Source: Dehalococcoidales bacterium (GTDB lineage Bacteria; Chloroflexota; Dehalococcoidia; Dehalococcoidales; Fen-1064). From it: a stretch of DNA of 64,000 bases. The stretch is taken from contig JAURWL010000222.1 of NCBI GenBank assembly GCA_030654965.1, positions 20,830 through 84,829 on the forward strand, written 5' to 3'. The notes under the pieces were generated by a model, which saw only the letters and a program-made list of their open reading frames with translations, had not been told where the DNA came from and did not search any database. Numbering within the stretch: position 1 is the stretch's first letter; each line of letters starts with the position of its first letter. This document shows, in pieces, positions 1 through 64,000 of the stretch. A program made the position numbers and the translations under genes.

Positions 1-69
1 CGGCAAGAAAAATCCCTCCCAATATCACCCGAAAAGCGAGTACAACCCATTTATTTTTAAGAATGATGT

Positions 70-291
70 TCATCTGGTTTCTTCGGCTATCTCCGCAAAG
101 AGTCGCAAAGTCTCTTCAGCTTCCTGCTGGTCGATGATGCTAATGGCATAGCCGGTATGCAGGAGGACATAGTCACCCACCTTTGCCTCCGGAGTAAGCC
201 AGAGGCTGATACGGCGGGTGATACCACCGATTTCGACCTCCGCCTCTTTACCTTCAATACTTTTGATGAGCGCCGGGATTGCCAGACACAT
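70..291 (-). CDS. hypC: [NiFe]-hydrogenase maturation chaperone HypC/HupF
   Basis: The 73-aa ORF begins MCLAIP, the HypC N-terminal Cys motif. It lies 12 nt downstream of hypF on the same strand. Confidence 0.9.
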   Translation of the reverse strand: MCLAIPALIKSIEGKEAEVEIGGITRRISLWLTPEAKVGDYVLLHTGYAISIIDQQEAEETLRLFAEIAEETR

Positions 292-303
292 TTTCCAATA
301 CCT

Positions 304-2607
304 CTATTTCATAAATTGTGCAATCACTGCCTGCCCCAGGGCAATACCGCCATCATTACAGGGGACAAGGTGATGGGTAAGAACCTGAAAGCCCGCTTTT
401 TCCAATTGTCTCCGGGTCAGTCTCAAAAGCAAACGGTTCTGGAAGACGCCGCCGCTGAGCGCCACCTGATTTAATGCTGTTTCCCGCGCAATTTCCTGAC
501 ACATTCTGACAGTTATCTTTGCGACCGTATTATGAAGTTTTGCCGAGATTTCAGACACAGCTACCTTATTCTTCACGTCTTCAATAATCGCCCGGAATAG
601 TTCTCCCAACCTGATGATTCTCTCACCCGATTCCACCTCAATGCAGAAAGGATAAACCAGTAGTTTATTTTCGTCAATACTATCAGGTGCCAGCATCTCC
701 AGTTCAATCGCCGCCTGTGCCTCATAATCTATTTCCTGACGCACACCGGCAATCGCCGCCACCGCATCGAAAAGCCGCCCGACGCTTGAAGTCAACGGGC
801 AGTTCACTTTCTGCTGGAGTTGTTTCTTTATTATACCAGTCTCTGTATGATTCAACTTCTGCGAGAGAGTATCAGATAGTGTAATATCGCCCAGCAGAGT
901 ATAGAGATAACCCAGCGCCATGCGGTAAGGCTTCTTGATAGCGGCAGCGCCACCGGGCATAGGCACATATTCGAATTGCCCCACCCTTTTAAAACCACGC
1001 CAGTCGGTTACCAGAAACTCGCCTCCCCAGATAGCGCCATCCGTACCATATCCCACGCCGTCAAACGCCACCCCGATGACAGGTCCCTCGACTTTGTTTT
1101 CCACGAGGCAACTGACGATGTGGGCATGATGGTGCTGGATAGTCACCAGCGGTAACTTCTTTTCCACTGCAAGATTGAGTGCATATTTACTCGGCAGGTA
1201 TTCGGGGTGGAGGTCGCAGGCAATAATTTCCGGCTCGATGCGGAAGAGCTTTTTGTATAACTCGATAGTATTCTCAAAGTGCTCCAGCGTCTCCTCGTTC
1301 TCCATATCCCCGATATGCTGACTGAGGAAAGCGTGGTTGTCACGGGTCAAGCAGAAGGTGTTTTTCAGTTCCGCCCCGCAGGCAAGAACCTCTTTCGAAT
1401 TGTACGGCAGAATAACAGGGTAGGGCGCATAGCCGCGAGCGCGCCGTAAAGCCACTGGTTGTCCGTCCTCTACCATGAAAACACTATCGTCGTAACGGGC
1501 ATAGATACCGCGGTTGTGAAGTATAAAATAGTCAGCAATACCCTTCAGTCTCGTGAGTGCCTCATCATTGTCTTTGGCAATTGGCTCTTCACTGAGGTTG
1601 CCGCTCGTCATAACTAGTGGAACGCCCGCCTCATTGAGCAGGAGATGGTGGAGAGGAGTATAGGGCAACATCGCGCCAAGGTAATCGAGGTTAGGTGCCA
1701 CGTTCGGGACAATATCTGAGTCGGCTGTTTTCCATTTCACCAGGACGATGGGGCTTTCCGGCGATTCCAAGAGATGTGCTTCTTCTGAAGAAATGGTACA
1801 GTGTTTCCTCGTTTCCGTGAGTGTTGCCAGCATCACCGCGAAGGGTTTGGCGGGACGCCGTTTTCTCTGACGGAGCAGGTTAACCACCTCAGGGTTTGTC
1901 GCATCGCAGGCAAGCTGAAATCCTCCGAGTCCCCTTACCGCCAGGATTTTGCCTTCTTTCAATAATTGGCTGGCTTTCTGGATGACATCGGTACAATCCA
2001 CTTTTTTCCCGTCTGCACCGACCAGTTCCAGTTGCGGCCCGCAAACAGGACAGGCATTGGGCTGGGCATGAAAACGGCGGTCGAGCGGGTCATGATATTC
2101 CTTTTCACACTGCGGGCACATTTTGAACTCGCGCATCGTGGTTTTGGGACGGTCGTAGGGAATGTCCTCAATGATGGTGAACCGAGGACCGCAGTTAGTG
2201 CAGTTGGTAAAAGGATAGCGAAAACGGCGGTCGGTGGAGTCGAAAATCTCCTGCCGGCAGTCCTGACAGGTGGCAATGTCCGGCGAGACTAATTGGTACA
2301 GACCTTCTTGACGCTCGCTTTCTTGAATCCGGAAGTCTCCATAGCCTTTCGGTGGAAACAATACAACCTGTATCTGCTCGATGCGAGCCTGTGGAGGAGC
2401 CTGCGCTTTGAGGTCATTCAGAAAGTCGTGTACCTCCGACTCCTTTCCTTCTACTTCAATTTCCACGTTGCCGGAGGTGTTCCGCACCCAACCGCGCAGG
2501 TGGTGCTGAGTTGCCAGACGGTAGATAAAAGGCCGGAACCCGACGCCCTGCACCACGCCATGGACACTGATAACAGCCCGTTTTTCCAGTTGTTTAATAG
2601 TGCTCAT
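304..2607 (-). CDS. hypF: Hydrogenase maturation carbamoyltransferase HypF
   Basis: 767 aa. It has an acylphosphatase-like N-terminus (VQGVGFRPF) and two paired CxxC zinc fingers (CQDC..CTNCGPRF; CPQC..CPVCGP). YrdC-like and Kae1-like domains follow. Confidence 0.95.
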   Translation of the reverse strand: MSTIKQLEKRAVISVHGVVQGVGFRPFIYRLATQHHLRGWVRNTSGNVEIEVEGKESEVHDFLNDLKAQAPPQARIEQIQVVLFPPKGYGDFRIQESERQEGLYQLVSPDIATCQDCRQEIFDSTDRRFRYPFTNCTNCGPRFTIIEDIPYDRPKTTMREFKMCPQCEKEYHDPLDRRFHAQPNACPVCGPQLELVGADGKKVDCTDVIQKASQLLKEGKILAVRGLGGFQLACDATNPEVVNLLRQRKRRPAKPFAVMLATLTETRKHCTISSEEAHLLESPESPIVLVKWKTADSDIVPNVAPNLDYLGAMLPYTPLHHLLLNEAGVPLVMTSGNLSEEPIAKDNDEALTRLKGIADYFILHNRGIYARYDDSVFMVEDGQPVALRRARGYAPYPVILPYNSKEVLACGAELKNTFCLTRDNHAFLSQHIGDMENEETLEHFENTIELYKKLFRIEPEIIACDLHPEYLPSKYALNLAVEKKLPLVTIQHHHAHIVSCLVENKVEGPVIGVAFDGVGYGTDGAIWGGEFLVTDWRGFKRVGQFEYVPMPGGAAAIKKPYRMALGYLYTLLGDITLSDTLSQKLNHTETGIIKKQLQQKVNCPLTSSVGRLFDAVAAIAGVRQEIDYEAQAAIELEMLAPDSIDENKLLVYPFCIEVESGERIIRLGELFRAIIEDVKNKVAVSEISAKLHNTVAKITVRMCQEIARETALNQVALSGGVFQNRLLLRLTRRQLEKAGFQVLTHHLVPCNDGGIALGQAVIAQFMK

Positions 2608-2761
2608 CTTCCGCTTTGATTATACCGTAGATTCAGCGGTGTTCACCAATGAGGCATACGATAATGTAGTTCTGAAATCCCTCTTAATCTCCCCCATATC
2701 ACGTACGGGGCAGGCTCTTTTACGAAAGGGAGAAAACAGATGCTTCCCTCTTTGTGAAAGA

Positions 2762-2816
2762 GGGTTCATCCTGAAGGTTTATCCTGAGGTTTTTCTGAAG
2801 GGTTCACCCTGAAGGG
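2762..2816 (+). repeat. Four degenerate tandem copies of a (G)TTCAYCCTGAAGG motif
   Basis: The copies read gggttcatcctgaagg / tttatcctgagg / tttttctgaaggg / ttcaccctgaaggg. An identical 14-mer ttcaccctgaaggg and 13-mer ggttcaccctgaa recur at 46621-46653. Confidence 0.7.
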
Positions 2817-2863
2817 ATTGAGGGAGATTCTAATTTGCCCCGATTATCGGCGGGAATTAAACG

Positions 2864-2896
2864 GTCAAAAAGAAAAGGGAGAGTTCAAACCCTCCC
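2864..2896 (-). terminator. Rho-independent terminator downstream of the nfu-like gene
   Basis: The minus strand reads GGGAGGGTTTGAACTCTCCC followed by TTTTCTTTTT. It lies 70-100 nt after the stop codon at 2969. Confidence 0.65.
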
Positions 2897-2968
2897 TGAT
2901 ACCATGCAATTATTCTACTTCAACCAGGAGAAGAGTCCAATTTTGCCGGATGCTGTCTTCAGGAACGA

Positions 2969-3202
2969 TTAGTCCTCCGCGACGGCAACGACCTCTTTCA
3001 CGGTAGGAATCTCCTGTTTGAGAATACGCTCGACGCCCATCCTGAGCGTCATCGTGGACATCGGTCAACCCGCGCAGTGCCCGGTGAGCCTGACACTGAC
3101 AACGCCATTCTTTACATTGACGAGTTCAATATCACCGCCGTCTGCCTGCAGAGCCGGGCGGATTTGCTCTAATACAGACTGTACCTTTTCTTTCTCTGTC
3201 AT
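2969..3202 (-). CDS. Nfu/NifU C-terminal-domain protein with in-frame UGA (candidate selenoprotein, C-x-x-U)
   Basis: Hand translation gives MTEKEKVQSVLEQIRPALQADGGDIELVNVKNGVVSVRLTGHCAG[UGA]PMSTMTLRMGVERILKQEIPTVKEVVAVAED. This matches the Nfu consensus (..IRPxLQxDGGDxELVxV..GVVxVxLxGACxxCPxSxxTLKxGxExxLKEEIPEVKEVxxV) on both sides of the TGA at 3065-3067. The TGA falls exactly on the second Cys of the CxxC motif. An AGGAGG sits 5 nt upstream of the ATG at 3202. The two halves are 45 and 31 aa, so they are absent from the 60-aa ORF track. Confidence 0.65.
3027..3054 (-). promoter_or_regulatory. Candidate bacterial SECIS hairpin
   Basis: The RNA CGAUGACGCU-CAGGAUG-GGCGUCGAGCG forms about 9 pairs including two G.U and one internal loop. 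The 7-nt apical loop contains GG and begins 20 nt after the UGA. Confidence 0.4.
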
Positions 3203-3271
3203 AGAAACCTCCTGTTAAGGGTATCAAAATTAAGGATAACAGAAATGGAGGGGGAGTGGCAAATTGAGCGC

Positions 3272-3300
3272 TTGACGATTTGGAAATTCAGATGTATTAT
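3272..3300 (+). promoter_or_regulatory. Sigma70-type promoter of higBA
   Basis: TTGACG, a 17-nt spacer, then TATTAT. It ends 20 nt upstream of the higB GTG. Confidence 0.55.
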
Positions 3301-3319
3301 ATACCTATAGGGTGTAAGG

Positions 3320-3616
3320 GTGGAATTAGGGTTCTCGTCAAATCGCCTGGCTAAAGCAAGTGTAAGCCTCTCGGAGGCAAGTCAGCTCTTCGGTGTTCCA
3401 ATCGGTCGAAAGTATATTCAAAGGCTAGCAGTGCTGAGAGCTACGGACAAATTCACCCAGCTCTATGGACATCAGGCACTGAGATTGCACCCCCTAAAAG
3501 AGGACCGCGCCGAACAGCATTCGATAACTCTTACCGGAAACTACCGGCTTATTATTGAAAAGGTCCAAGAAGACAGAGTGCGCATTATGGATGTGGAGGA
3601 TTACCATGGTGACTAA
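3320..3616 (+). CDS. higB: HigB-family toxin (RelE/ParE fold, plasmid maintenance killer type)
   Basis: 98 aa with a GTG start. The C-terminal half, LHPLKEDRAEQHSITLTGNYRLIIEK..VRIMDVEDYH, matches the HigB pattern (..L.G.R.G..S..V.GN.RL.F...D....DYH). Confidence 0.75.
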   Translation: MELGFSSNRLAKASVSLSEASQLFGVPIGRKYIQRLAVLRATDKFTQLYGHQALRLHPLKEDRAEQHSITLTGNYRLIIEKVQEDRVRIMDVEDYHGD

Positions 3617-3893
3617 GACCAATGCATACCCTGACATTGCTATCCCTCCCGGTGAGTACCTGGCGGAGGAAATCGAAGCGCGGGGTATCTCTCAGAAGGA
3701 ATTAGCAAAGCGCATGGGACGGCCATTGAATGCTATTAATGAGATTATCAACGGGAAGAAGTCAATTACAGCCGAGACGGCACTACAGCTTGAGGAGGTT
3801 ATGCCTGAGATACCCGCACGGTTCTGGCTAAACCTGGAGACCGACTACCAGCTCATCAAGGTGTTGATAAGCAAACGTACTAAAGTTGCGTAG
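3606..3893 (+). CDS. higA: HigA-family antitoxin (XRE-type HTH)
   Basis: The ATG at 3606 overlaps the higB stop (ATGGTGACTAA). PPGEYLAEEIEARGISQKELAKRMGRPLNAINEIINGKKSITAETALQLE is the HigA HTH. Confidence 0.8.
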   Translation: MVTKTNAYPDIAIPPGEYLAEEIEARGISQKELAKRMGRPLNAINEIINGKKSITAETALQLEEVMPEIPARFWLNLETDYQLIKVLISKRTKVA

Positions 3894-3977
3894 GTGAGGT
3901 GAACCTCTAAAACTTGACACTTTGAGCCGGGATAGTTGAGCGAGATTGAGTTTAACCGCAAGAGGAGAAAGTGACCG

Positions 3978-4841
3978 TTGAACCGTCATACACGCTATCA
4001 GGGTGCAATAGTCAGAGACCACCATATTCTCTTAATTCGGCACCGTGAACATAACACCGGACGGTCCTATTGGATTTTCCCCGGCGGTGGTATGGAACTG
4101 GATGAAACAGAGGAAGCATGTGTCCAGAGGGAGATGAAAGAGGAAACCAACCTTGGCGTCCGAATTATATCTCTTCTATTGGACGAAGCTGGCTACCCAG
4201 GTGGAGTCTACCAGCGTTTAAAGACCTATCTTTGTGAAATAACAGGTGGCAGGGCAAGTCCTGGCATTGAACCCGAACCGGAAGTGGCAAGTGAATACAG
4301 TATCGTAGAAGTGAAATGGTTCGACCTGCGCAATGAAGTCAATTGGAACCCTGAACTGGTCAGCGACCCTTTAACTTATCTTCCCCTGCAACACGTTCGC
4401 AGGAGGCTTGGTTATCAACGGCGCTATCAGGGCGCAATAGTCAGAGACCACCATATTCTCTTGCTTTGGCAACGTGTTTTTCCTTCCGGACGAACTGTTT
4501 GGATATTCCCCGGTGGAGGCATGGAGCCGGGGGAAACAGAAGAAGAATGCGTGAAAAGGGAGATGAAGGAAGAGACTGACCTCGACGTCAAAGTCAAGGA
4601 ATTCATCCTCGATGAGCCTGGAGCGCCAACGTACCTTTGCGAACCATTGAGCGGTGATGCTAAGCCTGGCCATGACCCCGAGTACGCTCCTGAAATCGAG
4701 GCAGCAGGACTCCACGGCATCTTAGCAGTGAGATGGTTCGACCTGCGCAGTGAAGCGACTTGGGACCCTGCCCTGGTTAATGACCCTATTATTTATCTTC
4801 CCTTACAGCGCATGCGCAGGAAGCTTGGTTATTTACCCTAA
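3978..4841 (+). CDS. Tandem double-Nudix hydrolase (in-frame fusion of two paralogous Nudix units)
   Basis: 287 aa with a TTG start. It has two Nudix boxes, GGGMELDETEEACVQREMKEETNL and GGGMEPGETEEECVKREMKEETDL. Both halves start RYQGAIVRDHHILL and end ..YLPLQ..RR.LGY. Confidence 0.8.
   Translation: MNRHTRYQGAIVRDHHILLIRHREHNTGRSYWIFPGGGMELDETEEACVQREMKEETNLGVRIISLLLDEAGYPGGVYQRLKTYLCEITGGRASPGIEPEPEVASEYSIVEVKWFDLRNEVNWNPELVSDPLTYLPLQHVRRRLGYQRRYQGAIVRDHHILLLWQRVFPSGRTVWIFPGGGMEPGETEEECVKREMKEETDLDVKVKEFILDEPGAPTYLCEPLSGDAKPGHDPEYAPEIEAAGLHGILAVRWFDLRSEATWDPALVNDPIIYLPLQRMRRKLGYLP
3993..4838 (+). repeat. Intragenic tandem duplication, period 429 nt (143 codons)
   Basis: 3993-4033 and 4422-4462 differ at 1 of 41 nt. 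The 3-prime ends of both units (gtga[a/g]atggttcgacctgcgca..) are also close, while the middles are diverged. Confidence 0.85.
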
Positions 4842-4948
4842 ACAATATAGAACAACTAGAAAAAATTGGATACCGTATCACCCCTACCGGTGAATTGCGC
4901 GTCTCACCAGCATTTGCGAGAAGGGAAACAGGTGAAGAGGTTAGAGAA

Positions 4949-5335
4949 CTAGTATCTCCCTCCCCTACTACCACCACCAGACCTGCCGCCTCTGCTGCTG
5001 CCACCATAACCACCGCCACCGCCACCGCCACCGCCGCCGTAGTCACGACCGCCGCCTCTGCTGCCGCCGTAACCACCGCCGGGTCTGCTGTCAGTGCGGG
5101 GACGGGCTTCCGCGACCGTTATGGTGCGCTCTTTCAGACTTTTACCGTTCAAACCGGCAATTGCGGCTTCCGCGGCGGCTTTCGTAGCCATTTCCACGAA
5201 CCCAAAGCCCTTGGAACGGCCGCTCTGTCTATCACTGGGGATACTCACCGAAGTCACTTCGCCAAATGCGGCAAATGCCTGTCGCAGTTCGTCCTCCATG
5301 ACATCATAAGATAGGTTACCCACATAGAGTTTCAT
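4949..5335 (-). CDS. RRM-type RNA-binding protein with Gly/Arg/Tyr-rich tail
   Basis: MKLYVGNLSYDV (RNP2) and KGFGFVEM (RNP1) are present. The C-terminus is GGGYGGSRGGGRDYGGGGGGGGGGYGGSSRGG. Confidence 0.9.
   Translation of the reverse strand: MKLYVGNLSYDVMEDELRQAFAAFGEVTSVSIPSDRQSGRSKGFGFVEMATKAAAEAAIAGLNGKSLKERTITVAEARPRTDSRPGGGYGGSRGGGRDYGGGGGGGGGGYGGSSRGGRSGGGSRGGRY
5011..5034. repeat. (CACCGC)x4 microsatellite inside the Gly-rich tail
   Basis: A perfect hexanucleotide repeat that encodes poly-Gly on the minus strand. Confidence 0.8.
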
Positions 5336-5451
5336 ACCAGTTACCTCTCGTTTTGTTCTCTACACCGTGCAGATTGTTGTCCGTGTGCCGGGAGTAATAT
5401 CCCGGGAAGTGAAATAAAATGATTCCGCCACTAGGCTGTGAAACCATGGCC

Positions 5452-5494
5452 TTCAGAAGAAGAAAACACGGGCTAGAATTACCCAGCCCGTGTT
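5452..5494 (-). terminator. Rho-independent terminator after the zinc-ribbon gene
   Basis: A 10-bp stem (AACACGGGCT / AGCCCGTGTT) with a 10-nt loop is followed on the minus strand by TTTCTTCTTCT. Confidence 0.7.
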
Positions 5495-5511
5495 CATGGA
5501 TGCCAAAGGAA

Positions 5512-5823
5512 TTATCTATTCACTCTGACTTTGCGGTAGCAGTCGCTACAATACACAGGCCTATCACCACGTGGTTCAAAAGGCACTTCTGTGCTTTTGC
5601 CACACGCGGAACAGGTCACGGTGAACATGTTGCGTCGTGCACCAAAACTGGAACTGGAATCGCTGCTTCCGTTACGCGCGGTTCTTTTTGCCTGCCGGCA
5701 TGTAGGACAGCGCTTGGGCTCATTGAGATAGCCCCTGGTCTGGAAGAGTTCCTGCTCGTCTGCGCTGAATGTAAAGGTAGCTCCACAATCAGCACATGTT
5801 AGAGACTTGTCCTGGAAACTCAT
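5512..5823 (-). CDS. Double CxxC zinc-ribbon protein
   Basis: Start taken at MSFQDK, with GGAGG 7 nt upstream. Cys pairs are CADC..CPTC and CSAC..CSDC. There is a Ser-rich linker. Confidence 0.7.
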   Translation of the reverse strand: MSFQDKSLTCADCGATFTFSADEQELFQTRGYLNEPKRCPTCRQAKRTARNGSSDSSSSFGARRNMFTVTCSACGKSTEVPFEPRGDRPVYCSDCYRKVRVNR

Positions 5824-5974
5824 AGGATGACCTCCTCTCATAAATATTAGTTAGAGTCTCGGTCATCCTGCACTCGGATAAATCTGCGAGGATTCTACGA
5901 ATTGCGATAACCTACACTTAAACCATTATTATCATAACACGAACTTTGGCGCTTTGCAAAAGACGCCTAAAATA

Positions 5975-6400
5975 TTATCTATCAGCCTGTACTCTCCTCT
6001 TTCTTGCTCTACTGTCCATGTAGTGCTGAAGTCGTTCCCGTGTCGTCACCCATTGACCGCCAAGCTTGATTGCCCACAGTTTTTCTTTTTCCGCTTGCGT
6101 CCTCAATGTGACCGGTGCGATTGATGAGAGTTCGGATGCTTTTTTCAGGTCAATTAATTCGTCAACGCTGTAGGCGGCAAGTTGACCCATCGGGTAACGT
6201 TTGTGGGCATCAAGAATTTCTACGGAAGTGAGCTTCCCGTCTTCCCCATAGTTCAATATCACACCGGATTCCGTTTCATTGCTGGAGCGTAGTGGAGTTT
6301 CCGGAGACCGTAAATATACTGTGAGAATATCTACTTCGGGCTCATATTCTATCTTTAAAGCGCACTTCGATGTTTCTTTTATTTTTATTTCTCTTACCAT
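5975..6400 (-). CDS. DUF2283-like domain fused to a C-terminal HTH (putative antitoxin)
   Basis: 141 aa. The DUF2283-like part is ALKIEYEPEVDILTVYL..GVILNYGEDGKLTSVEILDA. The C-terminus, ELSSIAPVTLRTQAEKEKLWAIKLGGQWVTTRERLQHYM, looks like an excisionase-type HTH. GGAG lies 6 nt upstream of the start. Confidence 0.5.
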   Translation of the reverse strand: MVREIKIKETSKCALKIEYEPEVDILTVYLRSPETPLRSSNETESGVILNYGEDGKLTSVEILDAHKRYPMGQLAAYSVDELIDLKKASELSSIAPVTLRTQAEKEKLWAIKLGGQWVTTRERLQHYMDSRARKRRVQADR

Positions 6401-6409
6401 ATCCAGCTC

Positions 6410-6610
6410 CTATTTGGTATTGATTATCGTCACGACCAGAGCATACGAACCAACCATAATCCAGATTACTCTCAATTTCCCCACTCGTGATTCCCATTTA
6501 TCTTCTTTCTTTAGTCTGTCTCCTAAGAGGATTACAGATTCAACTTCCCTTTGTGTCAGTCTATAGAGCCTTGCCTTGTTTTTTGCGTGACGGCTGAATC
6601 TGATTTCCAC
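6410..6610 (-). CDS. DUF4258-like putative toxin, probably starting at GTG 6610 (ORF track start 6658)
   Basis: (V/M)EIRFSRHAKNKARLYRLTQREVESVI resembles the DUF4258 N-terminus (..FS.HA...M.ER.I....V..V). A consensus promoter lies inside the longer ORF and ends 6 nt before this GTG. Confidence 0.5.
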   Translation of the reverse strand: MEIRFSRHAKNKARLYRLTQREVESVILLGDRLKKEDKWESRVGKLRVIWIMVGSYALVVTIINTK

Positions 6611-6616
6611 TGATTT

Positions 6617-6646
6617 ATTATAAGCGCAAACGCTCATAAATGTCAA
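6617..6646 (-). promoter_or_regulatory. Consensus sigma70-type promoter (TTGACA-18-TATAAT)
   Basis: The minus strand reads TTGACAtttatgagcgtttgcgctTATAATaaatcaGTG. This implies a leaderless or near-leaderless transcript for the DUF4258 gene. Confidence 0.5.
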
Positions 6647-6689
6647 TTTCCTTGTCACTCACCAGTCTCTGCTGATATACTAGACACGT

Positions 6690-8177
6690 ATGGGGACTAT
6701 CACAACCGTGAACTACGAAACTATCATTGGGCTGGAGGTGCATGTCCAGCTAAATACAAAAAGTAAGATGTTCTGCCAGTGCAGTACGGATTATGCCAGC
6801 ACACCGCCTAACACCCATGTCTGCCCGGTCTGCATGGGGATGCCCGGTGTTCTACCGGTCATCAACCGACACGCTGTTGAGTATACTATCATGACGGGTT
6901 TGGCGCTTAACTGCACTATCTCCGAGTATACAAAGTTCGACCGCAAGAATTACCCGTATCCCGACCTGATGAAAGGTTACCAGATATCTCAATACGATGC
7001 GCCAATTGCCAAAGGCGGCTTGTTATATATAGAGGTTGATGGTCAGAAGAGAAAAATCGGCATCACCCGCGTCCATCTCGAAGAAGACGTCGCCAAGCTC
7101 ATACACCGGCCGGTTGTGGGTAGTCATGGCTACAGTTTGATGGATGTCAACCGCAGTGGTGTGCCGTTGATGGAGATTGTCGGGGAACCTGATATACGTT
7201 CTCCGGAGGAAGCCCGGCAGTATCTCATTAAACTGCACAGCATGCTCCAGTATATCGGGGTTTCTACCGCCAATATGGAGGAGGGGAGCTTCCGCTGTGA
7301 TGCCAATATCAGCATTCGTCCGGAGGGGAGCGATAAGTACCTTACCAAGGTGGAAGTCAAGAATATGAACAGCTTCCGCGCTGTGTACCGAGCCATGGAA
7401 TACGAAGCTATACGCCAGCGAAAAGCCGCGGAAGATGGTGAACGGCTGGTGCAGGAGACCCGCGGCTGGGTGGAAGAAGAAGGTAAAACAGTCTCCCAGC
7501 GCAGTAAAGAATATGCCCACGATTACCGTTATTTCCCTGAACCGGACCTTCCGCCGCTCCTTATCAGCCGGAAATGGGTAGAAGAAATAAAAGCCAGATT
7601 GCCCGAATTGCCAGAAGCCCGACGCGACCGCTTCATAGCCGAATATGCTCTACCTGCCTATGATGCCAATCTCCTGACCGGCACTAAGGCGATGGCGGAC
7701 TATTTTGAAGCATGCCTCAAGACCGGCAAACTAGAAGGATTGCCCTTAACCAACCGTGCTAAAATGGTGAGTAACTGGTTGCTCGGCGACTTCAGTCGTC
7801 TGCTTAATGCCAGCAATATCGATATCAGCGCCTCCAAAGTCACTCCCTCCCAGCTCTGCGAGCTTCTTGATTTAGTAAATAAAGGAAGCATTAGCGGTCC
7901 CGTTGCCAAGCAGGTCTGGGAAGAGATGTTCAGCACCGGGAAATCTGCCAGCGAGATTGTCGCGCAAAAAGGACTGAGCCAAATAAGCGATGTCGGTGAA
8001 TTGGAGAGCACTATTAGGCGTATCCTAGCAGAGCACCCGCAGGCAGTCGCCGATTTTAAAGCCGGAAAAGAAACAGCGCTCAAGTTCCTGGTGGGACAGC
8101 TAATGCGGGCGACAAAGGGACGCGCCAATCCACAGATGGCAAACCAGCTACTTAAGAAGAAACTAGGGGAAAAGTGA
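6690..8177 (+). CDS. gatB: Asp/Glu-tRNA amidotransferase subunit B
   Basis: 495 aa. The N-terminus YETIIGLEVHVQLNTKSKMFC, the motif FRCDANISIRP and a C-terminal YqeY-like tail are present. Confidence 0.95.
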   Translation: MGTITTVNYETIIGLEVHVQLNTKSKMFCQCSTDYASTPPNTHVCPVCMGMPGVLPVINRHAVEYTIMTGLALNCTISEYTKFDRKNYPYPDLMKGYQISQYDAPIAKGGLLYIEVDGQKRKIGITRVHLEEDVAKLIHRPVVGSHGYSLMDVNRSGVPLMEIVGEPDIRSPEEARQYLIKLHSMLQYIGVSTANMEEGSFRCDANISIRPEGSDKYLTKVEVKNMNSFRAVYRAMEYEAIRQRKAAEDGERLVQETRGWVEEEGKTVSQRSKEYAHDYRYFPEPDLPPLLISRKWVEEIKARLPELPEARRDRFIAEYALPAYDANLLTGTKAMADYFEACLKTGKLEGLPLTNRAKMVSNWLLGDFSRLLNASNIDISASKVTPSQLCELLDLVNKGSISGPVAKQVWEEMFSTGKSASEIVAQKGLSQISDVGELESTIRRILAEHPQAVADFKAGKETALKFLVGQLMRATKGRANPQMANQLLKKKLGEK

Positions 8178-8178
8178 T

Positions 8179-8397
8179 ATGCATACTGCTTTAAACATCG
8201 TCCAGATTGTTATTTCTGTCTTACTCATCATTGTAATTCTCTTTCAGGTCAAGGGCGGCGGTATCGGCGGCATTTTCGGTCAGGCTGATTCCGTGTACCG
8301 CACCAAGCGCGGTGTCGAGAGATGGCTTTTCTGGGCAACGATTATCCTGTCTGCCATTTTTATTATTCTTGCTCTAGCAACAATCGTTGCAGGCTGA
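8179..8397 (+). CDS. secG: Preprotein translocase subunit SecG
   Basis: 72 aa with two TM segments. LFQVKGGGIGGIFG is the SecG Gly-rich loop. Confidence 0.85.
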   Translation: MHTALNIVQIVISVLLIIVILFQVKGGGIGGIFGQADSVYRTKRGVERWLFWATIILSAIFIILALATIVAG

Positions 8398-8410
8398 TGG
8401 TGGACAGATA

Positions 8411-9241
8411 ATGAGCGCCATTATTACTCTGACAACTGATTTTGGTCTCTGCGATGCCTATGTTGCCGAAATGAAGGGTGTCATTCTGGGCATTAACCCG
8501 GATGCCCGGTTCGTGGATATCTGCCATACCATTAAACCCCAGAATATCACTCAAGCGGCATTTGTTCTGCATACCGCATACCGTTTCTTCCCTGAACGGA
8601 CGATACATATTGTAGTGGTTGACCCGGGGGTGGGTAGCCCGCGGCGCGCCGTCCTTCTGCGCACGCCGTTCGCCGATTTTATTGCCCCTGATAATGGCAT
8701 TCTCAGCTATATCATTCAAGAGGTTGCGGAAAAACCTGTCACCGGCAGTACGATGAAGCTAAAACCCGGGGCAACAGCAATTTCTCTGACAAAGTCAAAA
8801 TACTGGTGCAAGCGGGTCAGCGCAACCTTTCACGGGCGTGATATCTTCGCTCCCGTAGCGGCGCACCTGTCACTGGGTAGACCGCCTGAAGATTTCGGCA
8901 AACAAATCAACACACTCGTGACGATGCCGCTCCTGTACCCACACAAGACACAGAACGGAATGACGGGACACATTGTCCACATCGATAACTTCGGGAATCT
9001 TATCACCAATGTCGGCGAGCAGGACTTACCAAAGAAAAGAGAAGGCATCGCTATCTCTGTTGGTGGCAAGCGAATCCATGGTCTTAGTCGTACCTATCAT
9101 GATGGTGCTGGCTTATTGTCGTTGATTGGTAGCCATGGCTATCTTGAGATTTCCCTGAAGAATGGGAGCGCCGCCGGTTTTCTGGGGGTGGGGACGGGCG
9201 ACCAGGTGCGTATAACATTGCAGACTGGAGGTGGGCAATGA
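8411..9241 (+). CDS. SAM hydrolase / SAM hydroxide adenosyltransferase family (DUF62)
   Basis: Start taken at MSAIITLTTDFGLCDAYVAEMKGVIL, the family N-terminal motif. Confidence 0.8.
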   Translation: MSAIITLTTDFGLCDAYVAEMKGVILGINPDARFVDICHTIKPQNITQAAFVLHTAYRFFPERTIHIVVVDPGVGSPRRAVLLRTPFADFIAPDNGILSYIIQEVAEKPVTGSTMKLKPGATAISLTKSKYWCKRVSATFHGRDIFAPVAAHLSLGRPPEDFGKQINTLVTMPLLYPHKTQNGMTGHIVHIDNFGNLITNVGEQDLPKKREGIAISVGGKRIHGLSRTYHDGAGLLSLIGSHGYLEISLKNGSAAGFLGVGTGDQVRITLQTGGGQ

Positions 9242-10143
9242 AATTGAAAAACCTGATGGTGGCGGTACGTGCCAATTTTCTGCTTCTCGCCGTGGTGCTG
9301 GGATTTCTCGGCACGAGCCTCGCCTGGTATGAGCACCAGGAATATGGGAGCAGTTTCAGCCTCGGCTATGCCTTTATTGCCGGCGTCGGTCTGGTGCTTG
9401 CCCATATCAGCGTCAATGTCTTTAACGACTATTTCGATTTCCGCAGTAAGCTTGATTACAAGACGCCCCGCACCCCGTTCAGCGGCGGGAGTAAGGCAAT
9501 CGTCGATGGACTCATAACGGTGAAGCAAGCCCTGTGGCTGGCAATCGGGAGTCTGGTAATTGCCGCGGCGGTAGGGATATTTTTTACCCTAACTCAGGGT
9601 TGGTTCCTGTTGCCCCTGCTGTTAGTCTCAGTGGTTATCATTCTCATTTATACCCCTTTCATTCTCAGGCTTGGCTACCCGGAATGGGCGGCGGGACTGG
9701 GGTTGGGGACTCTTCCCATTCTCGGGGCATACTTCATCCAGACGGGTGAATACACTATTACGGCACTCATTGCGGCAGTGCCTTCCGGTATCCTGGTTCA
9801 TAACCTGCTTTTACTCAATGAAATCCCTGATGCCGAAGCCGATAAAACCGTGAAACGGCGCACTCTGCCCATTGTCGCTGGTAAAAAAAATGCGGCAATC
9901 GTTTATTCTGTACTGATGTTAATTATGTACCTGTGGATTATCGGGGCGGTCATCACCCACGACATGCCCGCCTTCACACTGCTCGGACTACTGACGCTGC
10001 CTCTTGCCTACAAAGCGATTAACGGCTCGTTTAAGTTCAATGATATGAGCAAGCTGGTGCCGGCGTTAGCAAACAATGTGTTCGTGGTTCTGCTGACTCA
10101 GCTGCTGATGGGCGTCGGGTTTATCCTGGCGGGAGCATTCTAG
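9238..10143 (+). CDS. UbiA-family polyprenyltransferase (MenA-like)
   Basis: A polytopic membrane protein with the Asp-rich motif NVFNDYFDFRSKLD. Its ATGA start overlaps the upstream stop. Confidence 0.8.
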   Translation: MKLKNLMVAVRANFLLLAVVLGFLGTSLAWYEHQEYGSSFSLGYAFIAGVGLVLAHISVNVFNDYFDFRSKLDYKTPRTPFSGGSKAIVDGLITVKQALWLAIGSLVIAAAVGIFFTLTQGWFLLPLLLVSVVIILIYTPFILRLGYPEWAAGLGLGTLPILGAYFIQTGEYTITALIAAVPSGILVHNLLLLNEIPDAEADKTVKRRTLPIVAGKKNAAIVYSVLMLIMYLWIIGAVITHDMPAFTLLGLLTLPLAYKAINGSFKFNDMSKLVPALANNVFVVLLTQLLMGVGFILAGAF

Positions 10144-10146
10144 TCA

Positions 10147-10875
10147 TTGACGGAAGAAAAACAAACGTCGCAGAAACGGCCGCTCCATTCTATCTTCACC
10201 GCAGTGCCGGAACATTACGACCTTGTTAACCGTATTTTTACATGGGGACTTGACGAGCGGTGGCGGCGGCGCACGGCGCGACTATGCCTTGAATCACAAC
10301 CAAGGAGAGTGATGGACCTGTGCTGTGGCACGGGTGACCTGTCAGTGTGGCTGGCGCGACTGGCTCTGACCGGGACGGAGATAATAGGGCTTGACTACAG
10401 CCTGCCGATGCTGGCGCGGGCAAAAGAAAAGGCAAAGCGCTTTCCTCTGCATACCAACGTCAATTTCATTCATGGCGATGTGGGCGACCTGCCTTTCCCG
10501 GACGGGCACTTCGATAGTATCGGTATCTCATTTGCCTTCCGCAATCTCACCTATAAGAATCCAAAGACGCAACGCTATCTGGCAGAAGTGGTGCGGGTGT
10601 TGAAACCGGGCGGTGAGTTCGTGATTGTGGAGTCCAGCCAGCCCCCGAATTCATTAATAAGAAAACTTGTTCATATCTATCTACGTCTGTTTGTCTATAG
10701 AGTGGGCAGTTGGATTTCTAAAAACCGTCCTGCTTATAAGTATTTATCGGAATCCGCACGGCATTTCTATACAGCCGGGGAACTGGCTGATTTGCTAATG
10801 AACGCCGGTTTCAAGCAAGTTACCGCGAAGCGGTTGCTCTTCGGTGCAGCGGCAATACATACAGCGACAAAATAA
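10147..10875 (+). CDS. ubiE: UbiE/MenG-family quinone C-methyltransferase
   Basis: TTG start. Motifs are YDLVNRIFTWGLDERWRR, VMDLCCGTGD and LKPGGEFVIVE. Confidence 0.8.
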   Translation: MTEEKQTSQKRPLHSIFTAVPEHYDLVNRIFTWGLDERWRRRTARLCLESQPRRVMDLCCGTGDLSVWLARLALTGTEIIGLDYSLPMLARAKEKAKRFPLHTNVNFIHGDVGDLPFPDGHFDSIGISFAFRNLTYKNPKTQRYLAEVVRVLKPGGEFVIVESSQPPNSLIRKLVHIYLRLFVYRVGSWISKNRPAYKYLSESARHFYTAGELADLLMNAGFKQVTAKRLLFGAAAIHTATK

Positions 10876-10976
10876 GTTCAAATATCAACTATCAAGTGAC
10901 AAACCCCCGCCTTCTTCCGCCGAAGTGAGTAACAGTAAACTCCATACAGTAATTTACGGTATTTACCATTCCTCTA

Positions 10977-10985
10977 TGCTATAAT
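10977..10985 (+). promoter_or_regulatory. Extended -10 element (TGcTATAAT) upstream of hicBA
   Basis: TGCTATAAT lies 44 nt upstream of the hicB ATG. No good -35 was seen. Confidence 0.4.
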
Positions 10986-11028
10986 GATAGTCGAAAAGAA
11001 AGTCAGATGGGCGCCGGGGAGGTGTTCT

Positions 11029-11301
11029 ATGACAGTGCGGTTTATTCTTACAGACTATGTCAACATGGTTCTAGCACAGGCTGTCTATGACAAACTGGAG
11101 GATGGCACGTTTAGCGGGCGAATTCCGTCCTGTATTGGCGTAGTAGCTTTTAGCACTACCCTCCAGCAATGCGAGGCTGAACTGCGCTCTACCCTTGAGG
11201 ACTGGATTCTTCTCGGTCTTAAATTGGGGCATCATCTGCCTGTCATCGCCGGCATCGACCTGAATAAGGAGCCTCAACGTGAGCCAGTGGAGGCAGTGTA
11301 A
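11029..11301 (+). CDS. hicB: HicB-family antitoxin
   Basis: Start at MTVRF, with GGGGAGG upstream. EDGTFSGRIPSCIGVVAFSTTLQQCEAELRSTLEDWIL matches the HicB-like fold motif. Confidence 0.7.
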   Translation: MTVRFILTDYVNMVLAQAVYDKLEDGTFSGRIPSCIGVVAFSTTLQQCEAELRSTLEDWILLGLKLGHHLPVIAGIDLNKEPQREPVEAV

Positions 11302-11512
11302 ACGTCGGGTCTTCCTTCGTCGCCTCCGGAAACTTGGTTTCGAGGGATTGTACTCTGGTACACGACACCAGTTCATGGTCTATAAACAGCACCGTCTCGC
11401 GATTCCATCAAACACCGAGTACTCGGTCCCTCAATTGCGGATGATGTTGGGTGAGGTTGAGCAAATCCCCGAGAGACGGATATCGGCTGAAGACTGGGAA
11501 CGTCTTAAATAA
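11279..11512 (+). CDS. hicA: HicA/YcfA-like toxin
   Basis: GTG start with AAGGAG 7 nt upstream, overlapping the hicB end. FLRRLRKLGFEGLYSGTRHQFMVYKQHRLAIP resembles the HicA core. Confidence 0.6.
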   Translation: MSQWRQCKRRVFLRRLRKLGFEGLYSGTRHQFMVYKQHRLAIPSNTEYSVPQLRMMLGEVEQIPERRISAEDWERLK

Positions 11513-11557
11513 ATGGTATCTAATGCACCGAAGTCCTGCACAAACAAGTAAGAAATC

Positions 11558-11686
11558 ATGGGTAATCATGTGAAAAATTCAGCCGCTGTCTTTGACCTGT
11601 TCGGGACAATGATTAATATATCCTCACATCGTGAGTACGAGAAAATATCAAGTGGCGCGGCGGCAATTCACATAACTGTGAAATAA
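11558..11686 (+). pseudogene. N-terminal remnant of a HAD hydrolase gene (paralogue of 12431-13120)
   Basis: This 42-codon ORF reads MGNHVKNSAAVFDLFGTMINISSHREYEKISSGAAAIHITVK. The intact gene reads MKYSAIIFDLFGTLIDTSSRAEYERVLGEMADV. The two share the exact 14-mer gacctgttcgggac. Confidence 0.6.
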
Positions 11687-11707
11687 AGACTACGAAGGAG
11701 GAAATAT

Positions 11708-12421
11708 ATGCCTAATCCAAATGGGCCCTATCCGGGTAGACAGCTTTTTGTGGGTATGACGGTTGATGGCAGGACGGCGCTTGCTTATCTTGTTACCGGG
11801 CGCAGTCCACAGAGTCGGGAAAGAAAAACAACTCACCGTGAGAACAGTATTATCGTTGGACCGTTGGGTAATCAGCCCTATGACCCTTTACGGCACTACA
11901 CAGCGGTGAAATACGATGATGCTACTGGTATCATCGTCGTTACTAATGGTATTCAGACTGAGGCGGTTTACGAGACGTACCGGCTTATGCACAACATCGG
12001 CACCGTTCCCACGGCAGATTATATGGAAAAAATAATGGAAGGCGCCGGCTCCGAACCGGATAGTCTGAACACACCCAGAATCGCCGGCGTTATTACCGGT
12101 CATGACAAAGCCTCCATATATTTCATTGGTATAAAATGGCTGAATACACCCGCGAAGGTAATTCAAGTCAAGCCTGCGCTAGGAACCCTGATTGGTATCT
12201 CGACCTATAGCGGCAACCTCGAGAATCCAAAACCTTTTGAGTCTGCTTCTGCTCTGCCGCAACTACTATTTGGTGGTAAGGACGCGAAAGAGCTGGCGGA
12301 ATATCTGTTTAATCTGTCTCTGGCAACTTATAACGGCGACGACATCAGGGTGTGCACCGTGGGTGGTATCTATTCCGCCGGAAAATGGGCAATAGCGATG
12401 GTGAATAAGCACCAGGGGTAG
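11708..12421 (+). CDS. purO: IMP cyclohydrolase, archaeal PurO type
   Basis: 237 aa. GRQLFVGMTVDGRTALAYLVTGRS and DSLNTPRIAGVITG resemble the PurO family as recalled (..LNTPRIAA..). Confidence 0.6.
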   Translation: MPNPNGPYPGRQLFVGMTVDGRTALAYLVTGRSPQSRERKTTHRENSIIVGPLGNQPYDPLRHYTAVKYDDATGIIVVTNGIQTEAVYETYRLMHNIGTVPTADYMEKIMEGAGSEPDSLNTPRIAGVITGHDKASIYFIGIKWLNTPAKVIQVKPALGTLIGISTYSGNLENPKPFESASALPQLLFGGKDAKELAEYLFNLSLATYNGDDIRVCTVGGIYSAGKWAIAMVNKHQG

Positions 12422-12430
12422 TGGAATGCA

Positions 12431-13120
12431 TTGAAATACTCAGCCATTATCTTCGACCTGTTCGGGACGCTAATTGACACATCATCGCGCGCGGAGTATG
12501 AGAGAGTACTCGGTGAAATGGCGGATGTGCTTGGCGCTCCGCGTGAGGATTTCACAAAGCTTTGGTTTGACACGTTTAACCTGCGGACAACGGGAGTGCT
12601 GATTAGCCCCGAGGGAAATATCGACTATATTTGCCGGCAACTCGGCGTCAGTTTTATGGATGCCCAGTTGAAACGGGCGTCTCGAATCAGATTTAATTTT
12701 ACTGTAGACTCGTTGAAACCACGTCCGGATGCGCTTGAAACGCTCGGTTTTCTCAGAGCAAACGGGTACAAAGTCGGGCTTATCAGTGATTGCTCTACGG
12801 AAGTACCGACCGCATGGAAAGACACACTCCTTGCGCCGTTGATTGATGTGCCGGTGTTCTCCTGTGTGGCGGGTGTGAAAAAGCCCGACCCGCGTATCTA
12901 CCTGATGGCTCTAGAACAATTAAATGTTAAACCACAAGATTGCCTGTACGTTGGTGACGGCAGCAGTCAAGAACTATCCGGGGCACAAAAGGTCGGGATG
13001 CACCCTATCCTGATTCGTGTGCCTCATGAGATGAATGAGGATGCGTACCGAATCGATGAAGAAGAATGGCAAGGACCTGCTATCTCCTCACTGAGAGAAG
13101 TGCTGAAATTAGTGCAATAA
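12431..13120 (+). CDS. HAD-superfamily hydrolase (subfamily IA, D-x-F/Y-G-T type)
   Basis: TTG start. Motif I is IIFDLFGTLID, motif II is GLISDCS and motif IV is LYVGDGSSQELSGAQKVGM. Confidence 0.8.
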   Translation: MKYSAIIFDLFGTLIDTSSRAEYERVLGEMADVLGAPREDFTKLWFDTFNLRTTGVLISPEGNIDYICRQLGVSFMDAQLKRASRIRFNFTVDSLKPRPDALETLGFLRANGYKVGLISDCSTEVPTAWKDTLLAPLIDVPVFSCVAGVKKPDPRIYLMALEQLNVKPQDCLYVGDGSSQELSGAQKVGMHPILIRVPHEMNEDAYRIDEEEWQGPAISSLREVLKLVQ

Positions 13121-13159
13121 CCTGTTTTGTCTATACCCGTGTCACATACTTTCTTTTAG

Positions 13160-13262
13160 TGTCATGCTGAGCCCTTCGTTACAGATAGCTCAGGTCCGAT
13201 TCCCAACTCATTGGGATACGGACTCGCGACAGAGTCGGAGATAAACTCCGCGAATGCATCTC
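13160..13262 (+). repeat. Dispersed intergenic element, family A (TGTCAT[T/G]CTGAG ... AAACTCCGCGAATG)
   Basis: Both ends match the reverse complement of 46582-46665. Short forms occur at 23665-23699 and 44271-44312. Confidence 0.7.
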
Positions 13263-13369
13263 GTTATTTGAGAAACTACATTCTTCATGGAATTTACTCT
13301 GAGTAACATTGAGGGGTTTCAGCTTGGCAAAGAGCCATTATTATACAACATACCCAGAACATGCGTTAT

Positions 13370-13396
13370 GGATTCCCAACTAAATCGGGAATGACA
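13370..13396 (-). repeat. Dispersed hairpin element, family B (TGTCATTCCCG-loop-GGGAATCC)
   Basis: The reverse complement, tgtcattcccgatttagttgggaatcc, compares with tgtcattcccgactagatcgggaatcc at 23111-23137. Confidence 0.7.
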
Positions 13397-13409
13397 AATA
13401 TGGTAGCGG

Positions 13410-14678
13410 CTAAGTCTGTGCTTCTATGAAACGTTCCCGCAGGGTATTAAGGGCGGCGAAAAATTCCTTCTGCATTACGCACAGTGTATACATGCCCTTC
13501 GGGGTAACATTGATGGTCCCGTTGTCCTTCACCAAACCGCATCTCCGGAAAAACGTCAGTTCCCACCACAGCTTCCGGTTGACATCATCATGAAATCGCT
13601 GGCGGAACCTCTGCGGGTCTAATGACATCCCGAAAAGCTTGGTGAGCATATAGTAGCGAAGATACTCCCGTTCCGAAAGTCGACGCCACCTCACGAGGGG
13701 TAGTTTGCCCTGTGAAATCAACTGGTCGTACCGTTCCAGCGAAAAGGTATTCACGAAGAAATCGCCGTTAAGAAATCCCACCGACCCCGCCCCCACCCCA
13801 ATGTAGTCGTCGTAATCAATGATGTACTCGTCAATCAACCGGTCGCCGCGGGAGAAACACCAGGCAGTGGATGCTTTGTAGCCGCCCTGGTATAGTTCGC
13901 GCAGGATAATATCGTAGAAGTCCTTTTCGCGTTTGGTGTCTACCTGATTGAACCGCCGTTCCAGTCGGGTCTTTTTATGCGGGGAGGGCATCAGCGGGTA
14001 GAAGGTCGCTTGGTCCAAGCCCAGCGCCTTGAAGGTAGCGACATCCTTCTCGAATTGTGCAGTGGTCTGGGTGGGAAAATTGAAGATGAAGTCGGCGTTA
14101 ACCGTATCGAACTGACCCTGCGCCATTTTCAGTTTTTCGATGGCTTCCTCGCCACTGCCCACCAACCGTCCCATCGCCCGCAATAAATCATTGTCAAAGC
14201 TCTGCACTCCGATGGAGAGCCGATTCACGCCCGCCTTTTTCAGCGCGTCCAAGGTCTCCTTGTTGATTTCGCGATGCGTTGTCTCCAGCGAGATTTGTTT
14301 GACATTAAAGCACCGCTTGAGGAAGTCAAGGAAATCAATCAGTTCCTCCATCATTACCGTAGGCGTACCGCCGCCAAAGTAGACATCGGAGAAGCGGAAG
14401 CCACGGTCAAAATAGAGTTCGACTTCTTTCTTCAGGTTGACAAAGTACCGTCGCGCCTTAGTTTCATCGAGCAGGTAGCGATTGAAACAACAAAAGGGAC
14501 AGAGCGTGCGGCAGAAGGGGATATGCACATAGAGAGAAGCCCAGTCGTCACGCCCGGCTTTCTCTTTAGGGACTTGTGGTTCGGGAGGATTAGCCTGTAA
14601 CTGGAGAAATTTCTTGCCCTCCCGCCTTGTCACCCAGCCGGCAAAACGGGCATCTAATGTTGAATCAGCGCTCATCAA
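13410..14678 (-). CDS. Radical SAM, HemN/coproporphyrinogen-III-oxidase-like family
   Basis: 422 aa. YVHIPFCRTLCPFCCFN is the CxxxCxxC motif. GGGTPT and a HemN_C-like C-terminus are present. Confidence 0.8.
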   Translation of the reverse strand: MMSADSTLDARFAGWVTRREGKKFLQLQANPPEPQVPKEKAGRDDWASLYVHIPFCRTLCPFCCFNRYLLDETKARRYFVNLKKEVELYFDRGFRFSDVYFGGGTPTVMMEELIDFLDFLKRCFNVKQISLETTHREINKETLDALKKAGVNRLSIGVQSFDNDLLRAMGRLVGSGEEAIEKLKMAQGQFDTVNADFIFNFPTQTTAQFEKDVATFKALGLDQATFYPLMPSPHKKTRLERRFNQVDTKREKDFYDIILRELYQGGYKASTAWCFSRGDRLIDEYIIDYDDYIGVGAGSVGFLNGDFFVNTFSLERYDQLISQGKLPLVRWRRLSEREYLRYYMLTKLFGMSLDPQRFRQRFHDDVNRKLWWELTFFRRCGLVKDNGTINVTPKGMYTLCVMQKEFFAALNTLRERFIEAQT

Positions 14679-14785
14679 CTATTAATAATAACAGCTATGT
14701 AAAGATTTCGGTAATTTGAATTATACGAGTCCGGAATCACCCCGGTTAGAGACTCGTTCTTCGCTTCGCTCTTTGAAAGGGCAGG

Positions 14786-16147
14786 TCACCTTTTTTGCTT
14801 CCAGACCGTGCCCTGCGGCGTATCCTCAAGGATGACACCCAGTTCAGTGAGCTTGTTCCGTATTTCATCGGCAAGCTGGAATTGCTTCGCCTCGCGGAGC
14901 CGCTTCCGGGTGGCAATGAGCAGTTCGATAAACGGGGCGGCATCACCCGCCTGCCTCTCCGCTTCTTTCAGCGTCAATCCTAATATGCCCGCCAGTTCAC
15001 GGAGCGTAGCGCGTGCTTCTGACGTGTCTTTTCCCTCATCATTACCGCGGTTGATTTCCCGCGCCATGTCGAAGAGCGTGGCAATTGCCTGCGGTGTGCT
15101 GAAGTCATCGTCCATGAATTCGATAAAGCACTGGCGGTAGGATGATGCATCTATCTTTTCGCCTAATGTCCTGCCCTTCTCGGTCAGCGCCTGTCGCAGT
15201 CGTTCCGCACCCCGCTCCGCCGCCTCGATTGCCTCTTCGGAATAGGTAAGCGGATTGCGGTAATAGGAGCCAAGAATGAAGAGGCGGATACCATCGGCGC
15301 TGTATTTCTGGAGCGCATCCCGGATGGTAATCAGGTTGCCCAGTGATTTGCTCATTTTCTCCGCGCCCATTTGCAGGAGACCGTTGTGCATCCAGTACTT
15401 CACGAATGGTTTTTTCCCGGTGAAGCATTCCGATTGGGCGATTTCGTTTTCATGGTGGGGGAAGATGAGGTCCTGTCCGCCGCCGTGGATATCAATCTGT
15501 TCGCCGAGAAATTTAATGGACATGGCGCTGCACTCGATGTGCCAGCCGGGTCGGCCTTTGCCCCAGGGGCTGTCCCATGATGGCTCACCGGGTTTGGCGG
15601 CTTTCCACAAAACAAAATCCATCGGGTGCTCTTTCTCTTCACCCGGCTCGATGCGCGCTCCCGCCATCATCATATCGAGTGTGCGGTGGGACAGTTTTCC
15701 ATAGTCAGGCATTTTATTAACACGGAAATAGACACTACCCTTCGCTTCGTAAGCGTAACCCCGGTCAATCAACCCGTGCGTCGTGCCGATGATTTCGGGG
15801 ATGGTCTCGGTTGCCTTCGGGGTAAAGTGCGGTCGCAAGATATTGAGCGCATCCATGTCCTCAAAATAGCGTATCGTGAATTTCTCGGTGAGTTCACGCA
15901 CAGAAATACCCTGACGGTTCGAGTAATTGATGATGTTGTCTTCGATATCGGTGACGTTTTCAACGTGCTTCACTTTATAGCCACGGAACTCCAGGTAGCG
16001 ACGCACCATATCGAAGGTGATGTAGCTCATCGCATGCCCGATGTGCGCGTCGGCATAGGGATTGACTCCGCAGACATACATCGTCACGACGTCGCCGTGC
16101 GGCTTGAACTCTTCCTTTTGTCCTGAGAGAGTACTGAAGATTTTCAT
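14786..16147 (-). CDS. cysS: Cysteine--tRNA ligase
   Basis: HIGHAMSY is the HIGH motif and KMSKSLGN is the KMSKS motif. WHIECS is also present. Confidence 0.95.
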
Positions 16148-16157
16148 TCCTGTCCCT

Positions 16158-16640
16158 CTACTTTTTGGTGCTCCGGGTCAATGAAGCGACTGCCAGCGCC
16201 GCGATGCCTTCTCCCCGCCCGATACTCCCCACTCCGTTGGCAGTACTTGCCTTGATACTCATTTGATTGATATGGATACCGAGCGTCCGGCTCAAGCGTT
16301 CGCGCATTGTGTCGATTACATCTCTAAGCCGCGGCTTTTCGGTTATCACCGTGGCATCGATATTCTGGATACTCCAATCGTTGTCGAATAATTTTTTCCT
16401 TACTTCCGCCAGCAGATTCAAGCTGGAGACCCCCTGATACTCCGGGGCGCCCGGGGGAAAATGCTTACCGATGTCACCTAGCGCCGCCGCACCGAGCAAA
16501 GCATCGATAATGGCGTGGGTCAGGACATCGGCATCGCTCCAGCCATCCAGTCCTTTTTCAAAAGGTAATTCAACGCCGCCCAGCACTAACTTCCGCCCGA
16601 TTACCAGCGGATGAATGTCAATGCCAATCCCGAAGTTCAT
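16158..16640 (-). CDS. ispF: 2-C-methyl-D-erythritol 2,4-cyclodiphosphate synthase
   Basis: GIGIDIHPL and [24 protein letters not shown] are present. Confidence 0.9.
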
Positions 16641-16641
16641 C

Positions 16642-17343
16642 TTATGCCTTCCGCTGTCTCATCAGCGCCCCGACGATTGCCAGGTCCGCAGGCGTTGTTA
16701 TTTTAATATTATCATAGGCACCCATGAAGAGTTTGACCCTGCCGCCGGTCAATTCGACCAGCTGGGCTTCATCGGTCACGTCATGTTCATTGTACTGGAA
16801 AGCATCCATCAACATATCGTAGCGGAAGACCTGAGGCGTCTGAATTTGCCACAGGTCTTCTCTGGGCATGGTCCAGCGGACGACCATATCCGTGCCGGCG
16901 AGCTTGATAGTATCCGTCACCGGTATCGCAGCAGTAGTAGCGCCCGTCTCCCGCGCCGCTTTCAGTCCACGTCTGATAAGGTCGATGGTGATACGAGGTC
17001 GGGCGCCATCATGGATAATGACCCAGTCACATTTGCCCAGCTTCTTTAATCCGGCAAGCACCGAGTCCTGCCGCCGTTTGCCTCCTAGACACGTGACGAC
17101 ACGCTCGTCCCACCCGTACTTCATGAGCAGGTCTTTCGCGCCGGAGAGATTACGACGGTTGAGCACGAGGACAATACATCCGGTCTGGCGAAATTTCAGG
17201 AATGGTTCGATAACATGGAAAAGCACGGGCTTACCAGCGAGCGGTGCCATAATTTTATCCGTACTGCCCATGCGCCGGCTCGACCCCGCCGCCACAATCA
17301 CCACCCCAATTTTTTCCTTTTTCACGGTTGTTTTTCCAGCCAT
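16642..17343 (-). CDS. ispD: 2-C-methyl-D-erythritol 4-phosphate cytidylyltransferase
   Basis: VVIVAAGSSRRMG is present. It sits adjacent to ispF with a 1-nt gap. Confidence 0.9.
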   Translation of the reverse strand: MAGKTTVKKEKIGVVIVAAGSSRRMGSTDKIMAPLAGKPVLFHVIEPFLKFRQTGCIVLVLNRRNLSGAKDLLMKYGWDERVVTCLGGKRRQDSVLAGLKKLGKCDWVIIHDGARPRITIDLIRRGLKAARETGATTAAIPVTDTIKLAGTDMVVRWTMPREDLWQIQTPQVFRYDMLMDAFQYNEHDVTDEAQLVELTGGRVKLFMGAYDNIKITTPADLAIVGALMRQRKA

Positions 17344-17413
17344 TTATCCTCACCCTCTGGACTGAATTGAGTTTAACATATCGCCTTACGGAAATGCCAA
17401 ATTCCAATGCTTG

Positions 17414-17527
17414 TTCCCGCGAAGGCGGGAATACAAATTTCAATTCAGATTGACATTCCGTATGAGCGACTTTATCGCCATCCCGAAAGAATCGGGACTG
17501 GATTTGGAATCCAGAAATCCCTCCCAA
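17414..17527. repeat. Cluster of three short perfect hairpins of the dispersed repeat class
   Basis: The hairpins are ttcccgc-gaag-gcgggaa (17414-17431), tcccga-aagaa-tcggga (17481-17497) and ctggatt-tgg-aatccag (17498-17514). They are followed by agaaatccctccc, which also occurs at 8-22. Confidence 0.65.
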
Positions 17528-17592
17528 CGTTGCTTAAATGATTTATTAGTGATATAAAAGTGGGGTGGAGCGGTCATAAGGAGGAGAGGCTG

Positions 17593-18144
17593 ATGGATAG
17601 AGAAGCGGCACTGAAAGCCGTAAGGGACAATGTCAAGAATGAAAACCTGGTGAAGCACATGCTCGCCACGGAAGCTATCATGCGCGCGCTTGCCCGTCGG
17701 TTCAATGAGAATGAAGACGAGTGGGGAATTGCCGGCTTGCTCCACGATATCGACGTCGAAGTGACCAATGCCGATTTATCGGTACACAGCAAACCCGGCG
17801 CGGATATGGCAAAACAGTTGGGCGCCAATGAGGCTGTCTGTCATGCCATTCTCGTACATAATGACGCCCACGGCGTGCCTTGTGTATCCCTGATGGATAA
17901 AGCCCTCTTTTGCGCCGACCCGTTAACCGGTCTGATTACCGCCGGCGCGCTCGTCCGTCCCGATAAAAAACTTGCCAGCGTTGAAGCCAAATCCATCAGA
18001 AAGCGGTTCAAGGAAAAGAGCTTTGCGGCGGGCGCAAATAGAGAGCAGATGGCGAAATGCAGTGACATCGGGTTGGAGTTGGACGCGTTTATTGAGCTTG
18101 GTTTGGAGGCGATGAAGGGAGTGGCGGAGAGTCTGGGGCTGTAA
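17593..18144 (+). CDS. HD-domain phosphohydrolase
   Basis: Start at MDRE, with GGAGGAG upstream. The HD motif is GLLHDIDVE, with a second His cluster at HAILVHND. Confidence 0.75.
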   Translation: MDREAALKAVRDNVKNENLVKHMLATEAIMRALARRFNENEDEWGIAGLLHDIDVEVTNADLSVHSKPGADMAKQLGANEAVCHAILVHNDAHGVPCVSLMDKALFCADPLTGLITAGALVRPDKKLASVEAKSIRKRFKEKSFAAGANREQMAKCSDIGLELDAFIELGLEAMKGVAESLGL

Positions 18145-18284
18145 TTCATGTTTTAGTAGGGTATAATTATCGTGTGCCAACGGTGTTACGAATCAGGGGA
18201 TATAGATTTTTCTTCTTTAGTAATGAGGCTGGAGAAGCCATCCATATTCATGATGTAACTTGAATATCCTGAAGGGGAAATGGG

Positions 18285-18527
18285 ATGAGTATTTCGGTCA
18301 GTAAATCTTTAGCAGTAATGGCTTCTGAAGTCTGGTTTGATGCTAATATGATGCATGTCCGTCTCTTGGATGGCAGGGAAATCAGTGTGCCCCTCGAATG
18401 GTTCCCCAAATTACGGAATGCTTCCGCTGAACAGAGAAAAAAATGGCGTCTCATAGGCAAAGGTGTGGGTATTCACTGGGAAGATATTGACGAGGATATT
18501 TCAGTAGCCGCTTTGCTGAGAGCATAG
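18285..18527 (+). CDS. DUF2442-family small protein
   Basis: 80 aa. VWFDANMMHVRLLDGREISVPLEWFPKL..AS..QR..W.L.G.G.GIHWEDIDEDISV matches the DUF2442 pattern. Confidence 0.7.
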   Translation: MSISVSKSLAVMASEVWFDANMMHVRLLDGREISVPLEWFPKLRNASAEQRKKWRLIGKGVGIHWEDIDEDISVAALLRA

Positions 18528-18533
18528 CATTAT

Positions 18534-19154
18534 TCAGGACTGCTTTGGTACAACCACCACTCTGGTCAGTTCTTTGCCGTTGTCGAATCCTGAAACCGTT
18601 CGCACGATTTTAAAACCCCATTTAGTCAGCGCTTCGTCAATCCACGGCCAATTAACAGGGTCTTTGCTGCTACGGTATTCGGCGACCAGCAACTCACCAC
18701 CGTCTTCAAGATATCGTTGGAATATGTGTTTAACATACTGTCTCTGCAAATAATCAGGTACGTAGCCAAGCTCGGTACGTACATAACGAAAGCGCCTCAG
18801 GTTTACCCAATCCCAGCCATTTCCCACGTACAGCTTATCTCGATATTCATGCAATCGTCTTTTTGCTAGTTCCACCAGTTTTTTTGAAAGGTCAAGCCCA
18901 TATGGAACGATTGATAATCCCCGCTCCGCAGTCCATTTCATCACGCATTCCAGCAGATACCCGTTGGCACAGCCAATATCCAAGAAAGCGCCTGATTTCT
19001 CAATGCAGTCAGCAATTGGCTTACGTAAAGCCATCCATCTCTCTTTAGAACCAGATAACCCGGATTGCCGCCACGGCTCATTGTATTGGAGATATGCCCC
19101 CTCCAGTACGTCTCTGACCGTGGAGAACCAGTCGTAAAGTTCCTTATCCTGCAT
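18534..19154 (-). CDS. Class I SAM-dependent methyltransferase
   Basis: Start taken at MQDKELY (ATG 19154), overlapping the GNAT stop by 11 nt. Motif I is FLDIGCANGYLLE. Confidence 0.7.
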   Translation of the reverse strand: MQDKELYDWFSTVRDVLEGAYLQYNEPWRQSGLSGSKERWMALRKPIADCIEKSGAFLDIGCANGYLLECVMKWTAERGLSIVPYGLDLSKKLVELAKRRLHEYRDKLYVGNGWDWVNLRRFRYVRTELGYVPDYLQRQYVKHIFQRYLEDGGELLVAEYRSSKDPVNWPWIDEALTKWGFKIVRTVSGFDNGKELTRVVVVPKQS

Positions 19155-19620
19155 CTTTCGTCCAAAACTCCAGATAAATGCGGGTTTTACCTGATTTCCG
19201 CTGTTTGACCTCATCGTCGGCGTTATCCGATGCCACAATCTTCCAGAATTTCTCTGCCGGAATGTTAGCATTAAAGAACTCAATTCGCCATTTCCCCTTG
19301 TGTTTCCGGCTAACCTGTGAGGCCGCCCACCGCCCCAACCCCGACCTCCGGTACGGTCTCAAGATAAAGAACTCCGCCATATGGTAGCAATCGCCCGCTT
19401 TTCTCACCAGCACAAAGCCAGCCACCTTCCTACCGTGGAAAATCAGGTAGGGATACCTACCCTTTTCTTTCCAGTAACAATCAAGGTAGCGGTATTCGTA
19501 CTCGCCAAGCCGGTTGGGCTTGATATTGCCGTATTCACTAAGTTCGTGGAGATAAGGTTGAAGCAGGTTTTTGATGAGCGGCTTTTCTTTTAGCGACGCC
19601 GGTCTGACAGTATCTCTCAT
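19144..19620 (-). CDS. GNAT-family acetyltransferase
   Basis: 158 aa. The acetyl-CoA loop is FFILRPYRRSGLGRWAA. Confidence 0.7.
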   Translation of the reverse strand: MRDTVRPASLKEKPLIKNLLQPYLHELSEYGNIKPNRLGEYEYRYLDCYWKEKGRYPYLIFHGRKVAGFVLVRKAGDCYHMAEFFILRPYRRSGLGRWAASQVSRKHKGKWRIEFFNANIPAEKFWKIVASDNADDEVKQRKSGKTRIYLEFWTKDAG

Positions 19621-19686
19621 ACCAGGTTCCTAACTCAACCTAATCCTTGACCCGTTTGCCGCTTTAACCACATCTATCCGTAGCAC

Positions 19687-20388
19687 CTATTTTAGAAATT
19701 TGGGGATTTCCAATAAGTCTCCGACCACGAAATCAGGTTTGATTTGCTCATTTTGAGGCAATAGTTGGGCGCGGTTAAACCAGCAAGCTTGCATCCCAGC
19801 GTTCTTAGCACCGACGATATCGCTCGCGTAAGTATCTCCGATATATAAACACTGCCCTGGTAGCATATGTAATATGTGCGCCGCTTTAAGGAAAATCCGA
19901 GGGTCTGGTTTCCGTATGCCAACTTCCTCGGATAGAATTATGCAGGAGAATAAGTGTCGTAAACCCAAGCTCTCCAACTTGCGGTACTGGACATCAGGTA
20001 GCCCGTTTGAGACCGCTCCCAATTGGTATTTTCCGCTTAATTCTCTAACTAATCGAACTGCTCCTTCAACTGGAGCATCAACTGCCGGCAAGTGTCGGAC
20101 GTATATTTCCGTTATTTTGTCAGCGAAGCTTTCTGGCAAGTCGAGGAGTCCCAGAAATAGCCGGCTCCGTCTGTCTCGCAAACCCTCAGACGGCATGCCC
20201 GAGTCGAACTCTGCAACCGTAAGACGGTCAGATTCAGAAAAAGCTTTGGCGACTCGTTTAATATCCAGAGCGCCGAAGATTTCAGGTAATGAATCCACTA
20301 TTATCTGAAGAATCTTTGCCTGCGCCAGATTTCTGTCAAAAAGGGTATCATCGATGTCGAAAAGAATCGTCTTAATGCTCTTCATCAT
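19687..20388 (-). CDS. HAD-superfamily hydrolase (IA)
   Basis: Start taken at MMKSIKTILFDIDDTLFD (motif I). Other motifs are AVSNG, KPDPRIF and YIGDTYASDIVGAKNAGM. Confidence 0.8.
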   Translation of the reverse strand: MMKSIKTILFDIDDTLFDRNLAQAKILQIIVDSLPEIFGALDIKRVAKAFSESDRLTVAEFDSGMPSEGLRDRRSRLFLGLLDLPESFADKITEIYVRHLPAVDAPVEGAVRLVRELSGKYQLGAVSNGLPDVQYRKLESLGLRHLFSCIILSEEVGIRKPDPRIFLKAAHILHMLPGQCLYIGDTYASDIVGAKNAGMQACWFNRAQLLPQNEQIKPDFVVGDLLEIPKFLK

Positions 20389-20420
20389 TACAATAAGCCT
20401 AATAGAGGGTTGAACATAGG

Positions 20421-22988
20421 TCACCCCAAGTTAATCTTTGACCCGTCGGCTTCTTTGACCACGTCAATCCGTGCCGGGAAGGCATCCCGCAGTTCCTCGA
20501 TGTGGGTGATGACCAGTATCTTCTCAAAGTCATCCTGAATGGTGGTGATGGCTTCCCGCAGTTTTTCGATGCCAGCTGCATCCTGCGTGCCGAAGCCCTC
20601 ATCGATGATAAGCGTGGGTAATGGCGCGCCGGCTCTCCTTGCCAGTAAACGTGATAACGCAATCCGGATAGCGAAATTAATACGGAAGGCTTCCCCGCCG
20701 CTGAATAGCTCGTAGTTGCGCGTGCCCAGTTCATCGGCGATTTTAATGTCCAGCGTCTCCAGTGTATCGCCCTTCTGTGTCTCCCTCTGCGTCTCGATTT
20801 TCACATACATACGGTTTTCTGTCATCCTCGCCAGCAGGCGGTTTGCTTCATTCTCAATTTCAGGGAGGGCAGTCTCGATAATTAACGCCTGCACACCCTT
20901 CTTACCGAAAGCCTCGGCTAGTTCGTGGTAAATTTGCTCTTCTTTCCTAGCCTGATTCAGCAAGTCTAGCTTTTCCTGTTTCCTCACAGCCAGTTGAGCC
21001 AGGTTCTCCAGTTTAGCCCTGATACCGCCCAGCCGCTCCTGCACCTGTTTTTGTTGCGCGGTCAGGCTCTTCAGGTCGGTCTCGGCTTTTATCAGGTCGG
21101 TAGATAATTGCGGGAGTATTTTCAACTCGCCGGCGAGCTCCTGCCGTTTCTGCTGGTCCGTTTCCAGCCCTGCACGCAATTCTAGAGCCAGCGTCTCGGA
21201 GCGCGCCAGGTCTTCCCGCTCCCGTGTGATAAGGCGGTCGGCTTCATCCAGTTTCTGCTTCGGGATTTCGTACTTTTTGTAGTCGTCATATCGCTGGCGG
21301 ACTTGCTCGTGCTTTTCTGCATCGTAGTCGAGTTTAATAATTGCTTCTTCTACCTGTCCTGCTTGCTCCTGTTCGACGATGGCAAAACTGCGTGCCGTCA
21401 ATTGTTGCTCAATTTCGCTGACTTTCACCCATTGTTCAGCAAGTAGATTGACAGCTTCCTCAGCGCGGGCAATTTCCCTTTCCAGCGCGCCAATCTGCGA
21501 CTGCGTCCCGGCTTTTTCCTGGGATAGCGTTCTTTCCGTCAGAGCAGTACCTTCACTAAGCTGTTTCAATTCGGTCTGTTTGACTTTATATTCCGCCTGT
21601 TTGGCTTTGACCATATCTGTCTTTGTCTGCCGCTCCGCCGCAAACTCCATCTCGATGTGCTTGATACCGTCCTCGCCAAGCTCACAACCGCAGAGCGGGC
21701 ACTTCGCGCCTTTTTGAGTGCGGAGAAGTCTGAGTTTTTCGCCGGCTTCTTCAATTTCCCTCTCCAGACGGCGCCATTCCGCTCCCACGCCCTGCATCTG
21801 CACGAGCAATACCTGCTCAATCTGCTTTTTCTGGTGAAGCGTTTCTTCCTGCCCGGCGAGTTCCTGAAGGCGACGCTGTGCCTGCTGGTAATCTCCTTTT
21901 AGGCGTGGGAGAGCAGCGGTGGTTTTCTCAAATTCGTTGACTCTACCCTGTGCCTGCGCGTGCTGTTTCACCAATTCCTGGCTCTTGTGGTTAATCTCCG
22001 TCTCCAGGGCATGTTTCCTCTGCGTCAGTCGGTTCACAAGCGCCAGATTTTTATTCAGGGCTTCATTTTGCTCCCGCGCCTCAATGAAATGAGCATACCC
22101 CGATTCAATCTCATCGCGGCGACTGAGCACGGCTTCATGCTCTGTGATGCGCGTCTGTTGCTGGCGCATCTGCTCTTCAACCTGTGTTAGTGTTCGACTT
22201 TTTTCGGTGAGGTTTCTCTCTATCTGGGTCAACTGTGCCCGCTTGCCTTCGAGTATCTCCTTGTGCTGACGTAATTCAGACAGAATGGATTCATAGCCTT
22301 TGATGGTTTCATCGTAGCGTGCAAGTTCATCCTGTGCCTTCTGTTGTTCCTCTTCGTAGATGGGCAGGTGGGTAAGTTCGGCATCGATTTCGGTGAGATT
22401 GCGGGATAGCTGTTCCTTTTCCATTTCCCGCTGTTTGTTCAGGTCTTTGGCGCGTCTCTCAAGTTCATCATAGTAACCCAGCCCGAGGATGTTACCGAGT
22501 ACCTGTTTCCGTTTTGACGGGGTGGCGGTGGTGAATTCGTCGGCGTGTCCCTGTCGCAGGTAGGCGCTATTCGTGAAGGTATCATAGTCCATGTGGAGGA
22601 TATCTTCGATTTTTCGCTGGGTTTGTGTCTGGGTATCGCCATCGATAGCTTTGAAGCCGCCATTAGAAGCGATGAAAAAATGGAGTGCCGCTTGTCCGGA
22701 ATCAGTCTGCCGACGCGGACGGGCGCGCTTACGCAACACTTTGTACCCCTGGTTGCCCACGGCGAATTCATACTCCACCTGCACCTCATCCTGCCCTTGA
22801 TGGATAAGTTCCACATCTTTTTTGGCGCGGGTCTCGCCCCAGAGCGCCCAGGTAATTGCGTCGATAATCGATGACTTACCGCTACCGTTTGCCCCGCAGA
22901 TGCTGGCAATACGGAAGCCGGTGAAATCGAGGGTTTGCATCTCCCGGTAGGGCATGAAGTTGTGAAGGGTGAGCTTGATGGGAATCAT
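20421..22988 (-). CDS. sbcC: SbcC/Rad50-family ATPase
   Basis: 855 aa. It has Walker A GANGSGKSS, long coiled coils, the zinc hook CPLCGC, the signature LFSGGEAFR and Walker B TLIIDEGFG. Confidence 0.9.
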   Translation of the reverse strand: MIPIKLTLHNFMPYREMQTLDFTGFRIASICGANGSGKSSIIDAITWALWGETRAKKDVELIHQGQDEVQVEYEFAVGNQGYKVLRKRARPRRQTDSGQAALHFFIASNGGFKAIDGDTQTQTQRKIEDILHMDYDTFTNSAYLRQGHADEFTTATPSKRKQVLGNILGLGYYDELERRAKDLNKQREMEKEQLSRNLTEIDAELTHLPIYEEEQQKAQDELARYDETIKGYESILSELRQHKEILEGKRAQLTQIERNLTEKSRTLTQVEEQMRQQQTRITEHEAVLSRRDEIESGYAHFIEAREQNEALNKNLALVNRLTQRKHALETEINHKSQELVKQHAQAQGRVNEFEKTTAALPRLKGDYQQAQRRLQELAGQEETLHQKKQIEQVLLVQMQGVGAEWRRLEREIEEAGEKLRLLRTQKGAKCPLCGCELGEDGIKHIEMEFAAERQTKTDMVKAKQAEYKVKQTELKQLSEGTALTERTLSQEKAGTQSQIGALEREIARAEEAVNLLAEQWVKVSEIEQQLTARSFAIVEQEQAGQVEEAIIKLDYDAEKHEQVRQRYDDYKKYEIPKQKLDEADRLITREREDLARSETLALELRAGLETDQQKRQELAGELKILPQLSTDLIKAETDLKSLTAQQKQVQERLGGIRAKLENLAQLAVRKQEKLDLLNQARKEEQIYHELAEAFGKKGVQALIIETALPEIENEANRLLARMTENRMYVKIETQRETQKGDTLETLDIKIADELGTRNYELFSGGEAFRINFAIRIALSRLLARRAGAPLPTLIIDEGFGTQDAAGIEKLREAITTIQDDFEKILVITHIEELRDAFPARIDVVKEADGSKINLG

Positions 22989-23110
22989 AACGGCTTATTT
23001 TAACATAAGCGTTGATTGACAAACAGGTGGGATAAATTCTAATCTCTAATATCAAATCATTAAACAAATTCGAAGGAATGAAATCTAAAACTGGAACGAC
23101 AACTCCTAAT

Positions 23111-23137
23111 TGTCATTCCCGACTAGATCGGGAATCC
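23111..23137 (+). repeat. Dispersed hairpin element, family B
   Basis: Reads tgtcattcccgactagatcgggaatcc, with stem ttcccga/tcgggaa. Confidence 0.7.
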
Positions 23138-23208
23138 AGTTTGAATTCATCTGGATGGCATTCTTCTTGGAGATTCGGATTTAGGGTTTCCGACTGAAAG
23201 GAGGTATT

Positions 23209-23655
23209 ATGCAAGCTGGTGAAGGGAAAATGGGGCGGGTATTTGTTATCCGGCTGGAAGACGGCGATATGTTACCCGGTTGCCTTGAGGAATTTGCGCA
23301 GAAGAAGAAGGTCAAGAATGGATTTGTCTTGCTGGTGGGTGGCATCGGGGGCGGTCAAATTGTGGTGGGACCGCGCCGTTCCGATGAAATACCCCCCGAA
23401 CCCATGTTACTCCCCATAGACGGCGCGCACGAGGTGGCGGCGGTCGGAGTGCTGGCACCCGGTGAGGATGGCAAGGTGGTACTGCACATTCACGGCGCTC
23501 TCGGACGTTCCGGGCAGACAAAAACCGGCTGTCTGCGTCCCGGTGTGTCAACATGGCTGGTAGGTGAGGTAATTCTGTACGAAATTATCGGTGTGAATGC
23601 GAAGCGTGTAAAGGACAAAAAGAGCGGATTCGCACTATTAACCATCGGCAGGTAG
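23209..23655 (+). CDS. PPC/DUF296-domain protein
   Basis: AGGAGG lies 5 nt upstream of the start. GRVFVIRLEDGDMLPGCLEEFAQKKKVKNGFVLLVGGIG matches the PPC domain pattern. Confidence 0.7.
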   Translation: MQAGEGKMGRVFVIRLEDGDMLPGCLEEFAQKKKVKNGFVLLVGGIGGGQIVVGPRRSDEIPPEPMLLPIDGAHEVAAVGVLAPGEDGKVVLHIHGALGRSGQTKTGCLRPGVSTWLVGEVILYEIIGVNAKRVKDKKSGFALLTIGR

Positions 23656-23664
23656 TCTGCGCAA

Positions 23665-23699
23665 TGTCATTCTGAGGAGTGAAGCGACGAATGAATCTC
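23665..23699 (+). repeat. Family A short form (TGTCATTCTGAGGAG..GCGACGAATGAATCT)
   Basis: It begins 10 nt after the DUF296 stop codon. It is nearly the same as the reverse complement of 44271-44312. Confidence 0.7.
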
Positions 23700-23785
23700 G
23701 GGGTGGGGATGGTGTCCTGAAGGTATGCCCTCCACCCCGATACCCTTCACTATGTTCAGGGTGACAACGTAATAAAAGGAGAAAA

Positions 23786-24364
23786 ATGATGAATAAAATT
23801 ATGATTGCTCCCCAGCCCCTCATCTGCACCACCCCGACAGTACTGGTCGGGGCGATGGTGGATGGGAAACCGAACTTTATGGCGGTGGCGTGGTGCGGCG
23901 TGGCGAACAGTGTCCCACCGATGGTTTCGGTGGCGATTCGACCGCACCGCCATACCTTCAGGGGTATCATCAAGACACGCGAGTTCTCCGTAAATGTCCC
24001 GTCGACCGAACAGGTAAAAGAAGCCGATTACTGTGGCATGGTCTCCGGGGCAAAGGTGGATAAGACGGCAGTTTGCGGATTCAAGGTTTTCTACGGCAAG
24101 CTGAAAGACGCACCCTTAATTGAGCAATGCCCTGTGAATCTGGCATGCAAGGTAGAGCACATTCTGGAGCTGGGGACACACCAACTGGTCATCGGCAGGG
24201 TGGAGGAGACCCACGTGACGGATACCTGCCTGAACGATGGTCGTCCAGACTTCAAACAGATTAAGCCCTTCGTTTACGCGGCCGGCGCACCGGCGGAATA
24301 CTATGCTTTCGGTGAGTCAATAGGGCGGGCGTTTAGTGTGGGGAGAGCGCTGGAGGGGAAATGA
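23786..24364 (+). CDS. Flavin reductase-like (FMN-binding split barrel) protein
   Basis: TPTVLVGAMVDGKPNFMAVAWCG..PPMVSVAIRPHRHT and EFSVNVPS are present. Confidence 0.8.
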   Translation: MMNKIMIAPQPLICTTPTVLVGAMVDGKPNFMAVAWCGVANSVPPMVSVAIRPHRHTFRGIIKTREFSVNVPSTEQVKEADYCGMVSGAKVDKTAVCGFKVFYGKLKDAPLIEQCPVNLACKVEHILELGTHQLVIGRVEETHVTDTCLNDGRPDFKQIKPFVYAAGAPAEYYAFGESIGRAFSVGRALEGK

Positions 24365-24819
24365 GTAGAGCGCCTTTTCAGGTTCTGGTAGTTCCATTCT
24401 TTCGGAATAAATCCGGCAGGATTGAATTTGCCATCTTCAAACGCAGAGACGGAGGGTATTGGCAAGGTATTGCCGGAGGCGGAGAAGATAATGAGACTCC
24501 TGCAGAAACAGCGAAACGAGAAACTCAGGAAGAAAGCGGAATTCATGAAATCGCTCGCTATATTACACTAGATACGATATGCTCTGTGCCAGTGACTGAA
24601 TTCCCCGGTGCAATGTGGGGGGACAGTATCTATGTTATCCCTGAATATTTCTTTGCGGTGGAAGTGATGAACAAGAAAATCACTTTATCTGATGAGCATA
24701 CTGAATACCGATGGGTAAAATACAAGGAAGCTGTGGAATTGTTGAAGTGGGATAGTAATAAAACTGCGCTATGGGAACTAAATCAGAGGTTGATGAAAAA
24801 CAGTGGAAAATCTGGTTGA
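24361..24819 (+). CDS. Nudix hydrolase
   Basis: The Nudix box is GGGEDNETPAETAKRETQEESG. The ATGA start overlaps the upstream stop. Confidence 0.8.
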   Translation: MSRAPFQVLVVPFFRNKSGRIEFAIFKRRDGGYWQGIAGGGEDNETPAETAKRETQEESGIHEIARYITLDTICSVPVTEFPGAMWGDSIYVIPEYFFAVEVMNKKITLSDEHTEYRWVKYKEAVELLKWDSNKTALWELNQRLMKNSGKSG

Positions 24820-24824
24820 CCAAT

Positions 24825-25097
24825 TTAGAAATCATAAGTGGATTCGGTTCGGCGGGCTACCTTCACCACCAATACCAACATTTCTTTGTCACGTATCTGA
24901 TAAATAATCCTGAATTTCCCGATACGTATCCTATAGGTGTTCTCTCTTTTCTTTAGCTTTATTGCACCTTGTGGTTGCGGTTCTTGAGCTAAATTTCTGA
25001 TTGCCGACCGAATCCTCTCAAAATCCTCTATACTGGTTCGTTTTTTTAGTTTCTCAATATTACGTTCGGCAAAAGGCGTGGTTTTAATGTCGTACAT
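24825..25097 (-). CDS. relE: RelE/ParE-family toxin
   Basis: Start taken at MYDIKTTPFAERNIEKL. YRIRIGKFRIIYQIRDKEMLVLVVKVARR is the RelE core. Confidence 0.8.
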   Translation of the reverse strand: MYDIKTTPFAERNIEKLKKRTSIEDFERIRSAIRNLAQEPQPQGAIKLKKRENTYRIRIGKFRIIYQIRDKEMLVLVVKVARRTESTYDF

Positions 25098-25374
25098 TCT
25101 TTTTCTCGGCAATCATCATAACCTTATTACGTTCTTTGATTGCTTGCTCCCACTCACGCTCGACTTCCTCCCATGGCCGTCCACCCTTCTCTTCATATTC
25201 GGCAATCGCAGCATCAATTTCAGGTAACAATTCCTCTTCTTCTTTTACCTCTAGCCATTCTCGCACCGCTTCAGAGATAATTGCGCTTGCCGGTCTGTTT
25301 CTTCTTACCGCCTCGATTTTCAAGTCTGTGTAGAGTTCTTCATCATGGAAAACGACTGTCATTTTTTTGGTCAT
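25084..25374 (-). CDS. RHH/CopG-like antitoxin
   Basis: 96 aa, overlapping the toxin start by 14 nt. KIEAVRRNRPASAIISEAVREWL is ribbon-helix-helix-like, and the tail is acidic. Confidence 0.7.
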   Translation of the reverse strand: MTKKMTVVFHDEELYTDLKIEAVRRNRPASAIISEAVREWLEVKEEEELLPEIDAAIAEYEEKGGRPWEEVEREWEQAIKERNKVMMIAEKKNVRH

Positions 25375-25389
25375 AATTTTATCCTCTGG

Positions 25390-25449
25390 ACGTATTTACG
25401 TATGGATGTCTGTACGTATGATTATAGGCAAAACAAATAGTAATGTCAA
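25390..25449 (-). promoter_or_regulatory. Consensus promoter (TTGACA-17-TATAAT) plus TACGTATG direct repeats (candidate operator)
   Basis: The -35 is at 25444-25449 and the -10 at 25421-25426. TACGTATG occurs at 25397-25404 and 25413-25420, with acgtat at 25390-25395, all between the -10 and the RBS. Confidence 0.55.
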
Positions 25450-25560
25450 GAACATGTACAACTGAGGGAGATGGTTTAGCTTTGACAGTCTCGCGTGTGG
25501 ATGGTATCATTGCAGTGGAAATCTTATTAACCCAAACTCATATTTCAAGGAGTTGTTAAG

Positions 25561-26829
25561 CTGATTTACTATATTGTTTTACTCGCAATCTGTCTTTTAC
25601 TATCGGCGTTCTTCTCCAGCGCAGAGACGGCTTTCATCTCATTACAGAAAACCAGACTTCAGCACGAAGTAAACACGAAAGTAAAAGGGGCGGAGCGGGT
25701 ACTGAAAATCATACGGCGACCGGACAAGTTTCTCTCCACCGTGTTATTGGGCAATAATCTGGTCAATACGGCTTTTACCGCTATGGCTACCTCACTCACT
25801 ATCATTCTCATTGGTGACCGAGAAGAAGCCATAGTGGTTGCTACCATTGGTGTTACCATCGTGCTTCTGATATTTGGAGAATCCATCCCCAAAACTATTG
25901 GTGCTCATCATGCCGAACGTCTCTCCAAATTCTATGCCCGTCTCATTGAATGGCTCTCCTGGATATTGACCCCATTCGTTTGGACGCTTAGCTGGATTGC
26001 GTCAGCATTCGCCAGGATAGCGGGTGGAAAACTAATTCCACGCTCTCTTGCCACAGAAGAAGAAATACGGACAATGATAACAGTGGGAGAAAGCGAAGGG
26101 GCGGTGGAGGAGGCGGAAGCCGAGATGCTCCACAATATTTTTGAGTTTACCGACCGGCTGGTGCGCGAAGTTATGGTGCCCCGGATGGATGTCGTTTTTG
26201 TTGAAGCAGGCTCCAAAATTTGTGATTTCTTGGCAATATTCGCGCAATCGCCACTATCTCGCTATCCTGTGTATAAAGGAAGACGCGATAATGTCATCGG
26301 TTTCCTGGCAATAAAGGATGTTCTCATGGCATTCTCGAAGGGAACCACCAATATGGTAGCTCCTATCGATGAATTTGTCAGACCTACCTATTTTGCACCG
26401 ACGACCAAGCATATTGGCGAACTTTTCCGGGAGATGCGTGATAAAAACTATCACCTGTGCGTGGTTGTTGATGAGTTCGGCGGGACCGCCGGTATTGTCA
26501 CTCTCAACCGTCTCGTCGAGGAGATTGTCGGTCCTGTGGGTGATGAACTCGCGCCTTCAGAGAAAGACTTCGAGGTCATTGATATCCATACCTTCGAAAT
26601 CGATGGTGGTATGCGCATCGAGGAAGTCAATGAGCAGATGTCGCTGGATTTACCGGAAGGTGACTATGAGACCGTCGCCGGTTTTATTTTGAGTCTCCTG
26701 GGACGTATTCCGAAAGAAAATGAGCATTTGCGTTATAGAGACCTGAAGCTGGTGATAAAAGAGATTAATGGCGTGAAAATTGAAAAAGTTCTCTTGACCA
26801 AGGAAGACCATGCAACGACTGCGCATTAG
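25561..26829 (+). CDS. CNNM/CorC-HlyC family transporter (DUF21 + CBS pair + CorC_HlyC)
   Basis: The frame is open from the stop at 25528. The N-terminal TM segment with SAFFSSAETAFISL (the DUF21 signature) lies upstream of the first canonical start, GTG 25741. AAGGAG at 25547-25552 sits 8 nt before CTG 25561. Confidence 0.8.
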   Translation: MIYYIVLLAICLLLSAFFSSAETAFISLQKTRLQHEVNTKVKGAERVLKIIRRPDKFLSTVLLGNNLVNTAFTAMATSLTIILIGDREEAIVVATIGVTIVLLIFGESIPKTIGAHHAERLSKFYARLIEWLSWILTPFVWTLSWIASAFARIAGGKLIPRSLATEEEIRTMITVGESEGAVEEAEAEMLHNIFEFTDRLVREVMVPRMDVVFVEAGSKICDFLAIFAQSPLSRYPVYKGRRDNVIGFLAIKDVLMAFSKGTTNMVAPIDEFVRPTYFAPTTKHIGELFREMRDKNYHLCVVVDEFGGTAGIVTLNRLVEEIVGPVGDELAPSEKDFEVIDIHTFEIDGGMRIEEVNEQMSLDLPEGDYETVAGFILSLLGRIPKENEHLRYRDLKLVIKEINGVKIEKVLLTKEDHATTAH

Positions 26830-27460
26830 ATTCCGCCGCGGTTCAGAACTGAAATTCATTTCCCACCTGGATGTGATGCGACTCTGGGTACGCGCCCTCC
26901 GGCGTGCCCGGATTCCTCTGGTCTATTCGGAAGGGTTTAGCCCCCACCCCAGGATTTCGCTTGCCGCGCCCCTTTCCGTTGGCATGACCGGCGAGAGCGA
27001 ATTTATGGACATCACCGTCAATAGAGCCATATCTCCCCACTGGTTTATGAATGCGGTCAATCGTCAATTACCACACGGCATCGAAATATTGGAGGTGTAT
27101 CCTATTGCGCTCTCCGTCCCATCGCTCCAATCTCAGGTGCGATTTGCACATTTCCATGTCGAAGTCGCCACTGGTAAATCCGAAGAGGACATTAAAGCGG
27201 ATATCCGCCGTTTGCTCTCACTGGAGCATCTTCCCTGGCACCACGAAAGGGATACAGGCCGGCGTAATTATGACCTGCGTGCCCTCATCGATGATATTCG
27301 TGTAGAAGGATGTCAGAACGGCGTCTGTACTCTGGAGATGAAGCTCAGATGTGATGAAGTCGGCTCAGGACGGCCCGAGCAGGTGGTCTTTGCCCTTGGT
27401 TTCAATGAGTACCCGAAAGCTGTTCAGCGCACGAAACTGGTTCTCAGCGCCCAACGGTAG
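26810..27460 (+). CDS. DUF2344 / radical-SAM-linked protein (TIGR03936-like)
   Basis: RIRFRRGSELKFISHLDVMRLWVRALRRARIPLVYSEGFSPHPRISLAAPLSVG is present. Confidence 0.7.
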   Translation: MQRLRIRFRRGSELKFISHLDVMRLWVRALRRARIPLVYSEGFSPHPRISLAAPLSVGMTGESEFMDITVNRAISPHWFMNAVNRQLPHGIEILEVYPIALSVPSLQSQVRFAHFHVEVATGKSEEDIKADIRRLLSLEHLPWHHERDTGRRNYDLRALIDDIRVEGCQNGVCTLEMKLRCDEVGSGRPEQVVFALGFNEYPKAVQRTKLVLSAQR

Positions 27461-27490
27461 ACAGGTAGCTGTCTCTGAAATGGACTAACA

Positions 27491-28921
27491 ATGGCACGCT
27501 TTCAGCAAAAGCCAACTTTAGAACAAAGGGTTAGCAGTTTTTTAAGGGAGCACCACCTGACCGCCTCCCGAAAGCCTCTGCTGGTGGCGGTGTCCGGCGG
27601 TCCCGACTCCGTTTGTATGCTACACGTCCTGAATGCACTGAAGAAGGATTCGGGGCTCAAACTCCATGTGGCACACCTTGACCACCAGCTCCGTGGTAAT
27701 GAGTCCATGGCGGACGCTCAGTACGTTCTGGACCTGTGTCACGAACTTGGGATTCCTGTCACCATCGAACAGCGTAATGTCCGCACGTATCAGAAAGAGC
27801 ACAAACTTTCTATTGAAGAAGCCGCCCGCGAGGTGCGCTATGGCTTTTTCGCGGAGGTTGCGGAGTCCATCGGGGCGGAGCGGGTAGCAGTCGGGCATAC
27901 CCTGGACGACCAGGTAGAGACCGTGCTTCTCAACCTGCTCAGGGGCACAGGGACGCGGGGTTTGCGGGGTCTGCAATCAGTCCGCCACTGGCAGTCATCA
28001 GGCAGGCGATTGACCATCGTACGGCCATTACTGGCAGTGAGCCATAAAGAGACCGCCGCCTACTGTCGCCGTCATCATCTCCAGCCGCGAATTGACGTTA
28101 CCAATCGCTCTCTGGCACTTACCAGAAACCGCATTCGCTTGAAGCTCCTGCCGCTCTTAAAGAGCTACAATCCGGACATCATTGAGGCGCTGTTACGCAC
28201 GGCGCGTATTGCCAGTGATGACATCGCTTTTCTGGAAAAAACCGCCGACCGGTACTGGCGGAAAATTGCCAGCAAACAAGGTGAGGTAATTGTTTTTAGA
28301 AAGTCGGCGCTATTAGAACTTCCATCGGGTCTCCAGCGTTTAGTGCTTCGACGGGCAATTGAAGATATTCTTGGAACGCTGAAAGACATCGAGGCACGGC
28401 ACATCGAGGATATGCTGACGCTTCTTGCTAAACCCGCCGGCAAACGAATCAATCTCCCCTATGGTCTCTTCTTTGCTACGGAGTATGACCGATTCCTGCT
28501 GGGACATCAACTTGACGAATTTTCTCCCCTTCCTCTTTTGGACAGCGAGCATCCCCTGACCATTCCCGGCACCACACATATTTCAGGATGGCGTATTCAC
28601 ACAGACGTCATTGAGAAAATGGAGTCGGCTTTCGGGGACGACCTCACCGCCTATTTAAATTACGACCGGGTGAGAGGGAAGCTTGTGGTGCGCCCCCGCT
28701 GCCCGGGCGACCGCTTCCAGCCTTTGGGAATGGATGAAGAAAAAAAGGTGGGGCGGTTTATGATTGACGCCCGCGTACCCCGACTCTGGCGCACACGAGT
28801 ACCAATCGTCTGTGATGATGAAAAACTGCTATGGGTGGTGGGGTACAGAATTGACGAACGCGTGAAGGTGACGGAGAATACAAAGAGAGTGCTGAGAATT
28901 AAATTTGAACAGACTAACTAA
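27491..28921 (+). CDS. tilS: tRNA(Ile)-lysidine synthase
   Basis: The PP-loop is LLVAVSGGPDS. The protein is 476 aa with a TilS C-terminal domain. Confidence 0.9.
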   Translation: MARFQQKPTLEQRVSSFLREHHLTASRKPLLVAVSGGPDSVCMLHVLNALKKDSGLKLHVAHLDHQLRGNESMADAQYVLDLCHELGIPVTIEQRNVRTYQKEHKLSIEEAAREVRYGFFAEVAESIGAERVAVGHTLDDQVETVLLNLLRGTGTRGLRGLQSVRHWQSSGRRLTIVRPLLAVSHKETAAYCRRHHLQPRIDVTNRSLALTRNRIRLKLLPLLKSYNPDIIEALLRTARIASDDIAFLEKTADRYWRKIASKQGEVIVFRKSALLELPSGLQRLVLRRAIEDILGTLKDIEARHIEDMLTLLAKPAGKRINLPYGLFFATEYDRFLLGHQLDEFSPLPLLDSEHPLTIPGTTHISGWRIHTDVIEKMESAFGDDLTAYLNYDRVRGKLVVRPRCPGDRFQPLGMDEEKKVGRFMIDARVPRLWRTRVPIVCDDEKLLWVVGYRIDERVKVTENTKRVLRIKFEQTN

Positions 28922-28983
28922 CAGAATCTCAGAAGAAACCACTAACTTGGAATTTTGTCTTTGGGATTTGTTTCGATATGCGA

Positions 28984-29001
28984 TTCCCTTCTACAAGGGA
29001 A
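28984..29001. repeat. Short perfect hairpin ttccctt-ctac-aagggaa
   Basis: Same class as the ttcccg..cgggaa hairpins elsewhere in the window. Confidence 0.5.
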
Positions 29002-29127
29002 CAAGGATTAGGTATTCATACTTGGGTGGTGGGGTGCAGTGCGGGGAAAGTTGCTTTGATTTGGCAAGTGATGGTAAGATTTACTAAACTAGGTTCTTAG
29101 TGAATGCATTAGTGGAGGATGTTCTGA

Positions 29128-29823
29128 ATGACCGATATGATAATTGAGAAAGCGCGCAAAGAGGGCAGGACCATGCTCACTGAAATAGAAGCCAAACAGC
29201 TTCTGGAGAGTGCCGGTATCAGTGTTGTCGACACACGACTGGCGACTTCTAAAGAGCAAGCGGTCGCTATTGCCAAAGAGATTGGCTTACCGGTGGTAAT
29301 GAAAATTGCCTCGGCGGATGTAGTACATAAGAGCGATGCCGGTGGTGTGAAGCTCGGTCTGAAGACGGCGGCACAGGTCGGCAAAGCCTACGATGACATA
29401 ATGAAGTCCATTAAAGCCGCCTTCCCCAATGCTAAAATTGAAGGCGTCTCCGTACAGACAATGGCACGCCCCGGTGTTGAAGTCATTATCGGTATGTCCA
29501 AGGATGCCCAGTTCGGGCCCGTATTGATGTTCGGTCTTGGCGGCGTTCTCGTCGAGATACTGAAAGACGTCGCTTTCCGCATCGTCCCATTGGTCAAGCG
29601 GGATGCTAAAGAGATGATTCGCGAAATCAAGGGCTTCCCCCTGCTCCAGGGCTACCGTGGTTCGGAACCGGTGGATGTTGATAATCTGGAGAGCATGTTG
29701 CTCAAGGTGTCCGAATTCGTTGATAAAACACCGGCGATTAAAGAGCTTGACCTGAATCCCATCTTTGCCTATAAGGACGGCGCTGTCGCGGTGGATGCCC
29801 GCGTTATCCTCGAAAACGCCTAG
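29128..29823 (+). CDS. ADP-forming acetyl-CoA synthetase beta-type ATP-grasp domain protein
   Basis: LTEIEAKQLLESAGI..PVVMKIASADVVHKSDAGGVKLGL.. and LDLNPI are present. No alpha or CoA-binding subunit is adjacent. Confidence 0.75.
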   Translation: MTDMIIEKARKEGRTMLTEIEAKQLLESAGISVVDTRLATSKEQAVAIAKEIGLPVVMKIASADVVHKSDAGGVKLGLKTAAQVGKAYDDIMKSIKAAFPNAKIEGVSVQTMARPGVEVIIGMSKDAQFGPVLMFGLGGVLVEILKDVAFRIVPLVKRDAKEMIREIKGFPLLQGYRGSEPVDVDNLESMLLKVSEFVDKTPAIKELDLNPIFAYKDGAVAVDARVILENA

Positions 29824-29846
29824 TCTGGCGTGGTGGAAAGGCAAAG

Positions 29847-30404
29847 ATGAAAATTCTGGGTATCTCCTGTAGCCCCCGCAAGGGCGGCAACACAGAAACA
29901 CTGCTTCGCACGGCGCTTGACGCGGCGCAGGCAAACGGCGCTGAAGTCGAGTTCTTTGGTATCTCCGGCAAGACCATCCACCCGTGTGATGGCTGTTTAG
30001 CCTGCCGTACCAAGGGTGAATGCCACATCAAAGACGATATGCAGGAGCTCACTAAAAAGATGTGGCAGGCGGATGGTATTATCATCGGCACGCCTGTCTA
30101 TTTCTGGAATGTCACCGCCCAGGCAAAAGCAGTAATCGACCGTACTTACTCTTTTGTATTTTCACCCCAGCGCCCGCTACGGAACAAAGCCGCCGGCGCG
30201 GTCGTTGCCCTCGGCAGAAGTGGAAGCTCCGAAGCAATTGCCACGCTTAATAGCTTCTTCACCGGTCACCGGATGATTATTGTGGGGAATGCTATAGGAT
30301 TTGGTGGGGAAAAAGGCACGGTGAAAGAGGATGAGCGGGGAATGACAAGCGCTGCTGGGCTCGGACGGTCTATGGTCAGGTATCTGCAAACCGGGAAATT
30401 GTAG
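29847..30404 (+). CDS. Iron-sulfur flavoprotein / NADPH-dependent FMN reductase family
   Basis: MKILGISCSPRKGGNTE is present, along with the compact Cys motif CDGCLACRTKGEC. Confidence 0.8.
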   Translation: MKILGISCSPRKGGNTETLLRTALDAAQANGAEVEFFGISGKTIHPCDGCLACRTKGECHIKDDMQELTKKMWQADGIIIGTPVYFWNVTAQAKAVIDRTYSFVFSPQRPLRNKAAGAVVALGRSGSSEAIATLNSFFTGHRMIIVGNAIGFGGEKGTVKEDERGMTSAAGLGRSMVRYLQTGKL

Positions 30405-30605
30405 CCATCTGTCGCGTTAATAGACTACGAGGGGACTCTTACAACGAGTCCCCTTTTTCTTTTTGACAGCAACCTGAACGGAGGGGTAGAGTAGAGAACA
30501 GGCTCTCGCAAGGGGTGAATTATGAGCCTGGATTCCAGCTCCCGTATCAAAGTACGGGACAAGCTTCGCTGGAATGACACGCTTTGTAGTAAGGAGTGGA
30601 CAACC

Positions 30606-31646
30606 ATGGAGAAAATCAGACTGGGCAGAACGAACTTAATGGTCTCCCGCATTGGTTTCGGAGGTATCCCGATTCAGCGTCTTACCGAAGATGAAGCAGT
30701 CGCCGTCGTTAAGAAGTGTCTGGATTTAGGTATTACCTACCTCGATACCGCTAATGCCTACACTACCAGCGAAAGACGTATTGGCAAAGCAATCGCCGGG
30801 CGGCGGCAGGAATTGATTATCGCCACCAAATCCGGGGCGCGCACAAAAGAAGGTGTCGAACAGCACCTCGCTAACAGTCTGAAACAACTGGGCACGGATT
30901 ACATCGACCTCTATCAATTCCATGGTGTTAACGACACAAAGAACCTGGAGATGGTGCTCAATCCCAACGGTCCGATTGCGGTAGTGCAGAAAGCAATGAA
31001 GGATGGCATCGTCAAGCACGTCGGCGTTACTTCTCACTCGATGGATGCAGCAAAGGAGGCGGTGAAGACCGACCGTTTTGAAACAATAATGTTCCCCTTC
31101 AATTTCGTCACCAGTGAGCCTGCCACCGACCTCTTGCCATTATGCAGAGAGCGTGATGTCGCCTTGATTGCTATGAAGCCACTCGCCGGCGGCATGCTGG
31201 ACAATGTGCCGGTGGCTTTTAAATATCTGCTCCAGTTCCCGGATGTCGTTCCTCTCGTTGGTATTGAGAAAACTTGGGAAATCGAGGAAATCGTTGGCTT
31301 GCTGGATAAGCCGTGGAAACCGACCAAACGGGAACAAAGTCAGATGCAGAAAATGAGAGATGAACTGGGCAGCAAATTCTGCCGTCGGTGTGATTATTGT
31401 CAGCCCTGCACGGCAAATATCGTCATTTCCACCGTGATGAATATGCCCAGTTTCGCTAAACGCATGCCTCCGGAGCGCATTTTCTCCGGCATGCTGGCGG
31501 ACGCAATGCAAAAAGCCTATGATTGCACCGACTGCGGCGATTGCGAGGAGAGGTGCCCCTTCAAACTGCCCATCCGTGGAATTATCAAGGAACGGCTAGA
31601 CTGGTTCAGCAAGGCGAAGGCGGAATATCTGAGTAAGAAAGCGTGA
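30606..31646 (+). CDS. Aldo/keto reductase with C-terminal Fe-S Cys motifs
   Basis: Start at MEKIRLGRTNLMVSRIGFGG, with AAGGAG upstream. The C-terminus carries CRRCDYCQPC and CTDCGDCEERCP. Confidence 0.8.
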   Translation: MEKIRLGRTNLMVSRIGFGGIPIQRLTEDEAVAVVKKCLDLGITYLDTANAYTTSERRIGKAIAGRRQELIIATKSGARTKEGVEQHLANSLKQLGTDYIDLYQFHGVNDTKNLEMVLNPNGPIAVVQKAMKDGIVKHVGVTSHSMDAAKEAVKTDRFETIMFPFNFVTSEPATDLLPLCRERDVALIAMKPLAGGMLDNVPVAFKYLLQFPDVVPLVGIEKTWEIEEIVGLLDKPWKPTKREQSQMQKMRDELGSKFCRRCDYCQPCTANIVISTVMNMPSFAKRMPPERIFSGMLADAMQKAYDCTDCGDCEERCPFKLPIRGIIKERLDWFSKAKAEYLSKKA

Positions 31647-31684
31647 TTTTTGCTATGCTATACTATTAGCAGAGTAAAGAAAAC

Positions 31685-32376
31685 ATGCCTAAAAAAGACT
31701 ATTACACAATCCTCGGGGTGCCTCGCGGCGCTTCCGATGACGATATCAAGAAAGCCTACCGGAAGCTCGCCATGCAATTCCATCCCGACCGCAATCCCGG
31801 CAAAGAAAAGTGGGCGAACGAGAAATTCAAGGGAATCAACGAAGCCTATGGCGTGCTTGGCAACCCGGATAAGCGCAAGCAGTACGACCAGTTCGGCACG
31901 ACGGGTGACGCCGGCGATATCTTCGGCAGTCAAACCACCAGCGCCACTTTTGAAGACCTGATGAGGGAGTTCGGAGGGCAGGGCTTCGCTATGACTTCTT
32001 GGATAATATCTTCGGGGATTTTCTGAAGGGCAGGGGTTTTTCCTTCCGTCAGTACGGTCGTGACGGCGGCGCATCACGCATTATCTTCAATGTTCCTGAG
32101 GACGAAAATATTCAGAATTATTACACGCAGGGACAACGCGCCCGTGCCCGGACACGCCCCCAGTCTTCTGCCGTTAACTATGAAATCACTATCACCGGAG
32201 AACAGGCGGAGAAAGGGATGGAGAAAGACCTCGTGCGGAAAGGTAAGCGACTCAGGGTAAAAATTCCCGCCGGTATCAAATCCGGCGCAAGAATCCGTTT
32301 GCGGAATGCCCGCCTGACGACGGACGGCTTACCCGGTGATATCTATATTAAAATTCTGGTAAAGAATCACGCCTGA
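31685..32376 (+). pseudogene. J-domain (DnaJ/CbpA-like) protein interrupted by a 1-nt frameshift
   Basis: Frame A (31685-32026) holds the J domain [14 protein letters not shown] and a G/F-like region. Frame B (open from 31954 to 32376) continues [13 protein letters not shown] and a DnaJ C-terminal-like beta domain. The two frames overlap at 31954-32026. Confidence 0.7.
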
Positions 32377-32380
32377 TACC

Positions 32381-32965
32381 ATGTTGAACACAATGGCTAG
32401 CGACTTGCGGTATACCGTCTTTAACACCAGCCAGGGATGGATGGGTTGTTTGAGTTCCACGGTGGGTCTGTTAAGAACTACCCTTCCCCAGCCTTCCCCC
32501 CAGCGTGCCATTGAAATGCTGGATGGAACGGCGGAGCAAGCAATATGGTCGCCTGATTCCTTCGTAGATACTATTCCCTTACTTACAATGTACTTCAACG
32601 GCAAACAACCGGAATTTCTCTGTGCGCTTGATTTCGGGCAGGCAACACCTTTCCAACGCAACGTCTGGGAAGCAACCCGGTTAATTCCCTACGGAGAAAC
32701 ACGGAGCTATGGCTGGGTCGCAAACCGGATTGGAAAGCCCGCGGCTGTCCGCGCCGTAGGTCAAGCCCTTGGTAAGAATCCATTGCCTATCATCGTGCCC
32801 TGCCACCGTGTCATTGCCAGCGATGGTAGCCTCTGCGGTTTTAGTGGCGGATTGGAGATGAAACGAAATCTCCTGCGGCTGGAGGGGTCAACACCGGGCT
32901 ATCAGGACACGACGGGATTTCGAGTCAAAGCCGGCGCTCACAGTACCGTGAAGAACAGCCAGTAG
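32381..32965 (+). CDS. ogt: Methylated-DNA--protein-cysteine methyltransferase
   Basis: IPYGETRSYGWVA..AVRAVGQALGKNPLPIIVPCHRV contains the PCHR active site. Confidence 0.9.
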   Translation: MLNTMASDLRYTVFNTSQGWMGCLSSTVGLLRTTLPQPSPQRAIEMLDGTAEQAIWSPDSFVDTIPLLTMYFNGKQPEFLCALDFGQATPFQRNVWEATRLIPYGETRSYGWVANRIGKPAAVRAVGQALGKNPLPIIVPCHRVIASDGSLCGFSGGLEMKRNLLRLEGSTPGYQDTTGFRVKAGAHSTVKNSQ

Positions 32966-34176
32966 ACCAATATATTAACTGCCGTCAGCGGGATACCAAT
33001 CTTCACAAATTCTAGGAAGGTTAGTGTTTGCCCTGATTTCTGCTCGGCATTCTGGATAATGATGACATTGCTCGCTGCGCCGAGGATAGAGAGATTGCCG
33101 GCAATGGTACTGCCCGCCGCCAGCGCCATCAATTCCTCGGTTGAAACGCCTATCTGCATTAACATCGGCAGGTAGAGCGCCACCAGCGGCACATTCGAAA
33201 TGAACTGACTGAGGAGAACGCTGACCGCCATAACCATACCTGTTGAGGTCAGGTTGAGATTCGTGCCGTTAATGAGCGACTGAAACACGCCGGAATCCCA
33301 GACACTTGCCATCAGAATAAACATCGCCGCAAAGAAGATGAGGGTAAACCAGTCGATTTTTCGAAGAATGTTGAATCGCTTCGGGCTGAAAGCAACGAGC
33401 GGGAAGGCGGCGGCAAGCGCGATGTACGTAAGGCGGAAATCAATTTCGACCCCCAGAAAAACGAGTGCGATTTTCACTGCTACCAGCGCCACCAGGAAAA
33501 TCAGAGAAATACGGGAAAGATTCGCTAATTTCGGGTCTCTAATCGGCTCCGGTTCGTGGTTCACCGTCTGGTGGTTAAAATGCCGGCGGTAGAAAAGTCG
33601 CAGGAAAAGATAGGCAAGGAAGAGATTTATCACGGTCGGCAGGAGTAAATAACGGAAGAAGGTAACGAAAGGATTTTTCACCCCGCCGTTGATAGCGATG
33701 AGCAGGTTTTGCGGGTTGCCGATAGGACTCATCACACTGCCGATGGTGATGGCAAAAGCGAGTGCGAGCATTAGAATTTTTGGGGTGGTATTGGCTTTCT
33801 TCGCAAGCAGAAGCACTACGGGAGTGCCGATAATTGCCAGGGTATCATTCATCAGGAATGCGGACATCAATCCCATGACGAAGAGGATAGTGAGGACGAG
33901 TGTGTCGAGAGAATGAGCTTTACGGAAGACGCGGTAAGACAGGTAAGAGAGGTAACCGCTTGATTCCAGCGCTTCCCCGACCACGAACATGCCAAAGAGG
34001 AAAAGCATCACATCCGGGTTGATGGCTTTCAGAGCTTCGAGCGGGGATATTTGTCCAGTTACCAATACGGCAATAGCGCCCAGGGACATGATTTGCCATA
34101 TCTGGAATTTGAGATTACCGACCCGCCTGACCGCAATCAGGAGGAAGACGATACTGAGAACAACTATCGAAACCAT
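32938..34176 (-). CDS. ArsB/NhaD-superfamily anion permease
   Basis: 412 aa and polytopic, with an internally duplicated permease architecture. Motifs are MNDTLAIIGTPV and GNPQNLLI. Confidence 0.7.
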   Translation of the reverse strand: MVSIVVLSIVFLLIAVRRVGNLKFQIWQIMSLGAIAVLVTGQISPLEALKAINPDVMLFLFGMFVVGEALESSGYLSYLSYRVFRKAHSLDTLVLTILFVMGLMSAFLMNDTLAIIGTPVVLLLAKKANTTPKILMLALAFAITIGSVMSPIGNPQNLLIAINGGVKNPFVTFFRYLLLPTVINLFLAYLFLRLFYRRHFNHQTVNHEPEPIRDPKLANLSRISLIFLVALVAVKIALVFLGVEIDFRLTYIALAAAFPLVAFSPKRFNILRKIDWFTLIFFAAMFILMASVWDSGVFQSLINGTNLNLTSTGMVMAVSVLLSQFISNVPLVALYLPMLMQIGVSTEELMALAAGSTIAGNLSILGAASNVIIIQNAEQKSGQTLTFLEFVKIGIPLTAVNILVYWLFFTVL

Positions 34177-34286
34177 AACGGATTATTAACCAACGAGCGC
34201 CAGTAAACAACAAAGGCTAAATATTATTATCGCACATCTATTACACATCCGGGTGTTTATCTGTGAGGTATCCACGGAATGTCCGG

Positions 34287-35012
34287 TTAAATGCCCTTCA
34301 TCTTCAAACCCAGAAAACCGAGTTCGTACTGGACAATCATACCCTCACCGGCAAAGCTGTAATACTTATCATTCCCGATTATGATGTGGTCGAGCACTTT
34401 GATTCCCAGGACACTGCCGGCAAAGACCAGGTCGCGGGTCAATTCATTGTCGCTTTTACTCGGGGCGCAATTGCCGGAAGGATGATTGTGGACGAAGATG
34501 AGAGATGCCGCATGTTTCTCCAGCGCGCTCTCCATTGTCTGCCGTGGTGAAATAGCGGTACCAGCCACCGTCCCTTCAAACAAATCGATGGTATCTATAA
34601 TCTGATTGCGGCTGGTCAGGTAAATAACCTTGAAGACCTCTTTCTTGAGGTCACGCATGGAGTGATAGAGGTAATCGAAGATTTCCTGGGCGGATTGATA
34701 GACGTGCTTATCCAGGATTTTTTCTTTGAGGAATTCACGGGCAACCGCCTGCATCAGCAGGATACCGAAGACCGAGTGCGGTCCGATACCTGTTATCTGC
34801 TGAAGCTCCTCTGGGGATGCGGAAAGCACGCCGCGGAGGGTTTTGAACCGCTTCAGAGCTTCTTTTGCCTGAGCCTTGACATCCTTGCGGGGTGTCCCCA
34901 GACTCAAAAGTAATTCCACAATCTCGTAATCGGCAAAGCCCGTCAAGCTTCCCTTGAGAAATCGCTCTCTGAGGCGTTTCCGGTGTCCGGCTGATTGCTC
35001 CACGGAATTCAT
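34287..35012 (-). CDS. radC: RadC-family JAB-domain protein
   Basis: GHRKRLRERF, an HhH region and the JAMM motif FVHNHPSG are present. Confidence 0.9.
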   Translation of the reverse strand: MNSVEQSAGHRKRLRERFLKGSLTGFADYEIVELLLSLGTPRKDVKAQAKEALKRFKTLRGVLSASPEELQQITGIGPHSVFGILLMQAVAREFLKEKILDKHVYQSAQEIFDYLYHSMRDLKKEVFKVIYLTSRNQIIDTIDLFEGTVAGTAISPRQTMESALEKHAASLIFVHNHPSGNCAPSKSDNELTRDLVFAGSVLGIKVLDHIIIGNDKYYSFAGEGMIVQYELGFLGLKMKGI

Positions 35013-35026
35013 ACAAATCCTTCTGA

Positions 35027-35446
35027 TTACGTGCTCGATTTCTTCTTTTTGGGCTTTTGTTTATCCTCTACCATCCACCAATCGCCTCGCCAGTAGTTCT
35101 TCTCATCATAGCCTTTTGGAATCAGTTCTGTTTTAACTTCATCCCAGTGAGGCAGAAGGCGGTTCCTCATGATAGGGGTTAAAATAAACGGGAGTACTAA
35201 CCAGAAACTCACCACTGCCACTCCGGCAAGGATAATGCCAATCGGGTCCACTCTTACGAGAAGGAAAACGCCGCCCGCAATAAGCAGTAAAATCCAGAGC
35301 GTCTCTAACACCCACCGAAACCGCGATTTCAGAATGTCCGGCTTTACATCAGGCCGTGCCATCCTGCCAAAAGCGCAATAAGTCTCGAGAGCTGATGCGC
35401 CAAGTACCAATAAAAATCCCAGAAATATTAACCACGTCGCATCCAT
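35027..35446 (-). CDS. Hypothetical membrane protein (3 TM, Lys-rich tail)
   Basis: 139-aa ORF with hydrophobic segments. No family was recognised. Confidence 0.5.
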   Translation of the reverse strand: MDATWLIFLGFLLVLGASALETYCAFGRMARPDVKPDILKSRFRWVLETLWILLLIAGGVFLLVRVDPIGIILAGVAVVSFWLVLPFILTPIMRNRLLPHWDEVKTELIPKGYDEKNYWRGDWWMVEDKQKPKKKKSST

Positions 35447-35468
35447 AGCACCGCTCCTTTAATCCTGG

Positions 35469-38400
35469 CTAGACCTCTTCCGCGAGTGTCTCCACCATCA
35501 GCCCACCCTCGCCTACCAGTCCGATAAGTTGTTCACGAAGTTCCGGGCAGTAGCCGGTGTAAATATTCGGCAATTTCAAATTTACGGTCTTGCCGTTATT
35601 GATAATACGCAGGCTCACTTCATCCCGGCCGGGATACTCCTTAATCGTATAGATAACACGGTGAAGGCGGTTGACATCCCCCTCGCTGTCATGTGTTCCA
35701 TTGATACTGATAACGAGGCGGTGTCGCTTCAACGTTTCAACGCTAACCGAAGCGGGCTTCCCGTTTATAACAGATTTGTTATTGGTGAACGGTTTACCGT
35801 TATAGGTTGCCTTGCCGTTCGATACCACCAGCGGCCTGATTTCAGAGACCGGCGGCTTTTTCGGGACAGCCTGACCGGGTTGATAGCGACTGGCTTTTTT
35901 ACAGCTAATTTGAACCGTATCTTCTCTTGTTGAGACACGTCCCTCAATCAGTACGATTGTCCCTTCCTCCCATAAATCCACGGTTTCCGTGTAAACATCC
36001 GACCATACCATGAGCTCAATACTGCCCTCGAGGTCTTCCAGCATAGCTTTAACAAAGGGTTTCTGGGATTTGGTTATGAGATGACTCACCGAAGCAATCA
36101 TTCCTGCCACGAGCACCGTCTGTCCCGTCATTTCGCTTTCTATCTGGCCGCACAGCGTGATATTGTCTTCCGCAATTTTGCTGGCGTAGGGAGTAAAGGG
36201 ATGCTCGGAGAGATAAACACCCATCAACTCTTTTTCCCAGGCGAGTTTTTCCTTGACAGGCACCTCGACTTCTTGAAGATTCAATTTTGAGAGGGGTACC
36301 GGCACCTCGGCGCCCCACAGGTTAAACATGGTGGTCTGTCCGGAGTCACGACTGCGCTGTTCCCGCTGTGCCAGCGAAAGAATCTCGGTGACGTTATTCA
36401 ATAATGTGCCGCGGTCGCCAAGGCTATCAAATGCCCCCGCCTTTATGAGGCTTTCCATTACCCGCCGGTTCAGGTTGTTAAAATCAACGCGCCGGCAGAG
36501 GTCTTCAATAGATTTAAACAACCCGTGTTTCTCCCGTTCGGTGATGACTGACTCCACAGCCCCGACTCCGACATTCTTGATAGAGGTTAAGCCGAAGCGA
36601 ATCGCAGGGACACCACGCTCGTCGCGTTCGATAGAAAAATATGTTTGACTGCGGTTGATATCCGGTGGAAGCACTTTGATACCTAAACGCCGGCATTCCC
36701 CGATGGCAGTGGTAATCTTCTCCGTCACCCCGGCATGAACTGTCAGGAGCGCCGTCATATACTCCACCGGGTAGTTGGCTTTAAGATACGCGGTCTGGTA
36801 TGCAATCAGTGCGTAGCTGGCGGCGTGTGCTTTGTTGAAGGCGTAACCTGCAAACGGCTCAATCAGTGCGAATACCTGTTCGGCGAGGTCTGCGGAGAAA
36901 CCCCGGTTCTTCGCGCCTTCTATAAAGCTCTGCTTCTCTTTTCTCAAGACCTCCAGGATTTTCTTGCCCATTGCTTTACGGAAAATATCCGCCTTACCGA
37001 GGCTGTAGCCGGCGAACTCTCGCACAATAAAAAGCACCTGCTCCTGGTAGACAATCACTCCGTAGGTTTCTTCAAGGAAGTGGGCGAGCGCGGGATGAAG
37101 GTAGCGGATAGGTTCCTGTCCATTCTTAGCTTTAATGAAGGTGGGGATATGCTCCATGGGACCGGGACGGTATAAAGCCACCATAGCCGTGATATCGTTA
37201 AAGACCGTGGGTTTTAGCTCTTTAATGTAGCGGCGCATTCCCGACCCTTCCAGCTGAAAGACACCCGCCGTCTCTCCTGATGACAGCAAGTCATATGTTT
37301 TTTTATCATCCAGCGGAATGCGGTACAGGTTGATATCAAGACCACGGTAATCTTTGATAAGGTCGCGGGCTTTGCCGAGGATGGTCAGGTTTGCCAGCCC
37401 CAGGAAGTCCATCTTCAGAAGGCCAATGCGGGCAACATCATCCATAGCAAACTGGACCATCACCGCGTGCTCGTTGTTCCCCTTAGAGACCTTCTGTAAC
37501 GGCACATGCTTTGTGAGCGGCTCCTTGGAGATAACCACACCGGCGGCGTGAGTACTGGCGTGACGGGAAATGCCCTCCACCCTCTTTGCCGAATCAATCA
37601 GATTGCGAATGGTGGGGTCTTCACGGTAGATACTGGCAAGCTCATCCACCTGTTTCAGAGCATCGTCAATGGTCACTTTGGGGCTGAAAGGTATAAGCCG
37701 GGCAACACGGTCGACATCGCCGTAATTCATACCCAGCGCCCGTCCTATATCACGGATTGCCGCCCGCGCACCCAGCGTCCCGAATGTGATAATCTGGGCA
37801 ACATGGTCATGTCCGAACTTATTAGAAACGTAAGCGATAACTTCATCACGACGGTCGTCCTGGAAGTCGAGGTCGACATCCGGCATTTCCTTGCGCTCGA
37901 AGTTGAGAAAGCGCTCAAAAACCAGCTTGTGAGCAATGGGGTCAATCTCTGTGATACCGAGGCAGTGAAGGATGATGCTGGAGGCGGCGCTCCCTCTCAC
38001 TCCGAAAAGAATGCCCTTCTTTTTTGTAAAAGAAATGATGTCCCAGACCACAAGAATGTAGTTGGCAAATTGTGTCTGCTTGATGACACTCAGTTCGTAT
38101 TCCAATCGCTGTGTGATTTCTGCGGATGGATTGGGGTAGAAACGGGGCAAGCCTTCATAACACAACTCTCTGAGATAATCATCCGGGGTCTTACCAGCAG
38201 GCAGTTCTATTTCCGGCAAGTGCAGTCGCCCGAACTCCAGTTTAAGGTCGCACATCCGGGCGATACGCTGGGTATTCTCAAGCGCTTCCGGCAGGTCACG
38301 GTACTGCTCCGCCATCTCTTCCGGACTGCGGAGGTAGAAGAAATCCCCCGCCATTTTTATCCGTTTCTCATCTTTAATGGTGGTATTGGTGCCAACACAA

Positions 38401-39050
38401 AGGAGTAAATCGTGGGTGGCGGCATCTTCACGATTGATATAATGGACGTCATTGCTGGCAACGAGGGGAATACCGAGCTCTTTGCTCATCGTAATCAGCT
38501 CACTATTCACCCGCTCTAACTCGGGGATGGGATGCCGCTGTATCTCCAGATAGAAATCACCAAAGACTTCTTTGTACCAGAGGGCGGCTTTTCTCGCTTC
38601 ATCGAGCCGTCCGCTAGTGATGAGCTGGGGGATTTCACCCGCCAGACAGGATGACAGCGCCACCAGCCCGGAACTGTATTCCTTCAGCAAACCCTTATCA
38701 ATGCGCGGCTTATAATAGAACCCCTCAAGATGTGCTCTCGTAACTAGCTGAAGCAGATTGCGGTAGCCGGTCTGGTTTTTTACCAGCAGGACCAGGTGGT
38801 AATTGTTTTTCTCACCGGGGACGCGGTTGAGTCGGCTCTCCGGGGCAATGTAAACCTCGCAACCGATGATGGGACGTAATCCTGCCTCTTTTGCCTTTAC
38901 ATAGAAATCAATGGCGCCGTACATCACACCGTGGTCAGTGAGCGCCAGGCTTTCCATACCCAGAGCCTTAGCTCTTGCCACCAGCTTATCAATACGGCAC
39001 ATGCCATCGAGTAGACTGAATTCACTATGAACGTGGAGGTGCGTGAACAT
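35469..39050 (-). CDS. dnaE: DNA polymerase III alpha subunit
   Basis: 1193 aa. The PHP N-terminus FTHLHVHSEFSLLDG, a polymerase core, an OB fold and a roughly 170-aa C-terminal extension are present. Confidence 0.95.
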   Translation of the reverse strand: MFTHLHVHSEFSLLDGMCRIDKLVARAKALGMESLALTDHGVMYGAIDFYVKAKEAGLRPIIGCEVYIAPESRLNRVPGEKNNYHLVLLVKNQTGYRNLLQLVTRAHLEGFYYKPRIDKGLLKEYSSGLVALSSCLAGEIPQLITSGRLDEARKAALWYKEVFGDFYLEIQRHPIPELERVNSELITMSKELGIPLVASNDVHYINREDAATHDLLLCVGTNTTIKDEKRIKMAGDFFYLRSPEEMAEQYRDLPEALENTQRIARMCDLKLEFGRLHLPEIELPAGKTPDDYLRELCYEGLPRFYPNPSAEITQRLEYELSVIKQTQFANYILVVWDIISFTKKKGILFGVRGSAASSIILHCLGITEIDPIAHKLVFERFLNFERKEMPDVDLDFQDDRRDEVIAYVSNKFGHDHVAQIITFGTLGARAAIRDIGRALGMNYGDVDRVARLIPFSPKVTIDDALKQVDELASIYREDPTIRNLIDSAKRVEGISRHASTHAAGVVISKEPLTKHVPLQKVSKGNNEHAVMVQFAMDDVARIGLLKMDFLGLANLTILGKARDLIKDYRGLDINLYRIPLDDKKTYDLLSSGETAGVFQLEGSGMRRYIKELKPTVFNDITAMVALYRPGPMEHIPTFIKAKNGQEPIRYLHPALAHFLEETYGVIVYQEQVLFIVREFAGYSLGKADIFRKAMGKKILEVLRKEKQSFIEGAKNRGFSADLAEQVFALIEPFAGYAFNKAHAASYALIAYQTAYLKANYPVEYMTALLTVHAGVTEKITTAIGECRRLGIKVLPPDINRSQTYFSIERDERGVPAIRFGLTSIKNVGVGAVESVITEREKHGLFKSIEDLCRRVDFNNLNRRVMESLIKAGAFDSLGDRGTLLNNVTEILSLAQREQRSRDSGQTTMFNLWGAEVPVPLSKLNLQEVEVPVKEKLAWEKELMGVYLSEHPFTPYASKIAEDNITLCGQIESEMTGQTVLVAGMIASVSHLITKSQKPFVKAMLEDLEGSIELMVWSDVYTETVDLWEEGTIVLIEGRVSTREDTVQISCKKASRYQPGQAVPKKPPVSEIRPLVVSNGKATYNGKPFTNNKSVINGKPASVSVETLKRHRLVISINGTHDSEGDVNRLHRVIYTIKEYPGRDEVSLRIINNGKTVNLKLPNIYTGYCPELREQLIGLVGEGGLMVETLAEEV

Positions 39051-39145
39051 GTATGTCCTTTGAACTTGCGGTTGTTAAAACTAAAACATTATAGCACAGA
39101 GAGTTGGCGTTGTAGTCATAGTTGGGGGAATTTTTACCGTATGAA

Positions 39146-39694
39146 TTATTCTATTGCGAAAAGTTTCCGAATAGTCTCCAGACGCGCGGTATTCTCTTGT
39201 AAAAATAGCGGCGGACACTGTTCCAGCATGCATTTCCCAGTCCGCAATTCCGAGGCAAAAACCAGACAGGTGGAATAGTCACACTGCCGGCAATTGGTTT
39301 TAGGCAGATGTCTGTAAATATCGATGGCGGTGGGTAATTTCCTTTCAGTAAAGCTGGGTTTGATGGTCGCCCGTTCTTGCCAAACGCGGTTGACCAATTT
39401 CACCGCATTGCGGACGGCTTCGGGGGCTTGCGCGGCTTCATTTACACCCGCCACCCGGATTTCCGTAGCGCGGAAAGCATATTGCCGCCGTTCCTCTCTT
39501 CCGATGAGCACTTTATTCTCATGGTCGTAGTAGGTGTCTTCGAGCACGGTATTGAGATATGGGAATACCGGACTGATATCCTCGGATAGGATAATCCGCA
39601 CACCATACCGCCCCGACCCCGGCGCGCAGGGCGGTTCAGCGAGTTCATATTCGTATCGAGTAATTATTTCTTCAGACATCAGACGCCGCACCAC
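39146..39694 (-). CDS. Protein with C-terminal putative Fe-S domain (RnfB/AcsC N-terminal type)
   Basis: LPKTNCRQCDYSTCLVFASELRTGKCMLEQCPPL resembles the PF04060-type motif LPxxNCGxCGxxxCxxFAxxL. The N-terminal ~120 aa were not recognised. The start is GTG 39694 or ATG 39679. Confidence 0.6.
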   Translation of the reverse strand: MVRRLMSEEIITRYEYELAEPPCAPGSGRYGVRIILSEDISPVFPYLNTVLEDTYYDHENKVLIGREERRQYAFRATEIRVAGVNEAAQAPEAVRNAVKLVNRVWQERATIKPSFTERKLPTAIDIYRHLPKTNCRQCDYSTCLVFASELRTGKCMLEQCPPLFLQENTARLETIRKLFAIE

Positions 39695-40677
39695 TATAGA
39701 TATTCAAACTTTTCTTGTAAACTCTCACTTTTGATTCTGGGGTCGAGCCACGCGCAGACTAAATCTGTAATCAGGAAAACCACCAGACAGACACCAGCCA
39801 GGATGAAAAGGGTACCAGCGATAACCGGGAAATCCCTCTGTCCTATCGCGTCAAGGAAAAACAGGCTAATTCCAGGAAAGGCTATTGTCCCTTCAAAGAA
39901 AATCGCCATACAGAATGAAACAGGCAGGAGTTCCGCAAGTTTTTTCAATACTGGTACCAGCGCATTAGGAACACCATGCCGTATGAAAACAACCTGCTTC
40001 CGTAATCCTTTGGCACGCGCTGCCCGAATGTAATTTGCATGCAGAATATCAGAAAAAATCCCTCTATAAGTTCTAAGCAGGAATGCTGAAATATACAGCC
40101 CCATCAATACGGACGGGACAATCAGGAATCTGGTGTTTGCCAGCCAGTCGTCGGTGAAGTTGATATACCTTTGTGGCGGGGTCCAGCCAAACAAAATATC
40201 AGGGAATACAAACAAAAGCGTTATCAGCCAGAAAATTGGCACGGTATTAAACACGCCTTCAAGTATTTTGCTGATAATAGCCGCCGCCTTAATGCGCCAT
40301 ACGGTAGAAAGCAGTGCGAGGGGCACAGTAACAAAATGGGCAAAAATAAACGAAAGCAGTACCAGTTCGAAGGTTACGGGGAATCTCTTTGCCATTTCAT
40401 CTGATACATACCTGCTTGTCCATATTGATTGTCCGAAGTTTCCACGAACCATACCAGTCATCCAGTTCCAGTATTGGAGGTAAAAAGGTTGGTCTAAACC
40501 AAGAATCTTTGTAAATGCTTCCATGCAGTCCCATCCCTCTTCCGATACATCAATTCCTTCGCAGATATCTTCAAGCCTGGATTCGGGAATTCTTACGACC
40601 GTGAAAAAGACAATAATCGTGATAAAAAACAATGTCAGTAAAGCGAAGAGGATTCTTCTGGCTGTATAACTTCCCAT
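39694..40677 (-). CDS. DppB/OppB-family ABC permease, orphan
   Basis: 327 aa. The N-terminal TM segment is ARRILFALLTLFFITIIVFF. The EAA-like region is YIRAARAKGLRKQVVFIRHGVPNAL and the C-terminus is DLVCAWLDPRIK. Confidence 0.8.
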   Translation of the reverse strand: MGSYTARRILFALLTLFFITIIVFFTVVRIPESRLEDICEGIDVSEEGWDCMEAFTKILGLDQPFYLQYWNWMTGMVRGNFGQSIWTSRYVSDEMAKRFPVTFELVLLSFIFAHFVTVPLALLSTVWRIKAAAIISKILEGVFNTVPIFWLITLLFVFPDILFGWTPPQRYINFTDDWLANTRFLIVPSVLMGLYISAFLLRTYRGIFSDILHANYIRAARAKGLRKQVVFIRHGVPNALVPVLKKLAELLPVSFCMAIFFEGTIAFPGISLFFLDAIGQRDFPVIAGTLFILAGVCLVVFLITDLVCAWLDPRIKSESLQEKFEYL

Positions 40678-40752
40678 CTACCACCTCCTGTTGCTCACTA
40701 AGTCAGGGGTTCGTGGCGGTCACGGGATACTCGCATGAGAAGTATTTGCCTT

Positions 40753-40781
40753 AATGTATGACAGGAGACGGTATTTGTCAA
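40753..40781 (-). promoter_or_regulatory. Sigma70-type promoter (TTGACA-17-TACATT) for the permease operon
   Basis: The minus strand reads TTGACAaataccgtctcctgtcaTACATT, about 75 nt upstream of the ATG at 40677. Confidence 0.5.
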
Positions 40782-40829
40782 TAGTTTTTAATGTGATGGA
40801 GTTATCTAAAGAACCCGAAGGGCAGAGTT

Positions 40830-41163
40830 CCACGCGCTTGCGCGTGGGTGAATGTAGAGGGAGAATAGTCAGTTCTTAACAATCATAGCACACACAGCTT
40901 TAGGTCAAGCGAAGCTTGAGTTATAAAGTGCCACGAGCTTGCTCGTGGGTATCTACAAGTGTCATAATCTCAACCCTACGCCCCATCCCTTTATCCCTTC
41001 CCGCGGGGAAGGGATAAATTAATTAAGGGGGTTGTACCCCCTTAATACCCTTGCCTACCTGTGGGTTTTTTATTAACAGTTCTTAAGTAGGGTGGGTAAA
41101 ACCACTGTTTATTAAGGTCGTGGTGGGTTACGCTTCGATTTCATCGAGGCTGCACCCACCCTA
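40830..41163. repeat. Array of five distinct perfect GC-rich hairpins in one spacer
   Basis: H1 is 40830-40847, CCACGCGC-TT-GCGCGTGG. H2 is 40931-40948, CCACGAGC-TT-GCTCGTGG. H3 is 40991-41017 with a 12-bp stem, ttatcccttccc/gggaagggataa. H4 is 41022-41046 with a 10-bp stem, attaaggggg/cccccttaat. H5 is 41087-41163, where the 11-bp inverted repeat gtagggtgggt/acccaccctac encloses two inner hairpins. Confidence 0.75.
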
Positions 41164-41184
41164 CCAATTGTAATTTGTTACTTT

Positions 41185-41988
41185 CTAGTCCTGTTTACTA
41201 AAAGATAGCACAGCCAGGACGAGGAATATAATCCCCAGCCCGATTACGATGAGGGTATCCTCCAGCACACCCATCGTGTGCCCGAACACGGTGACTCCGA
41301 TTGCCTGTGTGGGTGTCGTCGTTACCCCGAGGAATATCTGACGGACAGCATCCACGCCATAGGTGAGGGGATTAAGCTTCGAGATTACTGACAACCAGAC
41401 CGCCACGTTATTGACCGGGAAGAGCACCCCGGAGAGAAAGGTCATCGGCATGATAACAATCTGTACCAGGAGCTGAAATCCCTGCTGACTGCGCATCCGT
41501 GAGGCCATCAGAATACCCAGTCCGGAAATGGCGATGGAGATAATAATCAGGATGGGGATTAATTTAAGAATGAGTATCAAGCTTAGCTCAACCTGCAAAA
41601 AGGGCGCCAGCACGAGCATGATAACTGTCTGCCCCAGTGAAATAATGGCAGTACCAATGACTTTCCCGAGCACAATACTGCTACGGCTCAATGGCGCTAC
41701 CAGCACCTCCCTGAGAAAACCGAACTCCCTGTCCCAGACAATGGATAAACCGGACATCAGCGAAACCATCAACGTGGTCATGGCGATAATACCGGGATAG
41801 ATAAACTGCACAAAATCAACACCGGGCGCCATCGGACCAATTACATTTTTAAACCCAGCGCCAAAGATTATAAGAAAAAGAATCGGCATGGCAAAGGCCG
41901 AAATAAGACGCGTGCGCTCCTGCAGGAAACGCAGGAGGTCACGATAAGCAATAACCCAGATACCGCGAAATTGCTCTGTTATCTTCAT
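41185..41988 (-). CDS. ABC-2 type transporter permease
   Basis: 267 aa with 6 TM segments. Its start overlaps the ATPase stop by 4 nt. Confidence 0.85.
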   Translation of the reverse strand: MKITEQFRGIWVIAYRDLLRFLQERTRLISAFAMPILFLIIFGAGFKNVIGPMAPGVDFVQFIYPGIIAMTTLMVSLMSGLSIVWDREFGFLREVLVAPLSRSSIVLGKVIGTAIISLGQTVIMLVLAPFLQVELSLILILKLIPILIIISIAISGLGILMASRMRSQQGFQLLVQIVIMPMTFLSGVLFPVNNVAVWLSVISKLNPLTYGVDAVRQIFLGVTTTPTQAIGVTVFGHTMGVLEDTLIVIGLGIIFLVLAVLSFSKQD

Positions 41989-42959
41989 CCGTGCATCCCT
42001 CCTCCCATCATTCTTCTCATCTGTTCCCAGGCGCCGGCTTCCTGGTCGCGGATAGCTCTTCCGGTGAGCTTTAGAAAAACGTCATCCAGCGTCGGGCGAT
42101 GCACGCTGATGGAATGGAGACCGCTGCGGAAACTGCGCATAAATTCCGGCAAGAACGTATCGCTATGTTTTACACTGAAAGTAATCATCCCATTCTGGAT
42201 AATGGGCGCAAGCTGAAAACTTTCCTTTAGTTCTTTGAGCGCCTGTTCCTGATTATTAGCCTGGATGCTAACCATATCCCCGCCCACCGCGTCTTTTAGT
42301 TTTGCCGGTGTATCCAGCGCCACGATTTTCCCATGGTCGATGATAGCAATGCGGTCGCAGTATTCCGCTTCATCCATATAATGCGTGGTCATAAAGATGG
42401 TCAGGTTTTCCTGCTGACGCAGGGTATTGATATGGTCCCAGATTAGCCTTCGTGTCTGCGGGTCAAGTCCCAGTGTCGGTTCATCGAGAAATAGGATTTG
42501 CGGATGATGAAGCAACCCTCGAGCAAGCTCCAGCCGGCGTTTCATACCGCCGGAATAGGTCGCGACCCGGCTCTTGCGGCGGTCGGATAGTTGCACCAGC
42601 TCCAGGAGTTCAGCCATTCGCTTCTCACGCACATCCCGCGGCACGCCGTAAGCGTAAGCATGAAAAAGCAGGTTTTGCTCGGCGGTCAGATAATCGTCGA
42701 GCGTGAGGTCCTGAAACACCAGCCCGATAGACCGCTGAACCTGCCGGCGCTCCCTGACTACGTCAAAGCCATTCACGGAGGCTTTACCGCTGGTCGGTAA
42801 CAGCAGTGTGCATAAAATATTAATGGTGGTGGTTTTCCCGGCGCCGTTCGGACCCAGAAACCCGAAGTTTTCTCCCTTCTGCACGGTGAAGGAAATCCCG
42901 TCTACCGCCACCAGTTGCCCGAACTTCCTGACGATATTATCAATCTCGATTGCGTTCAC
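41985..42959 (-). CDS. ABC transporter ATP-binding protein (DrrA/ABC-2 type)
   Basis: Walker A is GPNGAGKTT, the signature is YSGGMKRRL and Walker B is ILFLDEPT. Confidence 0.9.
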   Translation of the reverse strand: MNAIEIDNIVRKFGQLVAVDGISFTVQKGENFGFLGPNGAGKTTTINILCTLLLPTSGKASVNGFDVVRERRQVQRSIGLVFQDLTLDDYLTAEQNLLFHAYAYGVPRDVREKRMAELLELVQLSDRRKSRVATYSGGMKRRLELARGLLHHPQILFLDEPTLGLDPQTRRLIWDHINTLRQQENLTIFMTTHYMDEAEYCDRIAIIDHGKIVALDTPAKLKDAVGGDMVSIQANNQEQALKELKESFQLAPIIQNGMITFSVKHSDTFLPEFMRSFRSGLHSISVHRPTLDDVFLKLTGRAIRDQEAGAWEQMRRMMGGGMHG

Positions 42960-43058
42960 ACTTCTTGCTCCTCACTTCCGCCGTTTCAGACGGCTTCCCA
43001 AATTTCATTCTAGCATTGTTGGAGTGTGGACGCTATTAGTGTACAATCTGGATAGTAT

Positions 43059-43760
43059 ATGAGAATTATCAGCCGGTTTGCTCAGTGGCTTTTCATCCTT
43101 TGCCTGCCCGTGCTGGCAATTACGGGGAGTATCGCCGGGGCGGTGAACAGCACATGGCTCTATACTGCTGGTTTCGAGAAGCACCACGTACCGGAGAGCT
43201 TAGCAGCAAATAGCTTACCGCTCACCAGCGCCGACCTTAGAGATATTGTGCACGGGTTCATTCGTTACTTCAACTCCGGTGAGGAATTCATCCATCTGAC
43301 CGTGCAAATAGACGGACAAACCATCGAGCTCTTTAATCAGGAGGAAATTATCCACTTCAAGGATGTGAAAGGGCTGTTCCGTCTCGACTATGGCGTCCTG
43401 CTGGGGACATTTCTCTACTGCCTTCTGTTTACTCTGGTCAGCCTGTTCTGGCGCAAAGGTAACTATAACCGTCTGCTCGCACGCAGTGCAATTATCGGGA
43501 GCGGTATCGGTCTCGGTATTTTGGCGCTCATTGGTATCGGCATTCTGCTGGATTTTGACTCGCTTTTCTACGGGTTTCACCTCATTTCCTTCAGCAACGA
43601 TTTCTGGTCGGCGGAAGGCAATATGCTCCTGCTCTTTCCGGGTGGTTTCTGGTACGATATGGTCGTTTACGTTGCCCTGTTTGCTATTGCGCTGTCGCTG
43701 ATTCCGGGCATAATTGGCGGTATCTACATCATAAAAGGCAGGAGGAACAAGCGTGATTAA
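43059..43760 (+). CDS. TIGR01906/DUF1461-family integral membrane protein
   Basis: 233 aa. An N-terminal TM segment is followed by an extracytoplasmic segment (HFKDVKGLF) and then 3-4 TM segments. Confidence 0.65.
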   Translation: MRIISRFAQWLFILCLPVLAITGSIAGAVNSTWLYTAGFEKHHVPESLAANSLPLTSADLRDIVHGFIRYFNSGEEFIHLTVQIDGQTIELFNQEEIIHFKDVKGLFRLDYGVLLGTFLYCLLFTLVSLFWRKGNYNRLLARSAIIGSGIGLGILALIGIGILLDFDSLFYGFHLISFSNDFWSAEGNMLLLFPGGFWYDMVVYVALFAIALSLIPGIIGGIYIIKGRRNKRD

Positions 43761-44202
43761 CGTCCGTAAAGCAACTCTCAGTGAGGAAACAGAGGTCTTC
43801 GACCTGCTTTTAAAACTCCTCTCACCTCAGGCATCCGATAGTAGTCGCATTCACACACCGGCCTCGGCTGGAATTTTCCATGAGTTAATCACCGATGAAA
43901 GCAAGGGTGCAGTCATTGTCGCTGAAGAAGACGGCAAACTGGTCGGGATTATCACCCTGTCCTACCCCATCGCCATCCGTTGTGCGGGCAAGTATACCTG
44001 CATCGAAGAGTTCATCGTCAGCGAAACGATGCGCGGGCGCGGCGTAGGCATACAATTGCTGGAAGCGGCAATGAATGAAGCAAAGAAACAGGGCTGTTTT
44101 GAGATTCAGGTAAACAATCCCAGCGAACTGGGCTATCCCCTCTATATACGTCAGGATATTAAAGATGCCGGCAAACACCTGAAAAAGAGACTCAAGGAAT
44201 AG
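43753..44202 (+). CDS. GNAT-family N-acetyltransferase
   Basis: GTG start overlapping the upstream stop. The acetyl-CoA loop is EFIVSETMRGRGVGIQLLEAA. Confidence 0.8.
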   Translation: MINVRKATLSEETEVFDLLLKLLSPQASDSSRIHTPASAGIFHELITDESKGAVIVAEEDGKLVGIITLSYPIAIRCAGKYTCIEEFIVSETMRGRGVGIQLLEAAMNEAKKQGCFEIQVNNPSELGYPLYIRQDIKDAGKHLKKRLKE

Positions 44203-44270
44203 AGACTTGCCTTGACACTCGATGCGGGAAACGGAATCCAGACTAGGTAGGACAAGTATAGATAGACTAG

Positions 44271-44312
44271 ATTCTTCGTCGCAGGAGTATTTCAGAGCTC
44301 CTCAGAATGACA
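44271..44312 (-). repeat. Family A short form
   Basis: The reverse complement reads gtgtcattctgaggagctctgaaatactcctgcgacgaagaat. It abuts the stop codon at 44313. Confidence 0.7.
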
Positions 44313-44612
44313 CTATAGGTTGACGTTCATCTTCCATCTTGCCTTGCCGTCTTCCCGCCAAACAGTAAATGCGACCTTTCTGCCGTCAATAAGAAGTAGC
44401 TCTGATTCCGCGCGCAGTTTGTGAAAGTCCGCCTGCTCCAGAAAGAGCTGGAGCGTTTCCAATTGCTCTTGCAGGCGGAGGTCATCAGGAGTTTTCAGGA
44501 GTGCGGAGACAGTCTGGTTATAAAGCCGCCGCGCCTGAGTTTCTACACAGGCGTCAAGGGTGGGGTGAAGTATTACCATATTTTTACCGTTCTGCCCTAA
44601 GTTGATAAACAT
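44313..44612 (-). CDS. Hypothetical small cytoplasmic protein downstream of the nuclease
   Basis: The ORF track gives 118 aa from 44669, which would overlap the nuclease by 47 nt. Alternative ATGs are at 44612 and 44579. No family was recognised and no clear SD was seen. Confidence 0.45.
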   Translation of the reverse strand: MFINLGQNGKNMVILHPTLDACVETQARRLYNQTVSALLKTPDDLRLQEQLETLQLFLEQADFHKLRAESELLLIDGRKVAFTVWREDGKARWKMNVNL

Positions 44613-44622
44613 ACACAATGCC

Positions 44623-45477
44623 CTAGTCACTTGCTGGCGGTTTACATACACCACAGGGTGAATATCCATTCAATTTGGCATCTGTGGCGGAGTTGAACCA
44701 CACTTCATTTTCGGGATTTATCTTCTTTGCCCAAGTACAGCTAGGAATGTGATACTTATCGCTACTCTTGCTACCCACATATTTCCTTGCCCATATTCCA
44801 CGTTGGCCAGTCTTGGCTTCGGACTGAAGAGAAAGGAACAATGCTTCATATTTAATATCAGGAGGATATGTTTTAACCACAGCATAGCCCAGTCTTACAA
44901 GCTCTGCATTAATAAATAAATCACCAATGTACACATACCGTAGAAGTCTTCCGAAGTCGTCAGTGTCCGAGGTGTCTTTCACAAGTTTAACAATCTTACT
45001 GCTTACCAGTTCATAATTCTTGTTTGTTGCTTCCTGACCAAGAGGTTTATTCGTTTCTGGCGTGTCGATTCCGATATAACGCACTTTATAAGATTTCCCG
45101 TTTATCTCTACCTCTATTGTGTCGCCGTCTATGATGCGGGTTACTTTGGCTTCAATTTCGTTAGATTGTGTAACAGTAACCTGTGGTAGAGGCGGTGTGG
45201 TTTCTGCCGGTGGTGGAGCCGGAGGTGTAGTAACCTGAGAAGGAGAGGGTGTTGTTGGGATTTTAGCAAGTGGTGGTGTAACTAGAGCCGGCGAGGATGG
45301 TGTTGTCTGTGACGGTATTATTTGTGTCTGCGGTGTACTTGCAGGAGTTGCTTTATATGTAATCTTAATTGATGATTCCGGTGGCGCGGTTGTCGGCGTG
45401 CATGATAGAGCTATAATTGCTACGAGTATTAGACTGAATATTAATTTACTCAATCTATTCCTACTCCTACTATTCAC
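44623..45477 (-). CDS. Secreted lipoprotein thermonuclease (SNase fold) with C-terminal Cys-rich metal-binding-like motif
   Basis: A signal peptide with the lipobox IALSC is followed by a Pro/Thr-rich linker. The SNase core is VTRIIDGDTIEV..VRYIGIDTPE..GRLLRYVY. The tail is YHIPSCTWAKKI..GYSPCGVCKPP. Confidence 0.8.
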   Translation of the reverse strand: MNSRSRNRLSKLIFSLILVAIIALSCTPTTAPPESSIKITYKATPASTPQTQIIPSQTTPSSPALVTPPLAKIPTTPSPSQVTTPPAPPPAETTPPLPQVTVTQSNEIEAKVTRIIDGDTIEVEINGKSYKVRYIGIDTPETNKPLGQEATNKNYELVSSKIVKLVKDTSDTDDFGRLLRYVYIGDLFINAELVRLGYAVVKTYPPDIKYEALFLSLQSEAKTGQRGIWARKYVGSKSSDKYHIPSCTWAKKINPENEVWFNSATDAKLNGYSPCGVCKPPASD

Positions 45478-46550
45478 AGTTTCTTCACCTCCCCCATCAG
45501 CACCCTTAAAATATCCTTTTCCGCAATCACGCCCACCTGCTTACCTTTTTTGAAGAGGATGGCTCTGCCTTTACCGCAGGCAACCCCAATATCCGCATCT
45601 TTCGCTTCGCCGGGACCGTTGACGGCACAGCCCATTACCGCCACCCGGATGGGTTTTTTCACCTTCGCCAGTTCTGCCTCTACCTGCTGGGCAAGTTTGA
45701 TGATGTCTACTTCGGCGCGGCCGCAGGTGGGACAGCTGACGAGCACAGGTCCGTGCTGTCGTAAATCGAGGCTCTTCAAAATCTCCCAGCCGGCGATGAC
45801 CTCTTCCCGCGGGTGAGCAGTCAGTGAGACGCGGATGGTATCGCCGATGCCGAGATATAAAAGTGTGCCGATACCGACACTTGAGCGGATGACGCCGGTG
45901 CGGGGTGTGCCCGCCTCGGTGATACCGATGTGAAGCGGGTAGGGGATTTTATCGGCAATCGCTTTGTAGGCGGCGATAGTGGTGGGCACGTCAAAGGCTT
46001 TCAATGATACCTTGATGAGGTCGAAGTCCAGGCTTTCCAGCAGTTCGACCTGTTCCATGGCGGCGGCGACCATGCGTTCGGGGATGGATTTCTTCACGCT
46101 GGTCTTAGGCAGACTGCCGGCATTGACACCGATACGGATGGGCACACTTCTTTCTTTCGCGGCAAGCACTACCTTCTTTATTTTCTCCGGCTCGCCGATA
46201 TTGCCGGGATTGAGCCGCAAGCCATCGGCGCCGGATTCCAGCGCGGCAAGTGCCAGGCGGTAATCGAAGTGGATATCAGCAATGAGTGGGATGGAGATTT
46301 GCTTCTTTATCCCTCTGATGGCGCGCGCCGACTCCATATCGGGCACAGCGACGCGGATGATTTCGCAATCGTATTCTTCCAGCTCTTTTATCTGGCGTAC
46401 GGTTGACATAATATCATGGGTGAAGGTGTTGGTCATCGACTGGACGACAATCGGCGCGCCGCCCCCGATTTTCACCCCACCGATTTGTATTTGCTTACTT
46501 TTCCGGCGTGGGGGTGTGTGCTTATTTCTGATTATCCTCATATCCATCAC
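45474..46550 (-). CDS. ispG: 4-hydroxy-3-methylbut-2-enyl diphosphate synthase
   Basis: IGGGAPIVVQSMTNT is present. The C-terminal Fe-S motifs are SCPTCGR and MGCAVNGPGE. Confidence 0.95.
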   Translation of the reverse strand: MMDMRIIRNKHTPPRRKSKQIQIGGVKIGGGAPIVVQSMTNTFTHDIMSTVRQIKELEEYDCEIIRVAVPDMESARAIRGIKKQISIPLIADIHFDYRLALAALESGADGLRLNPGNIGEPEKIKKVVLAAKERSVPIRIGVNAGSLPKTSVKKSIPERMVAAAMEQVELLESLDFDLIKVSLKAFDVPTTIAAYKAIADKIPYPLHIGITEAGTPRTGVIRSSVGIGTLLYLGIGDTIRVSLTAHPREEVIAGWEILKSLDLRQHGPVLVSCPTCGRAEVDIIKLAQQVEAELAKVKKPIRVAVMGCAVNGPGEAKDADIGVACGKGRAILFKKGKQVGVIAEKDILRVLMGEVKKL

Positions 46551-46581
46551 TTTTAAGTATGCTATGGACCGTCCCCTCCCC

Positions 46582-46665
46582 GGTATTCATTCGCGGAGTT
46601 TACCCTGAGCAATAACGAAGGGTTCACCCTGAATAAGAATTCACCCTGAAGGGCTCAGAATGACA
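46582..46665 (-). repeat. Dispersed intergenic element, family A (with internal family C motifs)
   Basis: The reverse complement reads tgtcattctgagcccttcagggtgaa...gggtaaactccgcgaatgaataccg. Both ends match 13160-13262. Confidence 0.7.
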
Positions 46666-46676
46666 TTTAAGGGGTA

Positions 46677-47903
46677 TTATATAACCTCCTTGTCCCTCAG
46701 CTTGCCTATTTCCTCCCAGCTATAGCCGCAGATTTCATTCAGAATTTCTTCCGTATTTTGACCGAGCTCCGGGGCTTCCGGCTTGATATTTGCCGGGGTA
46801 TGACTCATCTCAATCGGGCAATTACGCACCTTCACCTTGCCCAGTGTCTCATGCTCCAACTCCACAATGTAGTTATTAGCAAGAACTTGCGGGTCTTTGC
46901 GTAAATCCATGAGTGTCTGGATGGGTGTGCAGATGATATCTCCCGTGCCCTTGAGATGCTTCATCCATTCATCGGCGGTCTTCGTAATAAAGATTTCGTC
47001 CATAGTGGCGATGAGACTGGCGCAGTTCTCGCGGCGCACGTCCTGATTGAGATAGCGCGGGTCGTTTTCCAGGTGCTCCAGACCAAGCGCTTTACAGACT
47101 ACCGACCATTTTACGTCCGGTTGAAGCATACCCAGACAGAGCCATCGGCCGTCTTTGCATTTATAGTAGTTCCATAGCGGATTAGGGGTGTTCTTTCTGG
47201 TGACTTTAGGTGATACTGTTGCAGGCGCTTCGGGGCTGACCAGCAGACCCATGCCGATGTTCAACCCCTGCAAAGCCATCATACTTCCGAGGTGTGAGAC
47301 ATCTACTTTCTGCCCGATACCGAGTCGTTCCCGCGCCAGAAGCGCCGCCAGGATGCCGTAAGCGACCATAATAGCGCCTGCCTGGTCGGCGATACCGCCA
47401 TGGAAGGGCAGGTTGGGGTCGCCTTCGTAACTGAAGGCGCTGGAGATACCAGACCTGGCAAGCCCGACCATATCAAAGGCAGGCTCTCGGGCTTCTGGTC
47501 CCCTGGGACCGTATCCGGAAGCGGCGACATAGATAATCTTCGGATTGTGTTTAATGAGAGTCTCGTAGTCCATCTGGAGCTTTTCGGGCACACCCTGACG
47601 GAAGTTGTGGGCAAAGACATCCGCCTTTTTCACCAGATTATAAATGATTGCCTTGCCATCGGGTTTGGTGAGGTCGAGGGCAAGACTCTTCTTGCCACGG
47701 TTGTTGGTCTCAAAATAGGCGTTCTTACCGCCGGGGAGGTCCGGCATGTTAGCGACTCTGAGGTACCGGCCGTTATCGCCGGTGAGACGTGACTCTACGT
47801 GAATGACCTCGGCGCCCAGTTCCGCCATCATTGCGGTGGCGGCTGTGCCCATCTGCCACTGTGTCCAATCGATGATACGGATACCGTCAAGAACTCCAGC
47901 CAT
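46677..47903 (-). CDS. Family III CoA-transferase (CaiB/BaiF)
   Basis: Start taken at MAGVLDGIRIIDWTQ, with AGGGAGAG upstream. GAEVIHVE is present and the overall length is typical. Confidence 0.85.
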   Translation of the reverse strand: MAGVLDGIRIIDWTQWQMGTAATAMMAELGAEVIHVESRLTGDNGRYLRVANMPDLPGGKNAYFETNNRGKKSLALDLTKPDGKAIIYNLVKKADVFAHNFRQGVPEKLQMDYETLIKHNPKIIYVAASGYGPRGPEAREPAFDMVGLARSGISSAFSYEGDPNLPFHGGIADQAGAIMVAYGILAALLARERLGIGQKVDVSHLGSMMALQGLNIGMGLLVSPEAPATVSPKVTRKNTPNPLWNYYKCKDGRWLCLGMLQPDVKWSVVCKALGLEHLENDPRYLNQDVRRENCASLIATMDEIFITKTADEWMKHLKGTGDIICTPIQTLMDLRKDPQVLANNYIVELEHETLGKVKVRNCPIEMSHTPANIKPEAPELGQNTEEILNEICGYSWEEIGKLRDKEVI

Positions 47904-47937
47904 AATCACACTCTCCCTCGCCATGATATTGAACTTA

Positions 47938-47966
47938 AAATAGCACGTCTTTAGGAATGCGTCAAT
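47938..47966 (-). promoter_or_regulatory. Sigma70-type promoter (TTGACG-17-TATTTT)
   Basis: The minus strand reads TTGACGcattcctaaagacgtgcTATTTT, ending 13 nt upstream of ATG 47924. Confidence 0.45.
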
Positions 47967-48070
47967 TATGGATGGGTCTGCTTGCCCAAAATTCTAAAAA
48001 CCAATGAAAATATATCAAATTTGGTAGTTGATTATTGAAGATTGAGATTCTTACGTTACGGCGTTAAGTT

Positions 48071-49450
48071 TCACCCGCTGATAATGCGGGTGATATCACG
48101 GTAGGTTATCAGCAGAATCAGTGCGAGGAGTAAAGCCATACCGATACTGTGGACGAGTTGCTCTGTCTTCGGAGAGACGCGTTTGCCACGCCGTACCCAC
48201 TCCAGTAGCACGAAGACAATCCTGCCGCCGTCAAGAGCGGGGATGGGGAAAATATTAACGATTCCCAGGTTGATGCTGATAAGAGAGGTTAATATCAGCA
48301 GGTTGGAAATGCCGGTTCTGGCAACCTCACCGACCACCTGAGCAATACCCACAGGTCCTGTCACGTCGAAGGGAATGGTTCCTTTTATGCTCTGCACAAT
48401 GCCGTCTTTGAGAGAAACCAGGATATCCCAGTAAAGACTCACACCGCGTGTAATTGCCTGCCAGAAAGGGTAACTTTTCGTAATTACGGTGGTGATGGCA
48501 ACGCCGGTGGCGCCCTCACCTTCGGGTGATTGTGTACGTGGTGTCAGAACGACTTCTGCCGTCGTGGCATCACTATGTTTGATGGCAATCGTAATCTCTT
48601 TACCCAGATTCTCGCCAATCAGTCGCTCATAATCATCGACGTTCAAGATTTGCTCACCATTAACACTCAGGATAGTATCATTAACCTCGATTCCTGCCTC
48701 CAATGCCGGAGAGCTCGGGGCAATTTGCACGACAATTACCTCTCCATTATCTTTGAAAATGTCGCTGGCGACTGCCTGATGGGGGAAGATAAAAGCCAGC
48801 GAAAGCAGGAGAAAAGGCAGGAGCAGGTTCATCAGACTGCCGGCGCCCAGCGTTATCAATCTCACGGGGATGCTCTTGCCTGCGAGGGTGCCGGATTCTG
48901 GTTTTAGGTGATGTCCTGAGTGGTTTCGCGATGTAGCACTTACTTGTGTCGGAACTCCACTTGCTATGTCTTCATCATCTACATCAGTTGGTACAATATG
49001 ATAGTTTTTATCCCAAATAAATGGGTCTAGTGGATTAAAATATCTTCCAACCTTTTTCGGAGAAGTACCTTCCGTTCTTGAGGCAGGGAGCCATAGAATC
49101 GCACGACTATAGTATCCAAATTTGCTCTGTTTTCCTATTCTGTCAGTGGTTACTCGGATTTCCCTTTGTCCATCTATGTTCTCAGATTTTTTAAACTCTT
49201 TTTGTTCGCCTTTTTTGGTTAATTCATCGGGGTCTTCTTCCCCGGCCAACTTCACAAAACCGCCGAGGGGTAACGCATTTATGGAGTAGATGGTCTCCCC
49301 ACGTTTGAAACCGGCGATTCTCGGGGGCAGAAAGATGCCGAACTCTTCTACCTTGATTTTAAAAATCTTGGCGGAAATAAAATGTCCGAGCTCATGAACA
49401 AGAATGAGCACAAGTAAAATAATGATAAATGAGACAATGGTGGTCAGCAC
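48071..49450 (-). CDS. rseP: Site-2 protease RseP (M50) with a ~110-aa insertion
   Basis: HELGH is in TM1. LGGFVKLAGEE, a PDZ domain and PALDGGRIV are present. An unrecognised segment at about aa 75-185 lies between the beta-loop and TM2. Confidence 0.9.
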   Translation of the reverse strand: MLTTIVSFIIILLVLILVHELGHFISAKIFKIKVEEFGIFLPPRIAGFKRGETIYSINALPLGGFVKLAGEEDPDELTKKGEQKEFKKSENIDGQREIRVTTDRIGKQSKFGYYSRAILWLPASRTEGTSPKKVGRYFNPLDPFIWDKNYHIVPTDVDDEDIASGVPTQVSATSRNHSGHHLKPESGTLAGKSIPVRLITLGAGSLMNLLLPFLLLSLAFIFPHQAVASDIFKDNGEVIVVQIAPSSPALEAGIEVNDTILSVNGEQILNVDDYERLIGENLGKEITIAIKHSDATTAEVVLTPRTQSPEGEGATGVAITTVITKSYPFWQAITRGVSLYWDILVSLKDGIVQSIKGTIPFDVTGPVGIAQVVGEVARTGISNLLILTSLISINLGIVNIFPIPALDGGRIVFVLLEWVRRGKRVSPKTEQLVHSIGMALLLALILLITYRDITRIISG

Positions 49451-50604
49451 TATCTCTTCTTTCTCGCAAGCTCTAGGGTGTAGTCGCGAGCCCAGTCATC
49501 TACTGCCAGAATATCTTCAATACTGGGTTCCATCAGTGGCTCGTGTTGCTCCAGAGTCTCAGCAACGAGGCTCGCAATATCGGTGAAGGCTATCTTTCCC
49601 TTAAGGAACAGGTCAACTGCGACCTCATCGGCGGCACAGAGGACGGAGGGACAGGTGCCCCCGGCTTTCCCGGCATCGATTGCCAGCTTCAGGCACGGGA
49701 AATTTTCATAATCAGGCGGTTCAAAGGTGAGCTCCTTGAGTTTTTCCCAATCGATACGAGGGAGGTCTGGATTGGGTATGCGGTCCGGTTGGAGTAAAGC
49801 GTACTGGATAGGGAGACGCATATCCGGATATGCCATTTGTGCCTTCACTGAGCCGTCATAAAACTCAAGCATCGAGTGTATGATACTCTGTGGGTGAATA
49901 ACAACCCTGATATCCTCAATCGGAATGCCAAAGAGCCAGTGCGCTTCAATGACTTCCAAGCCCTTGTTCATCAAGGTTGCAGAATCGATAGTTACTTTTT
50001 TTCCCATCTGCCACGAGGGATGCTGGAGGGCTTGTTGTGGGGTGATTTTCTGCAATTGCTTTGCCGTGTAATTCCGGAAGGGACCGCCGGAAGCGGTCAG
50101 GATAATATATTTCGCGCGTCTCGGTTCACCAATCATGCATTGCCAGATGGCGCTATGTTCGCTATCGATAGGAAGAATGCTGGCATCACTCATTTCGGCT
50201 TCGTTGGTGATGATTTCGCCTGCCATTACCAGAGGTTCTTTATTGGCGATGGCGACATTTTTACCGGATTTCACGGCGGCTATGGTAGCAAACAATCCGG
50301 CTATACCCGAAGTGGCGACGACGACCGTGTCCACATTTGGATAGCTCGCCATTCCTTCCATCGGCATGAACTGAGCCGGGCACTCTAATTTCTTGGTTGT
50401 GGATTCTGTCTGATAATAGACTAACTGGGGCTGGAACTCCTCGACCTGTTTTGCCAGCAAGTCAAGATTCTGTCCCGCCGCCAGTGCCACCACTGTGAAC
50501 CGGTCGGGAAGACTGCGGACAATCTGAAGCGTCTGCCGGCCTATTGAGCCTGTAGAACCTAGAATAGCCAGTCGGATTTTTATTGGAGCGTACATACTAC
50601 CCAA
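49450..50604 (-). CDS. dxr: 1-deoxy-D-xylulose 5-phosphate reductoisomerase
   Basis: LAILGSTGSIGRQTL is present. The start may instead be at 50595. Confidence 0.95.
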   Translation of the reverse strand: MGSMYAPIKIRLAILGSTGSIGRQTLQIVRSLPDRFTVVALAAGQNLDLLAKQVEEFQPQLVYYQTESTTKKLECPAQFMPMEGMASYPNVDTVVVATSGIAGLFATIAAVKSGKNVAIANKEPLVMAGEIITNEAEMSDASILPIDSEHSAIWQCMIGEPRRAKYIILTASGGPFRNYTAKQLQKITPQQALQHPSWQMGKKVTIDSATLMNKGLEVIEAHWLFGIPIEDIRVVIHPQSIIHSMLEFYDGSVKAQMAYPDMRLPIQYALLQPDRIPNPDLPRIDWEKLKELTFEPPDYENFPCLKLAIDAGKAGGTCPSVLCAADEVAVDLFLKGKIAFTDIASLVAETLEQHEPLMEPSIEDILAVDDWARDYTLELARKKR

Positions 50605-51425
50605 TAATACACTACCACAACGGCGAACACGATGCTATCCATACGGTCCAGGATACCACCGTGACCCGGGAAAAGCGTGCCGGAATCTTTAGCTCCGACA
50701 TTTCGTTTGAATAGCGATTCCACGAGGTCGCCCACCTGCCCGAAAACGCTTACCAACAGTCCGAGTACTACTGCCTGCCACCAGTTAAGTTGGGAGGTGA
50801 GAGTGATAGGCGTGGGGAGAAGGAAGAGAAAACTCACGCCGACCGCACCCAGCAAACCGCCGATAGCGCCTTCCCATGTCTTGCTTGGGCTGATGGAGGG
50901 CGCGAGTTTGTGTTTGCCAATTGCCCTGCCGATGAAGAAGGCGGCGGTATCTGAGCCGAAGGTGCAGAAGAGGGCGTAGAAGACCCAGTTGCGCCCGTCC
51001 TCGATGCCGCGTAAAGCCACGATGTAGCCTAACAGCCAGCCTACGTAGAGAATACCGGCAAACGTCCATGCCCAGGCGGGAAAGGCATTGAACTTCTCCT
51101 TTCGTGTCAGTAGAGCGGTTAGAGAGATAATGATTCCGGCGCTGAAGAGAATTGGCACCACCAGATTGAAATCAAAATACGGCTCTATCAGGTCGGGCAA
51201 GAGAGGGTTACGTATGACGATAAAGAAAAGCGTCCAGAGGATGCCGAATATGTAAATCGGTGATACTTTTAGTCTGCTGACCAGTCGATAGAACTCAAGG
51301 ATTGCCAGTAAACCCACGATAGCCACGAAGGTAGTGAACAGCCATGGTTCACCAAACCAGATAATGGTTGTGAGGAGAGGAAGGCTCCAGAGCGTTGTAA
51401 AAATCCGTTTTTTCAGCATCCGCAT
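50580..51425 (-). CDS. cdsA: Phosphatidate cytidylyltransferase
   Basis: SLFKRNVGAKDSGTLFPGHGGILDRMDS is the CDS signature. Confidence 0.9.
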   Translation of the reverse strand: MRMLKKRIFTTLWSLPLLTTIIWFGEPWLFTTFVAIVGLLAILEFYRLVSRLKVSPIYIFGILWTLFFIVIRNPLLPDLIEPYFDFNLVVPILFSAGIIISLTALLTRKEKFNAFPAWAWTFAGILYVGWLLGYIVALRGIEDGRNWVFYALFCTFGSDTAAFFIGRAIGKHKLAPSISPSKTWEGAIGGLLGAVGVSFLFLLPTPITLTSQLNWWQAVVLGLLVSVFGQVGDLVESLFKRNVGAKDSGTLFPGHGGILDRMDSIVFAVVVVYYWVVCTLQ

Positions 51426-51428
51426 TAC

Positions 51429-52148
51429 TTATACTCCGCCGAAACGACGGTTTCTCCTGCTGTAGGCGGTGAGCGCCAGGTCAATGTCTTTCTTGCCAAA
51501 ATCGGGCCAGAGGACTTTCGTGAAATAGTATTCGCTGTAAGCTGTCTGCCAGATAAGAAAGTTACTGAGGCGGGTTTCATCCCCGGTACGGATGAGTAAA
51601 TCGACATCCGGCATACCGGTGGTGTAAAGGTAGCTGGCGAATGTCTTTTCATCCAGATTTTCCGGTTTGATGCCGCTGGCGATGAGTTGCTTAGCGGCAG
51701 ATATAATCTCGGCGCGCCCGCCATAGTTCCAGCAAATAGATAGCTTCATACCGGTATTGTTCTCCGTAAGGGCAACTGATTTATTGATGGCTGACTGCAA
51801 GACTTCCGGAAGACCCTGCAATCTGCCGATGTGCCGAATTTTAATATTCTTTTCGTGGATTTCTTCGAGGTGCTCTGCAACAAAGTTTTCTACCAGACCA
51901 AAGAGTCCGCTTACTTCCGTTTCCGGCCGGGTCCAGTTTTCCGTGGAGAAACCGTAGAAGGTCACGTATGGGATAGGGTACTCGTTGATGTAACTAATCA
52001 TTTTGAGCATGTTCAGGATGCCCGCCCGGTGTCCCATCATACGGGGTAACCCACGTCGCTCTGCCCAGCGTCCGTTACCATCGGGTACCACAGCAACATG
52101 GGTGGGCAGGGTATTGAACTTCTGCGTGGCGGATTTCATCGTATCCAA
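51429..52148 (-). CDS. uppS: Undecaprenyl diphosphate synthase
   Basis: HVAVVPDGNGRWA and RLSNFLIWQ are present. Confidence 0.95.
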   Translation of the reverse strand: MDTMKSATQKFNTLPTHVAVVPDGNGRWAERRGLPRMMGHRAGILNMLKMISYINEYPIPYVTFYGFSTENWTRPETEVSGLFGLVENFVAEHLEEIHEKNIKIRHIGRLQGLPEVLQSAINKSVALTENNTGMKLSICWNYGGRAEIISAAKQLIASGIKPENLDEKTFASYLYTTGMPDVDLLIRTGDETRLSNFLIWQTAYSEYYFTKVLWPDFGKKDIDLALTAYSRRNRRFGGV

Positions 52149-52165
52149 GAAATAGTCCGGAGGTG

Positions 52166-52726
52166 CTAGTCCTCCATGACCTCTTTTTCCTTGTCCTTAC
52201 CGGCTTGTTCAATTCGGACAGTAAAGGCATCGGTCAGTTTCTGTAGCTGGTTCTGGAGATGTTTGAGCTCGTCCTGTGATATGTCCTTGTCCTTTTCTTG
52301 AGTTTTCAAATCCTCCAGAGCATCACGCCGGACATTGCGGATGGCGATTTTGCCTTCTTCGATGCGGCGTCTCACTACCTTTAGCAGTTCCTGACGGCGC
52401 TCTTCGCTGAGTGGTGGAATATTAATGCGAATCATGCGTCCATCATTTATCGGTGTCAGTCCGAGGTCGGATTTCAGTATGGCTTTCTCAATAATGTTCA
52501 TGCTCGATTTGTCCCAGGGCTGGACGACGAGCATATTGGCATTCGGCGTGGTGATACTGGCAAGCTGGTTGAGCGGCAGGACGGAGCCGGCATAGTCCAC
52601 CTTCATATGTTCAATGAGGGCTGGTGATGCCCGCCCGGTGCGGATGGTGACAAGCTCCCGCTGAACTACCTCCAGCGATTTTCGCATTTTCTGGTCGGCG
52701 CCGGTCAACGATTGGTTATCTGCCAT
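52166..52726 (-). CDS. frr: Ribosome recycling factor
   Basis: 186 aa. TIRTGRASPALIEHMKVDYAG is present. Confidence 0.95.
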   Translation of the reverse strand: MADNQSLTGADQKMRKSLEVVQRELVTIRTGRASPALIEHMKVDYAGSVLPLNQLASITTPNANMLVVQPWDKSSMNIIEKAILKSDLGLTPINDGRMIRINIPPLSEERRQELLKVVRRRIEEGKIAIRNVRRDALEDLKTQEKDKDISQDELKHLQNQLQKLTDAFTVRIEQAGKDKEKEVMED

Positions 52727-52731
52727 GCTTT

Positions 52732-53454
52732 CTAACCCCCGGTTACAATAGTACCGATGGATTCACCCATTACAGTGCGCTCAATGCTCCGCTTCGCCAT
52801 GAAGTTGAAGACAACGATGGGGAGTTTATTCTCAAGACAGAGCGAAAGTGCTGTGGAGTCCATGACTTCCAGGCGCAGGTTAATTGCCTGGAGATAGGTC
52901 AGTTTATCAAACCGCTTGGCTTTAGGGTCTTTCTTCGGGTCGGCACTGTAGATGCCGTCAACATTGTTCTTGGCGATGAGGAGCACTTCGGCACCGATTT
53001 CAATGGCACGCAGAGCGGCGGCGGTATCCGTGGTCATATAGGGATTACCGGTACCAGCGGCAAAGATGACGACTCTGCCTTTTTCCAGATGGCGGATGGC
53101 TCGACGTTGGATATACGGCTCGGCAACTTTCTGAACATCGATAGCGGTTTGGGTACGGGTAACTACACCAATCTTTTCCAGCGCGTCCTGAAGAACAAGG
53201 GCATTGATTATGGTAGCGAGCATCCCGGCATAGTCGGCGGTAACCCTGTCCATGCCCATTTTTTCGGCTTCGACGCCTCGCAGGATATTTCCACTGCCGA
53301 CAACAATAGCCACCTCAACCCCCATCTCATGGATACGTTTAATCTGGCGGGAAATCTGGCGGGCGATTTTGGGGTCAATGCTATATCGGGACTTGCCCTT
53401 GAAGGCTTCTCCGCTGAGCTTAAGAAGAATGCGCTTGTATTTGGGTATTGTCAT
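52732..53454 (-). CDS. pyrH: UMP kinase
   Basis: [13 protein letters not shown] and [10 protein letters not shown] are present. Confidence 0.95.
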
Positions 53455-53503
53455 CGGGAGCCACCTTCACACGGTATGCTTTTCTGTTACCGGGCAGAGG
53501 AAG

Positions 53504-54031
53504 CTAAACTCCAGCGACTCTGGCTTCCGCCTGTCCCAGTTCGAACCTGGCAAAACGATTTATCTTGATGTTTTCACCGGTTTTGGCAATAGCCTGGTTT
53601 ATCAGGTCTTGAATGGTCATTTCCGGAGACTTGATGAATGGCTGAAGCAAGAGGCAGGCGACTTCGGGTGGGACATCACTATCTGCCGGCATTTTGTCTT
53701 GGGAGATACAGAGTGGTTCCTGTGCCGCTATCTGCATGGCAATGTTATGCGCGAGCTCTTTGAAAACATCGGTGCGGGCAACGAAGTCTGACTCGCAGTT
53801 AAGCTCAATCATAGCGCCGATACGACCGCCGGTGTGAATATAGGTCTCGACAAAGCCTTGCTTGACAACACGCTCACTTTTCTTCTGCGCCTTAAAAAGG
53901 GATTGTTTTTTCAGAAACTCGATGGCTTTCGCGATGTCACCACCAGTTTCGATGAGGGCATGCCGGCAATCCATTACACCAGCCTGTGATTTATCTCTTA
54001 ATTCTTTTATTTGTGCAGTAGTAACTTCCAT
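53504..54031 (-). CDS. tsf: Elongation factor Ts (short form)
   Basis: The UBA-like N-terminus TAQIKELRDKSQAGVMDCRHAL is present. The protein is only 175 aa. Confidence 0.9.
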   Translation of the reverse strand: MEVTTAQIKELRDKSQAGVMDCRHALIETGGDIAKAIEFLKKQSLFKAQKKSERVVKQGFVETYIHTGGRIGAMIELNCESDFVARTDVFKELAHNIAMQIAAQEPLCISQDKMPADSDVPPEVACLLLQPFIKSPEMTIQDLINQAIAKTGENIKINRFARFELGQAEARVAGV

Positions 54032-54034
54032 TCC

Positions 54035-54844
54035 TTACTTATCGTCAGGGGTGAAAACCACTGGTTCCGCAACTGGTCCCTGAGCTTTCGCTACCGGGGG
54101 TGCCGTCGGACTTACCCCTTCTCCTTCATCCTCTGATTTTATAGGTATCTGAAGCACTTTGCCATTGAGCACCGCATCCGCCATCCTGTGGCAAATGAGC
54201 TTGATAGCGCGGATGGCATCATCATTGGCGGGGATAAGGTAATCAATGTCAACGGGGTTGGAATTGGTATCGACCACCGCCACGATAGGGATATTGACCC
54301 GTTTCGCTTCCGCAATGGCAATAATCTCTTTAACCGTATCCACGATGAACAGGGCAGAGGGCAGGCGGGTCATTTCTTTAATACCGCCCAGCTGTTTGTT
54401 CATGTGGGCAATTTCCTCTTCAATTCCCAGCACCTCTTTCTTGGGCAGGCGTGAGAATTCACCTTTATCCCGCTGGTCTTCCAACCGGACGAGGTAATCG
54501 ATGCGTGACTGGATGGTGGTGAAGTTGGTGAGAGTGCCGCCAATCCAGCGGTTATTGACATAGAACATGCCGCACCGTTTGGCTTCTTCCTCAATGGCAT
54601 CATGCGCCTGCTTCTTGGTGCCGACAAAGAGGATAGTGCCGCCTTCGGCAATCAACTCCTTGACAAAGGCGCAGGCTTTATCCAGCAAGCCGGCGGTAAG
54701 TTCCAGGTTGATGATGTGGATGCCGTCACGTTTGGTGAAGATATAGTTCTTCATACGTGGGTGCCAGTGGCTGGTCTGGTGACCGAAGTGGGCGCCCGCT
54801 TCAAGTAGTTCTTTTATTGTGGTGGTGGCTGTGTTTTCTGGCAA
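54035..54844 (-). CDS. rpsB: 30S ribosomal protein S2
   Basis: Start reassigned to TTG 54844, with GGGGAGG 6 nt upstream, giving (M)PENTATTTIKELLEAGAHFGHQT. The ORF track N-terminus (to 54940) has no S2 similarity. Confidence 0.9.
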   Translation of the reverse strand: MPENTATTTIKELLEAGAHFGHQTSHWHPRMKNYIFTKRDGIHIINLELTAGLLDKACAFVKELIAEGGTILFVGTKKQAHDAIEEEAKRCGMFYVNNRWIGGTLTNFTTIQSRIDYLVRLEDQRDKGEFSRLPKKEVLGIEEEIAHMNKQLGGIKEMTRLPSALFIVDTVKEIIAIAEAKRVNIPIVAVVDTNSNPVDIDYLIPANDDAIRAIKLICHRMADAVLNGKVLQIPIKSEDEGEGVSPTAPPVAKAQGPVAEPVVFTPDDK

Positions 54845-54990
54845 AAAATACCTCCCCGGTAAACTACAACAAATTATATCATACAGGGAATGTAAGGAGA
54901 AATGCAAGCTGGGCGTGCGTGAGAGAGCCATAGCTTCCACATCTCCGATGTATGATGCGCTATGGCTGGTGAGGTAGGGTAAAGAGTATT

Positions 54991-55857
54991 CTATCTCACG
55001 CCTTCGAACAGGTCTTTTTCGCGGCGGCGTTTAGGCGGTGGGTAATCCCGCATGAAATAGTCACGCTGTCCACGTCCACGGAGTCTTTCCACAATTCTAA
55101 GGATTCTGAACGGTCCCCGGCGCGGCTGACCGCCTCCCTGGCTGGCGTGACAGGCGGCCGCCTTGTTCCGAATCATTATGGACTTTTTCTTGAGACGGAT
55201 TTCAGCATGGATAGGATATTCCACACCAAATATCCTGGTGAAGTCGATATCCCTGTTACGTCCGGCATGGTGCGGGTCTTGACCGAAGAGCGGCATTAAT
55301 CTGACCATCATCTTCATTAATCCGCGGGGACGGACTCCAAAGTATAGTTTCGAAGGCTGAAACGCTGGACCTGCTTCTGGATATTGTTTAGAGTCATTGG
55401 CGGCATAAAACGCTGCGACCGCGGCATTATGGGTGGCAATGTGGTCGGGGTGGCCGTAGCCTCCGCCGGAGTCGTGGGTAATAACGACATCCGGTTTGAG
55501 CTCACGGATGATTTTAACCATCCTTGCCGCAACGTCCTCAAGAGGAGCCATTGCCAGCGAATCCGGGTGTTTGTTGTCTATTGAGCCGCGCATGCCTGAA
55601 TCGCGATAACCAAGATGAATGACGCCAGCCAATCCCAGTACCTCTGCGGCACATTTCAATTCTGTCATTCGCTTATCTGCAATACTGGCATATCCCTTCA
55701 ATAGTTCCGGGTCGACGGTCCCCGCCTCACCGCGCGTACTGCAGACGCAATAGACTTTTACTCCGGAGGCAGCATACTGCGCTAACGTAGAGCCTATACC
55801 GAAAGTCTCATCATCCGGGTGCGCTCCGAAAAATATCAATACTCTCTGTTTGTTCAT
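54991..55857 (-). CDS. PIG-L/LmbE-family deacetylase
   Basis: Start at MNKQRVLIFFGAHPDDETFG. The HPDH motif is present. Confidence 0.8.
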   Translation of the reverse strand: MNKQRVLIFFGAHPDDETFGIGSTLAQYAASGVKVYCVCSTRGEAGTVDPELLKGYASIADKRMTELKCAAEVLGLAGVIHLGYRDSGMRGSIDNKHPDSLAMAPLEDVAARMVKIIRELKPDVVITHDSGGGYGHPDHIATHNAAVAAFYAANDSKQYPEAGPAFQPSKLYFGVRPRGLMKMMVRLMPLFGQDPHHAGRNRDIDFTRIFGVEYPIHAEIRLKKKSIMIRNKAAACHASQGGGQPRRGPFRILRIVERLRGRGQRDYFMRDYPPPKRRREKDLFEGVR

Positions 55858-55957
55858 AACACCCTTTCCACCAATCGTTGACAATTAAAGGGTATGATAC
55901 TACTACCGTGCAAAGTTTTCAAAAGTGCATTCAAGAAATGTTGTGTATCCTGCTTTT

Positions 55958-57088
55958 TTATAATTTCCCCTTCACCATCCCCGCCACATATCGTGCAATT
56001 GCCGGGGAAGCAGTGAGACCTGGTGATTCGATGCCTATAAGATTAATCAAGCCGGGTAAACCCCTATCCGTCTCATCCGCGATGACAAAGTCGCGGAAGC
56101 CCGCGCCGGGACCCTGCAACTTGGGGCGGATGCCGGCAAAATCTGGGGAGAGGTCGTCAAGCTGAATTACGGGCAGATACCGGTGGGCGGCGCGGTAGAA
56201 ATCGGTTTTGCTGGTTTCATCCACACTGTAATCAATGGCATCCACATATCGGGCGCTGGGACCCAGCTTGATATTGCCATCCAGATTGAGGCTGATGTGA
56301 ATACCTGTCCCCGCCTGCTCCGGAACGGGATAGATAAGCCTTTCGACCACGCGCTTGTCCCTGGAGTCGACGCTGAAGTATTCACCTTTGCAGTAGTGAA
56401 TCCGGTAGCTTGCTTTGTCAATATCGATGCCAGCCAGCGCCGCAATCTTATCGCTGAAAAGCCCGGCGGCATTGATGACTACGGTCGCATGGAGTGAAGA
56501 GATGCTCTCTCGTTCTGTAACAATGACCTTGAAACCATCGATGGTCTTTTCGATGCCGGTTACCTCAGTATTGAAAAAAAAATCGGCGCCGCTTTCCCGC
56601 GCCCGCCCGTAAAACGACTGCATCAAACCCCAGGAATCAATAATGCCTGTTGACGGCGAAAGAAACCCGGCTACCGCCTCAACATTGGGTTCAAGTCGCT
56701 TGATTTCCGCACGTGTCAGTAAAGTGAGGTCGTTAACGCCGTTTTCGATGCCCTGCCGGTACAGGCGCTCAATCTCTCTGGTTTCTTCAGCATCCGCCGC
56801 CACGATTATCTTACCCAGGCGTTTGTGCCCGATGTTGTACTTCTCGCACAACTCATAGAGTAGAGGTTTACCTTCCACGCAGAAGCGGGTTTTCAGAGAG
56901 TCGGGCGGGTTATAAATGCCGGCGTGGATGACCTCGCTGTTGTGACTGCTGGTTTCCAGCCCGAAGGTGCGGTTGCGGTCAAGGATAAAGACCCGCCTGC
57001 CGGGTTTGGCAAGCTCAACGGCGATTGCCAGTCCCACCACCCCTGCCCCAATAATGCATACATCAACCTGGTCCGACATAATAATCAA
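55958..57088 (-). CDS. FAD-dependent oxidoreductase, L-2-hydroxyglutarate oxidase/dehydrogenase-like (COG0579 type)
   Basis: DVCIIGAGVVGLAIA is the GxGxxG motif. SSHNSEVIHAGIYNPPDSLKTRFC and GIESPGLTASPAIA are present. Confidence 0.65.
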   Translation of the reverse strand: MIIMSDQVDVCIIGAGVVGLAIAVELAKPGRRVFILDRNRTFGLETSSHNSEVIHAGIYNPPDSLKTRFCVEGKPLLYELCEKYNIGHKRLGKIIVAADAEETREIERLYRQGIENGVNDLTLLTRAEIKRLEPNVEAVAGFLSPSTGIIDSWGLMQSFYGRARESGADFFFNTEVTGIEKTIDGFKVIVTERESISSLHATVVINAAGLFSDKIAALAGIDIDKASYRIHYCKGEYFSVDSRDKRVVERLIYPVPEQAGTGIHISLNLDGNIKLGPSARYVDAIDYSVDETSKTDFYRAAHRYLPVIQLDDLSPDFAGIRPKLQGPGAGFRDFVIADETDRGLPGLINLIGIESPGLTASPAIARYVAGMVKGKL

Positions 57089-57140
57089 AATCAGTCATAC
57101 CGATGCAATCAGCATCACATTGAACTAAAGTGCAGGGGAG

Positions 57141-57197
57141 TTAGGGGGCGCAGCCCCCTAAAATATAATCTCCCCTCTCTCAACTAGAGAGGGGAGA
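57141..57197. repeat. Two perfect hairpins (9-bp and 11-bp stems) in the spacer after the hoxU-like gene
   Basis: The hairpins are ttagggggc-gca-gccccctaa (57141-57161) and tctcccctctc-tcaacta-gagaggggaga (57169-57197). Confidence 0.7.
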
Positions 57198-57304
57198 AAG
57201 GGGTGAGTCGTTGTGGGAGAATGACCATCCCTTTTCTCCTTAGTGAAACAACAAATTCCAGATTCCGTTTTGCCATAGAATGGTGAGTAATTTTAGTAGG
57301 AATA

Positions 57305-57949
57305 TTAATGCCTTACTTCTACTGGTTTCTTGAGCATTAAGCCTCCCACCGGACATCTTGCCAAGCACTCGAGACAGGACTCGCACTTCTTTTCATCGCC
57401 GTAGAAAGCAACTTTGGTCTCGTGCCCGCGTCCGACATAATAGAGCAGGCTGACGCCGTGGATATCCTCGCACGTGTTGATACAGACTCCGCACAAGACA
57501 CAGCGGTTGGGGTCATAGTCAAAGCTGGAATTCATCTTATCCAGCGGTTTTTTCGCGGGTGGTGGGCGCAGTCGGCGCACTCGTTTCCGGTCGATTTTCA
57601 GATGGCTCATAACGGTCTGTAACTCGCACTTGCCGATGGCGGGACAACCCCGGCATGTATCATGATGGTAGGCGATAAGTAATTCCACCGTGGGGCGGAT
57701 AGCTTTATCCACCTTTTTTGTTTTTGTTTTCACCACCATCCCGGCGATAACCGGCATACGGCAGGCGGTGATAAGTTCGCCATCCGCCATCTCCATCAGG
57801 CAGAGACGGCACACACCCCGGGGTTTCAATTCGGGGTGATGGCAGAGGTGGGGAATATAGATACCGTTTGCGAGCGCGGTATCCAGTACCGTTTGTCCGC
57901 TCTCAGCCTGTACCTCTTTGCCATCGATATTAATGGTTACTTTACTCAT
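57305..57949 (-). CDS. HoxU / NuoG-N-terminal-like 2Fe-2S + 4Fe-4S protein
   Basis: 214 aa. It has 2Fe-2S ferredoxin Cys residues (HLCHH..CRLC..C), a His-ligated cluster HHDTCRGCPAIGKC, and CVLCGVCINTCE plus CESCLECLARCP. There is no catalytic domain. Confidence 0.8.
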   Translation of the reverse strand: MSKVTINIDGKEVQAESGQTVLDTALANGIYIPHLCHHPELKPRGVCRLCLMEMADGELITACRMPVIAGMVVKTKTKKVDKAIRPTVELLIAYHHDTCRGCPAIGKCELQTVMSHLKIDRKRVRRLRPPPAKKPLDKMNSSFDYDPNRCVLCGVCINTCEDIHGVSLLYYVGRGHETKVAFYGDEKKCESCLECLARCPVGGLMLKKPVEVRH

Positions 57950-57961
57950 TGTTTTTCCCGA

Positions 57962-59584
57962 TTAGAGACAGCCGTGGCAAACACCCGCCGGGCAGTGTCC
58001 CTCATAGATGTGGGCTTCGTACTCGTCACGGAAATAGCGAATGGTGCTGAGCACCGGGTTTGGGGCGCTCTGCCCGAGAGCGCAGAGGGAAGCATCCTTA
58101 ATCGAATTGCCCAGCTCCAGTAGAGTATCGATGTCTTCCGGCTTGCCCCTTCCCTGTGTAATGTTGTCCAGAATATCGAACATCTGTTTGGTGCCGATGC
58201 GACAGGGAATGCATTGACCGCAGGATTCGCGCTGGGTGAAATCGAGGAAATAACGGGCGATATCTACCATGCAGGTGTCCTGGTCCATCACCACCATGCC
58301 ACCGGAACCCATCATTGACCCTGCCGCCGTCAGGGAATCGAAATCGACGGGCATATTCAGGAGTTCCGGGGGTAGACAGCCGCCGGAGGGACCGCCGGTC
58401 TGAACGGCTTTAAAAGCGCGTCCGTCGGGAATGCCACCGCCAATATCATAGATAATCTCCCGCAGGCGCGTGCCCATCGTTACCTCGATGAGACCGCTAT
58501 TCACCACTTTGCCCGTGAGTGAGAAGATGGCGGTGCCCTTACTCTTCTCCGAGCCTCGTGATGCAAACCACTGCGAGCCGTGATTGATAATCAACGGGAT
58601 ATTAGCGTAGGTCTTGACGTTATTGAGGAGGGTGGGCTTATCCCACAGTCCTACCTCGGTCGTGCGGGGGCGGGGGAGAGGTCGGGGCATGCCCCGCTTG
58701 CCTTCTATGGAAAGCACGAGTGCTGTGGACTCGCCGCAAACAAAGGCACCAGCGCCCTGAAAAATTTCTACGTCAAAGCTGAATTTACTCCCCAGGATAT
58801 TCTTGCCGAGAAATCCACGTTTCCGTGCCTGTTTGATAGCAATGCCGAGTCGGTGGACGGCGAAGGGGTACTCATTACGCACGTAGGCATAGCCGTGCCG
58901 AGCGCCGATGGCAAAACCGGCAATAATCATACCCTCAAGCACGGAATGGGGGTCGCCCTCCAGTACGGAGCGGTCCTGAAAAGCGCCCGGGTCGCCTTCG
59001 TCGCCGTTGCAGATGATGTACTTGTCCTTGCCGGGCGCCTGAAATGCCGCTTCCCACTTGCGGCCGGTAGGGAAACCGGCGCCACCCAATCCGCGCAGTC
59101 CCGATTTCTTGATTTCCTCAATTATTTCCGTGGGTTTCATGGCGAGGGCTTTGCGTAGCGCCTGATAGCCGCCGGCGGCAAGAGCGTCGTCGATGTTCTC
59201 CGGGTTGATGACGCCGCAGTTGCGCAGGACAAGACGCTGTTGCTTATAGTAGAAAGGGATATCGCGGAAGCTTTTAATGGGCCGGTTGATAGTCGTGTCG
59301 TAGTAGAGAAGGCGCTCAACCGGAACTGTATCAGGTTGAAGGGAGTGGACAATGTCCGGGATGTCATTCGGGGTGACTTTGGTATAGAAAATTCCTTCCG
59401 GTTCTATGACCACCAGCGGTCCGCGCTGGCAGAAGCCGTGACAGCCGGCGTGTTTAATCTGCATTGCGCCGCTGAGGTTTTGTCGGACAAGCTCGGTTTC
59501 CAGGGAATTCAGAATCTGCTCCGCGCCCCCGGAGATACAGCCGGTGCCCTGACAGACAAGGATGGTGCATTTTTTTTCAGGCAT
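57962..59584 (-). CDS. NuoF/HoxF/HydB-like NADH-binding flavoprotein with N-terminal thioredoxin-like 2Fe-2S domain
   Basis: 540 aa. GLRGLGGAGFPTGRKW is the FMN site, DEGDPGAF is present, and the 4Fe-4S motif is ESCGQCIPCR. Confidence 0.9.
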   Translation of the reverse strand: MPEKKCTILVCQGTGCISGGAEQILNSLETELVRQNLSGAMQIKHAGCHGFCQRGPLVVIEPEGIFYTKVTPNDIPDIVHSLQPDTVPVERLLYYDTTINRPIKSFRDIPFYYKQQRLVLRNCGVINPENIDDALAAGGYQALRKALAMKPTEIIEEIKKSGLRGLGGAGFPTGRKWEAAFQAPGKDKYIICNGDEGDPGAFQDRSVLEGDPHSVLEGMIIAGFAIGARHGYAYVRNEYPFAVHRLGIAIKQARKRGFLGKNILGSKFSFDVEIFQGAGAFVCGESTALVLSIEGKRGMPRPLPRPRTTEVGLWDKPTLLNNVKTYANIPLIINHGSQWFASRGSEKSKGTAIFSLTGKVVNSGLIEVTMGTRLREIIYDIGGGIPDGRAFKAVQTGGPSGGCLPPELLNMPVDFDSLTAAGSMMGSGGMVVMDQDTCMVDIARYFLDFTQRESCGQCIPCRIGTKQMFDILDNITQGRGKPEDIDTLLELGNSIKDASLCALGQSAPNPVLSTIRYFRDEYEAHIYEGHCPAGVCHGCL

Positions 59585-60056
59585 TTTTGTTTCCAGAGAC
59601 GTCGGTAAAGAGCACCCCGGCTTTTCTGGGTGTCATGGCGCCGTGGACAGCTTCATTGACTTTCAGGCAGGGTGCGAGCGCACAGCACCCGATACAGGCA
59701 ACTGTTTCCAGCGTGTACTCTAAATCGGCGGAGGTCTCTCCCTCTTTGATGCCGATGGTTTGTTCAATTTCGTTGACAATCTGAGGCGCGCCACGGATAT
59801 GACAGGCAGTGCCACGGCATACAGTAACCCGCCTTTTCCCGACGGGTGTCAGTTGAAAGCGTTTGTAGAAAGAGGCGACGGAATAGATTTGCCCGAGGCT
59901 GATAGCCAGGAACTCCCCGACGTGCTGAATGACATTTCCCGGCAGGTAGCCGAAGGCATCCTGAGCAGCGAGCAAAATGGGCACCAGTTTATTGGCGCCT
60001 TTTCCATGGGTGGAAAGGATTTCTTCAACGCGTGCGTCAATCAGATTAGCGTCCAT
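59577..60056 (-). CDS. NuoE/HoxE/HydC-like 2Fe-2S protein
   Basis: 159 aa with CRGTAC..and CIGCCALAP. It overlaps the nuoF-like start by 8 nt. Confidence 0.85.
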   Translation of the reverse strand: MDANLIDARVEEILSTHGKGANKLVPILLAAQDAFGYLPGNVIQHVGEFLAISLGQIYSVASFYKRFQLTPVGKRRVTVCRGTACHIRGAPQIVNEIEQTIGIKEGETSADLEYTLETVACIGCCALAPCLKVNEAVHGAMTPRKAGVLFTDVSGNKNA

Positions 60057-60094
60057 TGCACATCCGTCGGTAAAGGCTTTCCGCTATAAACTTC

Positions 60095-60124
60095 ATCATA
60101 CACATTGAACGGGGAGAAGTGCAA
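60095..60124 (-). promoter_or_regulatory. Sigma70-type promoter (TTGCAC-18-TATGAT) for the hoxEFU-like operon
   Basis: The minus strand reads TTGCACttctccccgttcaatgtgTATGAT, ending about 38 nt upstream of ATG 60056. Confidence 0.5.
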
Positions 60125-60220
60125 CCTGTCTAAAATGATAAAGTCCAAATATCAGTGAATCTCTTAGATATTTGAGAAAGTCTGTTTAGCACTTGAATCC
60201 CGGTATTTGGAGGGTTAAAG

Positions 60221-60254
60221 AGTCCCCTCCCCCTGGCTATGGAGGAGGGAGACT
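60221..60254 (-). terminator. Imperfect 12-bp hairpin after the gltS-like stop (possible terminator, no clean U-tract)
   Basis: agtcccctccccc..ggaggagggagact lies 29 nt after the stop at 60283. Confidence 0.35.
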
Positions 60255-60282
60255 CCTGCATTATTTTGGTTAGGGATTGAGA

Positions 60283-61875
60283 TTAGCTATCCAGGACTGC
60301 CAGCGCCTCTTCTTTGTAGGCGTCCATAACGTATGGAATACCGGTAACTTTGGCGCATTCCTCAGTCAGCGACATCAGTTCCTTGCGGGAAATCACCGGG
60401 ATACTGAAGCACCGTGAGCCAGCCATCAACTGCTGGAGGCCGACCTTTATCTTCTGGCTGTAGCTATAGATACCCACCGCTCCGAGCGGGATATTCTTCA
60501 TCTCGTTAGCGCCCACCAGGTTCTTGACTTCTTCGTAGCAGACGAAGATTTCTTCCGGTGTGGAACCGAACTGACCGACGGTGTTCGGCAGTTTACCGTC
60601 AGCAAGCCACTGGGCGATATTTTTGCCGACCATACCCGGAATCATCAGAGCGCGGCCCATGCAGATTGCTTTAACGAATGGTGCGCCGAGCGCCAGCGCC
60701 TTGTAGACGCCGTCCTCGCTGGAGAAACCGCCGGCAAATGCCAGGTCGGGAGGTCTCTCACCCTTGTCCGCCAGCCTGCGGGCGAAGTCGTAAGCCGCCG
60801 CGTGCAGGTACAGGGACGGAACGCCCCACTCTTCCATCATGCGCCAGGGACTCATGCCCGTGCCACCGGGAGCGCCGTCAATGGTGAGGAGGTCAATCTT
60901 GGCTTTGGAACCCCATTTGATTGCCATTGCCAGCTCGCGGAGGCTGTAGGCACCGGTCTTGAGGGTAATGCGCTTGAAACCCATATCCCTCAGCTCTTTG
61001 CACCGTGCGTAGAAGCCTTCCTCATCGATGAAACCGAGACGACTGTGGCGTTCGAATTCTTTAATAGCGCCGGCTTTGAAGGCGGCCTGGTTAATGGGAT
61101 TGGATGGGTCTGGTGTTACGATGTAACCGCGTTTTTTAAGTTCCAACGCACGGTCCAGACTGGCAACCTTGATTTCGCCGCCGATACTCTTAGCCCCCTG
61201 CCCCCATTTTAATTCAATAGTATCCAGCTTGTGCTTTTTGAGAACATATTCAGCGACGCCGAGACGTGAATCTTCGACGTTGCACTGTACCAGGATTTCG
61301 CCCATGCCACGATGGTAACGCCTGTAAATTTCAATTCTGCGGTCCATATCGGGCGATAAGGTTACTTTACCTTTGGAGTCGCGCTCCAGCTTGGGGTCGA
61401 TGCCGCAGACATTTTCACCGCAGACCAGGGTAACGCCGCTGATGGCGGCGCCAACAGCGAAATGCTCCCAGTTCCTTCGGGCGATTTCCGTAGAACCGAG
61501 CGCACCGGTGAAAATAGGCACGCTCATCTTTACTTTTTTGGTCCAGCCATATTCGGTTTCGGTGCTGACACCGGGGAACGTAGCTGTGTCCGGGTCGCCG
61601 ACCACACCGGGTGGCAAACCACGGGCGCCCAGGGCGTAGCCCTGGATATTCATGTGGGAGTAATCGACCGGGTAGTCTTTGTCCGCGCCGGCGGTTACTT
61701 CACCAAATGGTCCCGGGTAGATAAGTTCGCGACCGCGGAAGGTTGCTTTGAACACTTCGCAATTGCCGGTACAGCCGTCAATACAACGACTGCAGAGGCC
61801 GCTCATCGGCACCACGCTCCGGGAGCGATTTGCCGTTCTGGTTGCATCATTAGAGTTTGGTCTTTGCAGATTCAT
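60283..61875 (-). CDS. Glutamate synthase-related FMN-binding protein (stand-alone GltB central domain) with N-terminal 4-Cys motif
   Basis: 530 aa. The N-terminal motif is CSRCIDGCTGNCE. The TIM-barrel GltS_FMN region includes IDGAPGGTGMSP and FAGGFSSEDGVYKALALGA. Confidence 0.8.
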   Translation of the reverse strand: MNLQRPNSNDATRTANRSRSVVPMSGLCSRCIDGCTGNCEVFKATFRGRELIYPGPFGEVTAGADKDYPVDYSHMNIQGYALGARGLPPGVVGDPDTATFPGVSTETEYGWTKKVKMSVPIFTGALGSTEIARRNWEHFAVGAAISGVTLVCGENVCGIDPKLERDSKGKVTLSPDMDRRIEIYRRYHRGMGEILVQCNVEDSRLGVAEYVLKKHKLDTIELKWGQGAKSIGGEIKVASLDRALELKKRGYIVTPDPSNPINQAAFKAGAIKEFERHSRLGFIDEEGFYARCKELRDMGFKRITLKTGAYSLRELAMAIKWGSKAKIDLLTIDGAPGGTGMSPWRMMEEWGVPSLYLHAAAYDFARRLADKGERPPDLAFAGGFSSEDGVYKALALGAPFVKAICMGRALMIPGMVGKNIAQWLADGKLPNTVGQFGSTPEEIFVCYEEVKNLVGANEMKNIPLGAVGIYSYSQKIKVGLQQLMAGSRCFSIPVISRKELMSLTEECAKVTGIPYVMDAYKEEALAVLDS

Positions 61876-61932
61876 GTCTTAGTTACTCCTCTTAATCGGT
61901 TTGTTTGATATTTCCAGGGATGCGATTTTCCC

Positions 61933-62703
61933 TTATATCCGAACGGATATTCCTTTTGATTTCAGGTATTTTTTAGCTTCAGGGATAGTGATTTCACCGA
62001 AATGAAAGACAGAAGCGCAGAGAACGGCGGATGCTTTGGCGGTGGCGACTGCGTCATAAAGGTGCTCCAACTTGCCAGCGCCGCCGGAAGCGGTCACGGG
62101 GATATTCACTGCCTCAGCCACCGCTTTAGTCATCTCCAGGTCATAGCCTTCTTTGGTACCATCGGCATCTTTACTGGTGAGCAGGATTTCGCCGGCGCCT
62201 AAGGCTTCTACCTTCTTCGACCAGGTGACGATGTCGATGCCGGTTGACTCCTCACCGCTCCTCACAACAACTTCAAGTCTGGGTAAACGGCTTCCTACAG
62301 GGTTCTTTTTGCCATCGATTGCCACCACGAGATGGTCGCGCCCGAACTCTTTAACTGCCTGCGAGATAAGGTTGGGATTCTTGACGGCGGCGGTGTTGAT
62401 AGAGACCTTGTCCACACCGATGTCCAGCAGGGCTTTCATATCTTCCAGACTACCGATGCCTCCGCCGACGGCAAAGGGGACGGTAGTTACAGCGCGGACT
62501 TTCCTCACCCACTCCAATCGTGTTTTACGATTCTGGACAGTAGCGAAGATGTCGAGGAAGACAAGTTCATCGGCGCCCTGTTTGCAGTACGCCTGTGCCG
62601 CTTCTACGGGGTCGCGAGCATCCTTCAGGTCAACGAACTTGACGCCCTTGACCACTCTACCTTCTCGGATGTCCAGGCAGGGGATAACCTTGATAACCTT
62701 CAT
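61933..62703 (-). CDS. hisF: Imidazole glycerol phosphate synthase cyclase subunit HisF
   Basis: VIPCLDIREGRVVKGVKF, ADELVFLDI, DKVSINTAAV and LLTSKDADGTKEGYDL are present. No hisH, hisA or hisB is nearby. Confidence 0.85.
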   Translation of the reverse strand: MKVIKVIPCLDIREGRVVKGVKFVDLKDARDPVEAAQAYCKQGADELVFLDIFATVQNRKTRLEWVRKVRAVTTVPFAVGGGIGSLEDMKALLDIGVDKVSINTAAVKNPNLISQAVKEFGRDHLVVAIDGKKNPVGSRLPRLEVVVRSGEESTGIDIVTWSKKVEALGAGEILLTSKDADGTKEGYDLEMTKAVAEAVNIPVTASGGAGKLEHLYDAVATAKASAVLCASVFHFGEITIPEAKKYLKSKGISVRI

Positions 62704-62718
62704 TTGTCTCCTTGCTTA

Positions 62719-63717
62719 TTAAATCAGGTCGCTGATTTTTATCAGGCTCTGGTAGTCCATGACGGTGCTCATGGCATGGCTGTCAGCTTCGATACCGGCT
62801 TCTTCAGCCGCCGCTACCGGATTCAATCCACCGATGAGGACGACACCCATACGGTTAAGTTCCACGGGGATTTCACAGACGGGTTCGCTGGCGTTGCCCA
62901 TGATGAGCATGCCATCCATCCCAGCCCGCTTCAGTTTTACTATGACATCCTCGACAATGGGACGGCAGAGAGCAGGAATCTCCCGGTAGTTCGCAAGGAT
63001 TTTACCTTCGCTTTTTCGAGCAACATTGCCTACGGAGGTCATCCGGGCGCGGATGAAAACTTCAGAGGGGTCCATTGAAGAACCGGCATATTGAATCAAC
63101 TCTACAAACCGTATTGGTTTATTATTTCGAATCTCCAGAATACCCCCGAAGCGGGAATCCGTGGGGACACCGGCTTTGAGCAGACAGCCATTGATGACAA
63201 TACTGCAGACGGTTGCCAGCGCCACTTTCCCCTTGGGGACAATAGCATCGCCAAAGCGTTCCCCTTCTCTGGCGGTAGCAACGAGGTCGCTGACACACCA
63301 TCCCTTTTCAAAGACAGGTTTCATAATACGGAGGGCTTCGCCAAATTTGTCTTTGGGGAAGTAGGAGATGTTGACGGGTATCAAGCCGGCGCGCTTTTCC
63401 AGGTCGAAGTTGGTGCGGAAGGCGAGCAGTTCAATACGGGAGATGGCGAACCCAACCTTGTCCCGGACAAGGGCATCTTTCAGTTCTTCAATACCGGCTT
63501 CGGTGATGAGCCGACCATCCCTGCCGACGAGTTGGGTTAAGCCGCGCTCATCCATCAGCTTGAGGTGGTAACGGACAGCGCGCTCGCCGAGTTCTACACC
63601 CAGAGCTTTTATTTGCTGGGCGATAACACGTGCGCCGAGGGGCACTTTGGAATCTCGGAGGATTTTGAGGATAGCGATGACTTTACGTTTAACTTCCTGT
63701 ATATCCGAACCAATCAT
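62719..63717 (-). CDS. nrpR: NrpR-family regulator (winged HTH + one NrpR/DUF128 domain)
   Basis: 332 aa. The N-terminus ILKILRDSKVPLGARVIAQQIKALGVELGERAVRYHLKLMDERGL matches the NrpR HTH as recalled (..LGERAVRYHL..). It ends 15 nt upstream of hisF. Confidence 0.75.
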   Translation of the reverse strand: MIGSDIQEVKRKVIAILKILRDSKVPLGARVIAQQIKALGVELGERAVRYHLKLMDERGLTQLVGRDGRLITEAGIEELKDALVRDKVGFAISRIELLAFRTNFDLEKRAGLIPVNISYFPKDKFGEALRIMKPVFEKGWCVSDLVATAREGERFGDAIVPKGKVALATVCSIVINGCLLKAGVPTDSRFGGILEIRNNKPIRFVELIQYAGSSMDPSEVFIRARMTSVGNVARKSEGKILANYREIPALCRPIVEDVIVKLKRAGMDGMLIMGNASEPVCEIPVELNRMGVVLIGGLNPVAAAEEAGIEADSHAMSTVMDYQSLIKISDLI

Positions 63718-64000
63718 ACTACTTATTCACCTAAACGGCAACCGTTTGCCGATTACCAGCATTAAATAATAAACAAAAATCGGACAATTGTCAATAGTTT
63801 GTGCTTAAAAATTTTTCAGGCGTATGGCATGCGTAGGCAAACGGAAGGGGCAATATTCCTCCGAAGAAGCAGATACCGGGTTATTGACCGACTATGGTGA
63901 TTGCGGTGGCTGGTTTGTTTCTACTGTTGGTTCCCGCTTTGGATACACAAAAGAAACCACAAGCAATGCTACACCGATGATAGTACAAGCGAGCGTAAAA

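Follow-up and report, generated by a model that had tools for sequence, protein, structure and literature searches.

A minus-strand gene in the analysed DNA (a stretch of 64 kb, referred to as the window) very probably encodes an intact single-domain Nfu Fe-S carrier, in which an in-frame UGA would be decoded as selenocysteine (Sec) to give C-x-x-U in place of C-x-x-C. The likely clients of this predicted carrier belong to hydrogenase maturation. A Sec-containing Nfu had been proposed at this locus in a first-pass annotation, and sequence comparison supported the proposal: orthologues carry TGA at the same codon, conservation continues downstream of it, and a covarying hairpin of the SECIS type follows. 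As predicted here, Sec-Nfu is a new selenoprotein family, with the ordinary bacterial Sec-recoding mechanism acting in a well-known protein family.

Gene layout and domain assignment

The features of the locus are listed in Table 1. The reading frame was re-read on the minus strand. It starts with ATG at 3202 and continues through 45 sense codons, TGA (3067-3065) and 31 further sense codons to TAA at 2971-2969. This layout, including the Shine-Dalgarno sequence, was the one described in the first-pass annotation, and the translation was identical to the string given there. The predicted product is MTEKEKVQSVLEQIRPALQADGGDIELVNVKNGVVSVRLTGHCAG-U-PMSTMTLRMGVERILKQEIPTVKEVVAVAED, in which the first Cys of the motif is C43 and the second position is encoded by UGA (U46), resulting in C-x-x-U. 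The clean intrinsic terminator reported behind the gene was recovered as a stem of 9 bp (2897-2876) with TTTTCTTTTT behind it, and was also present in two other Sec-nfu loci (L001 and L094).

Table 1. Positions of the predicted Sec-nfu gene, its signals and its downstream neighbours in the window
Feature	Position	Strand	Remarks
nfu(Sec) gene	2969..3202	minus	77 codons including one predicted Sec-UGA, then TAA
Shine-Dalgarno AGGAGG	3208..3213	minus	5-nt spacer before ATG; invariant in five aligned genes
In-frame TGA, read as putative Sec codon	3065..3067	minus	replaces second Cys of G-x-C-x-x-C-P
Putative bacterial SECIS-type hairpin	3026..3055	minus	core helix 3051-3043 paired with 3039-3031; apical loop (A)GGA(U) at 3043-3039
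Intrinsic terminator of nfu	2866..2897	minus	9-bp G+C-rich stem, 4-nt loop, T-run
hypF, carbamoyltransferase for [NiFe]-hydrogenase maturation	304..2607	minus	conserved downstream neighbour of Sec-nfu
hypC	70..291	minus	PF01455, E 3e-26

For family assignment, the joined product was used with U written as C. It matched PF01106 (NifU) with 105.6 bits (E 1.5e-30; gathering score 27) over profile positions 1-67 of 67, corresponding to residues 7-72, with the TGA inside the match. Since the entire profile is covered, homology runs across the TGA, and the C-terminal Nfu domain that had been recognised on both sides of the codon is present at full length. The closest solved structure was 2z51 (AtCnfU; E 1.7e-28), and 2m5o was a further solved homologue. 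The motif position aligns with the CxxC in two Nfu domains of solved structure, 2z51 and 1xhj. U46 is predicted to be the chemical analogue of the family's second Cys, though not the defining Cys itself.

Scores against the full-length models were 48.1 bits for NfuA (TIGR03341; cut-off 269) and 65.2 bits for NifU proper (TIGR02000; cut-off 273). These equivalogs need an N-terminal A-type domain (NfuA) or IscU-like and central domains (NifU). The product holds the C-terminal Nfu domain only, so that the label 'NfuA' used in IMG is over-specific. By its predicted domain content, the window gene is a single-domain Nfu, neither NfuA nor NifU proper.

The in-frame TGA in homologues and metagenomes

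Reference genomes were scanned with one genome per species, which yielded 80 loci with 81 homologous genes. The codon aligned with the window TGA was TGC in 47, TGT in 32 and TGA in 2 of these genes. The TGA therefore falls, as first described, exactly at the second Cys of CxxC, where 79 of the 81 homologues have TGC or TGT. Both TGA-bearing homologues of this set are from Dehalococcoidales MAGs (L001 with 91% and L002 with 80% identity), and their conservation is unbroken beyond the codon. In L002, a Cys-type nfu paralogue is located directly downstream of the Sec-type copy, in tandem. TGA at the same codon was also found in L081, which is 94% identical to the window gene.

Metagenomes were scanned with the degenerate pattern G-x-C-x-x-TGA-P-...-T-[LMIV]-x-x-G-[IV]-E. 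Seventy-three contigs matched, of which 72 carried clear Nfu ORFs with U at the second Cys and one was a chance match. Nearly all of the 72 ORFs are 72-81 residues long with a normal C-terminus, and a few end at a contig edge. They form about 12 clades with motifs such as GHCAGU-PMSTMTLRMG (the window's clade), QGHCAGU-PMSQMTLRMG and KGACGGU-PMSQMTLTRG. The question of whether orthologues share the TGA, raised in the first-pass annotation, was answered by L001, L002, L081 and the 72 metagenomic contigs, in which conservation continues past the codon.

Hairpin downstream of the TGA

A hairpin of about 9 bp had been reported to start 11 nt after the UGA, with its loop beginning at +20. The hairpin exists, but these positions were about 2 nt off: it starts at 13 nt, and the loop lies 21-22 nt after the UGA. 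Counting the U of UGA as 1, the conserved helix is U17-A25/U29-G37, which can be drawn with 9 bp and the loop GGA or with 8 bp and the loop AGGAU. The published bacterial SECIS model has a loop of 3-9 nt whose first two positions contain G, a stem with a minimum of 4 bp, a distance of 16-37 nt from UGA to loop and an MFE not above -7.5 kcal/mol (PMC13188914). With a 9-bp stem, the loop GGA, a spacing of 22 nt and -12.7 kcal/mol, the window hairpin agreed with this model on all four points. Its one freely variable pair also covaries, and the proposed comparison with a SECIS predictor was in this way decided in favour of the hairpin.

Among homologues, 48 of 57 Sec-type sequences complied with the SECIS model, compared with 13 of 77 Cys-type sequences. 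The local folding energy was -10.7 kcal/mol for Sec-type and -4.9 kcal/mol for Cys-type sequences (p = 2e-17, a value that is inflated because the compared sequences are phylogenetically related and differ slightly in G+C content). In an alignment of 26 distinct sequences with the type-1 hairpin, 98.6% of the cells were paired, and pairing fell to 31-62% when the 3' partners were slid by 1 to 3 columns. Pair 21/33 is the only one formed by two four-fold degenerate sites (third positions of a Thr and a Gly codon); it was G-C in 15, C-G in 8 and A-U in 3 sequences, with no mismatches. A second pair was G-C in 21, G-U in 3 sequences and A-U in one.

The same was seen among the closest sequences. 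Of codons 1-39, 74% vary among the window gene, L001 and L002, whereas in the 12 codons after the UGA only ACG to ACC and GGC to GGG differ. These changes are mutually compensating: in the hairpin GACGCUC-AGGAU-GGGCGUC, a G-C pair becomes C-G. Over the loop, Sec forms encode L-R-M-G or L-T-R-G and Cys forms L-K-M-G. The Sec-nfu data would thereby provide a clear case of a coding-region SECIS that constrains synonymous sites as well as amino acids (with R for K at the loop).

Against shuffled sequence, the window hairpin alone showed no greater stability (z = -0.65). Its fold by itself is not distinctive, and the significance of the hairpin comes from the comparative data. The amino acids of the hairpin codons (T-L-x-x-G-V) partly favour pairing by themselves.

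Folding of the post-UGA region in isolation gave a different MFE helix. This helix was rejected because the C/G double change in L002 breaks it and keeps the hairpin of the first-pass annotation. A single consensus structure for all Sec-nfu clades was likewise rejected, as there are two registers (AGGAU at +21/22 and GUG at +25) and a few divergent hairpins. The second register is that of the type-2 hairpin in the KGACGGU clade (loop GUG, 25-nt spacing), for which covariation support is weaker. In the Rfam gathering scan of the window, hairpin included, no family was matched.

Changes between Sec and Cys

When the 69-residue domain was placed on a rough neighbour-joining tree, Sec and Cys forms were intermingled, corresponding to 12 or more changes of state; this number is only indicative because the alignment is short. 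A closely matched pair consists of the Sec gene L088 and its Cys (TGT) orthologue P0033, which was found in four samples; the proteins are 99% identical and the PPDK-nfu-hycI context is the same. P0033 keeps the complete hairpin, which is best read as a fossil SECIS, as expected after a recent Sec-to-Cys change. A Cys orthologue of 99% identity with an intact hairpin suggests that Sec and Cys are functionally interchangeable at that site.

Genomic context

As described in the first-pass annotation, nfu lies upstream of hypF and hypC on the same strand (Table 1), and the repeat-laden spacer of about 360 nt and the terminator that separate it from hypF were both found. The spacer measures 361 nt and contains three 17-nt direct repeats. 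In the GHCAGU clades, hypF follows Sec-nfu in 19 loci, and hypC, hypD and hypE come next; in some of these loci, a HycI-type maturation protease is inserted between nfu and hypF. hypA, hypB and HycI also occur across the Sec-nfu neighbourhoods. The gene order in the Pfam-annotated loci L159 and L160, which belong to the L001 lineage, is nfu (as a 45-aa fragment), hypF, hypC, a DoxX/thioredoxin fusion, hypD, NUDIX, hypE, hypA and hypB. Genes of the NO/oxidative-stress type (YgbA_NO, hemerythrin and cupin) are the neighbours in the KGACGGU clade.

Cys-type nfu genes of related Dehalococcoidia (L003, L006 and L011) are located upstream of hypF as well, which indicates that the linkage is older than the change to Sec. 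With its own Shine-Dalgarno sequence and terminator, nfu appears to be transcribed separately from hypF. Co-transcription of the two genes as an operon was rejected because of the conserved terminator between them. Given this terminator and the same linkage in Cys-type nfu, the link to hydrogenase maturation is one of guilt by association only.

Sec machinery and further selenoprotein genes

tRNA-Sec was found neither in the 64-kb window (ARAGORN and Rfam gathering scan) nor across 33 loci with fetched flanks (ARAGORN). selA, selB and selD were absent among the 30 window ORFs scanned with Pfam, which included all ORFs of sel-like size, and no sel genes occurred in the Pfam-annotated context of L159 and L160. 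The 30 window ORFs comprised housekeeping genes only (hypC/F, gatB, cysS, tilS, dxr, rseP, ispG, dnaE, rpsB, nuoF-like and NrpR-like). An unfiltered search for ORFs joined across a TGA gave too much noise, and a filter for redox-motif TGAs was applied instead; in the window and about 0.4 Mb of flanks, the filtered scan gave nfu alone. Two Dehalococcoidia genomes are within the ten most selenoprotein-rich bacteria in BSepDB (PMC13326102), and Sec-containing formate dehydrogenases have been reported from Dehalococcoidia single-cell genomes (PMC5736913). Use of Sec is supported at the level of the class (Dehalococcoidia) only.

Proposed mechanism and alternative readings

The sequence signals suggest that the hairpin, located 13-34 nt past the UGA, would serve as a bacterial SECIS that brings SelB and its Sec-tRNA(Sec) to ribosomes pausing at this codon. 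After insertion of Sec, 31 more codons would be translated up to the TAA. From family knowledge and gene context, the Nfu dimer is expected to hold one labile [4Fe-4S] or [2Fe-2S] cluster between its C-x-x-C/U motifs, with C43 and U46 of each subunit as ligands, and to pass the cluster to client apoproteins. One thiolate ligand per subunit would thus become a selenolate, and a shift in cluster binding and release kinetics or in oxidant tolerance would be expected. The conserved hypFCDEAB neighbour, with or without the HycI protease, points to the [4Fe-4S] cluster of HypD or the hydrogenase small subunit as likely clients.

Alternatively, C-x-x-U could form a redox-active selenenylsulfide couple in a thioredoxin-like reductase and serve no role as cluster ligand; targets might be persulfides or disulfides of Hyp proteins or of Fe-S clients. 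The protein would still be a genuine selenoprotein. We consider this role unlikely, since the CxxC of characterised Nfu proteins is an Fe-S cluster ligand (solved homologues are 2z51, 1xhj and 2m5o) and the Sec forms have no specific sequence change beyond those explained by the SECIS. The DoxX/thioredoxin fusion gene inside the hyp cluster of L159 and L160 would fit a redox function, as would YgbA_NO and hemerythrin beside the other large clade. Most catalogued bacterial selenoproteins contain CxxU or UxxC motifs and are thought to be oxidoreductases, but Sec also has precedents in Fe-S carrier or binding proteins, namely HesB-like and 2Fe-2S CopZ-like proteins (PMC13188914).

The chance that the TGA is a true stop is very small. 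The gene would then be a pseudogene, or only the N-terminal 45 aa would be made, perhaps together with a second piece from re-initiation two codons downstream, so that Nfu would be split. Gene callers and databases do give 43-45-aa 'NfuA' fragments, with a separate 30-aa C-terminal call in L166, and no Sec machinery was found in the 64-kb window. An ATG (Met48) is located 3 nt past the TGA, but Met after Pro belongs to the family motif in Cys forms too, and either fragment would be without one of the two cluster ligands. The same TGA with an intact downstream frame was present in more than 70 contigs of about 12 clades, and the covarying hairpin is specific to TGA-bearing forms. Pairwise pN/pS was 0.30 before the UGA and 0.33 beyond the hairpin; values so alike on both sides indicate that protein-level selection acts equally on the C-terminal 31 residues.

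Reading of the UGA as Trp, Gly or Cys, through a reassigned code or SECIS-independent near-cognate read-through, is just as improbable. TGA is the normal stop of 13 of the 52 large ORFs in the window, and some Sec-nfu genes end in TGA themselves (e.g. L094 and L099), which argues for the standard code with UGA recoded by context. The best match in the protein databases (P0001 from IMG, 94% identity) does have W at this position. Its DNA is that of L081 on a 1.1-kb contig and reads TGA; the W is thus artefactual and stems from gene calling with code 4. With Trp or Gly in place of a conserved metal-ligand Cys the protein would not work, and the SECIS-type hairpin would be left unexplained.

One further possibility is an error of sequencing or assembly, or a nonsense polymorphism at strain level, in a TGC or TGT codon, which is only one base away from TGA. 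The close Cys-type orthologue P0033 would fit it, and such an error was named in the first-pass annotation as a possible refutation, but the probability is negligible. The TGA is shared by more than 70 independent contigs and recurs independently in reference MAGs and in assemblies of JGI, ENA and Logan that come from many samples, one truncated fragment is found on 155 contigs, and a specific, co-evolving RNA structure is present in the genes with TGA. We infer that the nfu TGA is neither an error nor the mark of a pseudogene.

Novelty and significance

New bacterial selenoprotein families still turn up regularly. In public databases, Sec-nfu is represented by 43-45-aa fragments named 'Fe-S cluster biogenesis protein NfuA', some of them on 46-155 contigs, and the NCBI members of Sec-nfu clusters are truncated 45-mers. 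This systematic truncation implies that selenoproteins are undercounted in Dehalococcoidia and other anaerobes of sediment and peat. Whether a Sec-containing Nfu had already been catalogued was left open in the first-pass annotation. Nothing relevant came from full-text searches that paired selenoprotein terms with NifU or Nfu, NCBIfam release 20 has no dedicated Sec-Nfu model, and Table 1 of a 2026 review, which lists 119 prokaryotic selenoprotein families and subfamilies, has no NifU, Nfu or PF01106 entry (PMC13188914).

A wider reading is put forward tentatively, as one that may well fail in some of its parts: Sec-Nfu would be an uncatalogued, environmentally widespread family whose selenolate ligates a transferable Fe-S cluster, with many origins from, or reversions to, Cys-Nfu, and would serve in Dehalococcoidales as a dedicated donor for [NiFe]-hydrogenase maturation. 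If true, the role as dedicated donor would couple hydrogen metabolism in anoxic peat and sediments to the availability of selenium. Sec-Nfu would also provide a natural selenolate ligand in a late-acting Fe-S carrier, beside the HesB-like selenoprotein. For the effect of selenium on cluster transfer and stress tolerance, ready Cys/Sec pairs are available in the tandem paralogues of L002 and the 99%-identical L088 and P0033, and the adjacency to hypFCDEAB leads to a testable hypothesis on Fe-S supply to the hydrogenase maturation machinery in Dehalococcoidales.

Comparison with known systems

The window gene shares the full-length domain and the G-x-C-x-x-[C]-P-x-S position with the known Nfu and NifU C-terminal carriers (Arabidopsis CnfU/NFU2, 2z51; S. 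epidermidis, 1xhj; human NFU1, 2m5o; single-domain bacterial Nfu). Identity to the Cys-type single-domain Nfu of Dehalococcoidia and many anaerobes is 60-90%. It differs from these carriers in that the second ligand Cys is encoded by UGA, predicted to be read as Sec, and in that its mRNA has a putative SECIS hairpin within the T-L-R-M-G-V-E codons.

The prototype of the bacterial Sec-decoding signal is that of E. coli fdhF. Like this canonical element, the window hairpin is part of the coding region, lies just 3' of the UGA and has a small GG loop (N1-G-G-N-N2), whereas the two have no sequence similarity.

The nearest entries in the catalogue are the HesB-like A-type carrier, listed there in Table 1 as experimentally verified, an 'Fe-S cluster domain' protein and the CopZ/BFD-like 2Fe-2S proteins (PMC13188914). 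The HesB-like selenoprotein (TIGR01911), which is from anaerobes, resembles Sec-Nfu as an Fe-S assembly or carrier protein with Sec for a conserved Cys thought to bind the cluster. The two differ in fold (IscA/HesB versus Nfu) and in motif (UxGP versus the CxxUP of the window), and family scans of the nfu product gave no HesB/IscA match, which places it outside TIGR01911. In the catalogued Fe-S cluster domain and CopZ/BFD-like proteins, Sec is likewise in or beside a metal-cluster-binding Cys motif and the same logic of Cys/Sec alignment applies, whereas the domains differ and none of them is PF01106.

Sec- and Cys-type nfu genes

Seventy-five Sec loci were compared, and a tandem arrangement of a Sec-type and a Cys-type nfu gene was found in only one, L002. 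In this Dehalococcoidales MAG, a close relative with the same TGA, the pair is located upstream of hypF and may represent a selenium-dependent nfu gene with a selenium-independent backup. Separately, a Cys (TGT) orthologue of the Sec gene of locus L088 was identified in locus L155 (99% protein identity), and likewise in L156-L158. The L155 and L088 genes share the PPDK-nfu-hycI context. The SECIS hairpin is still intact in the L155 Cys orthologue, where it is a fossil SECIS.

For the KGACGGU clade, the SECIS was found in a different register with loop GUG. Here, Sec-nfu has a YgbA_NO-family gene on one side and, on the other, genes for hemerythrin, a COX1-like small membrane protein or a cupin. 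These neighbours suggest that the clade's Sec-nfu is involved in nitrosative or oxidative stress, or else in repairing Fe-S clusters.

Location of nfu genes, inserts and associated features
Feature	Location	Context
Tandem nfu pair	L002, 445-672 and 1002-1235	
Cys (TGT) orthologue	L155, 4001-4219	
KGACGGU clade	L083, L087, L089, L102, L111, L123 and others	second large Sec-nfu clade
Full-length orthologue (P0001)	L081, 443-676	
30-aa gene call	L166, 1131-1223	
Spacer insertion	window, 2680-2830	nfu-hypF spacer
17-nt direct repeats (three), AGGGTTCAYCCTGAAGG	window, 2761-2815	inside spacer insertion
11-nt inverted repeat	window, 2686-2696 / 2819-2829	inside spacer insertion
MauE/DoxX/thioredoxin fusion gene	L159/L160, within 12964-15455	between hypC and hypD
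NUDIX hydrolase gene	L159/L160, within 12964-15455	between hypD and hypE
NrpR-type regulator gene	window, 62719-63717 (-)	adjoining glutamate-synthase-domain gene

Inserts near nfu and in the hyp cluster

The nfu-hypF spacer of the window contains an insertion of about 150 nt, possibly a small mobile element or repeat element. The orthologous spacers of L001 (a close relative) and L094 (a further Sec-nfu locus) lack this insertion. On the contigs L159 and L160 of the L001 lineage, the fusion gene and the NUDIX gene are unusual inserts for a hyp operon.

Annotation of Sec-nfu genes in databases

The IMG entry for the close relative L081 is a full-length 77-aa orthologue with Trp at the Sec position, evidently because genes on this short contig were predicted under genetic code 4. 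In locus L166, the part of Sec-nfu following the UGA was called as a gene of its own with a weak NifU match. Thus, both halves of Sec-nfu are scattered across databases. The 90%-identity cluster of a 43-aa Nfu fragment (P0150) also includes P0159, a JGI entry of 483 aa that carries the name trimethylamine--corrinoid protein Co-methyltransferase and is probably the product of a gene fusion or of a faulty gene call.

NrpR-type regulator

Elsewhere in the window, an NrpR-type regulator gene (PF01995 and HTH_12) was observed. This regulator is encoded here in a Dehalococcoidales-like window; the NrpR family is best known from archaeal nitrogen regulation.
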